From IMG/VR virus record IMGVR_UViG_2718218136_000003: a DNA stretch of 35,535 nucleotides; one strand, 5' to 3'. Below are positions 1 through 35,535 of the stretch, piece after piece. Origin of the DNA: a virus (taxonomy: Duplodnaviria; Heunggongvirae; Uroviricota; Caudoviricetes). Positions within the stretch are counted from its first letter, which is position 1. Each line of letters opens with the position of its first letter. The notes beneath the pieces are model-generated. The model was given only the letters and a program-made list of their open reading frames with translations. It did not search any database and had not been told where the DNA came from. Position numbers and translations under genes: made by a program.

Positions 1-900
1 TTAACGCAATAATGGACAATCTGGTGGTAATCGACAACGCAACGCCGCCGGAAGTATTTCAATATGAAAGTTTTGTCCGCTCAACGGTTCGCCATCAAGA
101 TTAAAAGTGATTTCGTGTGGGGCTTGTATATCAAACCACGACGAAGCGCCTTCGATAATATTCGGGTTATCTTCGTCAGATTTTAAGGTTGATACGAGAG
201 CCGGAAGAATTTCATCGCCGGTAAAAATGCGCAGTTGCAGCAAGCCATCGTTAATTAACGCGTTCGGACACAATTGCTGACCGCCACCGGCCTGACGCCC
301 GTTACCAATACCAATGACCAGGGCGTCACCTTGCCAGTGAAAGTTTTCACCGCGGATTTCACAACGGTCCGGTTGCAGAGTATCCATGCGCATTAAGCCA
401 TGAATGATGTAAGAGACGCCACCCAGCGCGGCTTTTAATTTTTCCGGCGTTTCTGTGGTAATACGCGTCCCAAATCCGCCTGTCGCCATATTAATAAAAC
501 AGGTTTGTTTGTTGACCTGCGCCATATCTATCGCAATGGCGTTACCGGCAATTGCCAGTTTCAGCGCCTTATCCAGTGCCTCAGGAATCCCTACACTGGT
601 GGCAAAATCATTGGCGGTTCCTAATGGCAAAATTCCCAGCGCGGGTATGTCATCCCCCTCACACTGAATCAACGCCGTAGAAACTTCATTAATGGTGCCA
701 TCGCCACCACCGGCAATCACCGTTGCGACGCCCAACTTCCGGGCCTCCTCTACATATCGTGCGGCATCGCCTTTCTCCCAGGTGACCCGCACATGGATCG
801 TCATTCCTTCCTCACGCAACAGCATAATTGCTTCGCGCAAGGGTAGATTGTCAGTACTTTTGCCATTAAGAATCAGTAAGCTGGCGGGAAATTCTGCCAT
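1..900 (-). CDS. yegS: Lipid kinase YegS (DAG-kinase catalytic-domain family), complete 299 aa
   Basis: Full-length ORF with ATG at 898-900 and TAA at 1-3 on minus strand; translation carries the GGDGT nucleotide-binding motif typical of DAGK_cat/YegS kinases; synteny with yegR and yegQ. Confidence 0.88.
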
Positions 901-1314
901 GATCGTATGTGCCTTTATGATTGGTCTGTAGATAGTGTAGAGCAGAAAACAAAAGGTGGAGTCAGAACAGGATGAAAGTCGGAGGATAAAAAGTCAGTTC
1001 AAGTATGGAGGATTCAGTGGTTACCACCAGGAGCTTGCAATGGGGACAGCGAATACTAACGGCTGCCACCGATAAATTTCAAAAAAGAGCATATGCCTAA
1101 TATTCAACCAAACAGTGGCATCTTAAATATACTATTCCAAATATATTAAAGCCCCCATGGAGTTACCCTGAAGGGCCTCAATGTCCGTAATTCCTACTTA
1201 TGTAGGAAATGTTGTACAGAACATTTATTATAATCCTATTCAATTATAATAATCATGCCATTATTATATTTAAACACTAGAGAGTGTCGTTGGTATTTAA
1301 TGGGGGAAGGTGAG

Positions 1315-1632
1315 ATGAAAAAGATAGCTGCTATATCATTAATTAGTATTTTTATTATGTCTGGTTGTGCTGTGCATAATGATGAGACAAGTATCGGTAA
1401 ATTTGGTCTTGCATATAAAAGTAATATTCAGCGTAAACTCGATAACCAATACTACACCGAAGCCGAAGCTTCTTTAGCCAGGGGCAGAATATCTGGTGCA
1501 GAAAATATAGTAAAAAATGATGCAGCCCATTTCTGTGTTACTCAGGGCAAAAAAATGCAGATAGTTGACCTGAAGACAGAAGGTGCAGGATTACATGGCG
1601 TCGCTCGTCTGACATTCAAATGTGGAGAGTGA
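1315..1632 (+). CDS. yegR: Small lipoprotein (signal peptide with lipobox-like SGC), 105 aa; positionally equivalent to E. coli yegR
   Basis: ORF 1255-1632 trimmed to internal ATG at 1315 preceded by GGGGGAAGGTGAG Shine-Dalgarno-like sequence; N-terminus MKKIAAISLISIFIMSGCA is a lipoprotein signal. Confidence 0.6.
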   Translation: MKKIAAISLISIFIMSGCAVHNDETSIGKFGLAYKSNIQRKLDNQYYTEAEASLARGRISGAENIVKNDAAHFCVTQGKKMQIVDLKTEGAGLHGVARLTFKCGE

Positions 1633-1694
1633 GAATATTTTTTGGTAAGCGTCAAACATGCGCGTTCTGGTTGTGCTTAGCCGGAACCTGTGCG

Positions 1695-1727
1695 AGCACG
1701 ATGCCGTTACGTGAAAGGCATCGTGCT
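1695..1727 (+). terminator. Perfect 11-bp inverted repeat (AGCACGATGCC / GGCATCGTGCT) with 11-nt loop downstream of yegR; candidate transcription terminator, no clear U-tract
   Basis: Inverted repeat read directly from the sequence about 60 nt after the yegR stop codon. Confidence 0.35.
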
Positions 1728-1789
1728 ATGAAGGGAGATTCTATCGATGTGGTCAATGGAAGACGGTGACCAGGGATAGGGCTTATGCA

Positions 1790-1817
1790 TAAAAAATAAG
1801 CCCGTGTAAGGGAGATT
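1790..1817. repeat. attL core: TAAAAAATAAGCCCGTGTAAGGGAGATT, identical to attR core
   Basis: Exact 28-nt match to 34002-34029; sequences diverge immediately on both sides. Confidence 0.85.
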
Positions 1818-1896
1818 TAGGGTGTCACCAGTAGGGGCTTTCAACGGTACAATGCGGGTTTGAGCGGCATAAATTACCACTGAAAGCCCTTAAACG

Positions 1897-2910
1897 TTAC
1901 TCTACTGTGGACACTGTGTGGACACTCTCGGCTTCAGTACCACCTCTTAGCGGATTAAGAGAAATGGCGTCCTGAAGGTACTCTGGCGCAAAATGAGCGT
2001 AAACCATAGTTTGCTCAATCCGCGTGTGACCTAGTATCCGTTGTAGCGTGATAATACTTCCTCCATTAATCATGAAATGAGTGGCAAAGCTGTGCCTTAG
2101 TGCATGTGTGGCTTGCCCCGTTGGCAAATCCGGTTTTATTGCTTTCATTGTTCGTCTGAAGCGAGGGTAATCAGCATCAGGGAATAAAAAACCTCGTTTG
2201 TTATCCGCGATCATTTTGGCAACAGCCTCTGAGATCGGGACGGTGCGTGGTTTGTTTGTTTTCGTTTTAACAAACGTGACGCGGTTATGGATGATATTTT
2301 CTGCTTTCAAACGAGCTGCTTCTCCCCAACGTGCTCCTGTACTCAGGCAAAGAATCGCAATCTTTTTATTGTCGCCGTCAAGTGCTGCAAGCAGTAAGGC
2401 AATTTCTTCCTGTGTGAGATAGCCTGTTTCTGGTTTTTCCTCCTTAAGCCTCTTTGTCCCTCTGATAGGGTGCTCACCAAAGAATAACTCCGCTTCAATC
2501 AGGGCTGTAAACATGCCGCTAATACATGTTAAATCACGATTGATACTCGAAGGTTTAATACCCTGACTTCTTCGGGTGGCGCAGTACTGGCTGATAAGGG
2601 ATTTCGTGATTTGAAATGCGCATGGGTCATTCGTTATTTTTGTGAAGATTTCAATTTTTCCAAGATTAGATTTCCCATGCTCTTCGTGTTTACCCTTTAA
2701 ATCCCACCAGATCTGTGTCAGTTCCGACAGACGTCGTTTGTCTGTTGGTTTTGATAGCCATTCTTTATTGTGGTGGTTGTACAACGTGTATTTTTCGAAA
2801 GCGACAGCTTCGCTTTTCTTATCAAACTTCCTACGGATGCGTTTTCCGTTACGTCCAGTAGGGCGGATGTCCACTTCATATCGACCATCATCGAGTTTTT
2901 TGATTGCCAT
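1897..2910 (-). CDS. int: P2-type tyrosine integrase, 337 aa
   Basis: Translation has the tyrosine recombinase C-terminal catalytic region (…ATHALRHSFATHFMINGGSIITLQRILGHTRIEQTMVYAHF…); same length as P2 Int; located next to attL and downstream of the C repressor on the same strand. Confidence 0.92.
   Translation of the reverse strand: MAIKKLDDGRYEVDIRPTGRNGKRIRRKFDKKSEAVAFEKYTLYNHHNKEWLSKPTDKRRLSELTQIWWDLKGKHEEHGKSNLGKIEIFTKITNDPCAFQITKSLISQYCATRRSQGIKPSSINRDLTCISGMFTALIEAELFFGEHPIRGTKRLKEEKPETGYLTQEEIALLLAALDGDNKKIAILCLSTGARWGEAARLKAENIIHNRVTFVKTKTNKPRTVPISEAVAKMIADNKRGFLFPDADYPRFRRTMKAIKPDLPTGQATHALRHSFATHFMINGGSIITLQRILGHTRIEQTMVYAHFAPEYLQDAISLNPLRGGTEAESVHTVSTVE
1906..1925. promoter_or_regulatory. 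Two direct TGTGGACAC repeats spaced 11 bp apart in the int-proximal (P') arm; candidate Int arm-type binding sites
   Basis: Direct repeat at 1906-1914 and 1917-1925, overlapping the 3' end of int; related copies TGTGGTCA / TGTGGACG with the same 11-bp spacing occur in the ogr-proximal arm at 33944-33962. Confidence 0.5.
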
Positions 2911-3025
2911 CAGAAAACCCTCCGAGTGGTACTTTTTTTTGCTACTACTAATCGCTTTTTTCGTGGTGGCTGAAATTTAGCCACCAATAGTAGGCACTTG
3001 TGATGAATATATTCACGATAAATTG

Positions 3026-3325
3026 TTAACCAGTCTTTTGACCGGAGTGGGGCGACGTTGTTTCGTTTTGCCCAAAGTGTGCGAGAGCGGGCGCAATTTG
3101 CCCGGCTTCTGGAGCTACCTGATCAGTCATGAACCACAAAGTATATTTAGTAAATCTGGGATGTTGTAAGACCTTCATTATGGCTTCAACTCCAGCGTTT
3201 TTTGACCGGCTCTCATAGCTCGAAAGTGAGCTGTAGGCTACACCAGTTAATTCACTGAATTCTTTACGGTTTAACCTTTCAGATTCACGGATTAGCTTCA
3301 ACTTCTCCGAAACGTCTATTGACAT
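3026..3325 (-). CDS. C: Immunity repressor C (P2-type), 99 aa
   Basis: ORF 3026-3397 trimmed to ATG at 3323-3325; C-terminal half (…FTKYTLWFMTDQVAPEAGQIAPALAHFGQNETTSPHSGQKTG) matches my recollection of P2 C; divergent from cox. Confidence 0.85.
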   Translation of the reverse strand: MSIDVSEKLKLIRESERLNRKEFSELTGVAYSSLSSYESRSKNAGVEAIMKVLQHPRFTKYTLWFMTDQVAPEAGQIAPALAHFGQNETTSPHSGQKTG

Positions 3326-3446
3326 AATTACTCCGATTGCGTAATTTCTTGCTGATAGTGTGAAATGTTGCGCTTCTGGAGTTATCCTTTTAGGCAATAA
3401 TTAGCCATTAGGAGCCATTAGAAGCACTAAGGGAGAATCGTAGCAG
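3326..3446. promoter_or_regulatory. C/cox lysis-lysogeny switch region holding divergent promoters (Pc leftward, Pe rightward); contains direct repeat AGCCATTAG x2 at 3403-3411 and 3413-3421 as candidate operator
   Basis: 121-bp intergenic region between divergent C and cox starts; 9-bp direct repeat separated by 1 nt seen in sequence; role as C operator is inferred. Confidence 0.5.
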
Positions 3447-3722
3447 ATGAATAGACAGCTTGTAAGCGTGACTGATGCCGTGCCTTATCAGGAGTTTGCA
3501 AAACTCATTGGTAAAACTCCAAGAGCTGTAAGGGGCATGATTGAGAAAGGGAAATTACCAGTTATTGAGATTACTGACCCTCAGTCAGTATCGGGGCGTG
3601 CTGGTGAATATTGGGTATACCTTCCGGCATGGAATAACGGACTAAAACTGGCTTATGAAAGCCGTCCTAAAGAGATTCGTGACGGCTGGTTGATGTGGTT
3701 AGGTCTCGGTGAACCACGTTAA
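3447..3722 (+). CDS. cox: Cox (excisionase / Pc repressor, P2-type), 91 aa
   Basis: 91-aa ORF divergent from C, same length and position as P2 Cox. Confidence 0.85.
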   Translation: MNRQLVSVTDAVPYQEFAKLIGKTPRAVRGMIEKGKLPVIEITDPQSVSGRAGEYWVYLPAWNNGLKLAYESRPKEIRDGWLMWLGLGEPR

Positions 3723-3732
3723 GGAGAACCGT

Positions 3733-3903
3733 ATGAATGAGCCTCGTTGTATTGCTCAGTTATTGCGTAACGAAAGCCCCAGGGCGATTGACTTCACCAT
3801 CACCCACGGGAAGGGACGCAAGGGAATCATTATCCGCACCAAAAAACAGAGTCCGTTAAAGAAGGCTCTGACCTTTCTGAAAAGCCGGAGGGGCTGGAAA
3901 TGA
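3733..3903 (+). CDS. Small early protein (P2 orf78 position), 56 aa
   Basis: ORF trimmed to ATG at 3733 with AAGGAG Shine-Dalgarno 6 nt upstream; overlaps the start of B (ATGA). Confidence 0.5.
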   Translation: MNEPRCIAQLLRNESPRAIDFTITHGKGRKGIIIRTKKQSPLKKALTFLKSRRGWK

Positions 3904-4400
3904 CAGTGATGACGCTCAATCTCGTTGAAAAACAGCCAGCAACTATGCGCCGGATAATTGGTAAGCATCTTGCCGTTCCTCGCTGGCAGGAGACATGTGA
4001 TTATTATAATCAGATGATGGAGCGCGAACGGCTAACAGTTTGCTTTCATGCGCAGTTAAAACAACGTCACGCAACGATGCGTTTTGAAGAAATGAACGAC
4101 GTCGAACGTGAACGGCTGGTTTGTGCAATTGATGAATTGCGTGGGGCATTCTCAAAACGCCGTCAGGTCGGTGCAAGTGAGTATGCATATATTAGCTTTT
4201 TAACTGTCAGTCAGCGCCGCACTTTATTTATGCACGCACGACTGACAGAAAAAGAATTTAACCAGCCATACTGGCGAATTAATGAAGAATCATGTTACTG
4301 GCGTGAAGCTTTATTCCGTGCATTACGTGAATTATTCAGTCTGTTTGAGTATGCACCGACAATTCTGACATCGGTAAAACCAGAGCAATATCTGCATTAA
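3900..4400 (+). CDS. B: Replication protein B (helicase loader), 166 aa
   Basis: 166-aa ORF, same size and position as P2 B in the early operon. Confidence 0.85.
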   Translation: MTVMTLNLVEKQPATMRRIIGKHLAVPRWQETCDYYNQMMERERLTVCFHAQLKQRHATMRFEEMNDVERERLVCAIDELRGAFSKRRQVGASEYAYISFLTVSQRRTLFMHARLTEKEFNQPYWRINEESCYWREALFRALRELFSLFEYAPTILTSVKPEQYLH

Positions 4401-4463
4401 GTAATTAACCAGAGTTTTTAACGCACTTAATTGTGCGGGGCTTCTTTTTGCCTGGAGAAAGTC

Positions 4464-4688
4464 ATGCATACAGTTTCTGAAAATCAGTGCGGTAAATACG
4501 CATTACTGCTGCAACAGGCCAGAACCGAAGCACAGGCCGACGCAGCGACGCGCTTTTCTTCTCATCTTGACGCCATGATTCGCCATATCACAAAGGCGGA
4601 GTTATCCCGCGTGGAGATAGTCGAGCTGCTCAGTCAGGAGTCGGAAAAATTTCACAATATCGGATTGTCTCGCGGGGAGGTGCTTTGA
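4464..4688 (+). CDS. Early protein (P2 orf80 position), 74 aa
   Basis: ORF 4431-4688 trimmed to ATG at 4464 preceded by GGAGAAAG; stop overlaps the next gene. Confidence 0.6.
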
Positions 4689-4990
4689 TGTCCTGTTCTC
4701 ATTCAGTTGTATTACTGAACAATGCCTTAAAAATCGCCGTTATGAAAAATGGCGATTTGTCTCTTATTCAACTTGGTCTTGATAAAGAAAAACGCGAAAT
4801 AACTGAATCTGTTATCGCGATTTATCAGAACGAATTAAACCTCCTGTCTGATGTGGTCAATTTACTTGTTAAACGCGCTGTATTTCATAAGCAAATCTCC
4901 TCCGTGGATGAACTGACGAAATTAACGACAGAAATCGCCAGCTATTGCGCTGATGAATTTAAGAAGCTGAACGACAAAAGGAGCTGGTAA
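4688..4990 (+). CDS. Early protein (P2 orf81 position), 100 aa
   Basis: ATG at 4688 overlapping the upstream TGA; translationally coupled early-operon ORF. Confidence 0.6.
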   Translation: MSCSHSVVLLNNALKIAVMKNGDLSLIQLGLDKEKREITESVIAIYQNELNLLSDVVNLLVKRAVFHKQISSVDELTKLTTEIASYCADEFKKLNDKRSW

Positions 4991-5214
4991 TGCCGGACAA
5001 CGTGGATTTTATTCAGGAACAGCAGGCTGAATTACTGGAGCGCCAGATTAACGCGGCAAGGGTAAAACATTGCGGTGCTTCTGCGCTGGTTTGTGAAGAG
5101 TGTGACGTGCCAATATCTGCTGCCCGTCGTGCGGCTTATCCGTCAGCCACGCGTTGTGTTTCCTGTCAGTCAGTCTTTGAAGCAAAAAACAAACATTACC
5201 GGAGAATGGCATGA
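4990..5214 (+). CDS. DksA/TraR-type C4 zinc-finger protein (P2 orf82 position), 74 aa
   Basis: Translation contains CGASALVCEECDVPI…CVSC, four Cys in a CxxC-N17-CxxC arrangement typical of TraR/DksA zinc fingers. Confidence 0.7.
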   Translation: MPDNVDFIQEQQAELLERQINAARVKHCGASALVCEECDVPISAARRAAYPSATRCVSCQSVFEAKNKHYRRMA

Positions 5215-5486
5215 GCATTCGTATAGAAATTGGCGAACGTTATGTCGTTACCAGTGACAGCTTTCAGTTTATTCTCCATGAGAAAAAGAGAGCGGAAAGC
5301 GGTAAAAACGCCGGTCAGGAGTGGCTGGCGGTGGTTGGTTATTACCCGAAATTAAGCCAGCTCGTTTCCGGCCTGATGCATCACGATATTCTGACCGGAA
5401 GCGCAAAGTCTTTTGCTGATTTAAACGCGCAGGTTGAGCAACTCAGCAAGCGTTGTTCAGAGGCTTTTGGCTCATATGGCCATTAA
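5211..5486 (+). CDS. Early protein (P2 orf83 position), 91 aa
   Basis: 91-aa ORF; its stop overlaps the start of A. Confidence 0.6.
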   Translation: MSIRIEIGERYVVTSDSFQFILHEKKRAESGKNAGQEWLAVVGYYPKLSQLVSGLMHHDILTGSAKSFADLNAQVEQLSKRCSEAFGSYGH

Positions 5487-7761
5487 AGCCTCCGGGCGTT
5501 TTGTCCCTCCGTCAGCATTTGCTGCAGGCACCGGTAAGACGTTTACCGGTGCTTATGCATGGAGCGCGCCACGCGAGGCTGTCGGGCGCGAAAGACCCCT
5601 TACACGTGACGAGATGCGTCAGGTGCAAGGTGTTTTATCCACGATTAACCGCCTGCCTTACTTTTTGCGTTCGCTGTTTACTTCACGCTATGACTACATC
5701 CGGCGCAATAAAAGCCCGGTGCACGGGTTTTATTTCCTCACATCCACTTTTCAGCGCCGTTTATGGCCGCGCATTGAGCGTGTGAATCAGCGCCATGAAA
5801 TGAACACCGACGCGTCGTTACTGTTTCTGGCAGAGCGTGACCACTATGCGCGCCTGCCGGGAATGAATGACAAGGAGCTGAAAAAGTTTGCTGCCCGTAT
5901 CTCATCGCAGCTTTTCATGATGTATGAGGAACTCAGCGATGCCTGGGTGGATGCGCATGGCGAAAAAGAATCGCTGTTTACGGATGAGGCGCAGGCTCAC
6001 CTCTATGGTCATGTTGCTGGCGCTGCACGTGCTTTCAATATATCCCCTCTCTACTGGAAAAAATACCGTAAAGGGCAGATGACCACGAGGCAGGCATATT
6101 CTGCCATTGCCCGTCTGTTTAACGATGAGTGGTGGACTCATCAGCTTAAAGGCCAGCGTATGCGCTGGCATGAGGCGTTACTGATTGCTGTCGGGGAGGT
6201 CAATAAAGACCGTTCTCCTTATGCCAGTAAACATGCCATTCGTGATGTGCGTGCACGCCGCCAGGCAAATCTGGAATTTCTTAAATCGTGTGATCTCGAA
6301 AACAGGGAAACCGGCGAGCGCATCGACCTTATCAGTAAGGTGATGGGCAGTATTTCTAATCCTGAAATTCGCCGGATGGAGCTGATGAACACCATTGCCG
6401 GTATTGAGCGTTACGCCGCAGCAGAGGGTGATGTGGGGATGTTTATCACGCTGACCGCGCCGTCAAAGTATCACCCGACACGTCAGGTCAGAAAAGGCGA
6501 AAGTAAAACCGTCCAGCTAAATCACGGCTGGAACGATGAGGCATTTAATCCAAAGGATGCGCAGCGTTATCTCTGCCGTATCTGGAGCCTGATGCGCACG
6601 GCATTCAAGGATAATGATTTACAGGTCTACGGTTTGCGTGTCGTCGAGCCACACCACGACGGAACGCCGCACTGGCATATGATGCTTTTTTGTAATCCGC
6701 GCCAGCGTAACCAGATTATCGAAATCATGCGTCGCTATGCGCTCAAAGAGGATGGCGACGAAAGAGGAGCCGCGCGAAACCGTTTTCAGGCAAAACACCT
6801 TAATCGGGGCGGTGCTGCGGGGTATATCGCGAAATACATCTCAAAAAACATCGACGGCTATGCACTGGATGGTCAGCTCGATAACGATACCGGCAGACCT
6901 CTGAAAGATACTGCCGCGGCTGTTACTGCATGGGCGTCAACGTGGCGCATCCCGCAATTTAAAACGGTTGGTCTGCCGACAATGGGGGCTTACCGTGAAC
7001 TACGCAAATTGCCGCGCGGTGTCAGCATTGCTGATGAGTTTGACGAGCGCGTCGAGGCTGCACGCGCCGCCGCAGACAGTGGTGATTTTGCGTTGTATAT
7101 CAGCGCGCAGGGTGGGGCAAATGTCCCGCGCGATTGTCAGACTGTCAGGGTCGCCCGTAGCCCGTCGGATGACGTTAACGAGTACGAGGAAGAGGTCGAG
7201 AGAGTGGTCGGCATTTACGCGCCGCATCTCGGCGCGCGTCATATTCATATCACCAGAACGACGGACTGGCGCATTGTGCCGAAAGCTCCGGTCGTTGAGC
7301 CTTTGACTTTAAAAAGCGGCATCGCCGCGCCTCGGAGTCCTGTCAATAACTGTGGAAAGCTCACCGGTGGTGATACTTCGTTACCGGCTCCCACACCTTC
7401 TGAGCACGCCGCAGCAGTGCTAAATCTGGTTGATGACGGTGTTATCGAATGGAATGACCCGGAGGTTGTGAGGACGCTCAGGGGTGCATTAAAACACGGC
7501 CTGAAAACACCAAATCGTCAGCAAAGAAACGGAAGCCCGTTAAAACCACATGAAATAACACCGTCGGCCAGACTGACCCGGTCGGAACGATTGCAAATTA
7601 CCCGTATCCGCGTTGACCTCGCTCAGAACGGTATCAGGCCGCAACGATGGGAGCTTGAGGCGCTGGCGCGTGGCGCGACAGTAAATTATGACGGGAAAAA
7701 ATTCACGTATCCGGTCGCTGATGAGTGGTCGGGATTCTCAACAGTAATGGAGTGGACATGA
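5476..7761 (+). CDS. A: Replication initiation protein A (rolling-circle nicking protein), 761 aa
   Basis: ORF 5434-7761 trimmed to ATG at 5476, giving 761 aa as in P2 A; contains the HUH-type motif region (…PHHDGTPHWHMMLF…) and the YxxK-like region (AGYIAKYISK). Confidence 0.9.
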   Translation: MAIKASGRFVPPSAFAAGTGKTFTGAYAWSAPREAVGRERPLTRDEMRQVQGVLSTINRLPYFLRSLFTSRYDYIRRNKSPVHGFYFLTSTFQRRLWPRIERVNQRHEMNTDASLLFLAERDHYARLPGMNDKELKKFAARISSQLFMMYEELSDAWVDAHGEKESLFTDEAQAHLYGHVAGAARAFNISPLYWKKYRKGQMTTRQAYSAIARLFNDEWWTHQLKGQRMRWHEALLIAVGEVNKDRSPYASKHAIRDVRARRQANLEFLKSCDLENRETGERIDLISKVMGSISNPEIRRMELMNTIAGIERYAAAEGDVGMFITLTAPSKYHPTRQVRKGESKTVQLNHGWNDEAFNPKDAQRYLCRIWSLMRTAFKDNDLQVYGLRVVEPHHDGTPHWHMMLFCNPRQRNQIIEIMRRYALKEDGDERGAARNRFQAKHLNRGGAAGYIAKYISKNIDGYALDGQLDNDTGRPLKDTAAAVTAWASTWRIPQFKTVGLPTMGAYRELRKLPRGVSIADEFDERVEAARAAADSGDFALYISAQGGANVPRDCQTVRVARSPSDDVNEYEEEVERVVGIYAPHLGARHIHITRTTDWRIVPKAPVVEPLTLKSGIAAPRSPVNNCGKLTGGDTSLPAPTPSEHAAAVLNLVDDGVIEWNDPEVVRTLRGALKHGLKTPNRQQRNGSPLKPHEITPSARLTRSERLQITRIRVDLAQNGIRPQRWELEALARGATVNYDGKKFTYPVADEWSGFSTVMEWT

Positions 7762-8213
7762 TGGCAAAAATTCACGAGGTAAAGCTGCACGCAAAATATT
7801 TCGACCTTGTGCTGGAAGGAAAGAAACGCGCAGAGTTTCGGAAAAATGACCGTAATTATGAGCGCGGGGACACGTTGATTTTGCATGAATGGGGGCAGGG
7901 TGTGTATACGGGGCGAAAGGTTGAAGCCCGGATAACAGATGTTACTGACCTGTCAGACTGGCTGGAAGATTATGTCTTGCTAAGTATTGAGCTGCTTAAT
8001 ACAGGCGCATATGAGATTGTGAACTGGAAAGAACTTAGTGAGCGTGGTCTGTTATTCAGAATTAATCATGAAATTATGCATAAGCTCGGCCTTGCTGTTA
8101 TGTATGAACCAGAGACGGGAATGTCTGGCGGGGCAATGGTTGCCACGGATGGAGCATGGAACTATTCAGATGAACAGATGGAGCGTGCACAGCAAAACGG
8201 GTGGCTTGGATAA
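7758..8213 (+). CDS. ASCH/PUA-like (DUF3850-type) protein (P2 orf91 position), about 151 aa
   Basis: ATG at 7758 overlapping the A stop; N-terminal region (KIHEVKLHAKYFDLVLEGKKRAEFRKNDRNYERGDTLILHEW) resembles ASCH-domain proteins as I recall them. Confidence 0.65.
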   Translation: MMAKIHEVKLHAKYFDLVLEGKKRAEFRKNDRNYERGDTLILHEWGQGVYTGRKVEARITDVTDLSDWLEDYVLLSIELLNTGAYEIVNWKELSERGLLFRINHEIMHKLGLAVMYEPETGMSGGAMVATDGAWNYSDEQMERAQQNGWLG

Positions 8214-8419
8214 TGCACAGAATACCAGGCGAGATACCGCACCATAAAACTAAAAATATCAAGCTGATGGCTATTGTTCAGCGTTTACAGCGGATTATGG
8301 TCAACGAAAATCTGACGCCCGATGAGCTAGTCGGGTGTGCCGAAATAGTCCGGGATAATTACGGGCGGTTTAACTATATCGGTCAGTCCAGAGTTGCGCC
8401 ACCACCACGCAGACGATAG
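8213..8419 (+). CDS. Hypothetical small protein, 68 aa, translationally coupled to orf91 (TAATG overlap)
   Basis: ORF 8201-8419 trimmed to ATG at 8213; no recognisable domain; may be an ORF-finder artefact. Confidence 0.35.
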   Translation: MHRIPGEIPHHKTKNIKLMAIVQRLQRIMVNENLTPDELVGCAEIVRDNYGRFNYIGQSRVAPPPRRR

Positions 8420-8421
8420 AT

Positions 8422-8464
8422 AACGCCGCCAGTCGTGAAACTTGTTTTCAGGGCTGGCGGCGTT
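8422..8464 (+). other. Perfect 11-bp inverted repeat (AACGCCGCCAG / CTGGCGGCGTT) with 21-nt loop directly after the 8419 stop; candidate RNA stem-loop or terminator without U-tract
   Basis: Inverted repeat read from sequence. Confidence 0.4.
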
Positions 8465-8490
8465 GAACAACGAGTGAAGCGAGGCGTTAG
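8431..8490 (+). repeat. Copy A of a ~60-bp imperfect direct repeat (about 75% identical to copy B) upstream of cargo gene 1
   Basis: Manual alignment to 9401-9460 gives 45 of 60 matching positions, with long conserved blocks (TGAAACTTG, TGGCGG, GTTGA, GTTAG). Confidence 0.6.
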
Positions 8491-8648
8491 TTGACATTCA
8501 TATTTTTACTGCGTTGGTGCTGTTTTTTGACGGTTGAAAGGAGTTATCTCGGAGAGCTAAAGCTAACAACTTACAAATATTCAAAAGTAAGCTTCCTGTT
8601 GCTAACATAAGGTCGATTTTTTATGTGGATGATGCAAAAAGGATAGCT

Positions 8649-9380
8649 ATGGATACTATAATCGCTTTTCTATCACTCGCTTTTTTTGTTGCTTTTTTCA
8701 TCGGGTTAATCAAGCCATCACTGGTGCGAATGCCAAGCCGCAAACGTGCAAGTGCGGTTTATCTCGGAGGAGGTTTTGTATTGAGCATAATTGGTTCAAT
8801 ACTCTATCCAACAGAAAAAAGCCAGCCAGTTGCTAAAACTGAAACATCAACCGTTGTAGAACACCAAGTCCAAAAAACATTCGAATATGGTGAAAAAACA
8901 CTCAAGGAATATCGGAGCGAGCCAAAGAAAACTCGACACGATATTGTGAATAGTTACATTGACTTTAAGAAAGTTCCAGTCACCGCATCAGATGCATTTT
9001 ATGCCTGCATGAGTGAGTATACATTTACCAAAGATGATGAGTTGAAACTCGGTGATGTTCTTGGGTGGTGCTTTAATGATTATGAAAATGACCCGAGTTC
9101 ACTAAATAATAAAATCAATCTTGATACATTTCAGAGTAATTTTAGTGGTTGGGATGGTTCTTATCGTCCATTGGAAAAACTAATTAAAGATAATATGAAC
9201 GATGATTCATCTTATAAACATGTATCAACGGTATATCATTTAGTTTTGAATAAAGACCCGCACGCCATTGTGAAAACGACGTTTCGCGGCACTAATGCTT
9301 ATGGTGGCATGGTCAAACAGACTGTAGCAGCGCGAGTTGACGTGCGAACGGGTGAGATCGATTCAATACTCGACAATTAA
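8649..9380 (+). CDS. Uncharacterised membrane-anchored protein, 243 aa: two predicted N-terminal TM helices plus ~170-aa soluble domain; cargo in the tin/old slot
   Basis: ORF 8625-9380 trimmed to ATG at 8649 with AAGGA Shine-Dalgarno 6 nt upstream; hydrophobic stretches IIAFLSLAFFVAFFIGLI and AVYLGGGFVLSIIGSILY; AT-rich codon usage unlike the phage backbone. Confidence 0.6.
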   Translation: MDTIIAFLSLAFFVAFFIGLIKPSLVRMPSRKRASAVYLGGGFVLSIIGSILYPTEKSQPVAKTETSTVVEHQVQKTFEYGEKTLKEYRSEPKKTRHDIVNSYIDFKKVPVTASDAFYACMSEYTFTKDDELKLGDVLGWCFNDYENDPSSLNNKINLDTFQSNFSGWDGSYRPLEKLIKDNMNDDSSYKHVSTVYHLVLNKDPHAIVKTTFRGTNAYGGMVKQTVAARVDVRTGEIDSILDN

Positions 9381-9400
9381 ATAATATAGTGACAGCTCCG

Positions 9401-9460
9401 TCAGTGATGAAACTTGCTTTTAGTCTTGGCGGGGTTGAGCAATGAGTCTTGCAAGGTGTT
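9401..9460 (+). repeat. Copy B of the ~60-bp imperfect direct repeat, running into the ribosome-binding site and start codon of cargo gene 2
   Basis: Manual alignment to 8431-8490; copy B ends GTTAGC immediately before ATG 9464. Confidence 0.6.
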
Positions 9461-9463
9461 AGC

Positions 9464-10120
9464 ATGCGTAGAATGGAAGCTGCTTGGACGTGGGGTATTC
9501 ATATGAATTTAAAAATTTTCGGCATAATTGTCCTTTCTGCTTTGATGTTCGTTTTAGGTTTTTTTCTCGGTGGTTTTAATTGGGAATGGGCTGATAAGAA
9601 TTATGCAGGTGAGGTGGCGTTGTGGAGTATGTTAGGAGGGTGGTTATCCGCAATTGCAACTCTGTTTGCCGTGTTGGTTTCATTATATATGGCGTATCAA
9701 GCTACTCAGAATGAGATTGAAAAAATCAGGGTTACTCATGGAGTAAGTATGAGTGTCACTCATGACAATGAGTTAAGTTGTAATCTCATTATTCAGAACT
9801 TGAGAAATATGAAAGTGAATATTACTGGTGTTTTTTTGTCTCTAGGTAAATCATCAGGTAAGTACTCTTTGGATAAAGTAATTGACAATCGTAATATAAC
9901 GCTTTCATATAAAGGTGAAACAGAAAAGGTACAATTTGTAATCCATTCTGGGTATATTTGGTGGTCAATGTATAAATTATTCGATATGGATAAGAACATA
10001 GGTTTTGAAAAGGGTAAGATCTTGATAACAACCAACCTCAATACATATGAATTTGATTTGCCAAAAGAATATTTAAGAGCTTTTGAGAAAGCTTATTCGG
10101 AGTATCAGACAAAAAAATAA
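9464..10120 (+). CDS. Uncharacterised membrane-anchored protein, 218 aa: two predicted N-terminal TM helices plus ~150-aa soluble domain; cargo in the tin/old slot
   Basis: ORF 9449-10120 trimmed to ATG at 9464 with AAGGTG 5 nt upstream; hydrophobic stretches IFGIIVLSALMFVLGFFLGGF and WSMLGGWLSAIATLFAVLVSLYMAY; AT-rich. Confidence 0.6.
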   Translation: MRRMEAAWTWGIHMNLKIFGIIVLSALMFVLGFFLGGFNWEWADKNYAGEVALWSMLGGWLSAIATLFAVLVSLYMAYQATQNEIEKIRVTHGVSMSVTHDNELSCNLIIQNLRNMKVNITGVFLSLGKSSGKYSLDKVIDNRNITLSYKGETEKVQFVIHSGYIWWSMYKLFDMDKNIGFEKGKILITTNLNTYEFDLPKEYLRAFEKAYSEYQTKK

Positions 10121-10249
10121 TGAGCTGCATGCAAAAGGTGCATGTTTTTGCATGTGCTAAGTTCACTGGTTTTGTGTATATCGCTTCAGATCTAGCGTGG
10201 TTCCGGGGAGGGCATGCAACTGCATTAAAACCGCTCCATGAAGCGGGCG

Positions 10250-10268
10250 GGCGAGGCGGGGAAAGCAC
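10250..10268. other. cos site: 19-nt cohesive-end sequence GGCGAGGCGGGGAAAGCAC
   Basis: Exact string found about 170 bp beyond the Q stop codon, at the position of cos in P2; matches the P2 cohesive-end sequence as I recall it. Confidence 0.7.
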
Positions 10269-10437
10269 TGCGCGCTGGCGGTGGTGCTGATTTTATTTTT
10301 TCAGCGTCTGAGCGCGTCGTGATGGCGTTTAGATTGTTCGCCGGGGCGTTGGTGTGTCTGCGGGATGTTTTGTACGGTGGTGAGCGTGTGAGGGCGTGAT
10401 GACAGGGTGTAAAAAAGCCGCCCGCAGGCGGCGATGT

Positions 10438-11472
10438 TCAGCCGTTGTCAGTGTCCAGTGAGTAGTTTTTAAAGCGGATGACCTCCTGACCGAGCCAGCC
10501 GTTTATCTCGCGGATCCTGTCCTGTAACGGGATAAGCTCATTGCGGACAAAGACCTTTGCCACTTTCTCAATATCACCCAGCGACCCGACGTTCTCCGGC
10601 TTGCCGCCCATCAACTGAAAGGGGATGCGGTGCGCGTCCAGCAGGTCAGCGGCGCTGGCTTTTTTGATATTAAAAAAATCGTCCTTCGTCGCCACTTCAC
10701 TGAGGGGGATAATTTTAATGCCGTCGGCTTTCCCCTGCGGGGCATAGAGAAACAGATTTTTAAAGTTATTGCGGCCTTTCGACTTAACCATGTTTTCGCG
10801 AAGCATTTCGATATCGTTGCGATCCTGCACGGCATCGGTGACGTACATGATGTATCCGGCATGTGCGCCGTTTTCGTAATACTTGCGGCGGAACAGCGTG
10901 GCCGACTCATTCAGCCAGGCAGAGTTAAGGGCGCTGAGATATTCCGGCAGGCCGTACAGCTCCTGATTAATATCGGGCTCCAGCAGGTGAAACACGGAGC
11001 CGGGCGCGAAGGCTGTCGGCTCGTTGAAGGACGGCACCCACCAGTAAACATCCTCTTCCACGCCACGACGGGTATATTTTGCCGGTGAGGTTTCCAGTCT
11101 GATGACCTTACCGGTGGTGCTGTAGCGCTTTTCCAGAAACGCATTACCGAACACCAGAAAATCCAGCACAAAGCGGCTGAAATCCTGCTGGGAAAGCCAC
11201 GGGTGCGGGATAAACGTTGAAGCCAGAATATTACGTTTGACGTAAATCGGTGAGCTGTGATGCACGGCAGCACGCAGACTTTTTGCCAGACCGGTAAAGC
11301 TGACCGGCGGCTCATACCATCTGCCGTTACTGATGCATTCGACGTAATCCAGAATGTCACGGCGGTCGAGTACCGGCACCGGCTCGCCAAAGGTGAATGC
11401 CTCCATTTTCGGGGCGATGGCGGTCATGGTTTTTGCCGCAGGTTGCGGTGTTTTCCCTTTTTTCTTGCTCAT
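10438..11472 (-). CDS. Q: Portal protein Q, 344 aa
   Basis: 344-aa ORF on the minus strand in the P2 Q position, same length as P2 Q. Confidence 0.9.
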   Translation of the reverse strand: MSKKKGKTPQPAAKTMTAIAPKMEAFTFGEPVPVLDRRDILDYVECISNGRWYEPPVSFTGLAKSLRAAVHHSSPIYVKRNILASTFIPHPWLSQQDFSRFVLDFLVFGNAFLEKRYSTTGKVIRLETSPAKYTRRGVEEDVYWWVPSFNEPTAFAPGSVFHLLEPDINQELYGLPEYLSALNSAWLNESATLFRRKYYENGAHAGYIMYVTDAVQDRNDIEMLRENMVKSKGRNNFKNLFLYAPQGKADGIKIIPLSEVATKDDFFNIKKASAADLLDAHRIPFQLMGGKPENVGSLGDIEKVAKVFVRNELIPLQDRIREINGWLGQEVIRFKNYSLDTDNG

Positions 11473-13244
11473 CAGTAAAACTCCAGAATGGTGGATGTCA
11501 GCGGGGTGCTGATACCGGCGGTGAGTGGCTCATTTAACAGAGCGTGCATGGTCGCCCAGGCGAGGTCGGCGTGGCTGGCTTCCTCGCTGCGGCTGGCCTC
11601 ATAGGTGGCGCTGCGTCCGCTGCTGGTCATGGTCTTGCGGATAGCCATAAACGAGCTGGTGATGTCGGTGGCGCTGACGTCATATTCCAGACAGCCTCGG
11701 CGGATAACGTCTTTTGCCTTGAGCACCATTGAGGTTTTCATTTCCGGCGTGTAGCGGATATCGCGCGCGGCGGGATAGAACGAGCGCACGAGCTGGAACA
11801 CGCCGACACCGAGGCCGGTGGCATCAATCCCGATGTATTCAACGTTATATTTTTCGGTGAGTTTGCGGATGGATTCCGCCTGGGTGGCAAAGTCCATGCC
11901 TTTCCACTGGTGACGCTCAAGTATTCTGAATTTGCCACCGGCCACCACCGGCGGTGCCAGCACCACGCATCCGGCGCTGTCGCCACGGTGTGACGGGTCG
12001 TAACCAATCCAGACCGGGCGGGAGCCGAACGGATTGGCGGCAAAGGGTGCATAGTCTTCCCATTCTTCCAGCGTGTCGACCATGCAGCGTTGCAGCTCCT
12101 CGAACGGGAACACCGATGCCTTGTCGTCAACAAATTCACACATGAACAGGTTTTTAAAATCGTCGGCGCTGTTTTCGCGTTTGAGCTGCTCAATGTCGAA
12201 CAGCGTGCAGCCGCCTTTCAGGGCGTCCTCAATGGTGACAATCTGCCGCCACTGGCCGTCCGCACAGAGAAGCCCACCGGCAAGGGCGTTATGACTGACG
12301 TCGATTTCCACGCGTTCGGCGGCGCTGGCGCGTCCCCGGTTGAACAGTTCACCCGACCAGAACGGGTAGGCGTCGTGCGCCAGCGTGGACGGGGTGGAGA
12401 AATAGGTCGAGCGCAGGTGACTCTGTGAGGCCATACCTGATGCCACCTTACGCAGTACCTGAAAATTCGGGATCCAGAAAATCTCGTCGACGTACAGGTC
12501 GCCGTTATGGCTCTGCGCGGTGTTGGAGTTGGTGCCGAGAAAAATCAGTTTTGCGCCGTTATTGCCCAGGACAATCGGGTCACCGGTCAGGTCAACGTCA
12601 ACCAGACGGGCAAAGGCGATGATGTATTCGCGGAACACATACGCCTGCGTTTTACTGGCCGACAGAAAAATCTGGTTATGACCGGTTTTCAGGGCGCGCA
12701 GCAGCGCCTCGCGGGAAAAATAAAACGTCGCGCCAATCTGACGGGATTTCAGGATATCGCGGATGCGGTGCTCAAGCCCGGCGCGATACCAGTGCAACTG
12801 ATAGTCGAAAGACTGCTCAAAGAAAATCTGCTCCAGCTTTTCGATGGCTTCGTCGCTGAAAAAATTCTTTTTCGGTTTGCGCCGCCCGCCTTTGTTGCGG
12901 TTAGCGACGTTCGGATTAAGGTCTGCCTCGTTGCCGGTCTGACTGTAACGGTTTACCCGTGCCAGTCGTTCAATCTGGCGTCCGAGCAGGTCAATTTCCT
13001 TGAAGTCACCGCCGGTTTTCTGCGGTTTGATGATGAGCTGGGTCAGCCGCGCTTCCAGACTCATTTCGACACGGCTGATGGGAGCAACGCTGTCCCAGCC
13101 GTCGCGCTGTTTCCAGCTCTGCACCGTCGGGCGTTTCATCTGCAACATGGCGGCAATCTGCGGCACGGAAAACCCCTGCCAGTACAGCAGCGCCGCCTGA
13201 CGACGCGGGTCGTGTAAAAGAGTGGTGTCTGTGGTGATGGTCAT
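11472..13244 (-). CDS. P: Terminase large subunit (ATPase) P, 590 aa
   Basis: ORF 11472-13274 trimmed to the second Met (MTITTDTTLL), giving the P2 P length; upstream of Q on the same strand. Confidence 0.88.
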   Translation of the reverse strand: MTITTDTTLLHDPRRQAALLYWQGFSVPQIAAMLQMKRPTVQSWKQRDGWDSVAPISRVEMSLEARLTQLIIKPQKTGGDFKEIDLLGRQIERLARVNRYSQTGNEADLNPNVANRNKGGRRKPKKNFFSDEAIEKLEQIFFEQSFDYQLHWYRAGLEHRIRDILKSRQIGATFYFSREALLRALKTGHNQIFLSASKTQAYVFREYIIAFARLVDVDLTGDPIVLGNNGAKLIFLGTNSNTAQSHNGDLYVDEIFWIPNFQVLRKVASGMASQSHLRSTYFSTPSTLAHDAYPFWSGELFNRGRASAAERVEIDVSHNALAGGLLCADGQWRQIVTIEDALKGGCTLFDIEQLKRENSADDFKNLFMCEFVDDKASVFPFEELQRCMVDTLEEWEDYAPFAANPFGSRPVWIGYDPSHRGDSAGCVVLAPPVVAGGKFRILERHQWKGMDFATQAESIRKLTEKYNVEYIGIDATGLGVGVFQLVRSFYPAARDIRYTPEMKTSMVLKAKDVIRRGCLEYDVSATDITSSFMAIRKTMTSSGRSATYEASRSEEASHADLAWATMHALLNEPLTAGISTPLTSTILEFY

Positions 13245-13417
13245 GAATACCTCGCCGTGATGAATACACGGCAAGGCTACTGAGTCGCGCCCCGCGATTC
13301 GCTAAGGTGCTGTTGTGCCAGTGATAAGCCATCCGGGACTGATGGCGGAGGATGCGCATCGTCGGGAAACTGATGCCGACATGTGACTCCTCTAATCACT
13401 ATTCAGGACTCCTGACA
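13245..13417. promoter_or_regulatory. Divergent late promoter region between P and O; contains TGTTGTGCCAGTGATAAGCCA (13311-13331), candidate Ogr-dependent upstream element
   Basis: Intergenic region between divergent late operons; TGTTGT motif also found upstream of V and FI. Confidence 0.45.
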
Positions 13418-14272
13418 ATGGCAAAAAAAGTCTCAAAATTCTTTCGTATCGGCGTTGAGGGTGACACCTGTGACGGGCGTGTCATCAGTGCGCAGGATAT
13501 TCAGGAAATGGCCGAAACCTTTGACCCGCGAGTCTATGGTTGCCGCATTAACCTGGAACATCTGCGCGGCATCCTGCCTGACGGTATTTTTAAGCGTTAT
13601 GGCGATGTGGTCGAACTGAAGGCCGAAAAGATTGACGATGATTCGGCGCTGAAAGGCAAATGGGCGCTGTTTGCGAAAATCACCCCGACCGATGACCTTA
13701 TCGCGATGAACAAGGCCGCGCAGAAGGTCTACACCTCAATGGAAATTCAGCCGAACTTTGCCAACACCGGCAAATGTTATCTGGTGGGGCTGGCCGTCAC
13801 CGATGACCCGGCAAGCCTCGGCACGGAATACCTGGAATTCTGCCGCACGGCAAAACACAACCCCCTGAACCGCTTCAAATTAAGCCCTGAAAACCTGATT
13901 TCAGTAGCAACGCCCGTTGAGCTGGAATTTGAAGACCTGCCAGAAACCGTGTTCACCGCCCTGACCGAAAAGGTGAAATCCATTTTTGGCCGCAAACAGG
14001 CCAGCGATGACGCCCGTCTGAATGACGTGCATGAAGCGGTGACCGCTGTTGCTGAACATGTGCAGGAAAAACTGAGCGCCACTGAGCAGCGCCTCGCTGA
14101 GATGGAAACTGCCTTTTCCGCTCTTAAGCAGGAGGTGACTGACAGGGCGGATGAAACCAGCCAGGCATTCACCCGCCTGAAAAACAGTCTCGACCACACC
14201 GAAAGTCTGACCCAGCAGCGCCGCAGCAAGGCCACCGGTGGTGGCGGTGATGCCCTGCTGACGAACTGCTGA
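13418..14272 (+). CDS. O: Capsid scaffolding protein O, 284 aa
   Basis: ORF 13352-14272 trimmed to ATG at 13418 (MAKKVSKFF…), giving the P2 O length; first gene of the rightward late operon. Confidence 0.88.
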   Translation: MAKKVSKFFRIGVEGDTCDGRVISAQDIQEMAETFDPRVYGCRINLEHLRGILPDGIFKRYGDVVELKAEKIDDDSALKGKWALFAKITPTDDLIAMNKAAQKVYTSMEIQPNFANTGKCYLVGLAVTDDPASLGTEYLEFCRTAKHNPLNRFKLSPENLISVATPVELEFEDLPETVFTALTEKVKSIFGRKQASDDARLNDVHEAVTAVAEHVQEKLSATEQRLAEMETAFSALKQEVTDRADETSQAFTRLKNSLDHTESLTQQRRSKATGGGGDALLTNC

Positions 14273-14330
14273 CCGGCGTCAGTCAGTCCGGGAAAACCTT
14301 CACGATTAACCCTTAATTTCAGGAAAAACT

Positions 14331-15404
14331 ATGCGCCAGGAAACCCGCTTTAAATTTAATGCCTACCTGTCCCGTGTTGCCGAACTGAACGGCATCGACG
14401 CCGGTGATGTGTCGAAAAAATTCACCGTTGAACCGTCGGTCACCCAGACCCTGATGAACACCATGCAGGAGTCCTCTGACTTTCTGACCCGCATCAACAT
14501 TGTGCCGGTCAGCGAAATGAAAGGGGAAAAAATTGGCATCGGTGTCACCGGCTCCATTGCCAGCACCACCGACACCGCCGGTGGCACCGAGCGTCAGCCG
14601 AAGGACTTCTCGAAGCTGGCGTCCAACAAGTACGAATGCGACCAGATTAACTTCGATTTTTATATCCGCTACAAAACGCTTGACCTGTGGGCGCGTTATC
14701 AGGATTTCCAGCTCCGTGTCCGTAACGCCATTATCAAACGCCAGTCCCTTGATTTCATCATGGCCGGTTTTAACGGCGTGAAGCGTGCCGAAACCTCTGA
14801 CCGCAGCAGCAATCCGATGCTGCAGGATGTGGCGGTCGGCTGGCTGCAGAAATACCGCAATGAAGCCCCGGCGCGCGTGATGAGTAAGGTCACTGACGAG
14901 GAAGGCCGCACCACCTCTGAGGTTATCCGCGTGGGTAAGGGCGGTGATTATGTCAGCCTTGATGCACTGGTGATGGATGCGACCAACAACCTGATTGAGC
15001 CGTGGTATCAGGAAGACCCCGACCTTGTGGTGATTGTGGGGCGTCAGTTACTGGCGGACAAGTATTTCCCCATCGTTAACAAGGAGCAGGACAACAGCGA
15101 AATGCTGGCCGCTGACGTCATCATCAGCCAGAAACGCATCGGTAACCTGCCGGCGGTACGCGTCCCGTACTTCCCGGCGGATGCGATGCTCATCACGAAG
15201 CTGGAAAACCTGTCCATCTACTACATGGATGACAGCCATCGCCGCGTGATTGTGGAAAACCCGAAACTCGACCGCGTGGAGAACTACGAGTCAATGAACA
15301 TTGATTACGTGGTGGAAGACTACGCCGCCGGTTGTCTGGTGGAAAAAATTAAGGTCGGTGATTTCTCCACACCGGCTAAAGCGACCGCAGAGCCGGGAGC
15401 GTAA
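14331..15404 (+). CDS. N: Major capsid protein N, 357 aa
   Basis: 357-aa ORF, same length and position as P2 N. Confidence 0.9.
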   Translation: MRQETRFKFNAYLSRVAELNGIDAGDVSKKFTVEPSVTQTLMNTMQESSDFLTRINIVPVSEMKGEKIGIGVTGSIASTTDTAGGTERQPKDFSKLASNKYECDQINFDFYIRYKTLDLWARYQDFQLRVRNAIIKRQSLDFIMAGFNGVKRAETSDRSSNPMLQDVAVGWLQKYRNEAPARVMSKVTDEEGRTTSEVIRVGKGGDYVSLDALVMDATNNLIEPWYQEDPDLVVIVGRQLLADKYFPIVNKEQDNSEMLAADVIISQKRIGNLPAVRVPYFPADAMLITKLENLSIYYMDDSHRRVIVENPKLDRVENYESMNIDYVVEDYAAGCLVEKIKVGDFSTPAKATAEPGA

Positions 15405-15407
15405 CCG

Positions 15408-16145
15408 ATGACGAGTCCCGCACAGCGCCACATGATGCGGGTCTCGGCAGCGATAACCGCGCAGCGGGAAGCCGCCCCGCTGCGACATGCAACTGTCTAT
15501 GAGCAGATGCTGGTTAAGCTCGCCGCAGACCAGCGCACACTGAAAGCGATTTATTCAAAAGAGCTGAAGGCCGCAAAAAAACGCGAACTGCTGCCGTTCT
15601 GGTTGCCGTGGGTGAACGGCGTGCTGGAGCAGGGCAAAGGCGCACAGGATGACATTCTGATGACAGTCATGCTGTGGCGTCTGGATACCGGCGATATTGC
15701 CGGTGCGCTGGAGATTGCCCGTTATGCCCTGAAGTACGGTCTGACCATGCCGGGTAAACACCGCCGCACCCCGCCGTACATGTTCACCGAGGAGGTGGCG
15801 CTCGCGGCCATGCGTGCTCACGCTGCCGGTGAGTCTGTGGATACCCGCCTGCTGACGGAGACCCTTGAACTGACCGCCACGGCTGATATGCCTGATGAAG
15901 TGCGCGCAAAGCTGCACAAAATCACAGGTCTGTTTCTGCGTGATGGTGGTGATGCCGCCGGTGCGCTGGCTCACCTGCAACGTGCGACACAGCTCGACTG
16001 TCAGGCAGGTGTCAAAAAAGAGATTGAACGACTGGAGCGGGAGCTGAAACCGGAGCCGCAGCCCAAAGCGGCCACCCGTACCCCGCGTAAGACCCGGAGC
16101 GTGACACCGGCAAAACGTGGACGCCCGAAAAAGAAAGCCAGTTAA
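15408..16145 (+). CDS. M: Terminase small subunit / endonuclease M, 245 aa
   Basis: ORF following N; size close to P2 M; basic Lys/Arg-rich C-terminus. Confidence 0.85.
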   Translation: MTSPAQRHMMRVSAAITAQREAAPLRHATVYEQMLVKLAADQRTLKAIYSKELKAAKKRELLPFWLPWVNGVLEQGKGAQDDILMTVMLWRLDTGDIAGALEIARYALKYGLTMPGKHRRTPPYMFTEEVALAAMRAHAAGESVDTRLLTETLELTATADMPDEVRAKLHKITGLFLRDGGDAAGALAHLQRATQLDCQAGVKKEIERLERELKPEPQPKAATRTPRKTRSVTPAKRGRPKKKAS

Positions 16146-16244
16146 CAACCGAATGCGCCCCGCGCCAGGGCGGCACGCCGGTCAGTGAGGGTGAATCACC
16201 TGACGCTGCACCGGCGTCCACCGCCCGACTTTTCAGAGGTAGTC

Positions 16245-16754
16245 ATGATGACGCTGATTATTCCGCGAAAGGAGGCTCCCGTGTCCGGTGAGGGTACGGT
16301 GGTCATCCCGCAACCGGCAGGCGACGAGCCGGTGATTAAAAACACGTTCTTTTTTCCCGATATCGACCCGAAGCGCGTCCGGGAACGTATGCGCCTTGAG
16401 CAGACCGTCGCCCCCGCCCGTCTGCGTGAGGCCATCAAGTCAGGCATGGCGGAGACGAATGCGGAGCTGTACGAGTACCGCGAACAGAAAATTGCCGCCG
16501 GTTTTACGCGTCTGGCGGACGTTCCGGCGGACGACATCGACGGTGAAAGCATCAAAGTTTTTTACTACGAGCGCGCCGTGTGTGCGATGGCGACCGCGTC
16601 GCTTTATGAGCGTTATCGCGGCGTGGATGCCAGTGCGAAAGGCGACAAGAAGGCTGACAGCATTGACAGCACCATTGATGAGCTGTGGCGGGATATGCGC
16701 TGGGCAGTGGCGCGAATCCAGGACAAGCCGCGCTGCATCGTGAGTCAAATCTGA
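16245..16754 (+). CDS. L: Head completion protein L, 169 aa
   Basis: ORF 16185-16754 trimmed to ATG at 16245 preceded by AGAGG; P2 L length. Confidence 0.85.
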   Translation: MMTLIIPRKEAPVSGEGTVVIPQPAGDEPVIKNTFFFPDIDPKRVRERMRLEQTVAPARLREAIKSGMAETNAELYEYREQKIAAGFTRLADVPADDIDGESIKVFYYERAVCAMATASLYERYRGVDASAKGDKKADSIDSTIDELWRDMRWAVARIQDKPRCIVSQI

Positions 16755-16957
16755 TGAAGACCTTTGCGCTACAGGGCGACACGCTCGACGCCATTTGTGT
16801 CCGGTATTACGGGCGCACTGAGGGCGTGGTCGAAGCCGTGCTCGCCGCAAATCCGGGACTGGCTGAACTGGGTGTGGTGCTGCCGCACGGCACCGCCGTC
16901 GAACTGCCCGACGTTCAGACCGCGCCCGTGGCTGAAACTGTCAATCTGTGGGAGTAA
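16754..16957 (+). CDS. X: Tail protein X (LysM-like), 67 aa
   Basis: ORF 16685-16957 trimmed to ATG at 16754 overlapping the L stop (ATGA); MKTFALQGDTLDAICVRYYG… as in P2 X. Confidence 0.85.
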   Translation: MKTFALQGDTLDAICVRYYGRTEGVVEAVLAANPGLAELGVVLPHGTAVELPDVQTAPVAETVNLWE

Positions 16958-16960
16958 CGC

Positions 16961-17242
16961 ATGACAGCAGAAGAAAAAAGCGTCCTGTCGCTTTTCATGA
17001 TTGGGGTGCTGATTGTTGTCGGCAAGGTGCTTGCCGGTGGTGAACCCATCACCCCGCGTCTGTTTATCGGGCGCATGTTGCTCGGTGGTTTTGTCTCGAT
17101 GGTTGCCGGTGTTGTTCTGGTGCAGTTTCCTGACCTGTCACTGCCTGCGGTGTGCGGCATTGGCTCCATGCTGGGTATCGCCGGTTATCAGGTGATTGAG
17201 ATTGCCATTCAGCGCCGCTTTAAGGGCAGGGGGAAACAGTAA
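16961..17242 (+). CDS. Y: Holin Y, 93 aa
   Basis: 93-aa ORF with hydrophobic helices, first gene of the lysis cassette, P2 Y length. Confidence 0.85.
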   Translation: MTAEEKSVLSLFMIGVLIVVGKVLAGGEPITPRLFIGRMLLGGFVSMVAGVVLVQFPDLSLPAVCGIGSMLGIAGYQVIEIAIQRRFKGRGKQ

Positions 17243-17739
17243 TGCCGGTAATTAACACGCATCAGAATATCGCCGCCTTTCTCGACATGCTGGCCGTGTC
17301 CGAAGGGACGGCAAATCATCCGCTGACGAAAAACCGGGGCTATGACGTGATAGTCACCGGACTGGACGGGAAGCCGGAAATCTTCACCGACTACAGCGAC
17401 CACCCGTTCGCGCATGGCCGACCGGCGAAGGTGTTTAACCGTCGCGGTGAAAAATCCACGGCCTCCGGTCGCTATCAGCAGCTTTACCTGTTCTGGCCGC
17501 ATTACCGCAAACAGCTTGCCCTGCCGGATTTCAGTCCGCTGTCACAGGACAGACTTGCCATTCAGTTGATCCGCGAACGCGGTGCACTGGATGACATCCG
17601 GGCGGGATGCATTGAGCGCGCCATTTCACGCTGTCGCAATATCTGGGCGTCCCTGCCGGGTGCCGGTTACGGTCAGCGTGAGCATTCACTGGAAAAACTG
17701 GTCACCGTCTGGCGTACCGCTGGCGGCGTACCGGCTTAA
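17242..17739 (+). CDS. K: Endolysin K, 165 aa
   Basis: 165-aa ORF after the holin, P2 K length. Confidence 0.85.
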   Translation: MPVINTHQNIAAFLDMLAVSEGTANHPLTKNRGYDVIVTGLDGKPEIFTDYSDHPFAHGRPAKVFNRRGEKSTASGRYQQLYLFWPHYRKQLALPDFSPLSQDRLAIQLIRERGALDDIRAGCIERAISRCRNIWASLPGAGYGQREHSLEKLVTVWRTAGGVPA

Positions 17740-17753
17740 ACGGAGTAAACACC

Positions 17754-18179
17754 ATGAAGAAATTATCCCTTTCACTGATGCTGAACGTGTCGCTGGCGCT
17801 GATGCTGGCACTGTCCCTGATTTACCCGCAGAGCGGGGGCGTCAATTTTGTCGCTGCCTGGGCGATTCTGGCGACGGCTATCTGTGTGGTTGCCGGTGGT
17901 GTCGGCGTGTATGCCACTGAGTATGTACTGGAACGCTACGGGCGGGAGCTGCCGCCGGAATCGCTGGCCGTGAAGATTGTCACGTCGCTGTTTTTGCAGC
18001 CGATGCCGTGGCGCAGACGGGCAGTAGCTCTGGTGGTGATGGTGGCGACATTTATCTCGCTGGTTGCTGCCGGGTGGATTTTTACCGCGCTGATTTATCT
18101 TGTGGCGTCGCTGTTTTTCCGGCTGATACGTACGGCCTGCCGCCAGCGTCTTGAGGGGCGGGAACCATGTCAAAGCTGA
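17754..18179 (+). CDS. lysA: Lysis-timing membrane protein LysA, 141 aa
   Basis: 141-aa ORF with multiple hydrophobic helices after K. Confidence 0.8.
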   Translation: MKKLSLSLMLNVSLALMLALSLIYPQSGGVNFVAAWAILATAICVVAGGVGVYATEYVLERYGRELPPESLAVKIVTSLFLQPMPWRRRAVALVVMVATFISLVAAGWIFTALIYLVASLFFRLIRTACRQRLEGREPCQS

Positions 18180-18592
18180 TGATTGTGCTGGTCGTGTTGT
18201 TATCGCTGGCGGTGTCCTGTCTGTTTCTGGAGAAACACAAAAATGCCAGCCTGCGCGCCTCGCTGGACAGGGCGAACAACGTCGCCAGTGAACAGCAGAC
18301 GACCATCACCGTGCTGAAAAAGCAGCTTCATGTTGCCATCACCAGGGCAGACAAAAACGAGCTGGCGCAGGTGGCACTGCGTCAGGAACTGGAGAACGCC
18401 GCGAAGCGTGAAGCACAGCGCGAGAAAACCATCACGAGGTTACTCAATGAAAACGAAGATTTTCGCCGCTGGTACGGTGCTGACCTGCCTGATGCTGTGC
18501 GCCGGTTGCACCAGCGCCCCGCCTGCACCGACGCCAGTGATTGTCCACAACGCCTGCCCGAAAGTGAGCCTTTGCCCGATGCCGGGCAGTGA
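18167..18592 (+). CDS. lysB: Spanin inner-membrane subunit LysB (Rz-like), 141 aa
   Basis: N-terminal TM helix plus charged coiled-coil region; P2 LysB length. Confidence 0.85.
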   Translation: MSKLMIVLVVLLSLAVSCLFLEKHKNASLRASLDRANNVASEQQTTITVLKKQLHVAITRADKNELAQVALRQELENAAKREAQREKTITRLLNENEDFRRWYGADLPDAVRRLHQRPACTDASDCPQRLPESEPLPDAGQ

Positions 18593-18737
18593 CCCGGAGA
18601 CGAACGGCGATTTAAGTGCCGATATCCGGCAGCTTGAGAACGCGCTGGCACGTTGTGCCAGCCAGGTAAAAATGATTAAACACTGTCAGGACGAAAACGA
18701 TGCTCAAACCCGACAGCCTGCGCAGGGCGCTGACTGA
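18447..18737 (+). CDS. lysC: Spanin outer-membrane lipoprotein LysC (Rz1-like), 96 aa, starting inside lysB in the +1 frame
   Basis: ORF 18330-18737 trimmed to ATG at 18447; lipoprotein signal MKTKIFAAGTVLTCLMLCAGC; Pro-rich mature region; overlaps the 3' part of lysB and the start of R. Confidence 0.8.
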   Translation: MKTKIFAAGTVLTCLMLCAGCTSAPPAPTPVIVHNACPKVSLCPMPGSDPETNGDLSADIRQLENALARCASQVKMIKHCQDENDAQTRQPAQGAD

Positions 18738-19167
18738 TGCCGTCACGGTGCTGAAAACTAACCCCGATATGCTGCGGATATTCGTGGATAACGGGAGAAT
18801 TGCCTCCACACTGGCGGCGTCGTTGTCATTCGAAAAGCGTTACACGCTCAATGTCATTGTGACCGACTTTACCGGTGATTTTGACCTGCTCATCGTGCCG
18901 GTGCTGGCGTGGCTGCGGGAAAATCAGCCCGACATCATGACCACCGACGAAGGTCAGAAAAAGGGCTTCACGTTTTATGCAGACATCAACAATGACAGCA
19001 GCTTTGATATCAGCATCAGCCTGATGCTGACCGAGCGCACGCTGGTCAGTGAGGTGGACGGCGCACTACATGTGAAGAATATCCCGGAACCCCCGCCGCC
19101 GGAGCCGGTCACCCGCCCGATGGAGCTGTATATCAATGGCGAACTGGTGAGCAAGTGGGATGAATGA
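18700..19167 (+). CDS. R: Tail completion protein R, 155 aa
   Basis: 155-aa ORF, P2 R length and position. Confidence 0.85.
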   Translation: MLKPDSLRRALTDAVTVLKTNPDMLRIFVDNGRIASTLAASLSFEKRYTLNVIVTDFTGDFDLLIVPVLAWLRENQPDIMTTDEGQKKGFTFYADINNDSSFDISISLMLTERTLVSEVDGALHVKNIPEPPPPEPVTRPMELYINGELVSKWDE

Positions 19168-19612
19168 GTTTAAGCGTTTTGAAGACCGGCTGACCGGACT
19201 GATTGAGTCGCTGTCACCGTCAGGGCGTCGGCGACTGAGCGCCGAACTGGCGAAACGTCTGCGGCAGAGTCAGCAGCGTCGGGTGATGGCACAGAAAGCC
19301 CCGGATGGCACACCCTATGCGCCACGCCAGCAGCAGAGCGCCAGAAAAAAGACCGGTCGTGTTAAGCGAAAAATGTTTGCGAAACTTATCACCAGTCGTT
19401 TTTTGCATATCCGCGCCAGCCCTGAACAGGCATCAATGGAGTTTTACGGCGGGAAGTCACCGAAAATCGCCAGCGTGCATCAGTTCGGTCTGTCGGAAGA
19501 AACCAGGAAAGACGGTAAGAAAATTGATTATCCGGCGCGTCCTCTGCTCGGCTTTACCGGTGAGGATGTGCAGATGATTGAAGAGATTATCCTGGCTCAC
19601 CTTGAGCGTTAG
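19160..19612 (+). CDS. S: Tail completion protein S, 150 aa
   Basis: 150-aa ORF, P2 S length and position. Confidence 0.85.
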   Translation: MNEFKRFEDRLTGLIESLSPSGRRRLSAELAKRLRQSQQRRVMAQKAPDGTPYAPRQQQSARKKTGRVKRKMFAKLITSRFLHIRASPEQASMEFYGGKSPKIASVHQFGLSEETRKDGKKIDYPARPLLGFTGEDVQMIEEIILAHLER

Positions 19613-19642
19613 TTTTATCCAGGCAGAGGCTGATGCGCAATT

Positions 19643-19678
19643 AAACATTGAGCGGCCATGCTGGTCGCTCAATGTTTA
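19643..19678. terminator. Perfect 12-bp inverted repeat (AAACATTGAGCG / CGCTCAATGTTT) with 12-nt loop between convergent S and the orf30-slot gene; candidate bidirectional terminator
   Basis: Inverted repeat read from sequence in the 71-bp gap between convergent genes. Confidence 0.55.
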
Positions 19679-19683
19679 GAGGT

Positions 19684-20469
19684 TTATGAGTGATTTTTAT
19701 TTGATGCTTTGTATTCTACAACCTTCTTATTGGCGTAAAGGAATTTTGTATATGACAGGAATATAACCAGACCTGAAATGAAATAGATGAGGGATGTTAT
19801 TAATAATGCTTTTTTTTGGCTGTTATTATCTTTAATCTCCTGACTTAACCATTCGGAGTCCTCCTCGTTTAGCTGTAAGAGCTTATTGCAGGCGATCTCA
19901 GGAAGTGTGTCTTTTATAAATACGTTTCGTAGCCTCTTGCAATCGGCAAGGCTATAAGTTTTATTGAATTCAACTGTTTTATTGTTGAAGGATAAAAGAA
20001 CTTTGTCACTATAAACATAGTACATCATATTTTTATATGGTATGCCTATGGCATCTCTTACTATAGCGGATTGTTTGTTGTGTATATAACATGCGAAGAG
20101 AATATAAATAATACTGGACAGAATTACAATTATTGTTTTAATTATGTGTGGTGGTTTTGTTATGTCACCCCAGAAGCGAGTAAGAAAAAAATACGATGTT
20201 TTTAGTTTTCCATCAATCAGCCCCTGCTGTATCATTCTCACATCTTCGATGCCTGATACATTGATTCCGTTAATTATTTTAAATAGTTGAATGTCGCGCC
20301 ATTTTTTGTCGAGCATTTTTAACTTTCTGTCTGAATACTCAAAATTGAAATGATGTGCAATAAACCTCATAAGATTACTTTTACCAAAGGTAATAAATGT
20401 TAATGCTATTAATAAAAATAGATACAAAGAGATAAACCACCACGCATTAGTCACATTATCACTGAACAT
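19684..20469 (-). CDS. Uncharacterised AT-rich integral membrane protein, 261 aa (P2 orf30 slot)
   Basis: Opposite strand to flanking tail genes; three strongly hydrophobic segments (WWFISLYLFLLIALTFITF, IIKTIIVILSSIIYILFACYI, ALLITSLIYFISGLVIFLSY); GAGGAGAG Shine-Dalgarno before ATG; Lys/Asn/Ile-rich composition. Confidence 0.6.
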   Translation of the reverse strand: MFSDNVTNAWWFISLYLFLLIALTFITFGKSNLMRFIAHHFNFEYSDRKLKMLDKKWRDIQLFKIINGINVSGIEDVRMIQQGLIDGKLKTSYFFLTRFWGDITKPPHIIKTIIVILSSIIYILFACYIHNKQSAIVRDAIGIPYKNMMYYVYSDKVLLSFNNKTVEFNKTYSLADCKRLRNVFIKDTLPEIACNKLLQLNEEDSEWLSQEIKDNNSQKKALLITSLIYFISGLVIFLSYTKFLYANKKVVEYKASNKNHS

Positions 20470-20552
20470 TACGCTCTCCTCGAATGTTGTATGGTCGTTC
20501 TACAAATGAATCCAGATAGCATAACTTTTATATATTGTGCAATCTCACACGC

Positions 20553-21188
20553 ATGAACACTCTCGCAAATATTCAGGAACTCGCGCGCGCACTGCGCAAC
20601 ATGATTCGTACCGGCCTTGTCGTCGAAACCAACCTTAAAGCCGGTCGCTGCCGTGTGCAGACCGGTGGCATGTGCACTGACTGGCTTCAGTGGCTGACCC
20701 ATCGTGCCGGACGTTCGCGCACATGGTGGGCACCTTCCGTGGGGGAACAGGTGCTGATTCTGGCTGTGGGCGGTGAACTCGACACGGCGTTCGTTCTGCC
20801 GGGGATTTATTCCGGCGATAACCCCGCGCCGTCTGCGTCGGCGGATGCCCTGCATATCCGTTTCCCTGACGGGGCGGTGATTGAGTATGAACCCGAAACC
20901 AGTGCACTCACGGTAAGCGGAATTAAAACGGTCAGCGTGACGGCTTCTGATTCTGTTACCGCCACGGTGCCGGTGGTCATGGTGAAAGCGTCAACCCGCA
21001 TCACCCTGGACACACCGGAGGTGGTCTGCACCAACAGGCTGATTACCGGCACGCTGGAAGTACAGAAGGGCGGGACGATGCGCGGCAACATTGAACACAC
21101 CGGCGGTGAACTCTCATCAAACGGTAAGGTACTGCATACCCATAAACACCCCGGCGACAGCGGCGGCACAACCGGGGGACCTCTATGA
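20553..21188 (+). CDS. V: Baseplate spike / hub protein V, 211 aa
   Basis: ORF 20535-21188 trimmed to MNTLANIQEL, giving the P2 V length. Confidence 0.85.
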   Translation: MNTLANIQELARALRNMIRTGLVVETNLKAGRCRVQTGGMCTDWLQWLTHRAGRSRTWWAPSVGEQVLILAVGGELDTAFVLPGIYSGDNPAPSASADALHIRFPDGAVIEYEPETSALTVSGIKTVSVTASDSVTATVPVVMVKASTRITLDTPEVVCTNRLITGTLEVQKGGTMRGNIEHTGGELSSNGKVLHTHKHPGDSGGTTGGPL

Positions 21189-21532
21189 CAGCGCGTTATC
21201 TCGGAATGAATCGCAGTGATGGCCTGACTGTCACTGACCTTGAGCATATCAGCCAGAGTATCGGCGATATCCTGCGCACACCGGTCGGCTCGCGGGTGAT
21301 GCGTCGTGATTACGGCTCGTTGCTGGCGTCAATGATTGACCAGCCGCAGACTCCGGCGCTTGAGTTGCAGATTAAGGTCGCCTGTTACATGGCAGTGCTG
21401 AAATGGGAACCCCGCGTCACCCTGTCATCCGTCACCACTGAGCGCAGTTTTGACGGGCGAATGACGGTCACGTTAACCGGCCAGCACAACGACACCGGCC
21501 AGCCACTTTCATTAACCATCCCTGTGAGTTGA
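21185..21532 (+). CDS. W: Baseplate protein W (gp25-like), 115 aa
   Basis: 115-aa ORF with ATGA overlap to V. Confidence 0.85.
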   Translation: MTARYLGMNRSDGLTVTDLEHISQSIGDILRTPVGSRVMRRDYGSLLASMIDQPQTPALELQIKVACYMAVLKWEPRVTLSSVTTERSFDGRMTVTLTGQHNDTGQPLSLTIPVS

Positions 21533-21536
21533 AACC

Positions 21537-22445
21537 ATGCCGATTATCGACCTGAACCAGCTACCCGCACCGGATGTGGTCGAGGAGCTGGACTTTGAAA
21601 CCATTCTCGCTGAACGCAAGGCGACACTGATTTCTCTTTACCCGGAAGACCAGCAGGAGGCGGTCGCCCGTACCCTGACACTGGAATCCGAGCCTCTCGT
21701 CAAACTGCTGGAGGAAAATGCTTATCGTGAGCTTATCTGGCGTCAGCGTGTGAATGAGGCCGCACGGGCGGTGATGCTGGCCTGTGCCGCCGGTAATGAC
21801 CTTGATGTGATTGGTGCCAATTACAACACCACGCGCCTGATTATTACTCCGGCAGATGATTCGACCATCCCGCCGACACCGGCAGTGATGGAATCTGACA
21901 CGGATTATCGTCTGCGTATTCAGCAGGCGTTTGAAGGCTTAAGCGTCGCCGGGTCGGTGGGAGCCTATCAGTATCATGGTCGCAGTGCCGACGGGCGTGT
22001 CGCGGATATCTCTGTCACCAGTCCGTCTCCGGCCTGCGTCACCATCTCCGTGCTGTCACGTGAAAATAACGGTGTGGCATCCGAAGATCTGCTGGCGGCG
22101 GTGCGTAACGCCCTTAATGGCGAGGACGTCAGGCCGGTGGCCGACCGCGTGACCGTGCAGTCTGCCGCCATTGTTGAATACCAGATAAACGCCACGCTTT
22201 ACCTTTACCCTGGTCCCGAAAGCGAACCCATCCGCGCTGCCGCCGTGAAAAAACTGGAAGCGTATATCACGGCACAGCACCGGCTGGGGCGTGACATCCG
22301 TCTGTCTGCCATTTATGCCGCTTTGCATGTGGAAGGTGTGCAGCGTGTCGAACTGGCTGCACCACTGGCCGACATCGTGCTCAACAGTACGCAGGCGTCT
22401 TTCTGTACTGAATACCGCGTCGTGACCGGAGGCTCGGATGAGTGA
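21537..22445 (+). CDS. J: Baseplate wedge protein J, 302 aa
   Basis: 302-aa ORF, P2 J length and position. Confidence 0.85.
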   Translation: MPIIDLNQLPAPDVVEELDFETILAERKATLISLYPEDQQEAVARTLTLESEPLVKLLEENAYRELIWRQRVNEAARAVMLACAAGNDLDVIGANYNTTRLIITPADDSTIPPTPAVMESDTDYRLRIQQAFEGLSVAGSVGAYQYHGRSADGRVADISVTSPSPACVTISVLSRENNGVASEDLLAAVRNALNGEDVRPVADRVTVQSAAIVEYQINATLYLYPGPESEPIRAAAVKKLEAYITAQHRLGRDIRLSAIYAALHVEGVQRVELAAPLADIVLNSTQASFCTEYRVVTGGSDE

Positions 22446-22968
22446 TTCGCGACTGCTGCCGACCGGCTCATCACCGCTTGAGGTCGCCGCCGCAAAAGCC
22501 TGTGCGGAAATTGAAAAAACGCCGGTCAGTATTCGTGAGCTGTGGAACCCGGATACCTGTCCGGCAAATTTGCTGCCGTGGCTGGCGTGGGCGTTTTCGG
22601 TCGACAGGTGGGATGAGAAGTGGCCGGAAGCGACAAAACGCGCCGTTATCCGCGATGCGTATTTCATCCACTGTCATAAAGGCACTATAGGTGCAATCCG
22701 GCGTGTGGTGGAGCCGCTCGGCTATCTCATCAACGTGACGGAGTGGTGGGAAAACAGTGACCCGCCCGGCACCTTCCGGCTTGATATTGGTGTACTGGAA
22801 AGTGGCATCACAGAGGCAATGTATCAGGAAATGGAACGGCTGATTGCTGATGCCAAACCTGCAAGCCGTCACCTTATTGGCCTGAACATTACCCGGGACA
22901 TTCCCGGCTACCTGTTCGCCGGTGGTGTGGCTTACGACGGCGATGTAATTACGGTTTACCCCGGATAA
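22438..22968 (+). CDS. I: Baseplate protein I, 176 aa
   Basis: 176-aa ORF, P2 I length and position. Confidence 0.85.
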   Translation: MSDSRLLPTGSSPLEVAAAKACAEIEKTPVSIRELWNPDTCPANLLPWLAWAFSVDRWDEKWPEATKRAVIRDAYFIHCHKGTIGAIRRVVEPLGYLINVTEWWENSDPPGTFRLDIGVLESGITEAMYQEMERLIADAKPASRHLIGLNITRDIPGYLFAGGVAYDGDVITVYPG

Positions 22969-22978
22969 GTGAGGAATA

Positions 22979-25297
22979 ATGAGCACAAAATTCAAAACCG
23001 TTATCACCACTGCCGGTGCAGCAAAGCTGGCAGCGGCAACCGCGCCGGGAGGGCGGAAGGTCAACATTACCACGATGGCCGTCGGGGATGGCGGTGGTAA
23101 ATTGCCTGTCCCGGATGCCGGACAGACCGGGCTTATCCATGAAGTCTGGCGACATGCGCTGAACAAAATCAGCCAGGACAAACGAAACAGTAATTATATT
23201 ATCGCAGAGCTGGTTATTCCGCCGGAGGTGGGCGGTTTCTGGATGCGTGAGCTTGGCCTGTACGATGATGCGGGAACGTTAATTGCCGTGGCGAACATGG
23301 CCGAAAGTTATAAGCCAGCCCTTGCCGAAGGCTCAGGACGTTCGCAGACCTGCCGCATGGTCATTATCGTCAGCAGTGTGGCCTCAGTGGATCTGACCAT
23401 CGACACCACAACGGTGATGGCGACGCAGGATTACGTTGATGACAAAATTGCAGAGCACGAACAGTCACGACGTCACCCGGACGCCTCGCTGACCGCAAAA
23501 GGTTTTACTCAGTTAAGCAATGCGACCAACAGCACGTCTGAAACACTGGCCGCAACGCCGAAAGCGGTTAAGGCCGCATATGACCTTGCTAACGGGAAAT
23601 ATACCGCACAGGACGCTACCACAGCGCGAAAAGGTCTTGTCCAGCTAAGTAGTGCGACCAACAGCATGTCTGAAACGCTCGCCGCAACACCAAAAGCGGT
23701 TAAGGCAGCGTATGACCTTGCTAACGGGAAATACACTGCACAGGACGCCACCACAGCGCGAAAAGGTCTTGTCCAGCTCAGTAGCGTCACCAACAGCGAT
23801 TCTGAAACGCTTGCGGCAACGCCAAAGGCGGTTAAGACAGCGTATGACCTTGCTAACGGGAAATACACTGCACAGGATGCCACCACCGCGCGAAAAGGTC
23901 TTGTCCAGCTCAGTAGCGCCACCAACAGCGATTCTGAAACGCTGGCTGCAACATCAAAAGCGGTGAAGTCTGCCTATGACAATGCTGAAAAACGTCTTCA
24001 GAAAGATCAGAACGGTGCGGATATTCCGGGAAAGGATACCTTCACGAAAAATATCGGTGCCTGTCGTGCTTATAGCGGCGCTTTGAGCACTGAAGCCGGA
24101 AACTGGACAACCGCTCAGTTTATTGAATGGCTGGATTCCCGTGGTGCATTTAATCATCCGTACTGGATGTGCAAAGGCTCCTGGTCATATGCAAATAACA
24201 AAATCATTACGGATACCGGATGTGGTGATATCCACCTGGCTGGTTGTGTCGTCGAGGTCATGGGAACTAAATCTGCAATCACTATCCGAGTGACCACGCC
24301 GACAACATCAAGCGGTGGCGGTACAACCAGCGCGCAATTCACTTACATAAATCATGGGGACGGCTACTCCCCCGGCTGGCGTCGTGACTGGAATCGTCAG
24401 GGCGACGCAATGACCGGAACGATTAATCAGGATGGCGGAAGCCAGAATGCCTATATGTCTACGGCCTTATGTTCAGGCACCAGAGGCGGCAAAAAATATC
24501 TCAGAAAGTTTCGTGGTGGAGAAGGAGACACTATCTGGCATGAAACAGTACAGGGCGGGGTAGTTCGCTGGGCGACTGGTAATACTGATGCTCAGGAAGA
24601 ATTATCACTCAGCTCCGCTTATGGTCTCCGTTCAAGAGGTGAGATTACATCAAGCAGTGCTAATGGTCTGCGCATTGCTTATGGCAATTATGGATTCTTT
24701 ATCAGGAATGATGGCAGCAGCACTTATTTTATGTTGACTAAATCAGGTGACAGATTAGGCACTTATAATAATTTAAGACCACTGATTATAAATGATGCCA
24801 CGGGTGCTGTATCAATGGGGCATGGCCTGAGTGTTACAGGTGATATTGTCTCAAGTACCAAAGTACGTGCCGGTAGCGGGAAAAAGTTCACGGTCAGCAG
24901 CAGCAATACATCCACGAAGGAAGCCGCATTCAATTTGTGGGGAAACTCAAGTCGTCCTGTGGTGGCTGAATTAGGTGATGATGCAGGCTGGCATTTTTAC
25001 AGTCAGAGAAATACAGATAACAGCATCACTTTTGCTGTTAACGGGCAGGTATCACCATCTAACTATGGAAACTTTGATTCACGCTATGTCCGGGATATCC
25101 GGCTTGGTGGTGCTGCCACATACAAACCTGCGAACAATGGTATGACATGGACACATCAGGCACCGTCCGGGTGTGTATATTCCGGCATTATTGTTCAGGA
25201 TACCGGCTCAAACTCTGCCGATAACATTGGTGGCGTATATTACAGACCGGTGCAGAAATACATTAACGGGACTTGGTATAACGTGGCGCAGGTATAA
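22979..25297 (+). CDS. H: Tail fibre protein H, 772 aa, with an internal tandem repeat array
   Basis: Long ORF after the baseplate genes; conserved N-terminus; central 44-aa repeats; Gly/Ser-rich C-terminal region. Confidence 0.88.
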   Translation: MSTKFKTVITTAGAAKLAAATAPGGRKVNITTMAVGDGGGKLPVPDAGQTGLIHEVWRHALNKISQDKRNSNYIIAELVIPPEVGGFWMRELGLYDDAGTLIAVANMAESYKPALAEGSGRSQTCRMVIIVSSVASVDLTIDTTTVMATQDYVDDKIAEHEQSRRHPDASLTAKGFTQLSNATNSTSETLAATPKAVKAAYDLANGKYTAQDATTARKGLVQLSSATNSMSETLAATPKAVKAAYDLANGKYTAQDATTARKGLVQLSSVTNSDSETLAATPKAVKTAYDLANGKYTAQDATTARKGLVQLSSATNSDSETLAATSKAVKSAYDNAEKRLQKDQNGADIPGKDTFTKNIGACRAYSGALSTEAGNWTTAQFIEWLDSRGAFNHPYWMCKGSWSYANNKIITDTGCGDIHLAGCVVEVMGTKSAITIRVTTPTTSSGGGTTSAQFTYINHGDGYSPGWRRDWNRQGDAMTGTINQDGGSQNAYMSTALCSGTRGGKKYLRKFRGGEGDTIWHETVQGGVVRWATGNTDAQEELSLSSAYGLRSRGEITSSSANGLRIAYGNYGFFIRNDGSSTYFMLTKSGDRLGTYNNLRPLIINDATGAVSMGHGLSVTGDIVSSTKVRAGSGKKFTVSSSNTSTKEAAFNLWGNSSRPVVAELGDDAGWHFYSQRNTDNSITFAVNGQVSPSNYGNFDSRYVRDIRLGGAATYKPANNGMTWTHQAPSGCVYSGIIVQDTGSNSADNIGGVYYRPVQKYINGTWYNVAQV
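23498..23980 (+). repeat. About 3.7 tandem copies of a 132-bp (44-codon) in-frame repeat inside H (KGLVQLSSATNSxSETLAATPKAVKAAYDLANGKYTAQDATTAR)
   Basis: Unit starts at 23498, 23630, 23762 and 23894; near-identical at nucleotide level; also produces mirror ORFs on the opposite strand. Confidence 0.9.
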
Positions 25298-25300
25298 TTT

Positions 25301-25828
25301 ATGCAGCATTTGATAAATATAACGGCAGGTAATCCAAAAACGGTTGAACAATATCAATTGACAAAAGACTTTGATGTTGTCTGGTTTTTTTCAGAAGATG
25401 GTAAGAACTGGTACGAAGAACAAAAGTATTTTGCTGATGACACGCTAAAAATAGCGTACGACAAAGATAATATCATCCGCTATGTGGAAAAGGATGTGAC
25501 AGCTATCAGACCGGATGGATTAAGTGTGGTTGAAGTGGCGGATATTACTGCTAACCGACGGGCGGACATTTCAGGGGACTGGATGTTTAAGGGCGGCAAA
25601 GTGATTAAACGCATTTATACGGCAGAGGAATTGCAGCAGCAGGCAGAAAACCGGAAAGCCAGACTTCTTGCAGATGCTGAATCCGTGATTTTGCCGCTGG
25701 AGCGCGCTGTCAGGCTGAATATGGCTACAGAGGAGGAGCGCACACGACTGGAAGCATGGGAACGCTACAGCGTTCTGGTCAGTCGTGTGGATCCTGCAAA
25801 TCCTGAATGGCCGGAAATGCCGCAATAA
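25301..25828 (+). CDS. G: Tail fibre assembly chaperone G, 175 aa
   Basis: 175-aa ORF immediately after H, P2 G length. Confidence 0.85.
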
Positions 25829-25862
25829 GTTGTATGAGCTCTGGTGTGAGCTTACATATCTA

Positions 25863-25905
25863 TGGCACAGAGTAAAGACTAATCTGACAGTCCGCTCTGT
25901 GCCAA
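25863..25905. terminator. 10-bp inverted repeat (GGCACAGAGT / ACTCTGTGCC-like) with long loop after G; candidate stem-loop or terminator
   Basis: GGCACAGAG at 25864-25872 pairs with CTCTGTGCC at 25896-25904; no strong U-tract. Confidence 0.35.
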
Positions 25906-26032
25906 AAACGGACATGTCAAAGCGCAGAGTGAATGGCTAAGTCTAGCTCATTAGAAATGTTCGCTTCATGAAAATGGCTGCAGCAAGGATCTATCTCACT
26001 GCGGCCTCTTTACAATAACGAAATTTTGCGAG

Positions 26033-26788
26033 CTATTCCTTGGCCTCTTTATTTTTCTCGCCATCGCCAATGTAAAGAAGATAATCGTTTAAGGATATCC
26101 TTCCGGAGGGGCCGGTCCATGTTATCAATCCGTTCTCACGAAGATTAAATAATGCTTCCATGAACTCATTATCGTTAAAAGAATGATCCTCTGAGAACAG
26201 AATGTTCATTTTTCTCAATAGTTCTTCCACTTTAATCTTTTCATATCGCCTTATCAGACTTAGTGCTTTACGACGCATTAAGATTGTAGGTACTGCTTGT
26301 GAACGAATGGTTTTTTGTATTCCACTATCAAGAACTTTCTTGATCTTGCTCTCTAACTCTTTGATTTTAGTTTCATTATCTCCATTGGACTTAAGCTTTT
26401 CATCAACGATGCAAATAATTTCCTGACTAATGCTGTTCTTGAGGTTGTTTATTTTTTCTTCATTGTTGAGAATCTCATCAGAGCTTCCTGCATGGGGTTT
26501 TTTCCATATGTGCTGACGCATATCCGTTACCGTATCTCTCATCATAGAGAATGTATCTGAATATAACTTGTCAAATATTTTTTCCAGTCGTTCGACACTT
26601 GCCTGGATGTCTTTTGCTGCTTTAGTTGTCTCTTTAGAAGCCTCATTCGACATTTTATAAAAAACAAAAGAAAGCCAAATAGCCCCAATGGCGAGTACTA
26701 ATGAGGCTATTGTGGCAATAAAACCTATTATTGTTATTGCTGTATCTAATGTGCCTGCTGCATCTGTGACTACTGTTTCTGCTGCCAT
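26033..26788 (-). CDS. Uncharacterised AT-rich membrane-anchored coiled-coil protein, 251 aa (P2 Z/fun slot)
   Basis: Opposite strand to the tail genes; N-terminal hydrophobic helix (ITIIGFIATIASLVLAIGAIWLSFVFY) followed by a Lys/Glu-rich region; GAGGAT Shine-Dalgarno before ATG at 26788. Confidence 0.6.
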   Translation of the reverse strand: MAAETVVTDAAGTLDTAITIIGFIATIASLVLAIGAIWLSFVFYKMSNEASKETTKAAKDIQASVERLEKIFDKLYSDTFSMMRDTVTDMRQHIWKKPHAGSSDEILNNEEKINNLKNSISQEIICIVDEKLKSNGDNETKIKELESKIKKVLDSGIQKTIRSQAVPTILMRRKALSLIRRYEKIKVEELLRKMNILFSEDHSFNDNEFMEALFNLRENGLITWTGPSGRISLNDYLLYIGDGEKNKEAKE

Positions 26789-27179
26789 ATATCCTCAATA
26801 TTTAACCATACAGGGTAGCGTGTTTTAACCGCGGGGAAGTCGGGGTGGTGACACCCTAGCCTTACCCCGATTCCAGAGTATTTATTTATCATACCATTGA
26901 AACTATTTAATTTTATCGAAAATTTTGTCAGAGCGTGACTGAAAAGTCTTCAGCACGTCAAGCATATCGTCGCCGTTCAATTAACACTGAGCCTTTTCTT
27001 AGAGGGGTGGGCTGCGCAGTTGCGAGGTTATGCCCCAGTTCCTAGTTCCTCACTACATTCTAATTAAGCCGGCCAACTAAATGTCCGCTTTTCGCTCAAA
27101 GCAGACTGTCAGATTTGATAGCGTTTGGGCTATGTAAATTGTCAGTTGGAAAATGAGTGAGTGCAAATCATGGCAGGCT

Positions 27180-27298
27180 GGCGGATTACCCGCCTTTTCT
27201 TTGTCTGTTGTTTCATCCCCTGACCAGCCAGGTCAAATAGCGTCTCATGCTCTGCACAACAGAAAATAGTTGCACCCATTAACCACGGAGTTAAACGG
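27180..27298 (+). promoter_or_regulatory. Late promoter region for the FI-FII-E-T-U-D operon; contains TGTTGT motif at 27208-27213
   Basis: Position upstream of FI; motif shared with regions upstream of O and V. Confidence 0.45.
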
Positions 27299-28489
27299 AT
27301 GAGTGACTATCATCACGGCGTGCAGGTGCTGGAGATTAACGACGGCACCCGCGTCATTTCCACCGTATCCACGGCCATTGTCGGCATGGTCTGCACGGCC
27401 AGCGATGCGGATGCGGAAACCTTCCCCCTCAATAAACCGGTGCTGATTACTAATGTGCAGAGCGCAATTGCAAAGGCCGGTAAAAAAGGCACGCTGGCGG
27501 CGTCGTTACAGGCCATCGCTGACCAGTCAAAACCGGTCACCGTTGTTGTGCGCGTGGAAGACGGCACCGGCGACGACGAGGAAACGAAACTTGCGCAGAC
27601 CGTTTCCAATATCATCGGCACCACCGACGAAAACGGTCAGTACACCGGACTGAAAGCCCTGCTGGCGGCGGAGTCGGTAACCGGTGTTAAACCGCGCATT
27701 CTCGGTGTGCCGGGACTGGACACCAAAGAGGTGGCTGTTGCACTGGCATCAGTCTGTCAGAAGCTGCGCGCTTTCGGGTATATCAGCGCATGGGGCTGTA
27801 AGACCATTTCCGAGGTGAAAGCCTACCGCCAGAATTTCAGCCAGCGTGAGCTGATGGTCATCTGGCCGGATTTCCTCGCATGGGATACGGTCACCAGTAC
27901 CACCGCCACCGCGTATGCCACCGCCCGTGCGCTGGGGCTGCGTGCCAGAATCGACCAGGAGCAGGGCTGGCATAAAACGCTGTCCAATGTCGGGGTGAAC
28001 GGTGTTACCGGCATCAGCGCATCTGTATTCTGGGATTTGCAGGAGTCCGGCACCGATGCTGACCTGCTTAACGAGTCAGGCGTTACTACGCTGATTCGCC
28101 GCGACGGTTTCCGCTTCTGGGGTAACCGTACCTGCTCTGATGACCCGCTGTTCCTCTTTGAAAACTACACCCGCACCGCGCAGGTGCTGGCCGACACGAT
28201 GGCTGAGGCGCACATGTGGGCGGTGGACAAGCCCATCACCGCAACGCTGATTCGCGACATCGTTGACGGCATCAATGCCAAATTCCGTGAGCTGAAAACA
28301 AACGGCTATATCGTGGATGCGACCTGCTGGTTCAGCGAAGAATCCAACGATGCGGAAACCCTCAAGGCCGGAAAACTGTATATCGACTACGACTATACCC
28401 CGGTGCCTCCTCTTGAAAACCTGACCCTGCGCCAGCGTATTACTGATAAATACCTGGCAAATCTGGTCACCTCGGTTAACAGCAATTAA
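27299..28489 (+). CDS. FI: Tail sheath protein FI, 396 aa
   Basis: 396-aa ORF, P2 FI length and position. Confidence 0.9.
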   Translation: MSDYHHGVQVLEINDGTRVISTVSTAIVGMVCTASDADAETFPLNKPVLITNVQSAIAKAGKKGTLAASLQAIADQSKPVTVVVRVEDGTGDDEETKLAQTVSNIIGTTDENGQYTGLKALLAAESVTGVKPRILGVPGLDTKEVAVALASVCQKLRAFGYISAWGCKTISEVKAYRQNFSQRELMVIWPDFLAWDTVTSTTATAYATARALGLRARIDQEQGWHKTLSNVGVNGVTGISASVFWDLQESGTDADLLNESGVTTLIRRDGFRFWGNRTCSDDPLFLFENYTRTAQVLADTMAEAHMWAVDKPITATLIRDIVDGINAKFRELKTNGYIVDATCWFSEESNDAETLKAGKLYIDYDYTPVPPLENLTLRQRITDKYLANLVTSVNSN

Positions 28490-28501
28490 GGAGCCTGACC
28501 G

Positions 28502-29020
28502 ATGGCAATGCCGCGCAAACTCAAATACATGAATGTCTTTCTGAACGGCTACAGCTATCAGGGCGTTGCAAATTCCGTCACGCTGCCAAAACTGACCCGT
28601 AAGCTCGAAAACTATCGCGGTGCGGGGATGAACGGCAGCGCACCGGTAGACCTCGGCCTTGATGATGATGCGCTGTCAATGGAGTGGTCGCTCGGGGGCT
28701 TCCCGGATTCGGTTATCTGGGAGCTTTACGCTGCAACCAGTGCTGATGCCGTACCGATTCGTTTTGCTGGTTCTTACCAGCGCGACGATACCGGCGAAAC
28801 GGTGGCCGTCGAAGTGGTCATGCGTGGGCGTCAGAAAGAAGTCGACACCGGAGAGGGTAAACAGGGAGAGGATACCGAATCGAAACTCCCGGTGATTTGT
28901 ACTTATTTCAAGTTGACGATGGACGGTAAGGAGCTGGTCGAAATCGACACCATCAACATGATTGAGAAGGTGAACGGCGTCGACCGGCTGGAGCAACACC
29001 GCCGTAATATCGGCCTGTGA
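28502..29020 (+). CDS. FII: Tail tube protein FII, 172 aa
   Basis: 172-aa ORF, P2 FII length and position. Confidence 0.9.
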   Translation: MAMPRKLKYMNVFLNGYSYQGVANSVTLPKLTRKLENYRGAGMNGSAPVDLGLDDDALSMEWSLGGFPDSVIWELYAATSADAVPIRFAGSYQRDDTGETVAVEVVMRGRQKEVDTGEGKQGEDTESKLPVICTYFKLTMDGKELVEIDTINMIEKVNGVDRLEQHRRNIGL

Positions 29021-29076
29021 TTTTCATACGGTCAGCCAGGCTGACCGGTTAACCCTGATTCAGAAGTGAGAAAACC

Positions 29077-29352
29077 ATGAACAAAGAAAATGTGATTACC
29101 CTGGACAATCCGGTCAAACGTGGTGAGCAGGTTATCGAACAGGTCACGCTGATGAAACCCAATGCCGGGACGCTGCGCGGTGTCAGTCTGGCAGCGGTCG
29201 CGAACTCCGAAGTCGATGCACTGATTAAGGTGCTGCCGCGCATGACAGCACCGATGCTGACCGAGCAGGAGGTCGCCGCGCTGGAACTGCCTGACCTTGT
29301 GGCGCTGGCCGGTAAGGTGGTCGGTTTTTTGTCGCCGAACTCGGTGCAGTGA
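29077..29352 (+). CDS. E: Tail assembly chaperone E, 91 aa
   Basis: 91-aa ORF before the tape measure gene, P2 E length. Confidence 0.85.
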   Translation: MNKENVITLDNPVKRGEQVIEQVTLMKPNAGTLRGVSLAAVANSEVDALIKVLPRMTAPMLTEQEVAALELPDLVALAGKVVGFLSPNSVQ

Positions 29353-29504
29353 CGTTTCCGAAAAATCTCTCGGTCGATGACCTGATGGCGGATGTGGCTG
29401 TGATATTTCACTGGCCGCCATCAGAACTGTACCCCATGAGCCTGACCGAACTCATCACATGGCGCGAAAAGGCGCTCCGGCGAAGCGGAAACACGAATGA
29501 GTAA
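29077..29504 (+). CDS. E': E+E' fusion product made by programmed -1 ribosomal frameshift at slippery heptamer T_TTT_TTG (29325-29331), about 142 aa
   Basis: Heptamer sits in the X_XXY_YYZ register of the E frame; -1 frame is open from 29331 to TAA at 29502-29504, overlapping the T start. Confidence 0.75.
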
Positions 29505-31944
29505 CAATGTAAAATTACAAGTATTGCTCAGGGCTGTTGACCAGGCATCCCGCCCGTTTAAATCCATCCGCACAGCGAGTAAGTCGCTGTCGGGGGATAT
29601 CCGGGAAACACAAAAATCACTGCGCGAGCTGAACGGTCACGCATCCCGTATTGAGGGATTCCGCAAGACCAGTGCACAGCTCGCCGTGACTGGTCAGGAA
29701 CTGAAAAAAGCCAGACAGGAAGCCGCAGCTCTGGCTGTCCAGTTTAAAAATACTGAACGACCGACAAATGCACAGGCAAAGGCAATGGAAGCCGCGCGTA
29801 AAAATGCGTCTGAGTTACAGGCGAAATATAACAGCCTGAGATTGTCGGTACAGCGTCAGCGTCAGGAATTGAGTCAGGCGGGTATTAATACCCGTAATCT
29901 GGCGCATGATGAACGAGGACTGAAAAACCGTATCAGTGAAACCACCGCACAGCTTAACCGTCAGCGTGACGCGCTGGCGCGTGTCAGTGCGCAACAGGCA
30001 AAACTTAACGCAGTAAAAAAGCGTTATCAGGCAGGCAAGGAACTGGCCGGAAATATGGCCTCAGTGGGCGCTGCCGGTGTGGGGATTGCGGCGGCGGGAA
30101 CGATGGCCGGAGTTAAGCTGCTGATGCCCGGTTATGAGTTTGCGCAGAAAAACTCAGAATTACAGGCTGTGATCGGAGTGGCAAAAGACTCCGCCGAAAT
30201 GACCGCACTACGCAAACAGGCGCGCCAGCTCGGCGACAATACCGCCGCCTCGGCGGATGATGCGGCCGGTGCACAGATAATCATCGCGAAAGCGGGTGGG
30301 GATGTTGATGCCATTCAGGCGGCAACGCCGGTCACGCTGAATATGGCGCTGGCGAACCGCCGCACGATGGAAGAAAACGCCGCCCTGCTGATGGGGATGA
30401 AATCCGCCTTTCAGCTTTCAAACGATAAGGTCGCTCATATCGGGGATGTTCTCTCCATGACGATGAACAAAACCGCCGCCGATTTTGACGGCATGAGCGA
30501 TGCGCTGACCTATGCCGCACCTGTGGCAAAAAATGCCGGTGTCAGCATTGAAGAAACCGCCGCAATGGTCGGGGCGCTGCATGATGCAAAAATCACAGGC
30601 TCAATGGCGGGGACGGGAAGCCGTGCCGTGTTAAGCCGTCTGCAGGCACCGACGGGAAAAGCATGGGATGCACTCAAAGAGCTTGGAGTGAAAACCTCAG
30701 ATAGTAAGGGAAACACCCGGCCAATATTTACCATTCTGAAAGAAATGCAGGCCAGTTTTGAGAAAAACCGGCTCGGTACTGCCCAGCAGGCTGAATACAT
30801 GAAAACTATTTTCGGGGAGGAGGCCAGCTCAGCCGCCGCCGTGCTGATGACTGCCGCCTCAACCGGAAAGCTGGACAAACTGACCGCTGCGTTTAAAGCC
30901 TCAGACGGGAAGACCGCCGAGCTGGTAAATATCATGCAGGACAACCTCGGCGGTGACTTTAAGGAGTTTCAGTCCGCTTATGAGGCGGTGGGGACTGACC
31001 TGTTTGACCAGCAGGAAGGCGCGCTGCGTAAGCTCACGCAGACGGCCACAAAGTATGTGTTAAAACTCGACGGCTGGATCAAGAAAAACAAATCACTGGC
31101 GTCAACCATCGGCCTCATTGTCGGTGGCGCACTGGCGCTTACTGGCATCATCGGTGCAATCGGTCTTGTAGCCTGGCCGGTTATCACCGGCATTAATGCC
31201 ATCATCGCGGCAGCAGGCGCAATGGGGGCAATCTTCACGACGGTTGGCAGTGCTGTTATGACCGCCATCGGGGCGATTAGCTGGCCGGTTGTGGCTGTGG
31301 TGGCCGCCATTGTCGCCGGGGCGTTACTTATCCGTAAATACTGGGAGCCTGTCAGCGCATTCTTTGGCGGTGTGGTTGAAGGGCTGAAAGCGGCATTTGC
31401 GCCGGTGGGGGAACTGTTCACGCCACTGAATCCGGTGTTTGACTGGCTGGGCGAAAAGTTACAGGCCGCGTGGCAGTGGTTTAAAAACCTGATTGCCCCG
31501 GTTAAAGCCACCCAGGACACCCTGAACCGTTGCCGTGACACGGGCGTCATGTTCGGGCAGGCACTGGCTGACGCGTTGATGCTGCCGCTTAATGCGTTCA
31601 ACAAACTGCGCAGTGGTATTGACTGGGTACTGGAAAAACTCGGTGTTATCAACAAAGAGTCAGACACACTTGACCAGACCGCCGCCAGAACTCATGCCGC
31701 CACGTATGGCACCGGTGGTTATATTCCGGCGACCAGTTCTTATGCAGGCTATCAGGCTTATCAGCCGGTCACGGCACCGGCTGGCCGCTCTTATGTGGAC
31801 CAGAGTAAAAACGAATATCACATCAACCTGACGGGTGGTACTGCGCCGGGGACACAGCTTGACCGCCAGTTACAGGATGCGCTCGAAAAATACGAGCGGG
31901 ATAAACGTGCGCGCGCCCGTGCCAGCATGATGCATGACGGTTAA
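29497..31944 (+). CDS. T: Tail tape measure protein T, 815 aa
   Basis: 815-aa ORF with coiled-coil N-terminal half and hydrophobic Gly/Ala-rich segment, P2 T length. Confidence 0.9.
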   Translation: MSNNVKLQVLLRAVDQASRPFKSIRTASKSLSGDIRETQKSLRELNGHASRIEGFRKTSAQLAVTGQELKKARQEAAALAVQFKNTERPTNAQAKAMEAARKNASELQAKYNSLRLSVQRQRQELSQAGINTRNLAHDERGLKNRISETTAQLNRQRDALARVSAQQAKLNAVKKRYQAGKELAGNMASVGAAGVGIAAAGTMAGVKLLMPGYEFAQKNSELQAVIGVAKDSAEMTALRKQARQLGDNTAASADDAAGAQIIIAKAGGDVDAIQAATPVTLNMALANRRTMEENAALLMGMKSAFQLSNDKVAHIGDVLSMTMNKTAADFDGMSDALTYAAPVAKNAGVSIEETAAMVGALHDAKITGSMAGTGSRAVLSRLQAPTGKAWDALKELGVKTSDSKGNTRPIFTILKEMQASFEKNRLGTAQQAEYMKTIFGEEASSAAAVLMTAASTGKLDKLTAAFKASDGKTAELVNIMQDNLGGDFKEFQSAYEAVGTDLFDQQEGALRKLTQTATKYVLKLDGWIKKNKSLASTIGLIVGGALALTGIIGAIGLVAWPVITGINAIIAAAGAMGAIFTTVGSAVMTAIGAISWPVVAVVAAIVAGALLIRKYWEPVSAFFGGVVEGLKAAFAPVGELFTPLNPVFDWLGEKLQAAWQWFKNLIAPVKATQDTLNRCRDTGVMFGQALADALMLPLNAFNKLRSGIDWVLEKLGVINKESDTLDQTAARTHAATYGTGGYIPATSSYAGYQAYQPVTAPAGRSYVDQSKNEYHINLTGGTAPGTQLDRQLQDALEKYERDKRARARASMMHDG

Positions 31945-31958
31945 GGAGGTGACGAAAA

Positions 31959-32438
31959 ATGATGCTCGCGTTAGGTATGTTTGTTTTTATGCGCCAGACG
32001 TTGCCACACCAGACCATGCAGCGTGAATCAGATTATCGCTGGCCGTCAAATTCCCGTATCGGTAAACGGGATGCCTACCAGTTTCTCGGTGTTGGTGAGG
32101 AAAACATGACGCTGGCCGGTGTGCTTTATCCCGAACTGACCGGCGGCAAGCTGACGATGACCACGCTCAGGCTGATGGCAGAGGAAGGCCGGGCGTGGCC
32201 GTTGCTGGATGGCACCGGCATGATTTACGGCATGTATGTCATCAGCAGGGTGAGTGAAACAGGGAGTATTTTCTTTGCAGACGGCACACCCCGGAAAATT
32301 GATTTTACGCTGTCGCTCACCCGCGTTGATGAATCACTGGCCGCGCTTTATGGCGATATCGGTAAACAGGCGGAGTCGCTCATCGGTAAGGCTGGCAGTA
32401 TGGCGACTAAATTCACGGGTATGACGGGGGTGGGATAA
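31959..32438 (+). CDS. U: Tail protein U, 159 aa
   Basis: 159-aa ORF, P2 U length and position. Confidence 0.85.
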   Translation: MMLALGMFVFMRQTLPHQTMQRESDYRWPSNSRIGKRDAYQFLGVGEENMTLAGVLYPELTGGKLTMTTLRLMAEEGRAWPLLDGTGMIYGMYVISRVSETGSIFFADGTPRKIDFTLSLTRVDESLAALYGDIGKQAESLIGKAGSMATKFTGMTGVG

Positions 32439-33601
32439 TGCTGGATGCGCTGACATTTGATGCAGGCAGTACGCTGACGCCGGATTATATGCTGATGCTC
32501 GACAGCAGGGATATTACCGGCAATATCAGCGACCGTCTGATGAGCATGACCCTGACGGATAACCGGGGCTTTGAGGCTGACCAGCTTGATATTGAACTGA
32601 ACGATGCCGACGGGCAGGTCGGACTACCGATTCGTGGCGCTGTCCTGACGGTGTATATCGGCTGGAAAGGTTTTGCCCTGGTATGCAAAGGGAAATTTAC
32701 CGTTGATGAGGTTGAACACCGGGGCGCACCGGATGTGGTCACCATCCGCGCCCGGAGTGCAGATTTTCGCGGGACGCTCAATTCCCGCCGTGAAGGCTCA
32801 TGGCATGACACCACGCTCGGTGCGATTGTTGAGGCGATTGCCTCCCGTAACAGGCTGGAAGCCAGTGTCGCGCCGTCACTGGCCGGAATTAAAATCCCGC
32901 ACATCGACCAGTCGCAGGAGTCTGATGCGAAATTCCTGACCCGCCTTGCTGAACGCAACGGCGGTGATGTGTCGGTAAAAATGGGAAAACTGCTGTTTCT
33001 CAAAGCGGGGCAGGGGGTGACTGCCAGCGGTAAAAAAACCCCGCAGATTACCATCACCCGCAGCGACGGTGACCGTCATCATTTTGCGATTGCTGACCGT
33101 GGAGCCTACACCGGTGTAACGGCAAAATGGCTACACACTAAAGACCCGAAGCCGCAAAAGCAGAAGGTAAAACTGAAACGCAAAAAGAAAGAGAAACACC
33201 TGCGCGCACTGGAGCACCCGAAAGCGAAACCGGTCAGGCAGAAGAAAGCGCCAAAAGTACCGGAAGCGCGCGAAGGTGAATACATGGCCGGTGAGGCTGA
33301 CAACGTTTTTGCCCTGACCACGGTATATGCCACGAAAGCGCAGGCCATGCGCGCCGCTCAGGCGAAGTGGGATAAACTGCAACGGGGCGTCGCGGAGTTC
33401 TCCATCAGTCTGGCTATCGGTCGGGCAGATATTTACACGGAAACGCCGGTCAAAGTGTCAGGCTTTAAGCGCGTCATAGACGAGCAGGACTGGACAATCA
33501 CTAAGGTGACACATTTTCTGAATAATAGCGGCTTCACGACGTCCTTGGAGCTTGAGGTCAGGCTTTCTGATGTGGAGTACGAAACAGAAGATGATGAGTG
33601 A
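32438..33601 (+). CDS. D: Tail protein D (late control gene D), 387 aa
   Basis: 387-aa ORF, P2 D length and position. Confidence 0.88.
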   Translation: MLDALTFDAGSTLTPDYMLMLDSRDITGNISDRLMSMTLTDNRGFEADQLDIELNDADGQVGLPIRGAVLTVYIGWKGFALVCKGKFTVDEVEHRGAPDVVTIRARSADFRGTLNSRREGSWHDTTLGAIVEAIASRNRLEASVAPSLAGIKIPHIDQSQESDAKFLTRLAERNGGDVSVKMGKLLFLKAGQGVTASGKKTPQITITRSDGDRHHFAIADRGAYTGVTAKWLHTKDPKPQKQKVKLKRKKKEKHLRALEHPKAKPVRQKKAPKVPEAREGEYMAGEADNVFALTTVYATKAQAMRAAQAKWDKLQRGVAEFSISLAIGRADIYTETPVKVSGFKRVIDEQDWTITKVTHFLNNSGFTTSLELEVRLSDVEYETEDDE

Positions 33602-33682
33602 TGTATTTTGTTTATCTGTTTGTTTTATAAAGATAAATTAACTAAAATGGCACTATCAACAAAACCGGAAGAGGTGCTCGCG

Positions 33683-33901
33683 ATGTTTCATTGTCCTTTA
33701 TGCCAGCATGCCGCACATGCGCGTACAAGCCGCTATATCACTGACACGACAAAAGAGCGTTATCACCAGTGCCAGAACGTGAATTGCAGCGCCACGTTCA
33801 TCACCTATGAGTCGGTACAGCGATACATCGTGAAGCCGGGAGAAGTCCACGCCGTAAGGCCGCACCCGTTGCCGTCAGGGCAGCAAATTATGTGGATGTA
33901 A
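33683..33901 (+). CDS. ogr: Late-gene transcriptional activator Ogr (zinc finger), 72 aa
   Basis: ORF 33608-33901 trimmed to MFHCPLCQHAAHARTSRYITDTTKERYHQCQNVNCSATF…, the C4 zinc-finger protein of P2 as I recall it; last gene before attR. Confidence 0.9.
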   Translation: MFHCPLCQHAAHARTSRYITDTTKERYHQCQNVNCSATFITYESVQRYIVKPGEVHAVRPHPLPSGQQIMWM

Positions 33902-33911
33902 TTACAAACAG

Positions 33912-33938
33912 GAAGCCCCTCAGTCGAGGGGCTTTTTT
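33912..33938 (+). terminator. Rho-independent terminator after ogr (AAGCCCCTC-loop-GAGGGGCTT followed by TTTTTT)
   Basis: 9-bp GC-rich stem with a T-run immediately downstream of the ogr stop. Confidence 0.8.
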
Positions 33939-34001
33939 GTCGATGTGGTCAATGTGTGGACGTGACCAGAAATAAATCCTTTTATTTCATTGTATTACGC
34001 G

Positions 34002-34029
34002 TAAAAAATAAGCCCGTGTAAGGGAGATT
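34002..34029. repeat. attR core: TAAAAAATAAGCCCGTGTAAGGGAGATT, identical to attL core
   Basis: Exact 28-nt match to 1790-1817; overlaps the 3' terminator of cyaR. Confidence 0.85.
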
Positions 34030-34089
34030 ACACAGGCTAAGGAGGTGGTTCCTGGTACAGCTAGCATTTTATGGGTTATGTTTTTCAGC
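34003..34089 (-). ncRNA. cyaR: CyaR (RyeE) Hfq-dependent sRNA, about 87 nt
   Basis: Minus-strand sequence GCTGAAAAACATAACCCATAAAATGCTAGCTGTACCAGGAACCACCTCCTTAGCCTGTGTAATCTCCCTTACACGGGCTTATTTTTT matches CyaR as I recall it; ends in a terminator hairpin plus U-tract; lies between ogr and yegQ as in E. coli. Confidence 0.8.
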
Positions 34090-34173
34090 GAAACGGATGA
34101 TAACCTTAATAAATGCAGCTGTATGTGATCGGTTTCTAAGAATTTTCCATCCGGGAAAAATAATCGAAATTAA

Positions 34174-35535
34174 TCACTTACCGTGGGGATTACGCGTGGT
34201 TTCCCCGGAGAAATTACGCATCAGCAGCGCGTAATTGAGCTCAAGATCCTGCGGGACCGGGAGCCACACAGTATAACCATCGCCTGGTGCTATCGGCATA
34301 GCTTCGCCTTTGGCGTTTTCCATGTGCTCAAGGGTAAAATTAATGTTGCCTTGCGGCGTCATCAGCTCAAGGCTGTCGCCAACGGAGAATTTATTTTTCA
34401 CCGCTACCGCCGCGAGGTCCCCCTTGCGCTCACCGGTAAACTCACCAACAAACTGCTGGCGGTCAGAAACTGAATAACCGTATTCGTAGTTCTGATAATC
34501 GTCGTGAGTATGACGACGCAGGAAACCTTCGGTATAGCCACGATGCGCCAGACCTTCCAGAGTTTCCAGCAGGCTGGTATCGAACGGTTTTCCCGCAGCG
34601 GCGTCATCGATAGCTTTGCGGTAAACCTGTGCGGTGCGTGCACAATAGTAGAAAGATTTGGTACGACCTTCGATTTTCAGCGAATGCACGCCCATTTTGG
34701 TCAGGCGTTCTACATGGGCGATGGCGCGCAGATCTTTCGAGTTCATGATGTAAGTGCCGTGCTCATCTTCAAACGCGGTCATATACTCGCCCGGACGCTG
34801 GGCCTCTTCGATCATAAACACTTTGTCGGTTGGTGCGCCGATACCCAGCGTCGGCTCAACATTTTGCACCGGAATCGGCTCGTACTTGTGTACGATGTTG
34901 CCAACATCATCTTCTTTCCCTTCCTGGACGTTGTACTCCCAGCGGCAGGCGTTGGTGCAGGTGCCCTGGTTCGGGTCGCGCTTGTTGATATAGCCAGAGA
35001 GCAGGCAGCGACCGGAGTAGGCCATGCACAGCGCGCCGTGAACGAAGATCTCGATCTCCATATCCGGCACCTGATTGCGGATCTCTTCAATCTCTTCCAG
35101 CGACAGCTCGCGAGAGAGGATCACGCGGGTCAGGCCCATTTGCTGCCAGAATTTCACCGTCGCCCAGTTCACGGCGTTAGCCTGCACCGAAAGGTGGATC
35201 GGCATTTCAGGGAAGTGCTCACGCACCAGCATAATCAGCCCTGGATCGGACATAATCAGCGCATCCGGCCCCATTTCCACCACCGGTTTCAGGTCACGGA
35301 TAAAGGTTTTCAGCTTGGCGTTGTGCGGTGCAATGTTGACCACGACATAAAACTTTTTCCCCAGCGCGTGGGCTTCATTGATGCCGAGCTGAAGATTTTC
35401 GTGGTTGAATTCGTTGTTGCGCACACGCAGGGAATAACGCGGCTGGCCCGCATAAACAGCATCTGCGCCATAAGCGAAAGCGTAACGCATATTTTTCAGC
35501 GTTCCCGCCGGGGAAAGGAGTTCCGGTTTAAACAT
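34174..35535 (-). CDS. yegQ: Peptidase U32 family protein YegQ (tRNA hydroxylation protein), complete 453 aa
   Basis: Full-length minus-strand ORF starting at the window edge (ATG at 35533-35535); U32 family features including a Cys-rich segment (CMAYSGRC…CTNACRWEY); backbone-like GC content. Confidence 0.85.
   Translation of the reverse strand: MFKPELLSPAGTLKNMRYAFAYGADAVYAGQPRYSLRVRNNEFNHENLQLGINEAHALGKKFYVVVNIAPHNAKLKTFIRDLKPVVEMGPDALIMSDPGLIMLVREHFPEMPIHLSVQANAVNWATVKFWQQMGLTRVILSRELSLEEIEEIRNQVPDMEIEIFVHGALCMAYSGRCLLSGYINKRDPNQGTCTNACRWEYNVQEGKEDDVGNIVHKYEPIPVQNVEPTLGIGAPTDKVFMIEEAQRPGEYMTAFEDEHGTYIMNSKDLRAIAHVERLTKMGVHSLKIEGRTKSFYYCARTAQVYRKAIDDAAAGKPFDTSLLETLEGLAHRGYTEGFLRRHTHDDYQNYEYGYSVSDRQQFVGEFTGERKGDLAAVAVKNKFSVGDSLELMTPQGNINFTLEHMENAKGEAMPIAPGDGYTVWLPVPQDLELNYALLMRNFSGETTRNPHGK

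Follow-up and report, generated by a model that had tools for sequence, protein, structure and literature searches.

The segment between tail fibre assembly gene G and sheath gene FI in a P2-like prophage of Escherichia coli is occupied by a single, oppositely oriented gene for a 251-residue protein. The protein belongs to a family that is sizeable (~480 clusters at 50% identity) yet undescribed, and its architecture is unlike that of any known defence protein. It is well supported that the gene is dispensable accessory cargo, working alone, which benefits temperate elements that differ widely in life style, and a role for its product in lysogenic conversion is likewise well supported. An anti-phage role is a plausible hypothesis. 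Here, the term window refers to the whole stretch of viral DNA that was analysed, 35,535 nucleotides in length; its source is a P2-like prophage of E. coli O177:H21 (NZ_CP016546.1, 100% identity).

The cargo gene and its slot

Gene G ends at position 25828 and FI starts at 27299. The sole substantial open reading frame (ORF) in this interval lies on the minus strand, begins with ATG, ends with TAG and encodes 251 amino acids, exactly as an earlier note on this sequence had claimed. Alignment with P2 (NC_001895) loses homology at window position 25913 (P2 15358) and regains it at 27084 (P2 17433). The P2 segment replaced by the variable segment of the window holds fun(Z), likewise on the minus strand, and on this alignment the variable part of the G–FI interval is the P2 Z/fun slot, where the earlier note had placed it. 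The noncoding flanks of the ORF measure 204 bp (25829–26032) and 510 bp (26789–27298). These lengths agree with the approximately 200 and 510 bp given previously, but 25829–25913 and 27084–27298 are conserved P2 backbone and lie outside the slot DNA. GC content across 26050–26950 is 0.35–0.39, compared with 0.50–0.60 in G/H and FI. The description of an AT-rich gene in opposite orientation was accurate. The features of the interval are as follows.

25881..25915, plus strand: 35-bp inverted repeat, left arm, marking the left slot junction; in conserved P2 backbone shortly after gene G
25971..26006, minus strand: terminator-like hairpin GGCCGCAG...CUGCAGCC, then AUUUU, 27 nt past the stop codon of the 251-aa gene
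26033..26788, minus strand: coding sequence, 251 aa
26789..27080, minus strand: cassette-specific upstream region, which by alignment accompanies the gene into other genomic contexts
26792..26796, minus strand: Shine-Dalgarno sequence GAGGA, 3 nt 5′ of the ATG
26888..26896, minus strand: candidate extended -10 promoter TGgTATGAT, read from the sequence
27081..27115, minus strand: 35-bp inverted repeat, right arm, marking the right slot junction; terminator-like hairpin on the minus strand
27116..27298, plus strand: conserved P2 backbone, not cargo, with a terminator-like hairpin and the PF late promoter
27180–27203: terminator-like hairpin in P2 backbone
~27206–27231 (activator site) and ~27273 (start site): PF late promoter, by alignment to annotated P2 features

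The 35-bp repeat occurs exactly twice in the window where none would be expected (pattern search), and at the left junction homology with other P2-like phages stops at 25904–25915. Transposon-like mobility, at which an inverted repeat might hint, was rejected because the repeat is P2 backbone regardless of the cargo and because each arm is itself a hairpin; that of the left arm is GTCCG...CGGAC. A scan of 25700–27400 against Rfam gave no match at E<=1.

The 251-aa ORF is a real gene under purifying selection and not a chance reading frame. Three lines of evidence establish this: a full-length HMM match to phrog_36054 (residues 1–251 of 251, E 1.2e-174), a family without assigned function; 351 homologous clusters at 90% identity in a large protein collection; and an overall dN/dS of 0.14–0.19 (Nei-Gojobori; against Citrobacter koseri, Serratia oryzae and the Hafnia paralvei-type viral contig L065). 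An exhaustive search returned 482 clusters at 50% identity, and nearly all of the homologues listed are 200–260 aa long.

No significant Pfam or NCBIfam family was found for the protein, and Pfam remained empty of accepted matches when 49 family members were scanned as well. Among the sub-threshold matches of the protein and these 49 members to Pfam, NCBIfam and PADLOC models, DHC_N1, FUT8_N_cat, Fib_alpha and apolipoprotein were dismissed as coiled-coil noise; the same scans contained scattered weak winged-helix matches. PADLOC-DB v2.0.0 gave no significant system HMM (best PDC-M49B, E 0.4). The earlier note had named homology to a structural tail or assembly protein as a finding that would speak against a resistance function; such homology was looked for by sequence and structure searches, and phrog, Pfam, NCBIfam and structure comparisons revealed no similarity to tail, assembly or lysis families. 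Neither its accession nor its PHROG identifier turned up in a paper collection that was searched for published tests of the protein.

The prophage carries other cargo of its own, and its tin/old-slot proteins had been called unrelated in sequence to the 251-aa protein. BLASTP gave no similarity to the cargo ORFs compared, namely the first of the two A–Q slot ORFs (8625–9380, E 0.73; the second is 9449–10120) and the S–V slot ORF (E 3.2).

Expression signals and cassette layout

The sequence downstream of the stop codon is predicted to fold stably: RNA from 25940–26035 on the minus strand has a free energy of -30.9 kcal/mol (z = -3.63), and none of 200 shuffled sequences was equally stable. The hairpin at 25971..26006 was overlooked by a consensus terminator scan because its loop exceeds 8 nt. 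Upstream of the gene, the GAGGA Shine-Dalgarno sequence is kept in all aligned homologous cassettes (invariant columns), and the extended -10 motif TCAATGGTATGAT is retained in E. coli, Citrobacter, Serratia oryzae and IMG/VR cassettes. Transcription is predicted to start at ~26881, giving a 5′ untranslated region of ~90 nt. A structured 5′ leader was considered and discarded, as the GC-rich hairpin at ~26830–26875 is no more stable than shuffled sequences (z = -0.25). In contigs of Citrobacter, Serratia oryzae and IMG/VR, the gene is accompanied by the 320 bp 5′ of its ATG.

Judged from these signals, the cargo is a ~1.2 kb moron of classical layout, comprising a predicted promoter, a ribosome-binding site, one gene and a terminator-like hairpin. 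It is present or absent among otherwise collinear phages and its base composition deviates from theirs. The gene is transcribed opposite to the late tail operons and is therefore probably expressed in the lysogen.

Protein architecture

The protein can be divided into five parts:

Residues 1–16: N-tail, periplasmic by prediction
Residues 17–44: transmembrane (TM) helix
Residues 45–98: invariant juxtamembrane helix
Residues 99–164: variable, acidic helical stalk
Residues ~165–240: winged-helix domain

The single N-terminal TM helix described in the earlier note is upheld, since residues 17–44 form the sole hydrophobic segment and the only TM candidate, with a maximum Kyte-Doolittle 19-residue mean of 2.4. 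Across the family, the 15 residues before this helix contain on average 0.12 Lys and Arg and the 15 residues after it 2.9, while the median N-tail is 11 residues long. On hydropathy and the positive-inside rule applied across the family, the topology is predicted to be N-out/C-in, with nearly the whole protein in the cytoplasm. The Lys/Glu-rich coiled coil that had been predicted to follow the TM helix is correct so far as it goes, but this description omits both the invariant juxtamembrane helix and the winged helix.

AlphaFold2 models contain long helices at residues 3–95, 105–132 and 139–164. With a deeper alignment, the TM and juxtamembrane segments form one continuous helix (residues 3–95, pLDDT 75–93); confidence in the juxtamembrane helix and in the arrangement of the domains is low to moderate (pLDDT 53–80, pTM 0.28–0.36). 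The juxtamembrane residues 45–98 are almost invariant and carry the motif RLEKxFDKLYSDTFSMMxDTVxDMRxHIW. Alignments of 49 and 115 sequences, in which overall identity falls to as little as 33%, contain 24–26 invariant columns, and the juxtamembrane helix is 54 residues long in 115 of 115 sequences. The stalk ranges from 55 to 73 residues across the 115 sequences, is variable in sequence too and has a median net charge of -4. Selection follows the same division: dN/dS is 0.02 for residues 17–98, 0.10–0.19 for the stalk and 0.25–0.31 for the winged helix, which is the least constrained part of the protein.

Conservation along the TM-juxtamembrane helix has a 100-degree periodicity. The two most conserved heptad stripes, T26-A33-S40-S47-T54-I61-L68-L75-M82-D89 and L30-I37-Y44-S51-A58-V65-F72-T79-T86-H93, run unbroken from within the membrane into the cytoplasm, and homologues as distant as those of Bacteroidota and Actinobacteria share a nearly invariant heptad core with E. 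coli. This periodicity, the sole basis on which oligomerisation is proposed, suggests that the stripes form the core of a parallel homo-oligomer. When the profile of the N-terminal module was compared with solved structures, nothing was found below E 0.2, and a profile search for domain fusions of the conserved module gave short fragments only.

The C-terminal domain has relatives of known structure. All top Foldseek matches are winged-helix proteins (probability ~1), among them TFIIIC eWH, cullin WHB, PerR, PadR/LmrR, MCM4 and Z-alpha, and the domain has an H1-S1-H2-H3-S2-W-S3 topology that can be superposed on solved winged-helix domains. A profile search of PDB sequences returned the winged helices of RPA32 and MarR, and Pfam gave a sub-threshold MCM4_WHD match to the 251-aa protein. 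With a median net charge of +1, the domain is not strongly basic; R172, R180 and R217 are conserved within it. Two family members append a C-terminal OST-HTH/LOTUS domain. Structure and remote-homology prediction, which the earlier note had recommended as a check, thus yielded a C-terminal winged helix alongside the full-length phrog_36054 match.

Occupants of the slot and other carriers of the gene

A search of 5426 complete E. coli genomes with the query found matches in 1011, so that about a fifth of the complete genomes of this species contain a P2-like prophage. Only 10 of the matching genomes hold at least 80% of the query and the remainder match in the flanks only. The P2 slot itself is filled by the 251-aa cargo in only seven of the ~1000 E. 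coli genomes that have the slot. Elsewhere the slot is occupied by a FlxA-like gene with a hypothetical gene, by a DUF4145 protein, by a NUDIX and HAD pair or by a DUF6615 protein. The comparison with related prophages that had been suggested thus finds the 251-aa cargo to be rare, and the statement that this is a variable cargo slot agrees with the ~1000 genomes that share the flanks alone. Phages P22H4 and 9W contain the same cargo at 97.4% DNA identity. Vassallo et al. (2022, PMC9519451) reported that P2-like phages have, at the Z/fun locus, a second hotspot enriched in defence genes; this hotspot 2 holds three of the validated systems of that study in addition to fun. A survey from 2026 likewise records a hotspot within the tail genes (PMC13586616).

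The gene is also carried outside the P2 slot. Three E. coli genomes from pigs have the cassette in a lambdoid prophage, where it is flanked by a replication-region gene (DUF977) and hokD. This copy is 98.6% identical at the DNA level to window positions 25863–27107 (blastn) and 99.3% identical over the shorter stretch 25890–27107 (megablast). The DUF977–hokD site is itself variable, and elsewhere holds a gene for a DNA-binding protein, a 'chaperonin' or an FRG-domain protein. In C. koseri, the homologue (89%) is found at the edges of two kinds of prophage: lambdoid-type, where DinI/UmuDC adjoin it, and myovirus, where it comes after a tail-fibre assembly gene. On a Hafnia-type P2-like contig, a homologue (84%) occupies the S–V (orf30) slot and is co-oriented with the late genes. 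In Serratia marcescens the homologue (72%) separates the small terminase gene from the large one and is encoded on the opposite strand. The Cronobacter homologue (69%) is chromosomal, beside T6SS and DsbC genes and without nearby phage genes, and that of Klebsiella (58%) is located on IncF conjugative plasmids, adjoining an ISNCY transposase.

Filamentous phages are further carriers. Homologues are present in five inovirus prophages with three types of replication protein. Those of E. coli (65%) and Citrobacter (53%) follow an HTH_3 repressor gene, in one case inside a tandemly repeated phage unit; the others are found in Pectobacterium (56%), Providencia (48%) and Alcaligenes (34–40%). Among the genes that neighbour homologues in accessory regions are HipBA, a HigBA-like pair and a ParS-type antitoxin. 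These placements indicate that the gene is mobile between unrelated phages.

Beyond these elements, a pattern scan of 185,579 species representatives identified 43 loci, an extremely patchy distribution that spans Proteobacteria, Bacteroidota, Planctomycetota, Actinobacteria, Acidobacteriota and one Methanoregula MAG. Between phyla, the N-terminal parts are 59–79% identical. An all-against-all BLASTP of 563 neighbouring ORFs from the 43 loci revealed no conserved partner gene, and the gene therefore appears to act alone, which agrees with the single-gene cargo that had been proposed. The neighbours within two genes of the 43 loci are mostly housekeeping genes, with three integrases and two transposases. 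Matches to defence models are infrequent nearby, any one PADLOC model being found in at most two of 150 neighbours. Defence-island enrichment is thus not evident outside enteric prophages, given the predominance of housekeeping neighbours in the 43 species-representative genomes. A hidden inovirus context was also sought at these loci with phmmer, and with HMMs where more than one sequence was to hand; the searches for Zot, secretin, Rep_trans and G2P were empty.

Comparison with known systems

The resident of this slot in P2, Fun(Z) (NC_001895 P2p22), excludes T5. It shares with the 251-aa gene the position between G and FI, the minus strand and the status of non-essential lysogenic-conversion cargo, but it is 528 aa long and is not similar in sequence (BLASTP against NP_046777, best E 8.7). 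The cargo of P2 hotspot 2 described by Vassallo et al. (three PD systems, PMC9519451) resembles the present cassette in genomic address and in its organisation as a single operon with a native promoter; none of the PD-T4, PD-T7 and PD-lambda models of PADLOC matches the 251-aa protein.

A closer parallel in overall layout is SNIPE (PD-lambda-1), a membrane-bound GIY-YIG nuclease whose N-terminal region is a variable adaptor (Saxton et al. 2026, PMC13190303). Both are single genes borne by prophages or other mobile elements, and the 251-aa protein is predicted to share the SNIPE-like arrangement of an N-out, single-pass TM anchor, an elongated cytoplasmic middle and a C-terminal domain with a nucleic-acid-associated fold (PMC13190303). 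The two differ in their domains. The DUF4041 central domain of SNIPE is absent here (Pfam at E<=1; 49 members at E<=0.01 against the families listed), as is its GIY-YIG (T5orf172) nuclease (Pfam and PADLOC), and the C-terminus is a bare winged helix. Conservation in the present family peaks in the TM-juxtamembrane part and is lowest at the C-terminus, the reverse of SNIPE.

Membrane-effector abortive-infection proteins and the classical prophage exclusion proteins RexB, SieA of P22 and gp15 of HK97 are small, prophage-encoded inner-membrane proteins that are expressed in the lysogen and act on superinfecting phage. None of them is known to unite a single TM helix with both a winged helix and an invariant helix of coiled-coil type, and none is known to be related to the 251-aa protein in sequence or fold. 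Inoviruses are known to carry exclusion genes (PMC6813254).

Proposed role

A role that benefits the lysogen is favoured because the gene is dispensable, solitary and shared by very different temperate elements, and because the P2 site that it occupies is a proven hotspot of defence genes. A membrane module that hardly varies, followed by a variable stalk and a winged helix that evolves fast, leads us to a sensor/effector reading, as this is what would be expected if a conserved effector were coupled to a sensor that diversifies. We picture a bitopic protein of the inner membrane, its N-tail short and periplasmic and the remainder cytoplasmic, which would guard the lysogen at this membrane against other phages. 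The variable winged-helix domain may act as the sensor for a phage-derived protein or nucleic acid, and the invariant TM-juxtamembrane module as the effector, putatively assembled as a parallel homo-oligomeric bundle. Once triggered, this bundle would open or perturb the membrane, and the infection would be aborted. Carriage by many unrelated temperate phages strengthens the exclusion/abortive hypothesis. Taken as a whole, the statement that the protein is a lysogen-protecting, membrane-acting abortive or exclusion factor gated by its winged-helix domain is tentative, and we place it somewhat short of an even chance. The pore step is more doubtful than the whole, and a single TM helix, being a weak pore former, counts against it. 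It is unlikely, if conceivable, that the protein is the founding member of an undescribed single-protein immunity family, in which a gated TM-juxtamembrane bundle is combined with a winged helix that gives phage specificity, and in which the cassette is traded among myo-, sipho- and filamentous prophages and plasmids.

The protein might instead exclude superinfecting phage at genome entry, as a constitutive inner-membrane protein positioned like SNIPE but minus the nuclease; the stalk and winged helix would bind incoming DNA or ejection/tape-measure proteins, so that injection is blocked and the cell survives. The overall layout is that of SNIPE (PMC13190303), the OST-HTH/LOTUS domain of two family members hints at nucleic acid, and carriage by many types of temperate phage is what is seen with classical exclusion genes. 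Nevertheless, the protein has neither a nuclease nor a DUF4041 domain, its winged helix is only weakly basic and its conservation gradient is reversed relative to SNIPE (PMC13190303). A TM-juxtamembrane module that is invariant across phyla is also hard to square with the binding of host-specific entry proteins, and we regard a block at genome entry as improbable. A function within the carrier phage, such as setting the time of lysis, assembling virions at the membrane or controlling induction, is far less probable again and can almost be set aside: although phage lysis and the assembly of inoviruses commonly involve membrane proteins, and an inovirus copy sits beside a repressor gene within the phage unit, the gene is missing from more than 99% of the P2-like prophages with shared flanks, takes non-equivalent positions in five or more phage architectures, is opposed to the late operons in this window and resembles no tail, assembly or lysis family.

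Lysogenic conversion need not involve defence. A membrane-tethered regulator or scaffold could alter host physiology (envelope stress, biofilm formation, or the handling of DNA or plasmids at the membrane), or could stabilise the carrier element. In many environmental bacteria the homologue has housekeeping neighbours, and nothing within two genes of it points to a mobile element or to defence; the copy in Cronobacter lies in the chromosome, next to T6SS and DsbC genes; and winged helices often mediate protein–protein contacts, as the cullin WHB and RPA32 top matches illustrate. These points are offset by the distribution of the family, since a gene found so patchily (43 loci among 185,579 representatives) and yet with 59–79% N-terminal identity has the character of a horizontally spread accessory trait, by the almost exclusive location of enteric copies in prophage cargo positions, and by the lack of a periplasmic sensing domain (the N-tail has a median of 11 residues). 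A non-defence role is somewhat unlikely.

Implications

Returning to protection of the lysogen at the inner membrane, unannotated cargo in P2/P4 hotspots has often proved antiviral in published tests (PMC9519451, PMC13586616), and an unknown gene in a P2 hotspot is expected and unsurprising. What is unusual here is that the family is sizeable but undescribed, that one module is so strongly conserved across phyla, and that tailed and filamentous prophages and plasmids share the gene. Carriage by both tailed and filamentous phages, together with a near-invariant membrane-proximal module across phyla, suggests a general mechanism and not a phage-specific trick. The gene is a clean test case, as it is a single gene in a 1.2 kb cassette with native expression signals, no known family and clear domain boundaries. 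Were it to show no activity against phages, the habit of reading every hotspot gene as defence would have a counter-example; should it prove active, it would represent a new membrane-level effector architecture and a compact model of how sensor and effector may be joined in one protein.

Other cargo and further features of the prophage

The P2-like prophage carries cargo at sites besides the G-FI (Z/fun) slot, whose 251-aa membrane/winged-helix protein (26033-26788, minus strand) is the subject of this analysis. Open reading frames noted outside that slot are as follows.

7725-8213, plus strand: DUF3850/ASCH and DUF7415 protein
8625-9380 and 9449-10120, plus strand: ORFs of 251 and 223 aa in the A-Q (tin/old) hotspot
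19684-20469, minus strand: ORF of 261 aa in the S-V (orf30) slot

The DUF3850/ASCH gene follows a large ORF (5434-7761) that we take to be P2 gene A; an ASCH-like gene is also found next to the Providencia homologue of the G-FI slot protein. The two ORFs of the A-Q hotspot are additional uncharacterised hotspot cargo, and scans against Pfam and PADLOC returned no match for either of them, nor for the ORF of the S-V slot. In a Hafnia-type P2-like viral contig (L065), the S-V slot is occupied by a homologue of the G-FI slot protein. Within the tail fibre gene H (22979-25297), four tandem units of approximately 44 aa are visible in the translation at 23509-23966, and the repeat unit includes …TAQDATTARKGLVQLSSATNS.SETLAATPKAVKAAYDLANGKY….

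Homologues of the G-FI slot protein in other genomes

The lambdoid prophage of E. coli 1506D011 (L002) carries the same cassette between a DUF977 replication-region gene and hokD (5300-7900 of that sequence), an interval that is itself a variable cargo slot, occupied in other E. coli genomes by a 'DNA-binding protein' or 'chaperonin' gene or by one encoding an FRG domain. In a Citrobacter metagenome scaffold (L072), an inovirus prophage is present in two tandem copies, and at the joint between them lies a homologue, accompanied by small ORFs and by the gene for an HTH_3 repressor. A homologue in an archaeal MAG, Methanoregula (L019), is 59% identical over residues 16-124; its presence there could reflect either a binning artefact or a transfer that happened recently. 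In Thiorhodospira (L008) the gene is split into two ORFs, and in a Campylobacterales MAG (L044) it is truncated by the contig end.

Boundaries of the G-FI slot

The following features lie at the two junctions of the slot and around the late promoter PF of the F operon to its right.

25881-25915, plus strand, and 27081-27115, minus strand: arms of a 35-bp inverted repeat, one exactly at each junction
27142-27279, minus strand: ORF of 45 aa, entirely within the conserved PF promoter region
27180-27203, plus strand: GC hairpin and T-run, GGCGGATTACCCGCC TTTTCTTT, immediately upstream of PF

P2, P24C9 and E. coli H10 share this conserved hairpin, which looks like a terminator that shields the F operon from transcription exiting the slot. 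The annotation of phage 9W lists the 45-aa ORF as a hypothetical protein; it is probably not a real gene. The arms of the inverted repeat are identical at 30 of 35 bases, where zero copies would be expected by chance, and each contains a GTCCG...CGGAC hairpin. The repeat belongs to the conserved P2 backbone and is found also in P2-likes with other cargo; the cassette in the lambdoid prophage includes most of both arms. Cargo exchange may use the repeat as its recombination boundaries.

Follow-up and report, generated by a model that had tools for sequence, protein, structure and literature searches.

The window, that is the whole stretch of 35,535 nucleotides analysed here, is E. coli chromosome carrying a P2-like prophage, with yegR/yegS on one flank and ogrK/yegQ on the other. 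Pfam searches and comparison with the P2 record showed that the prophage is complete and in P2 gene order, running int, C, cox, B, A, cos, Q, P, O, N, M, L, X, Y, K, lysA, lysB, R, S, V, W, J, I, H, G, FI, FII, E, T, U, D and ogr. The cos site at 10250-10268 is intact and has the same sequence as P2 cosL. P2 carries tin/old and fun(Z), whereas the cargo genes of the prophage here differ, and its cargo ORFs gave no match with PADLOC or Pfam. The site of interest lies in the FI-FII-E-T-U-D tail operon, whose order is as in P2, and comprises the following features.

28502-29020, plus strand: FII, the tail tube gene and upstream neighbour of the site (Pfam Phage_tube, E = 1.8e-60; position matches P2 gpFII).
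29077-29352, plus strand: E, tail assembly chaperone gene, zero-frame product of 91 aa (Pfam Phage_TAC_7, PF10109, 47 bits against a cut-off of 25).
29315-29322, plus strand: Shine-Dalgarno-like AGGTGGTC, 2 nt 5' of the heptamer, a candidate modulator (predicted duplex with the 16S 3' tail, -12.8 kcal/mol).
29325-29331, plus strand: slippery heptamer T_TTT_TTG, in X_XXY_YYZ register in the E frame and the same as the annotated P2 site.
29331-29504, plus strand: E' segment in the -1 frame, 57 codons plus TAA (Pfam Phage_P2_GpE, PF06528, E = 2e-22, 78.7 bits against a cut-off of 23).
29350-29352, plus strand: TGA stop of E for non-shifting ribosomes.
29497-31944, plus strand: T, the tape-measure gene (Pfam PhageMin_Tail, E = 2.4e-45).

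Gene E starts at ATG 29077, and position 29325 is the third base of a Gly codon GGT, so that the E frame reads GGT TTT TTG across the heptamer. A preliminary description of this DNA had placed T_TTT_TTG in the correct zero-frame register seven codons before the E stop, and both statements were borne out, as the heptamer is followed by six sense codons (S P N S V Q) with the TGA as the seventh. On the upstream side the -1 frame is closed by a TAA at 29313-29315, 9 nt before the heptamer, and is open from 29316, with no start codon between that TAA and the heptamer. On the downstream side the -1 frame is open as had been described, but it holds 57 sense codons counted from GTC at 29331, and the earlier figure of 58 is reached only if one TTT is included. 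Likewise, while the terminal TAA indeed lies at 29502-29504, it does not overlap the start codon of T as had been claimed: the ATG occupies 29497-29499 and the TAA falls over T codons 2-3, the end of E' and the start of T sharing the 8 nt ATGAGTAA. The fusion of E and E' is 142 aa long and carries both the Phage_TAC_7 and the Phage_P2_GpE domain; no PDB chain matched it by sequence at E <= 1. The expectation that plain ORF calling would miss the fusion also proved right, the ORF list giving two ORFs and the RefSeq annotation of a near-identical E. coli prophage giving two CDSs.

The heptamer alone is no more than chance would provide. In-register X_XXY_YYZ heptamers number 33 in the 32 ORFs (9,050 codons) of the window, and TTTTTTG itself occurs 27 times on both strands. 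In only two cases does the -1 frame at such a heptamer extend beyond the zero-frame stop, namely at the E site and at the end of ORF 9449-10120. The latter, an A_AAA_AAA heptamer followed by a -1 extension of 57 codons, was rejected as a chance occurrence, for the extension crosses intergenic DNA and cos and has no Pfam match. Chance thus yields about one combination of heptamer and open frame per window of this kind, and homology and conservation must carry the case.

Homology to phage P2 is close. Over 601 nt around the site, 74 phage records match at 95-99% identity, P2 at 97.3%; ten nucleotide differences separate the prophage from P2 over 428 nt, and the 127 nt from 29272 to 29398, heptamer included, are identical. 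The E' protein is 100% identical to that of P2, both nucleotide differences in E' falling at -1-frame third positions. The alignment with P2 E+E' that had been suggested as a check, with the P2 fusion rebuilt in the same way, gave 141 identical residues out of 142, the sole difference being N29 here against S29 in P2 gpE. P2 has T_TTT_TTG in the same register and equally far from the E stop, and it also shares the 57-codon E', the 8-nt overlap with T and the products of 91 and 142 aa. The P2 record in GenBank (AF063097) annotates E together with a joined CDS described as 'gpE+E'; -1 frameshift; essential tail protein', and puts a 'site of -1 translational frameshift' on the nucleotide that follows the heptamer. 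PMC3091744, which cites Christie et al. 2002 and Xu et al. 2004, reports for P2 a -1 shift at TTTTTTG with products of 91 aa (E) and 142 aa (E+E'), and states that no downstream structure was found. P2 E' has further been described as having no ribosome-binding site, extending 37 nt back into E and overlapping T (PMC3931495), and the geometry here is the same, the interval 29316-29352 measuring exactly 37 nt. All sequence-level features that define the P2-type gpE/gpE+E' pair are present at this locus.

Relatives were sampled by scanning one genome per species, which gave 80 loci on diverse Enterobacterales contigs with 61-100% amino acid identity to the fusion. Towards its 3' end, E contains an in-register heptamer in all 80, as T_TTT_TTG in 77 and T_TTT_TTA in 3, and a -1 ORF of 57-62 codons was found in 78, the remaining two (L123 and L124) ending at the contig edge before a stop. 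Six T followed by G was also found in 80 of 80 IMG/VR loci. A tblastn search with the fusion matched 418 phage records, 401 of which hold both halves in two frames. Fourteen distant phages were compared for the heptamer. T_TTT_TTG is present in 186, Midge, Milagro, KS5, Pseudomonas Sirocco, a Ralstonia phage, a Halomonas phage, Aeromonas LPM4, Acidovorax Alfacinha3 and Klebsiella Kp4871-2, and Burkholderia phages are among the distant P2-like phages that keep it; Smp131 has T_TTT_TTT, Vibrio MAR has T_TTT_TTC, Mannheimia PHL101 has G_GGA_AAG and Xuanwuvirus P88_4B11 has A_AAT_TTT. The joined product is already annotated in several of the distant-phage records. The preliminary description had held that a -1 extension lacking in relatives would speak against a frameshift; the extension is present in the 80 relatives and in distant P2-like phages, and at the level of sequence it is firmly conserved.

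The pattern of substitution points the same way. The six T are invariant over 78 distinct sequences, although two of them are synonymous positions. The Gly codon at the heptamer is GGT in 77 of 77 sequences, while the other Gly codons in E are mixed (1.26-1.78 bits); the Phe codon is TTT in 78 of 78, E having no other Phe codon for comparison; and the Leu codon is TTG in 75 and TTA in 3 but never CTN, against mostly CTG elsewhere in E. The synonymous sites of the heptamer accordingly have zero or near-zero entropy, compared with an average of 1.29 bits at other third positions of E. Upstream of the heptamer, entropy at codon positions 1, 2 and 3 of the zero frame is 0.54, 0.29 and 1.29 bits, and in the stretch coding for E' only it is 0.40, 0.18 and 0.89 bits at positions 1, 2 and 3 of the -1 frame, so that the most variable codon position moves from zero-frame position 3 before the site to -1-frame position 3 after it. 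Two public assemblies carry in-frame fused variants of the site, with four T in L164 and seven T in L165, and these may be homopolymer sequencing errors; the sequencing records concerned are SRR22193300 and ERR13763818. A further locus (L004, from IMG/VR), which had been suspected to be a naturally fused gene from its match of 423 nt against 425, proved to have a normal six-T site.

These observations bear on three other explanations of the locus. That the heptamer and the open -1 frame arose by chance, or belong to a decayed and non-functional prophage remnant, is scarcely credible: in-register heptamers are common, and the one at the end of ORF 9449-10120 shows that an open -1 frame of 57 codons can follow by chance, but the -1 frame of E holds a Pfam GpE domain (E = 2e-22), the heptamer is kept in every relative and every IMG/VR locus, the codon positions of the -1 frame bear the signature of purifying selection, and the prophage has kept the gene order of P2 in full, its cos site being intact. 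On these sequence comparisons, the conservation data refute the reading of chance or decay. A second explanation makes E' a separate small gene of 51 aa, translated from GTG 29349 with no frameshift. An ORF with this GTG start (29349-29504) does exist in the ORF list, and RefSeq annotates its equivalent in E. coli genomes as a stand-alone 'GpE family phage tail protein'. However, among 80 relatives only 3 have a start codon at this position (GTA in 36, CTG in 20), a -1-frame start codon between the upstream stop and the heptamer was found in only 1 of 80, and in 60 of 80 the first start codon of the -1 frame is an ATG within the conserved domain. Moreover, the -1-frame residues before GTG 29349 (V-A/T-E-F-G...) are conserved as protein, and these can be reached only by shifting, since the -1 frame is closed 9 nt ahead of the heptamer and has no start codon after that stop. 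The absence of a ribosome-binding site reported for P2 E' (PMC3931495) also argues against a separate gene, which we regard as very improbable.

The remaining explanation is that the fusion arises mainly from transcriptional slippage, the polymerase adding a U within the U6 run to give the junction ...GFFVAE.... A homopolymer run is present at the site, and the two run-length variants mentioned above, with four and seven T, fuse the frames in the DNA and imply that the run is length-unstable somewhere, in biology or in sequencing. On the other hand, the run comprises only six T, fewer than the length at which efficient bacterial transcriptional slippage has reportedly been described, runs of about 8-9 or more. 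It is the whole heptamer that is kept in X_XXY_YYZ register, including the base at the Z position (G in 75, A in 3), and the non-homopolymeric heptamers at the same place in Mannheimia PHL101 (G_GGA_AAG) and Xuanwuvirus (A_AAT_TTT) fit tRNA re-pairing but not polymerase slippage. The literature (PMC3091744 and PMC3931495) ascribes the event in P2 to translational frameshifting. A mainly transcriptional origin of the fusion thus appears very improbable, if a shade less so than an independent E' gene.

Given the anatomy, homology and conservation observed here, the site is in all likelihood a programmed -1 frameshift of the gpE/gpE+E' tail-assembly chaperone pair in a P2-like (Peduoviridae) prophage, as the preliminary description had proposed; tail-operon order, a P2-identical site and the near-complete identity of the fusion all agree with that proposal. 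We rely on earlier studies of P2 and lambda for the inference that the shift occurs, for its efficiency and for the role as chaperone. In the mechanism envisaged, ribosomes translating E would arrive at G GUU UUU UGU, where tRNA-Phe would be paired with UUU in the P site and tRNA-Leu with UUG in the A site. Most would continue through six further residues to the UGA and release the 91-aa E. In a minority, reportedly about 10% in P2, both tRNAs would slip back by one base onto UUU UUU (tandem -1 slippage on U_UUU_UUG), and the shifted ribosomes would restart at GUC (29331) and complete the 142-aa E+E' over 57 codons in the -1 frame, so that E' would be translated only as a C-terminal extension of E. 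The junction residue would be Leu, decoded from the zero-frame UUG, or Phe. The predicted tryptic junction peptide is VVGFLVAELGAVTFPK for a -1 ribosomal shift with Leu decoded first, and VVGFFVAELGAVTFPK if slippage precedes the decoding of Leu or if the transcript carries U7. By analogy with lambda gpG/gpGT, the E part common to both products would coat the tape-measure protein T, the E' domain of the rarer fusion would recruit the tube protein FII, and both E and E+E' would leave the finished tail.

A stimulatory structure downstream of the heptamer was sought and received little support. The predicted fold of 29332-29420 had a z-score of -1.59, and 15 of 200 shuffled sequences folded as well. 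RNAalifold on 21 diverse sequences returned a weak and mostly invariant long-range helix of -9.6 kcal/mol with a covariation term of -0.86. The palindrome CGCCGAAYTCGGYG just 3' of the heptamer was considered as a hairpin and rejected, its covariation being no better than in shuffles; its conservation follows from its being coding in two frames. There is thus no evidence for a downstream stimulator, in agreement with the literature on P2 (PMC3091744).

Upstream of the heptamer lies the Shine-Dalgarno-like AGGTGGTC. No other stretch of E/E' is predicted to pair as strongly with the 16S 3' tail; the duplex ranks in the top 0.4% of tail-operon windows and is stronger than those of the real ribosome-binding sites that serve E, T, FI and FII. 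The codons it covers are conserved at synonymous positions, Lys being AAG in 67 of 68 sequences and Val GTG in 74 of 78, whereas Lys codons elsewhere in E are mixed. Among 11 distant T6-type phages, 9 have a duplex at least as strong as -10.3 kcal/mol, usually on xAG GTx, within 24 nt upstream of the heptamer, against a background of about 3% of positions (binomial tail 1e-12, with a threshold chosen post hoc and phages that are not fully independent). The conserved AGGTG(R)T, 2-6 nt before the heptamer, may tune the E : E+E' ratio, up or down, via pairing with 16S rRNA. At the other end of the -1 frame, the start of T overlaps the end of E' in 62 of 62 distinct junctions, by 8 nt in 44 of them, and the predicted Shine-Dalgarno 5' of T is weak across the 62 (median -3.5 kcal/mol, no duplex beyond -4.9). 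From this weak site and the overlap, T may be translated largely by frameshifted ribosomes via termination-reinitiation, and such coupling, if true, would tie the dose of tape-measure protein to that of E+E'. We put forward these two possibly new layers of control on a known frameshift, Shine-Dalgarno-like tuning and coupling of T to frameshifted ribosomes, only tentatively.

The feature itself is already known: the E/E+E' frameshift of P2 has been documented in print since 2002, the P2 reference genome annotates it, and as biology the frameshift here adds nothing new. The significance for annotation is greater. RefSeq-style calls split the pair in two and give E' a start that is not conserved, and about 1,620 of 5,426 complete E. 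coli genomes have a matching region; judging from the one RefSeq record inspected, many proteomes probably lack the true 142-aa product. The Shine-Dalgarno-like element and the possible coupling of T could, in addition, offer a cheap experimental handle on the balance between chaperone and tape-measure dose, as well as on how a frameshift with no downstream structure attains a set efficiency.

Among known systems, the frameshift site of E. coli dnaX (A_AAA_AAG) likewise has an X_XXY_YYZ heptamer ending in G and an upstream Shine-Dalgarno-like element, but it also has a downstream hairpin, and none is supported at the E/E' site. According to PMC6321510, -1 shifting is stimulated when an internal Shine-Dalgarno is placed 8-11 nt upstream, and a closely juxtaposed one can lower it; the element here lies 2-5 nt from the heptamer, in contrast to the reported stimulatory spacing of 8-11 nt. 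The comparison with lambda-like phages made in the preliminary description holds as an analogy of arrangement and not as sequence homology, since a BLASTP comparison of E with lambda G gave no match even at E <= 100. Their relation is one of arrangement and, by analogy, of presumed function, and not a demonstrable sequence family. Lambda differs in its heptamer (G_GGA_AAG against T_TTT_TTG here), in the length of its -1 extension (144 codons against 57) and in the strong Shine-Dalgarno AGGAGGAG of its gene H, that of the P2-type T being weak. The arrangement, on the other hand, is alike: lambda gpG/gpGT (Levin et al. 1993; Xu et al. 2004, 2013, 2014) is also encoded between the major tail/tube gene and the tape-measure gene, the -1 shift also occurs at an in-register heptamer shortly before the upstream stop (5 codons, against 6 here), the -1 ORF also ends 8 nt into the tape-measure gene H, and two products with a common N-terminus result, as for E and E+E'. 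In lambda, according to the Atkins review (PMC5009743), the tape-measure protein is bound by G and by the G portion of GT, and the major tail protein by the T domain; G and GT occur at a ratio of about 30:1, and neither is in the virion.

The E/E' pair and its T_TTT_TTG site were compared with near-identical and related loci; the features considered were:
L003 1178-1605 (NZ_CP182365.1), E/E' equivalent in a near-identical E. coli prophage, corresponding to window 29077-29504
L164 840-860 (Logan SRR22193300), E and E' fused in one frame, 4 T
L165 870-890 (Logan ERR13763818), E and E' fused in one frame, 7 T
Window 9449-10290, look-alike heptamer A_AAA_AAA in register, with open -1 frame
Window 29315-29322, Shine-Dalgarno-like AGGTGGTC, 2 nt 5' of the slippery heptamer, with predicted 16S 3' tail pairing
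Window 29477-29504, E' stop / T start junction

A single near-identical RefSeq record of E. coli, NZ_CP182365.1, was inspected, and it draws E/E' as two CDSs: a 'phage tail assembly protein', followed by a 51-aa 'GpE family phage tail protein' with a GTG start. Of the 80 relatives from other Enterobacterales contigs (L084-L163), just 3 have a start codon at the position of this GTG. If the two-CDS pattern of this record is general, the annotation gap would be systematic, because a matching region is present in about 1,620 of the 5,426 complete genomes of E. coli. The T run itself was 6 T long in each of the 160 loci looked at, from genomes and from IMG/VR. E and E' share one frame in the two loci from public Logan assemblies because their runs hold 4 T and 7 T rather than 6, and several similar 'fused' proteins (141-153 aa) were present in the protein database; such fusions reflect either sequencing error in the homopolymer or genuine variation in the length of the run.

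The A_AAA_AAA site of ORF 9449-10120 served as a control for the E/E' geometry. Here the heptamer lies in register at the end of the ORF, with a stop codon immediately after, and 57 further codons can be read in the -1 frame. We rejected this site as a chance copy of the geometry, as the extension matched no family and runs across cos (10250-10268), which is the same as P2 cosL.

The predicted pairing of AGGTGGTC with the 16S 3' tail (-12.8 kcal/mol) tops all positions of E/E'. The equivalent position was looked at in L084-L163 and L166-L178; synonymous sites of the element are kept (AAG 67/68, GTG 74/78), and 9 of 11 distant T6-type P2-like phages have a similar motif (GAGGT/AGGTG) ahead of the heptamer. 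The element may affect the frameshift rate, in either direction.

The setting of the prophage and its non-P2 ORFs comprise:
Window 1-1700 and 33600-35535, prophage flanks, yegR/yegS and ogrK/yegQ (trhP)
Window 7725-8213, ORF with ASCH/DUF3850 domain and DUF7415, 3' of replication gene A
Window 8625-9380, + strand, low-GC cargo ORF
Window 9449-10120, + strand, low-GC cargo ORF
Window 26033-26788, - strand, low-GC cargo ORF

The prophage is inserted between yegR/yegS and ogrK/yegQ (trhP), the site of a cryptic P2 remnant in E. coli K-12, and its gene order is a circular permutation of the P2 virion map with cos at 10250-10268, as expected because this copy is integrated. ORF 7725-8213, whose PHROG matches carry the label RNA-binding protein, stands in place of P2 orf91. 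The three cargo ORFs (37-43% GC) occupy the positions of P2 tin/old and fun(Z), hotspots at which P2-like phages carry anti-phage genes. Pfam and PADLOC gave no match for any of the three, and their PHROGs (phrog_3403, phrog_16957 and phrog_36054) are all function-unknown families; the three ORFs are candidates for defence or lysogenic-conversion genes not yet characterised.

At the 3' end of E', the T start overlaps the E' stop without exception across L084-L163; of the 62 distinct junctions, 44 share 8 nt (ATGAGTAA). The predicted Shine-Dalgarno 5' of T is weak throughout (median -3.5 kcal/mol). Frameshifted ribosomes might translate T by termination-reinitiation. The overlap is also 8 nt at lambda T/H, but the Shine-Dalgarno there is strong, whereas that predicted for P2-type T is weak.

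Follow-up and report, generated by a model that had tools for sequence, protein, structure and literature searches.

Among the phages inserted in genes for structured RNAs are phage 186, which resides in tRNA-Ile, as well as Fels-2 and SopE-phi, which are both found in ssrA (PMC3448106). Another sRNA gene targeted by phage is ryeB/sdsR in Salmonella (PMC3603311; PMC3333887). For E. coli, Bobay et al., citing Wassarman et al. 2001, referred to ryeE as "previously known to be targeted by phages" (PMC3603311), and "cyaR RNA" has been tabulated as the insertion site of Wphi2 (P2) in strain W, of ogr-D' in K-12 and of P2*B in strain B (PMC3032704). In addition, a pro483-like prophage of the P2 family is inserted at yegQ in O157:H7 (PMC4928038).

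The DNA analysed here, called the window in the following, is a stretch of 35,535 nucleotides from an IMG/VR record assigned to the Caudoviricetes. It almost certainly represents a full-length P2-type prophage integrated at the main P2 site of E. coli, the 3' end of the CRP-dependent sRNA gene cyaR (ryeE), and no sequence in the window contradicts integration at this position. The site adjoining yegQ and cyaR, which we take to be the preferred P2 site locI, was reportedly defined by Barreiro and Haggard-Ljungquist in 1992. A prophage at the cyaR terminator occupies the classic P2 attachment site, which is common and already known. A first reading of this DNA made from its letters (the sequence-only reading) had considered integration into an sRNA gene worth remarking on; the sRNA gene is indeed the target, but integration into this gene had been described before (PMC3603311; PMC3032704).

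The closest described relative is phage P2 itself, which shares with this prophage the attP core, the architecture of arm, IHF and Cox sites, the integrase and the chromosomal position between yegR and yegQ. While the att site shows no differences from P2, the immunity region, the tip of the tail fibre and two accessory-gene hotspots do differ. Wphi2 of E. coli W and P2*B of E. coli B (PMC3032704) and the pro483-like prophage of O157:H7 (PMC4928038) belong to the same phage family and use the same insertion locus, whereas their host strains and accessory genes are different. The cryptic remnant ogr-D' of K-12, consisting of ogrK and a fragment of gene D, has the same attR, that is, the phage arm (100 of 101 nt), the core and cyaR. 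In this remnant a deletion that begins within the attL core and reaches into gene D has left no more than a shortened left core and phage DNA of about 620 bp; the window, in contrast, contains the complete prophage with its two cores. Phages that target tRNA, tmRNA or other sRNA genes resemble the present case in two ways: their cores likewise repeat the 3' portion of a gene for a structured RNA, which is thereby rebuilt after integration, and they, too, enter a hairpin with dyad symmetry whose loop is conserved. However, the cyaR target is the intrinsic terminator of an Hfq-type sRNA and not a tRNA-like arm as in the tRNA and tmRNA cases.

Prophage ends and integration module

The window contains an exact 28-bp direct repeat, TAAAAAATAAGCCCGTGTAAGGGAGATT, which is present in two copies without extension on either side (Table 1). 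A 27-mer of this repeat has two matches in the window versus none in 100 dinucleotide-preserving shuffles. In a local blastn search against the whole P2 genome, homology begins at 1790 (P2 24355) and ends at 34029 (P2 24382) and thus coincides exactly with the outer limits of the two copies, and the repeat itself is the attP core of the P2 GenBank records, where it is annotated as Int core at 24356–24383. Between the two copies lie 32.2 kb with about 95–98 % identity to P2 over the main collinear blocks; for the region 1780–25000, megablast covered 84 % of the query at 96.8 % identity.

An empty site was reconstructed by joining 1017–1817 to 34030–34830, whereby the prophage and one copy of the repeat are removed. 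Over its whole length of 1602 nt this synthetic yegR-cyaR-yegQ junction is 100 % identical to the prophage-free E. coli strains E2865, UTME-10 and OkiPb01675, and the annotation of the matching prophage-free chromosomes at the junction is simply yegR and yegQ. A search with the synthetic junction showed the contiguous site in 4580 of 5426 complete E. coli genomes; in the remaining genomes the match is interrupted at query positions 767–799, which correspond to the core. Furthermore, the flanks are seen to be exchanged at the core when attL and attR are placed in a four-way alignment with the empty site and the K-12 remnant.

Short terminator-like sequences recur in genomes, and on this sole ground the repeat might be taken for a chance repeat, the target duplication of a transposition or a cyaR-like fragment that is borne by the phage and has no relation to the place of insertion. 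No support for such an origin was found, and its probability is practically nil: it is refuted by the match to the empty sites after removal of the prophage and one repeat copy, by the four-way alignment and by the P2 homology, which stops exactly at the repeat on both sides. The result of the shuffles and the presence of the same core between the annotated arm sites of P2 attP argue against it as well. The repeat is located at the recombination junction, and the repeat itself, the ends of the P2 homology and the reconstituted empty site agree in placing the prophage at the 3' end of cyaR, as the sequence-only reading had proposed. The alignment with an unoccupied yegR-cyaR junction, which it had named as a check, is the contiguous 100 % match to prophage-free strains given above. 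Neither a difference between the CyaR-like sequence and the reference copies of cyaR nor a position of the repeat away from the junction was observed.

Table 1 Coordinates of the features in the window. Positions are counted from the first nucleotide of the window
Feature	Position	Strand	Basis
yegS (lipid kinase), bacterial left flank	1–900	−	299-aa ORF; yegS annotated there in the empty-site strain E2865
yegR, bacterial left flank	1315–1632	+	105-aa ORF; yegR annotation in matching genomes
Degenerate P2 P arm-like bacterial DNA beside the core	1741–1789		TCGATGTGGTCAATGGAAGACGGTGACC in register with P2 P arm TCGATGTGGTCAATGTGTGGACGTGACC
attL core, incomplete cyaR 3' end (loop, 3' arm of the stem and U-tract)	1790–1817		Exact repeat; start of P2 homology
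P2-type (Peduovirus) prophage body	1818–34001		About 95–98 % identity to P2; four main segments differ
Cox-binding region of attL, putative	1834–1907		Transferred from P2 24399–24472 (Cox protein_bind); 98.1 % identity
int, P2-type tyrosine integrase	1897–2910	−	337-aa ORF; Pfam Int_N 1.3e-24, Phage_integrase 5.7e-22; aligns to P2 int
Int P' arm-binding site, putative	1905–1931		Transferred from P2 24470–24496
ogr, late-gene activator, last phage gene before attR	33683–33901	+	72 aa, MFHCPLCQ...MWM; ogr/ogrK in matching records
ogr/F-operon intrinsic terminator, convergent with cyaR	33912–33935	+	P2 24265–24288, annotated as rho-independent; gap-free alignment to P2
Int P arm-binding site, putative	33940–33967		Transferred from P2 24293–24320
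IHF-binding site of the P arm, putative	33971–34004		Transferred from P2 24324–24357 (IHF protein_bind)
attR core, 3' end of intact cyaR	34002–34029		Exact repeat; end of P2 homology; P2 attP core
cyaR (ryeE) sRNA gene, 87 nt	34003–34089	−	RF00112; identical to E2865 and K-12-like copies; fold
−10 hexamer TATCAT of the cyaR promoter, putative	34097–34102	−	Read from the sequence; −8 to −13 from 34089
CRP-type site TGTGATCGGTTTCTAA, centre near −42.5	34124–34139		Two mismatches to TGTGAN6TCACA
yegQ (trhP), bacterial right flank	34174–35535	−	453-aa ORF; yegQ/trhP annotation in matching genomes

The sRNA gene at the right end is recognised by the CyaR/RyeE model of Rfam (RF00112), which matches the minus strand at 34006–34091 over its full length (model positions 1–85) with 100.7 bits at a gathering score of 47 (E = 3.4e-19). 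The 87-nt gene is an exact substring of the loci of the prophage-free strain E2865 and of the K-12-like CAR, and yegQ adjoins it. Genes for tRNA or tmRNA were not found in the window. According to both the minimum free energy and the centroid fold, RNA positions 52–79 (34011–34038) form a terminator hairpin of 11 bp, which is directly followed by the 8-nt U-tail UAUUUUUU at RNA positions 80–87 (34003–34010). From these positions it follows that the right core copy, read on the cyaR strand, corresponds to RNA positions 61–87 and one nucleotide beyond the RNA, and it comprises the loop of 6 nt with the last two nucleotides of the 5' arm before it, and then the entire 3' arm with the U-tail. The predicted fold thus bears out the earlier description of the core as U-tract, 3' half of the stem and loop of CyaR. 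Likewise, the right-end copy does keep cyaR intact, its sequence being identical to the empty-site and the K-12-like copies, and DNA of the phage now lies downstream of the sRNA, as the P2 homology runs up to 34029. The attL copy is a 28-nt 3' fragment in whose predicted fold the terminator hairpin does not form.

On the phage side, the int region shares 98.1 % nucleotide identity with P2. In the P2 records the P arm and the IHF site are located on the ogr side, the Cox sites and the P' arm on the int side, and the putative IHF, Cox and arm sites were placed in the window on the basis of a gap-free alignment to the annotated P2 sequence. The P' arm contains two exact copies of TGTGGACA at 1906–1913 and 1917–1924, and the P arm contains TGTGGTCA at 33944–33951 and TGTGGACG at 33955–33962. 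These repeats on both sides of the core fit the arm consensus tgTGGaCa published for P2-type phages (PMC3448106). With an integrase, twin cores corresponding to the attP core, the arms and a regenerated attB, the locus appears to carry a P2-type site-specific integration module.

In such a standard tyrosine-integrase system Int would bind to the core and to both arms, IHF would bend the P arm and Cox would direct excision. The attP and attB sites have the 28-bp core in common, and recombination inside it leads to its duplication. The core being the 3' end of cyaR, the gene is rebuilt at the attR junction: the attR copy is joined to the rest of cyaR, resulting in an unchanged sRNA gene, and the attL copy beside int remains as a non-functional 3' fragment. 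In attB, the terminator stem with its dyad symmetry may provide inverted core-binding sites for Int, as in the case of tRNA-targeting integrases, and strand exchange probably takes place within the core, in or near the loop. An exchange at this place would mean that cyaR of the lysogen ends in ~20 nt of DNA that physically come from the phage; as the two cores are identical, the crossover point is not locatable from the window.

Degraded P2 elements are common at this site, for example the ogr-D' remnant of K-12, and the two junctions differ in frequency. Among 5426 complete E. coli genomes, 1125 have the ogr-attR-cyaR junction and 807 (about 15 %; at least 80 % coverage) the yegR-attL-int junction, and the excess over the int side includes the K-12 lineage. 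At attL the window is matched at 100 % by ST2350 (NZ_CP031321.1), which the strain resembles. The element in the window could on these grounds be a defective resident whose att sites are fossils of an old integration, but this is improbable. Its 32.2 kb are collinear with P2 at about 95–98 % identity, int, ogr, both arms and both cores are kept, the long ORFs for replication, head and tail are intact, and no truncations were seen in the ORF list.

Segments that differ from P2

The full-length prophage departs from P2 in its immunity region (3156–3468). Where P2 has repressor C, the minus strand carries an ORF (3026–3397; 123 aa) with an HTH_3 domain, and since the region is unlike that of P2, the immunity type is probably a different one.

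The segment 7982–10249 has no homology to P2 and replaces the accessory locus orf91-tin-old, which in P2 is an anti-phage hotspot. Two ORFs on the plus strand, 8625–9380 (251 aa) and 9449–10120 (223 aa), gave no match in Pfam or PADLOC and match only PHROGs of unknown function (phrog_3403 and phrog_16957). Because of the hotspot in P2, both are candidates for uncharacterised defence genes. At a second accessory-gene hotspot, the segment 25914–27083 without P2 homology replaces the fun(Z) locus. The ORF 26033–26788 on the minus strand (251 aa) has no Pfam match above the cut-off and no PADLOC match, and it matches phrog_36054, whose function is unknown.

The tail-fibre gene (ORF 22979–25297) contains three tandem copies of a 132-bp unit at 23497–23986, which are 81–87 % identical. 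A further segment of the tail-fibre region, 23969–24880, lacks homology to P2, which suggests a different receptor specificity.

Promoter and output of cyaR

Transcription of CyaR has been described as governed by cAMP-CRP (PMC3333887). The hexamer TATCAT upstream of the gene is the probable −10 element, and the 16-bp sequence TGTGATCGGTTTCTAA is the only good candidate for a CRP site upstream of cyaR, with the TCACA half-site on the cyaR strand at 34124–34128. A scan for TGTGAN6TCACA with at most two mismatches has no discriminating power, as it gave 22 matches in the window versus 16.1 expected. Since the consensus scan cannot single out the site statistically, its conservation was considered across 119 cyaR loci, namely the window and 118 of the 120 loci from other species recovered with a cyaR pattern (about 40 named genera). 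Of these 119 loci, 118 show TTAGAAnnnGATCACA at the equivalent position of the cyaR strand, with hardly any variation at single positions. The upstream sequence is consistent with a cyaR promoter with a CRP-type site, and its conservation agrees with the published CRP dependence (PMC3333887). A possible CRP half-site had already been suspected by the sequence-only reading. A CRP-type site is present and conserved, but its assignment to 34135–34150 was wrong; this interval is about 10 nt off and overlaps only the weaker half of the site at 34124–34139.

Some features of the occupied site might be taken to indicate that integration alters the output of CyaR, with termination efficiency, 3' processing or antisense read-through changed by the downstream phage sequence; for termination and 3' processing the sequence-only reading had raised this possibility. 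Empty and occupied sites diverge from the second nucleotide after the U-tail. The U-tract of the empty site and of attL can pair into an 8-bp hairpin, GGGCUUAU/AUAAGCCC, which is present in the predicted fold of attL, whereas the U-tract of attR cannot. In addition, the ogr/F-operon transcription unit now converges on cyaR. However, the annotated ogr terminator is located between ogr and cyaR, and neither the complete 11-bp terminator hairpin nor the U-rich tail of 8 nt has changed. Behind cyaR, the K-12-type remnant carries a phage arm that agrees with that of the window in 100 of 101 nt, and over the 690-nt junction MG1655 shows 98.7 % identity. Since this phage-derived sequence thus follows cyaR in the K-12-type remnant as well, an effect on CyaR termination is unlikely, and for CyaR output as a whole a change is very improbable. 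CyaR was reportedly characterised as an 87-nt RNA in K-12, so that its reference behaviour would already reflect the context of the phage arm. We infer that CyaR expression is unaffected by the prophage.

The cyaR 3' end in other genomes

P arm-like sequence flanks the far side of the core in all empty E. coli sites examined. In the window, this bacterial DNA lies beside the attL core (Table 1), and it is identical in the prophage-free strain E2865 (E2865 locus ~2225–2273). The sequence TCGATGTGGTCAATGGAAGACGGTGACC...TTATGCA is in register with TCGATGTGGTCAATGTGTGGACGTGACC...TTACGCG of P2, with 16 nt missing within the stretch of the IHF site; a 15-nt exact run, TCGATGTGGTCAATG, is followed by GTGACCAG and then by TTAyGCr, all in register. 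Because this flank aligns with the P2 P arm, the "empty" attB has the appearance of a healed attR from an ancient lysogen of the P2 family, and the flank that of a fossil of this earlier site.

The region between yegR and this flank shows some further peculiarities. A strong 11-bp inverted repeat, AGCACGATGCC...GGCATCGTGCT, is located at 1694–1727 downstream of yegR and is not followed by a T-run. It precedes the sequence GAAGGGAGATT at 1730–1740, the last 10 bases of which are the end of the att core. This sequence came to lie opposite the ogr terminator region in two alignments, with weak similarity, and may be either a second partial copy of the core or a coincidence. Some E. coli genomes possess an extra segment of 171 bp just after yegR (S65EC locus ~815–985). 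Its interpretation as a larger phage fossil was rejected; the segment is an AT-rich insertion and does not adjoin the att site.

In other species, sequence of the P2-type arm and IHF site is found directly after the U-tail of cyaR, for example in Citrobacter youngae, E. albertii, Buttiauxella, Enterobacter and one Enterobacteriaceae isolate. The arm of E. albertii differs from the flank of E. coli and is closer to P2, and Escherichia sp. E1V33 has no such arm. A tblastn search with Ogr and Int detected an Ogr homolog downstream of cyaR in 3 of the 120 loci from other species, among them those of Citrobacter youngae and one Enterobacteriaceae isolate; the remaining P-arm-like sequences may belong to remnants or to phages whose genes are too diverged for detection. 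Three variants of the core, ...GCCCGTG..., ...GCCTGCG... and ...GCCCGCG..., occur at prophage junctions from IMG/VR (120 loci sampled). They differ at one or both of two positions in the 3' arm of the stem, and each variant adjoins cyaR in attR-type junctions and P2-type int-side sequence in attL-type junctions. The arm sequences after the U-tail together with the core variants indicate that the 3' end of cyaR is a target of the P2 family well beyond E. coli. On the host side, the core of at least one E. coli lineage (S65EC; locus ~1145–1172), which also has the 171-bp insertion, carries T in place of C at a single position (AAGCCTGTGTAAGG); a G-U pair of the terminator stem thereby becomes A-U and the stem of the CyaR terminator is fully Watson-Crick. 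A prophage junction with this core allele was not found among the 120 IMG/VR loci sampled.

The value of the analysis lies mainly in the correct annotation of the prophage, the boundaries of which are fixed to the base at 1790 and 34029. The locus is a clean non-tRNA case in which a phage that integrates into a structured RNA gene at its 3' end also rebuilds it, and for ryeE/cyaR this was recognised as long ago as the early 2000s. Parts possibly worth further work are the fossil P arm in the "empty" sites and a possible co-variation of phage core and host terminator alleles. That the 3' end of cyaR is beyond a mere landing pad, namely a long-standing, co-evolving target of the whole P2 family, is a tentative and rather doubtful proposal drawn from these sequence comparisons. 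On this view, the phage core would provide CyaR with its 3' stem arm and U-tail (~20 nt) in every lysogen. If it is true, integration and excision of P2-family phages could act as a gene-conversion force on an sRNA terminator or, alternatively, terminator alleles could set the susceptibility to lysogeny at the cyaR site.
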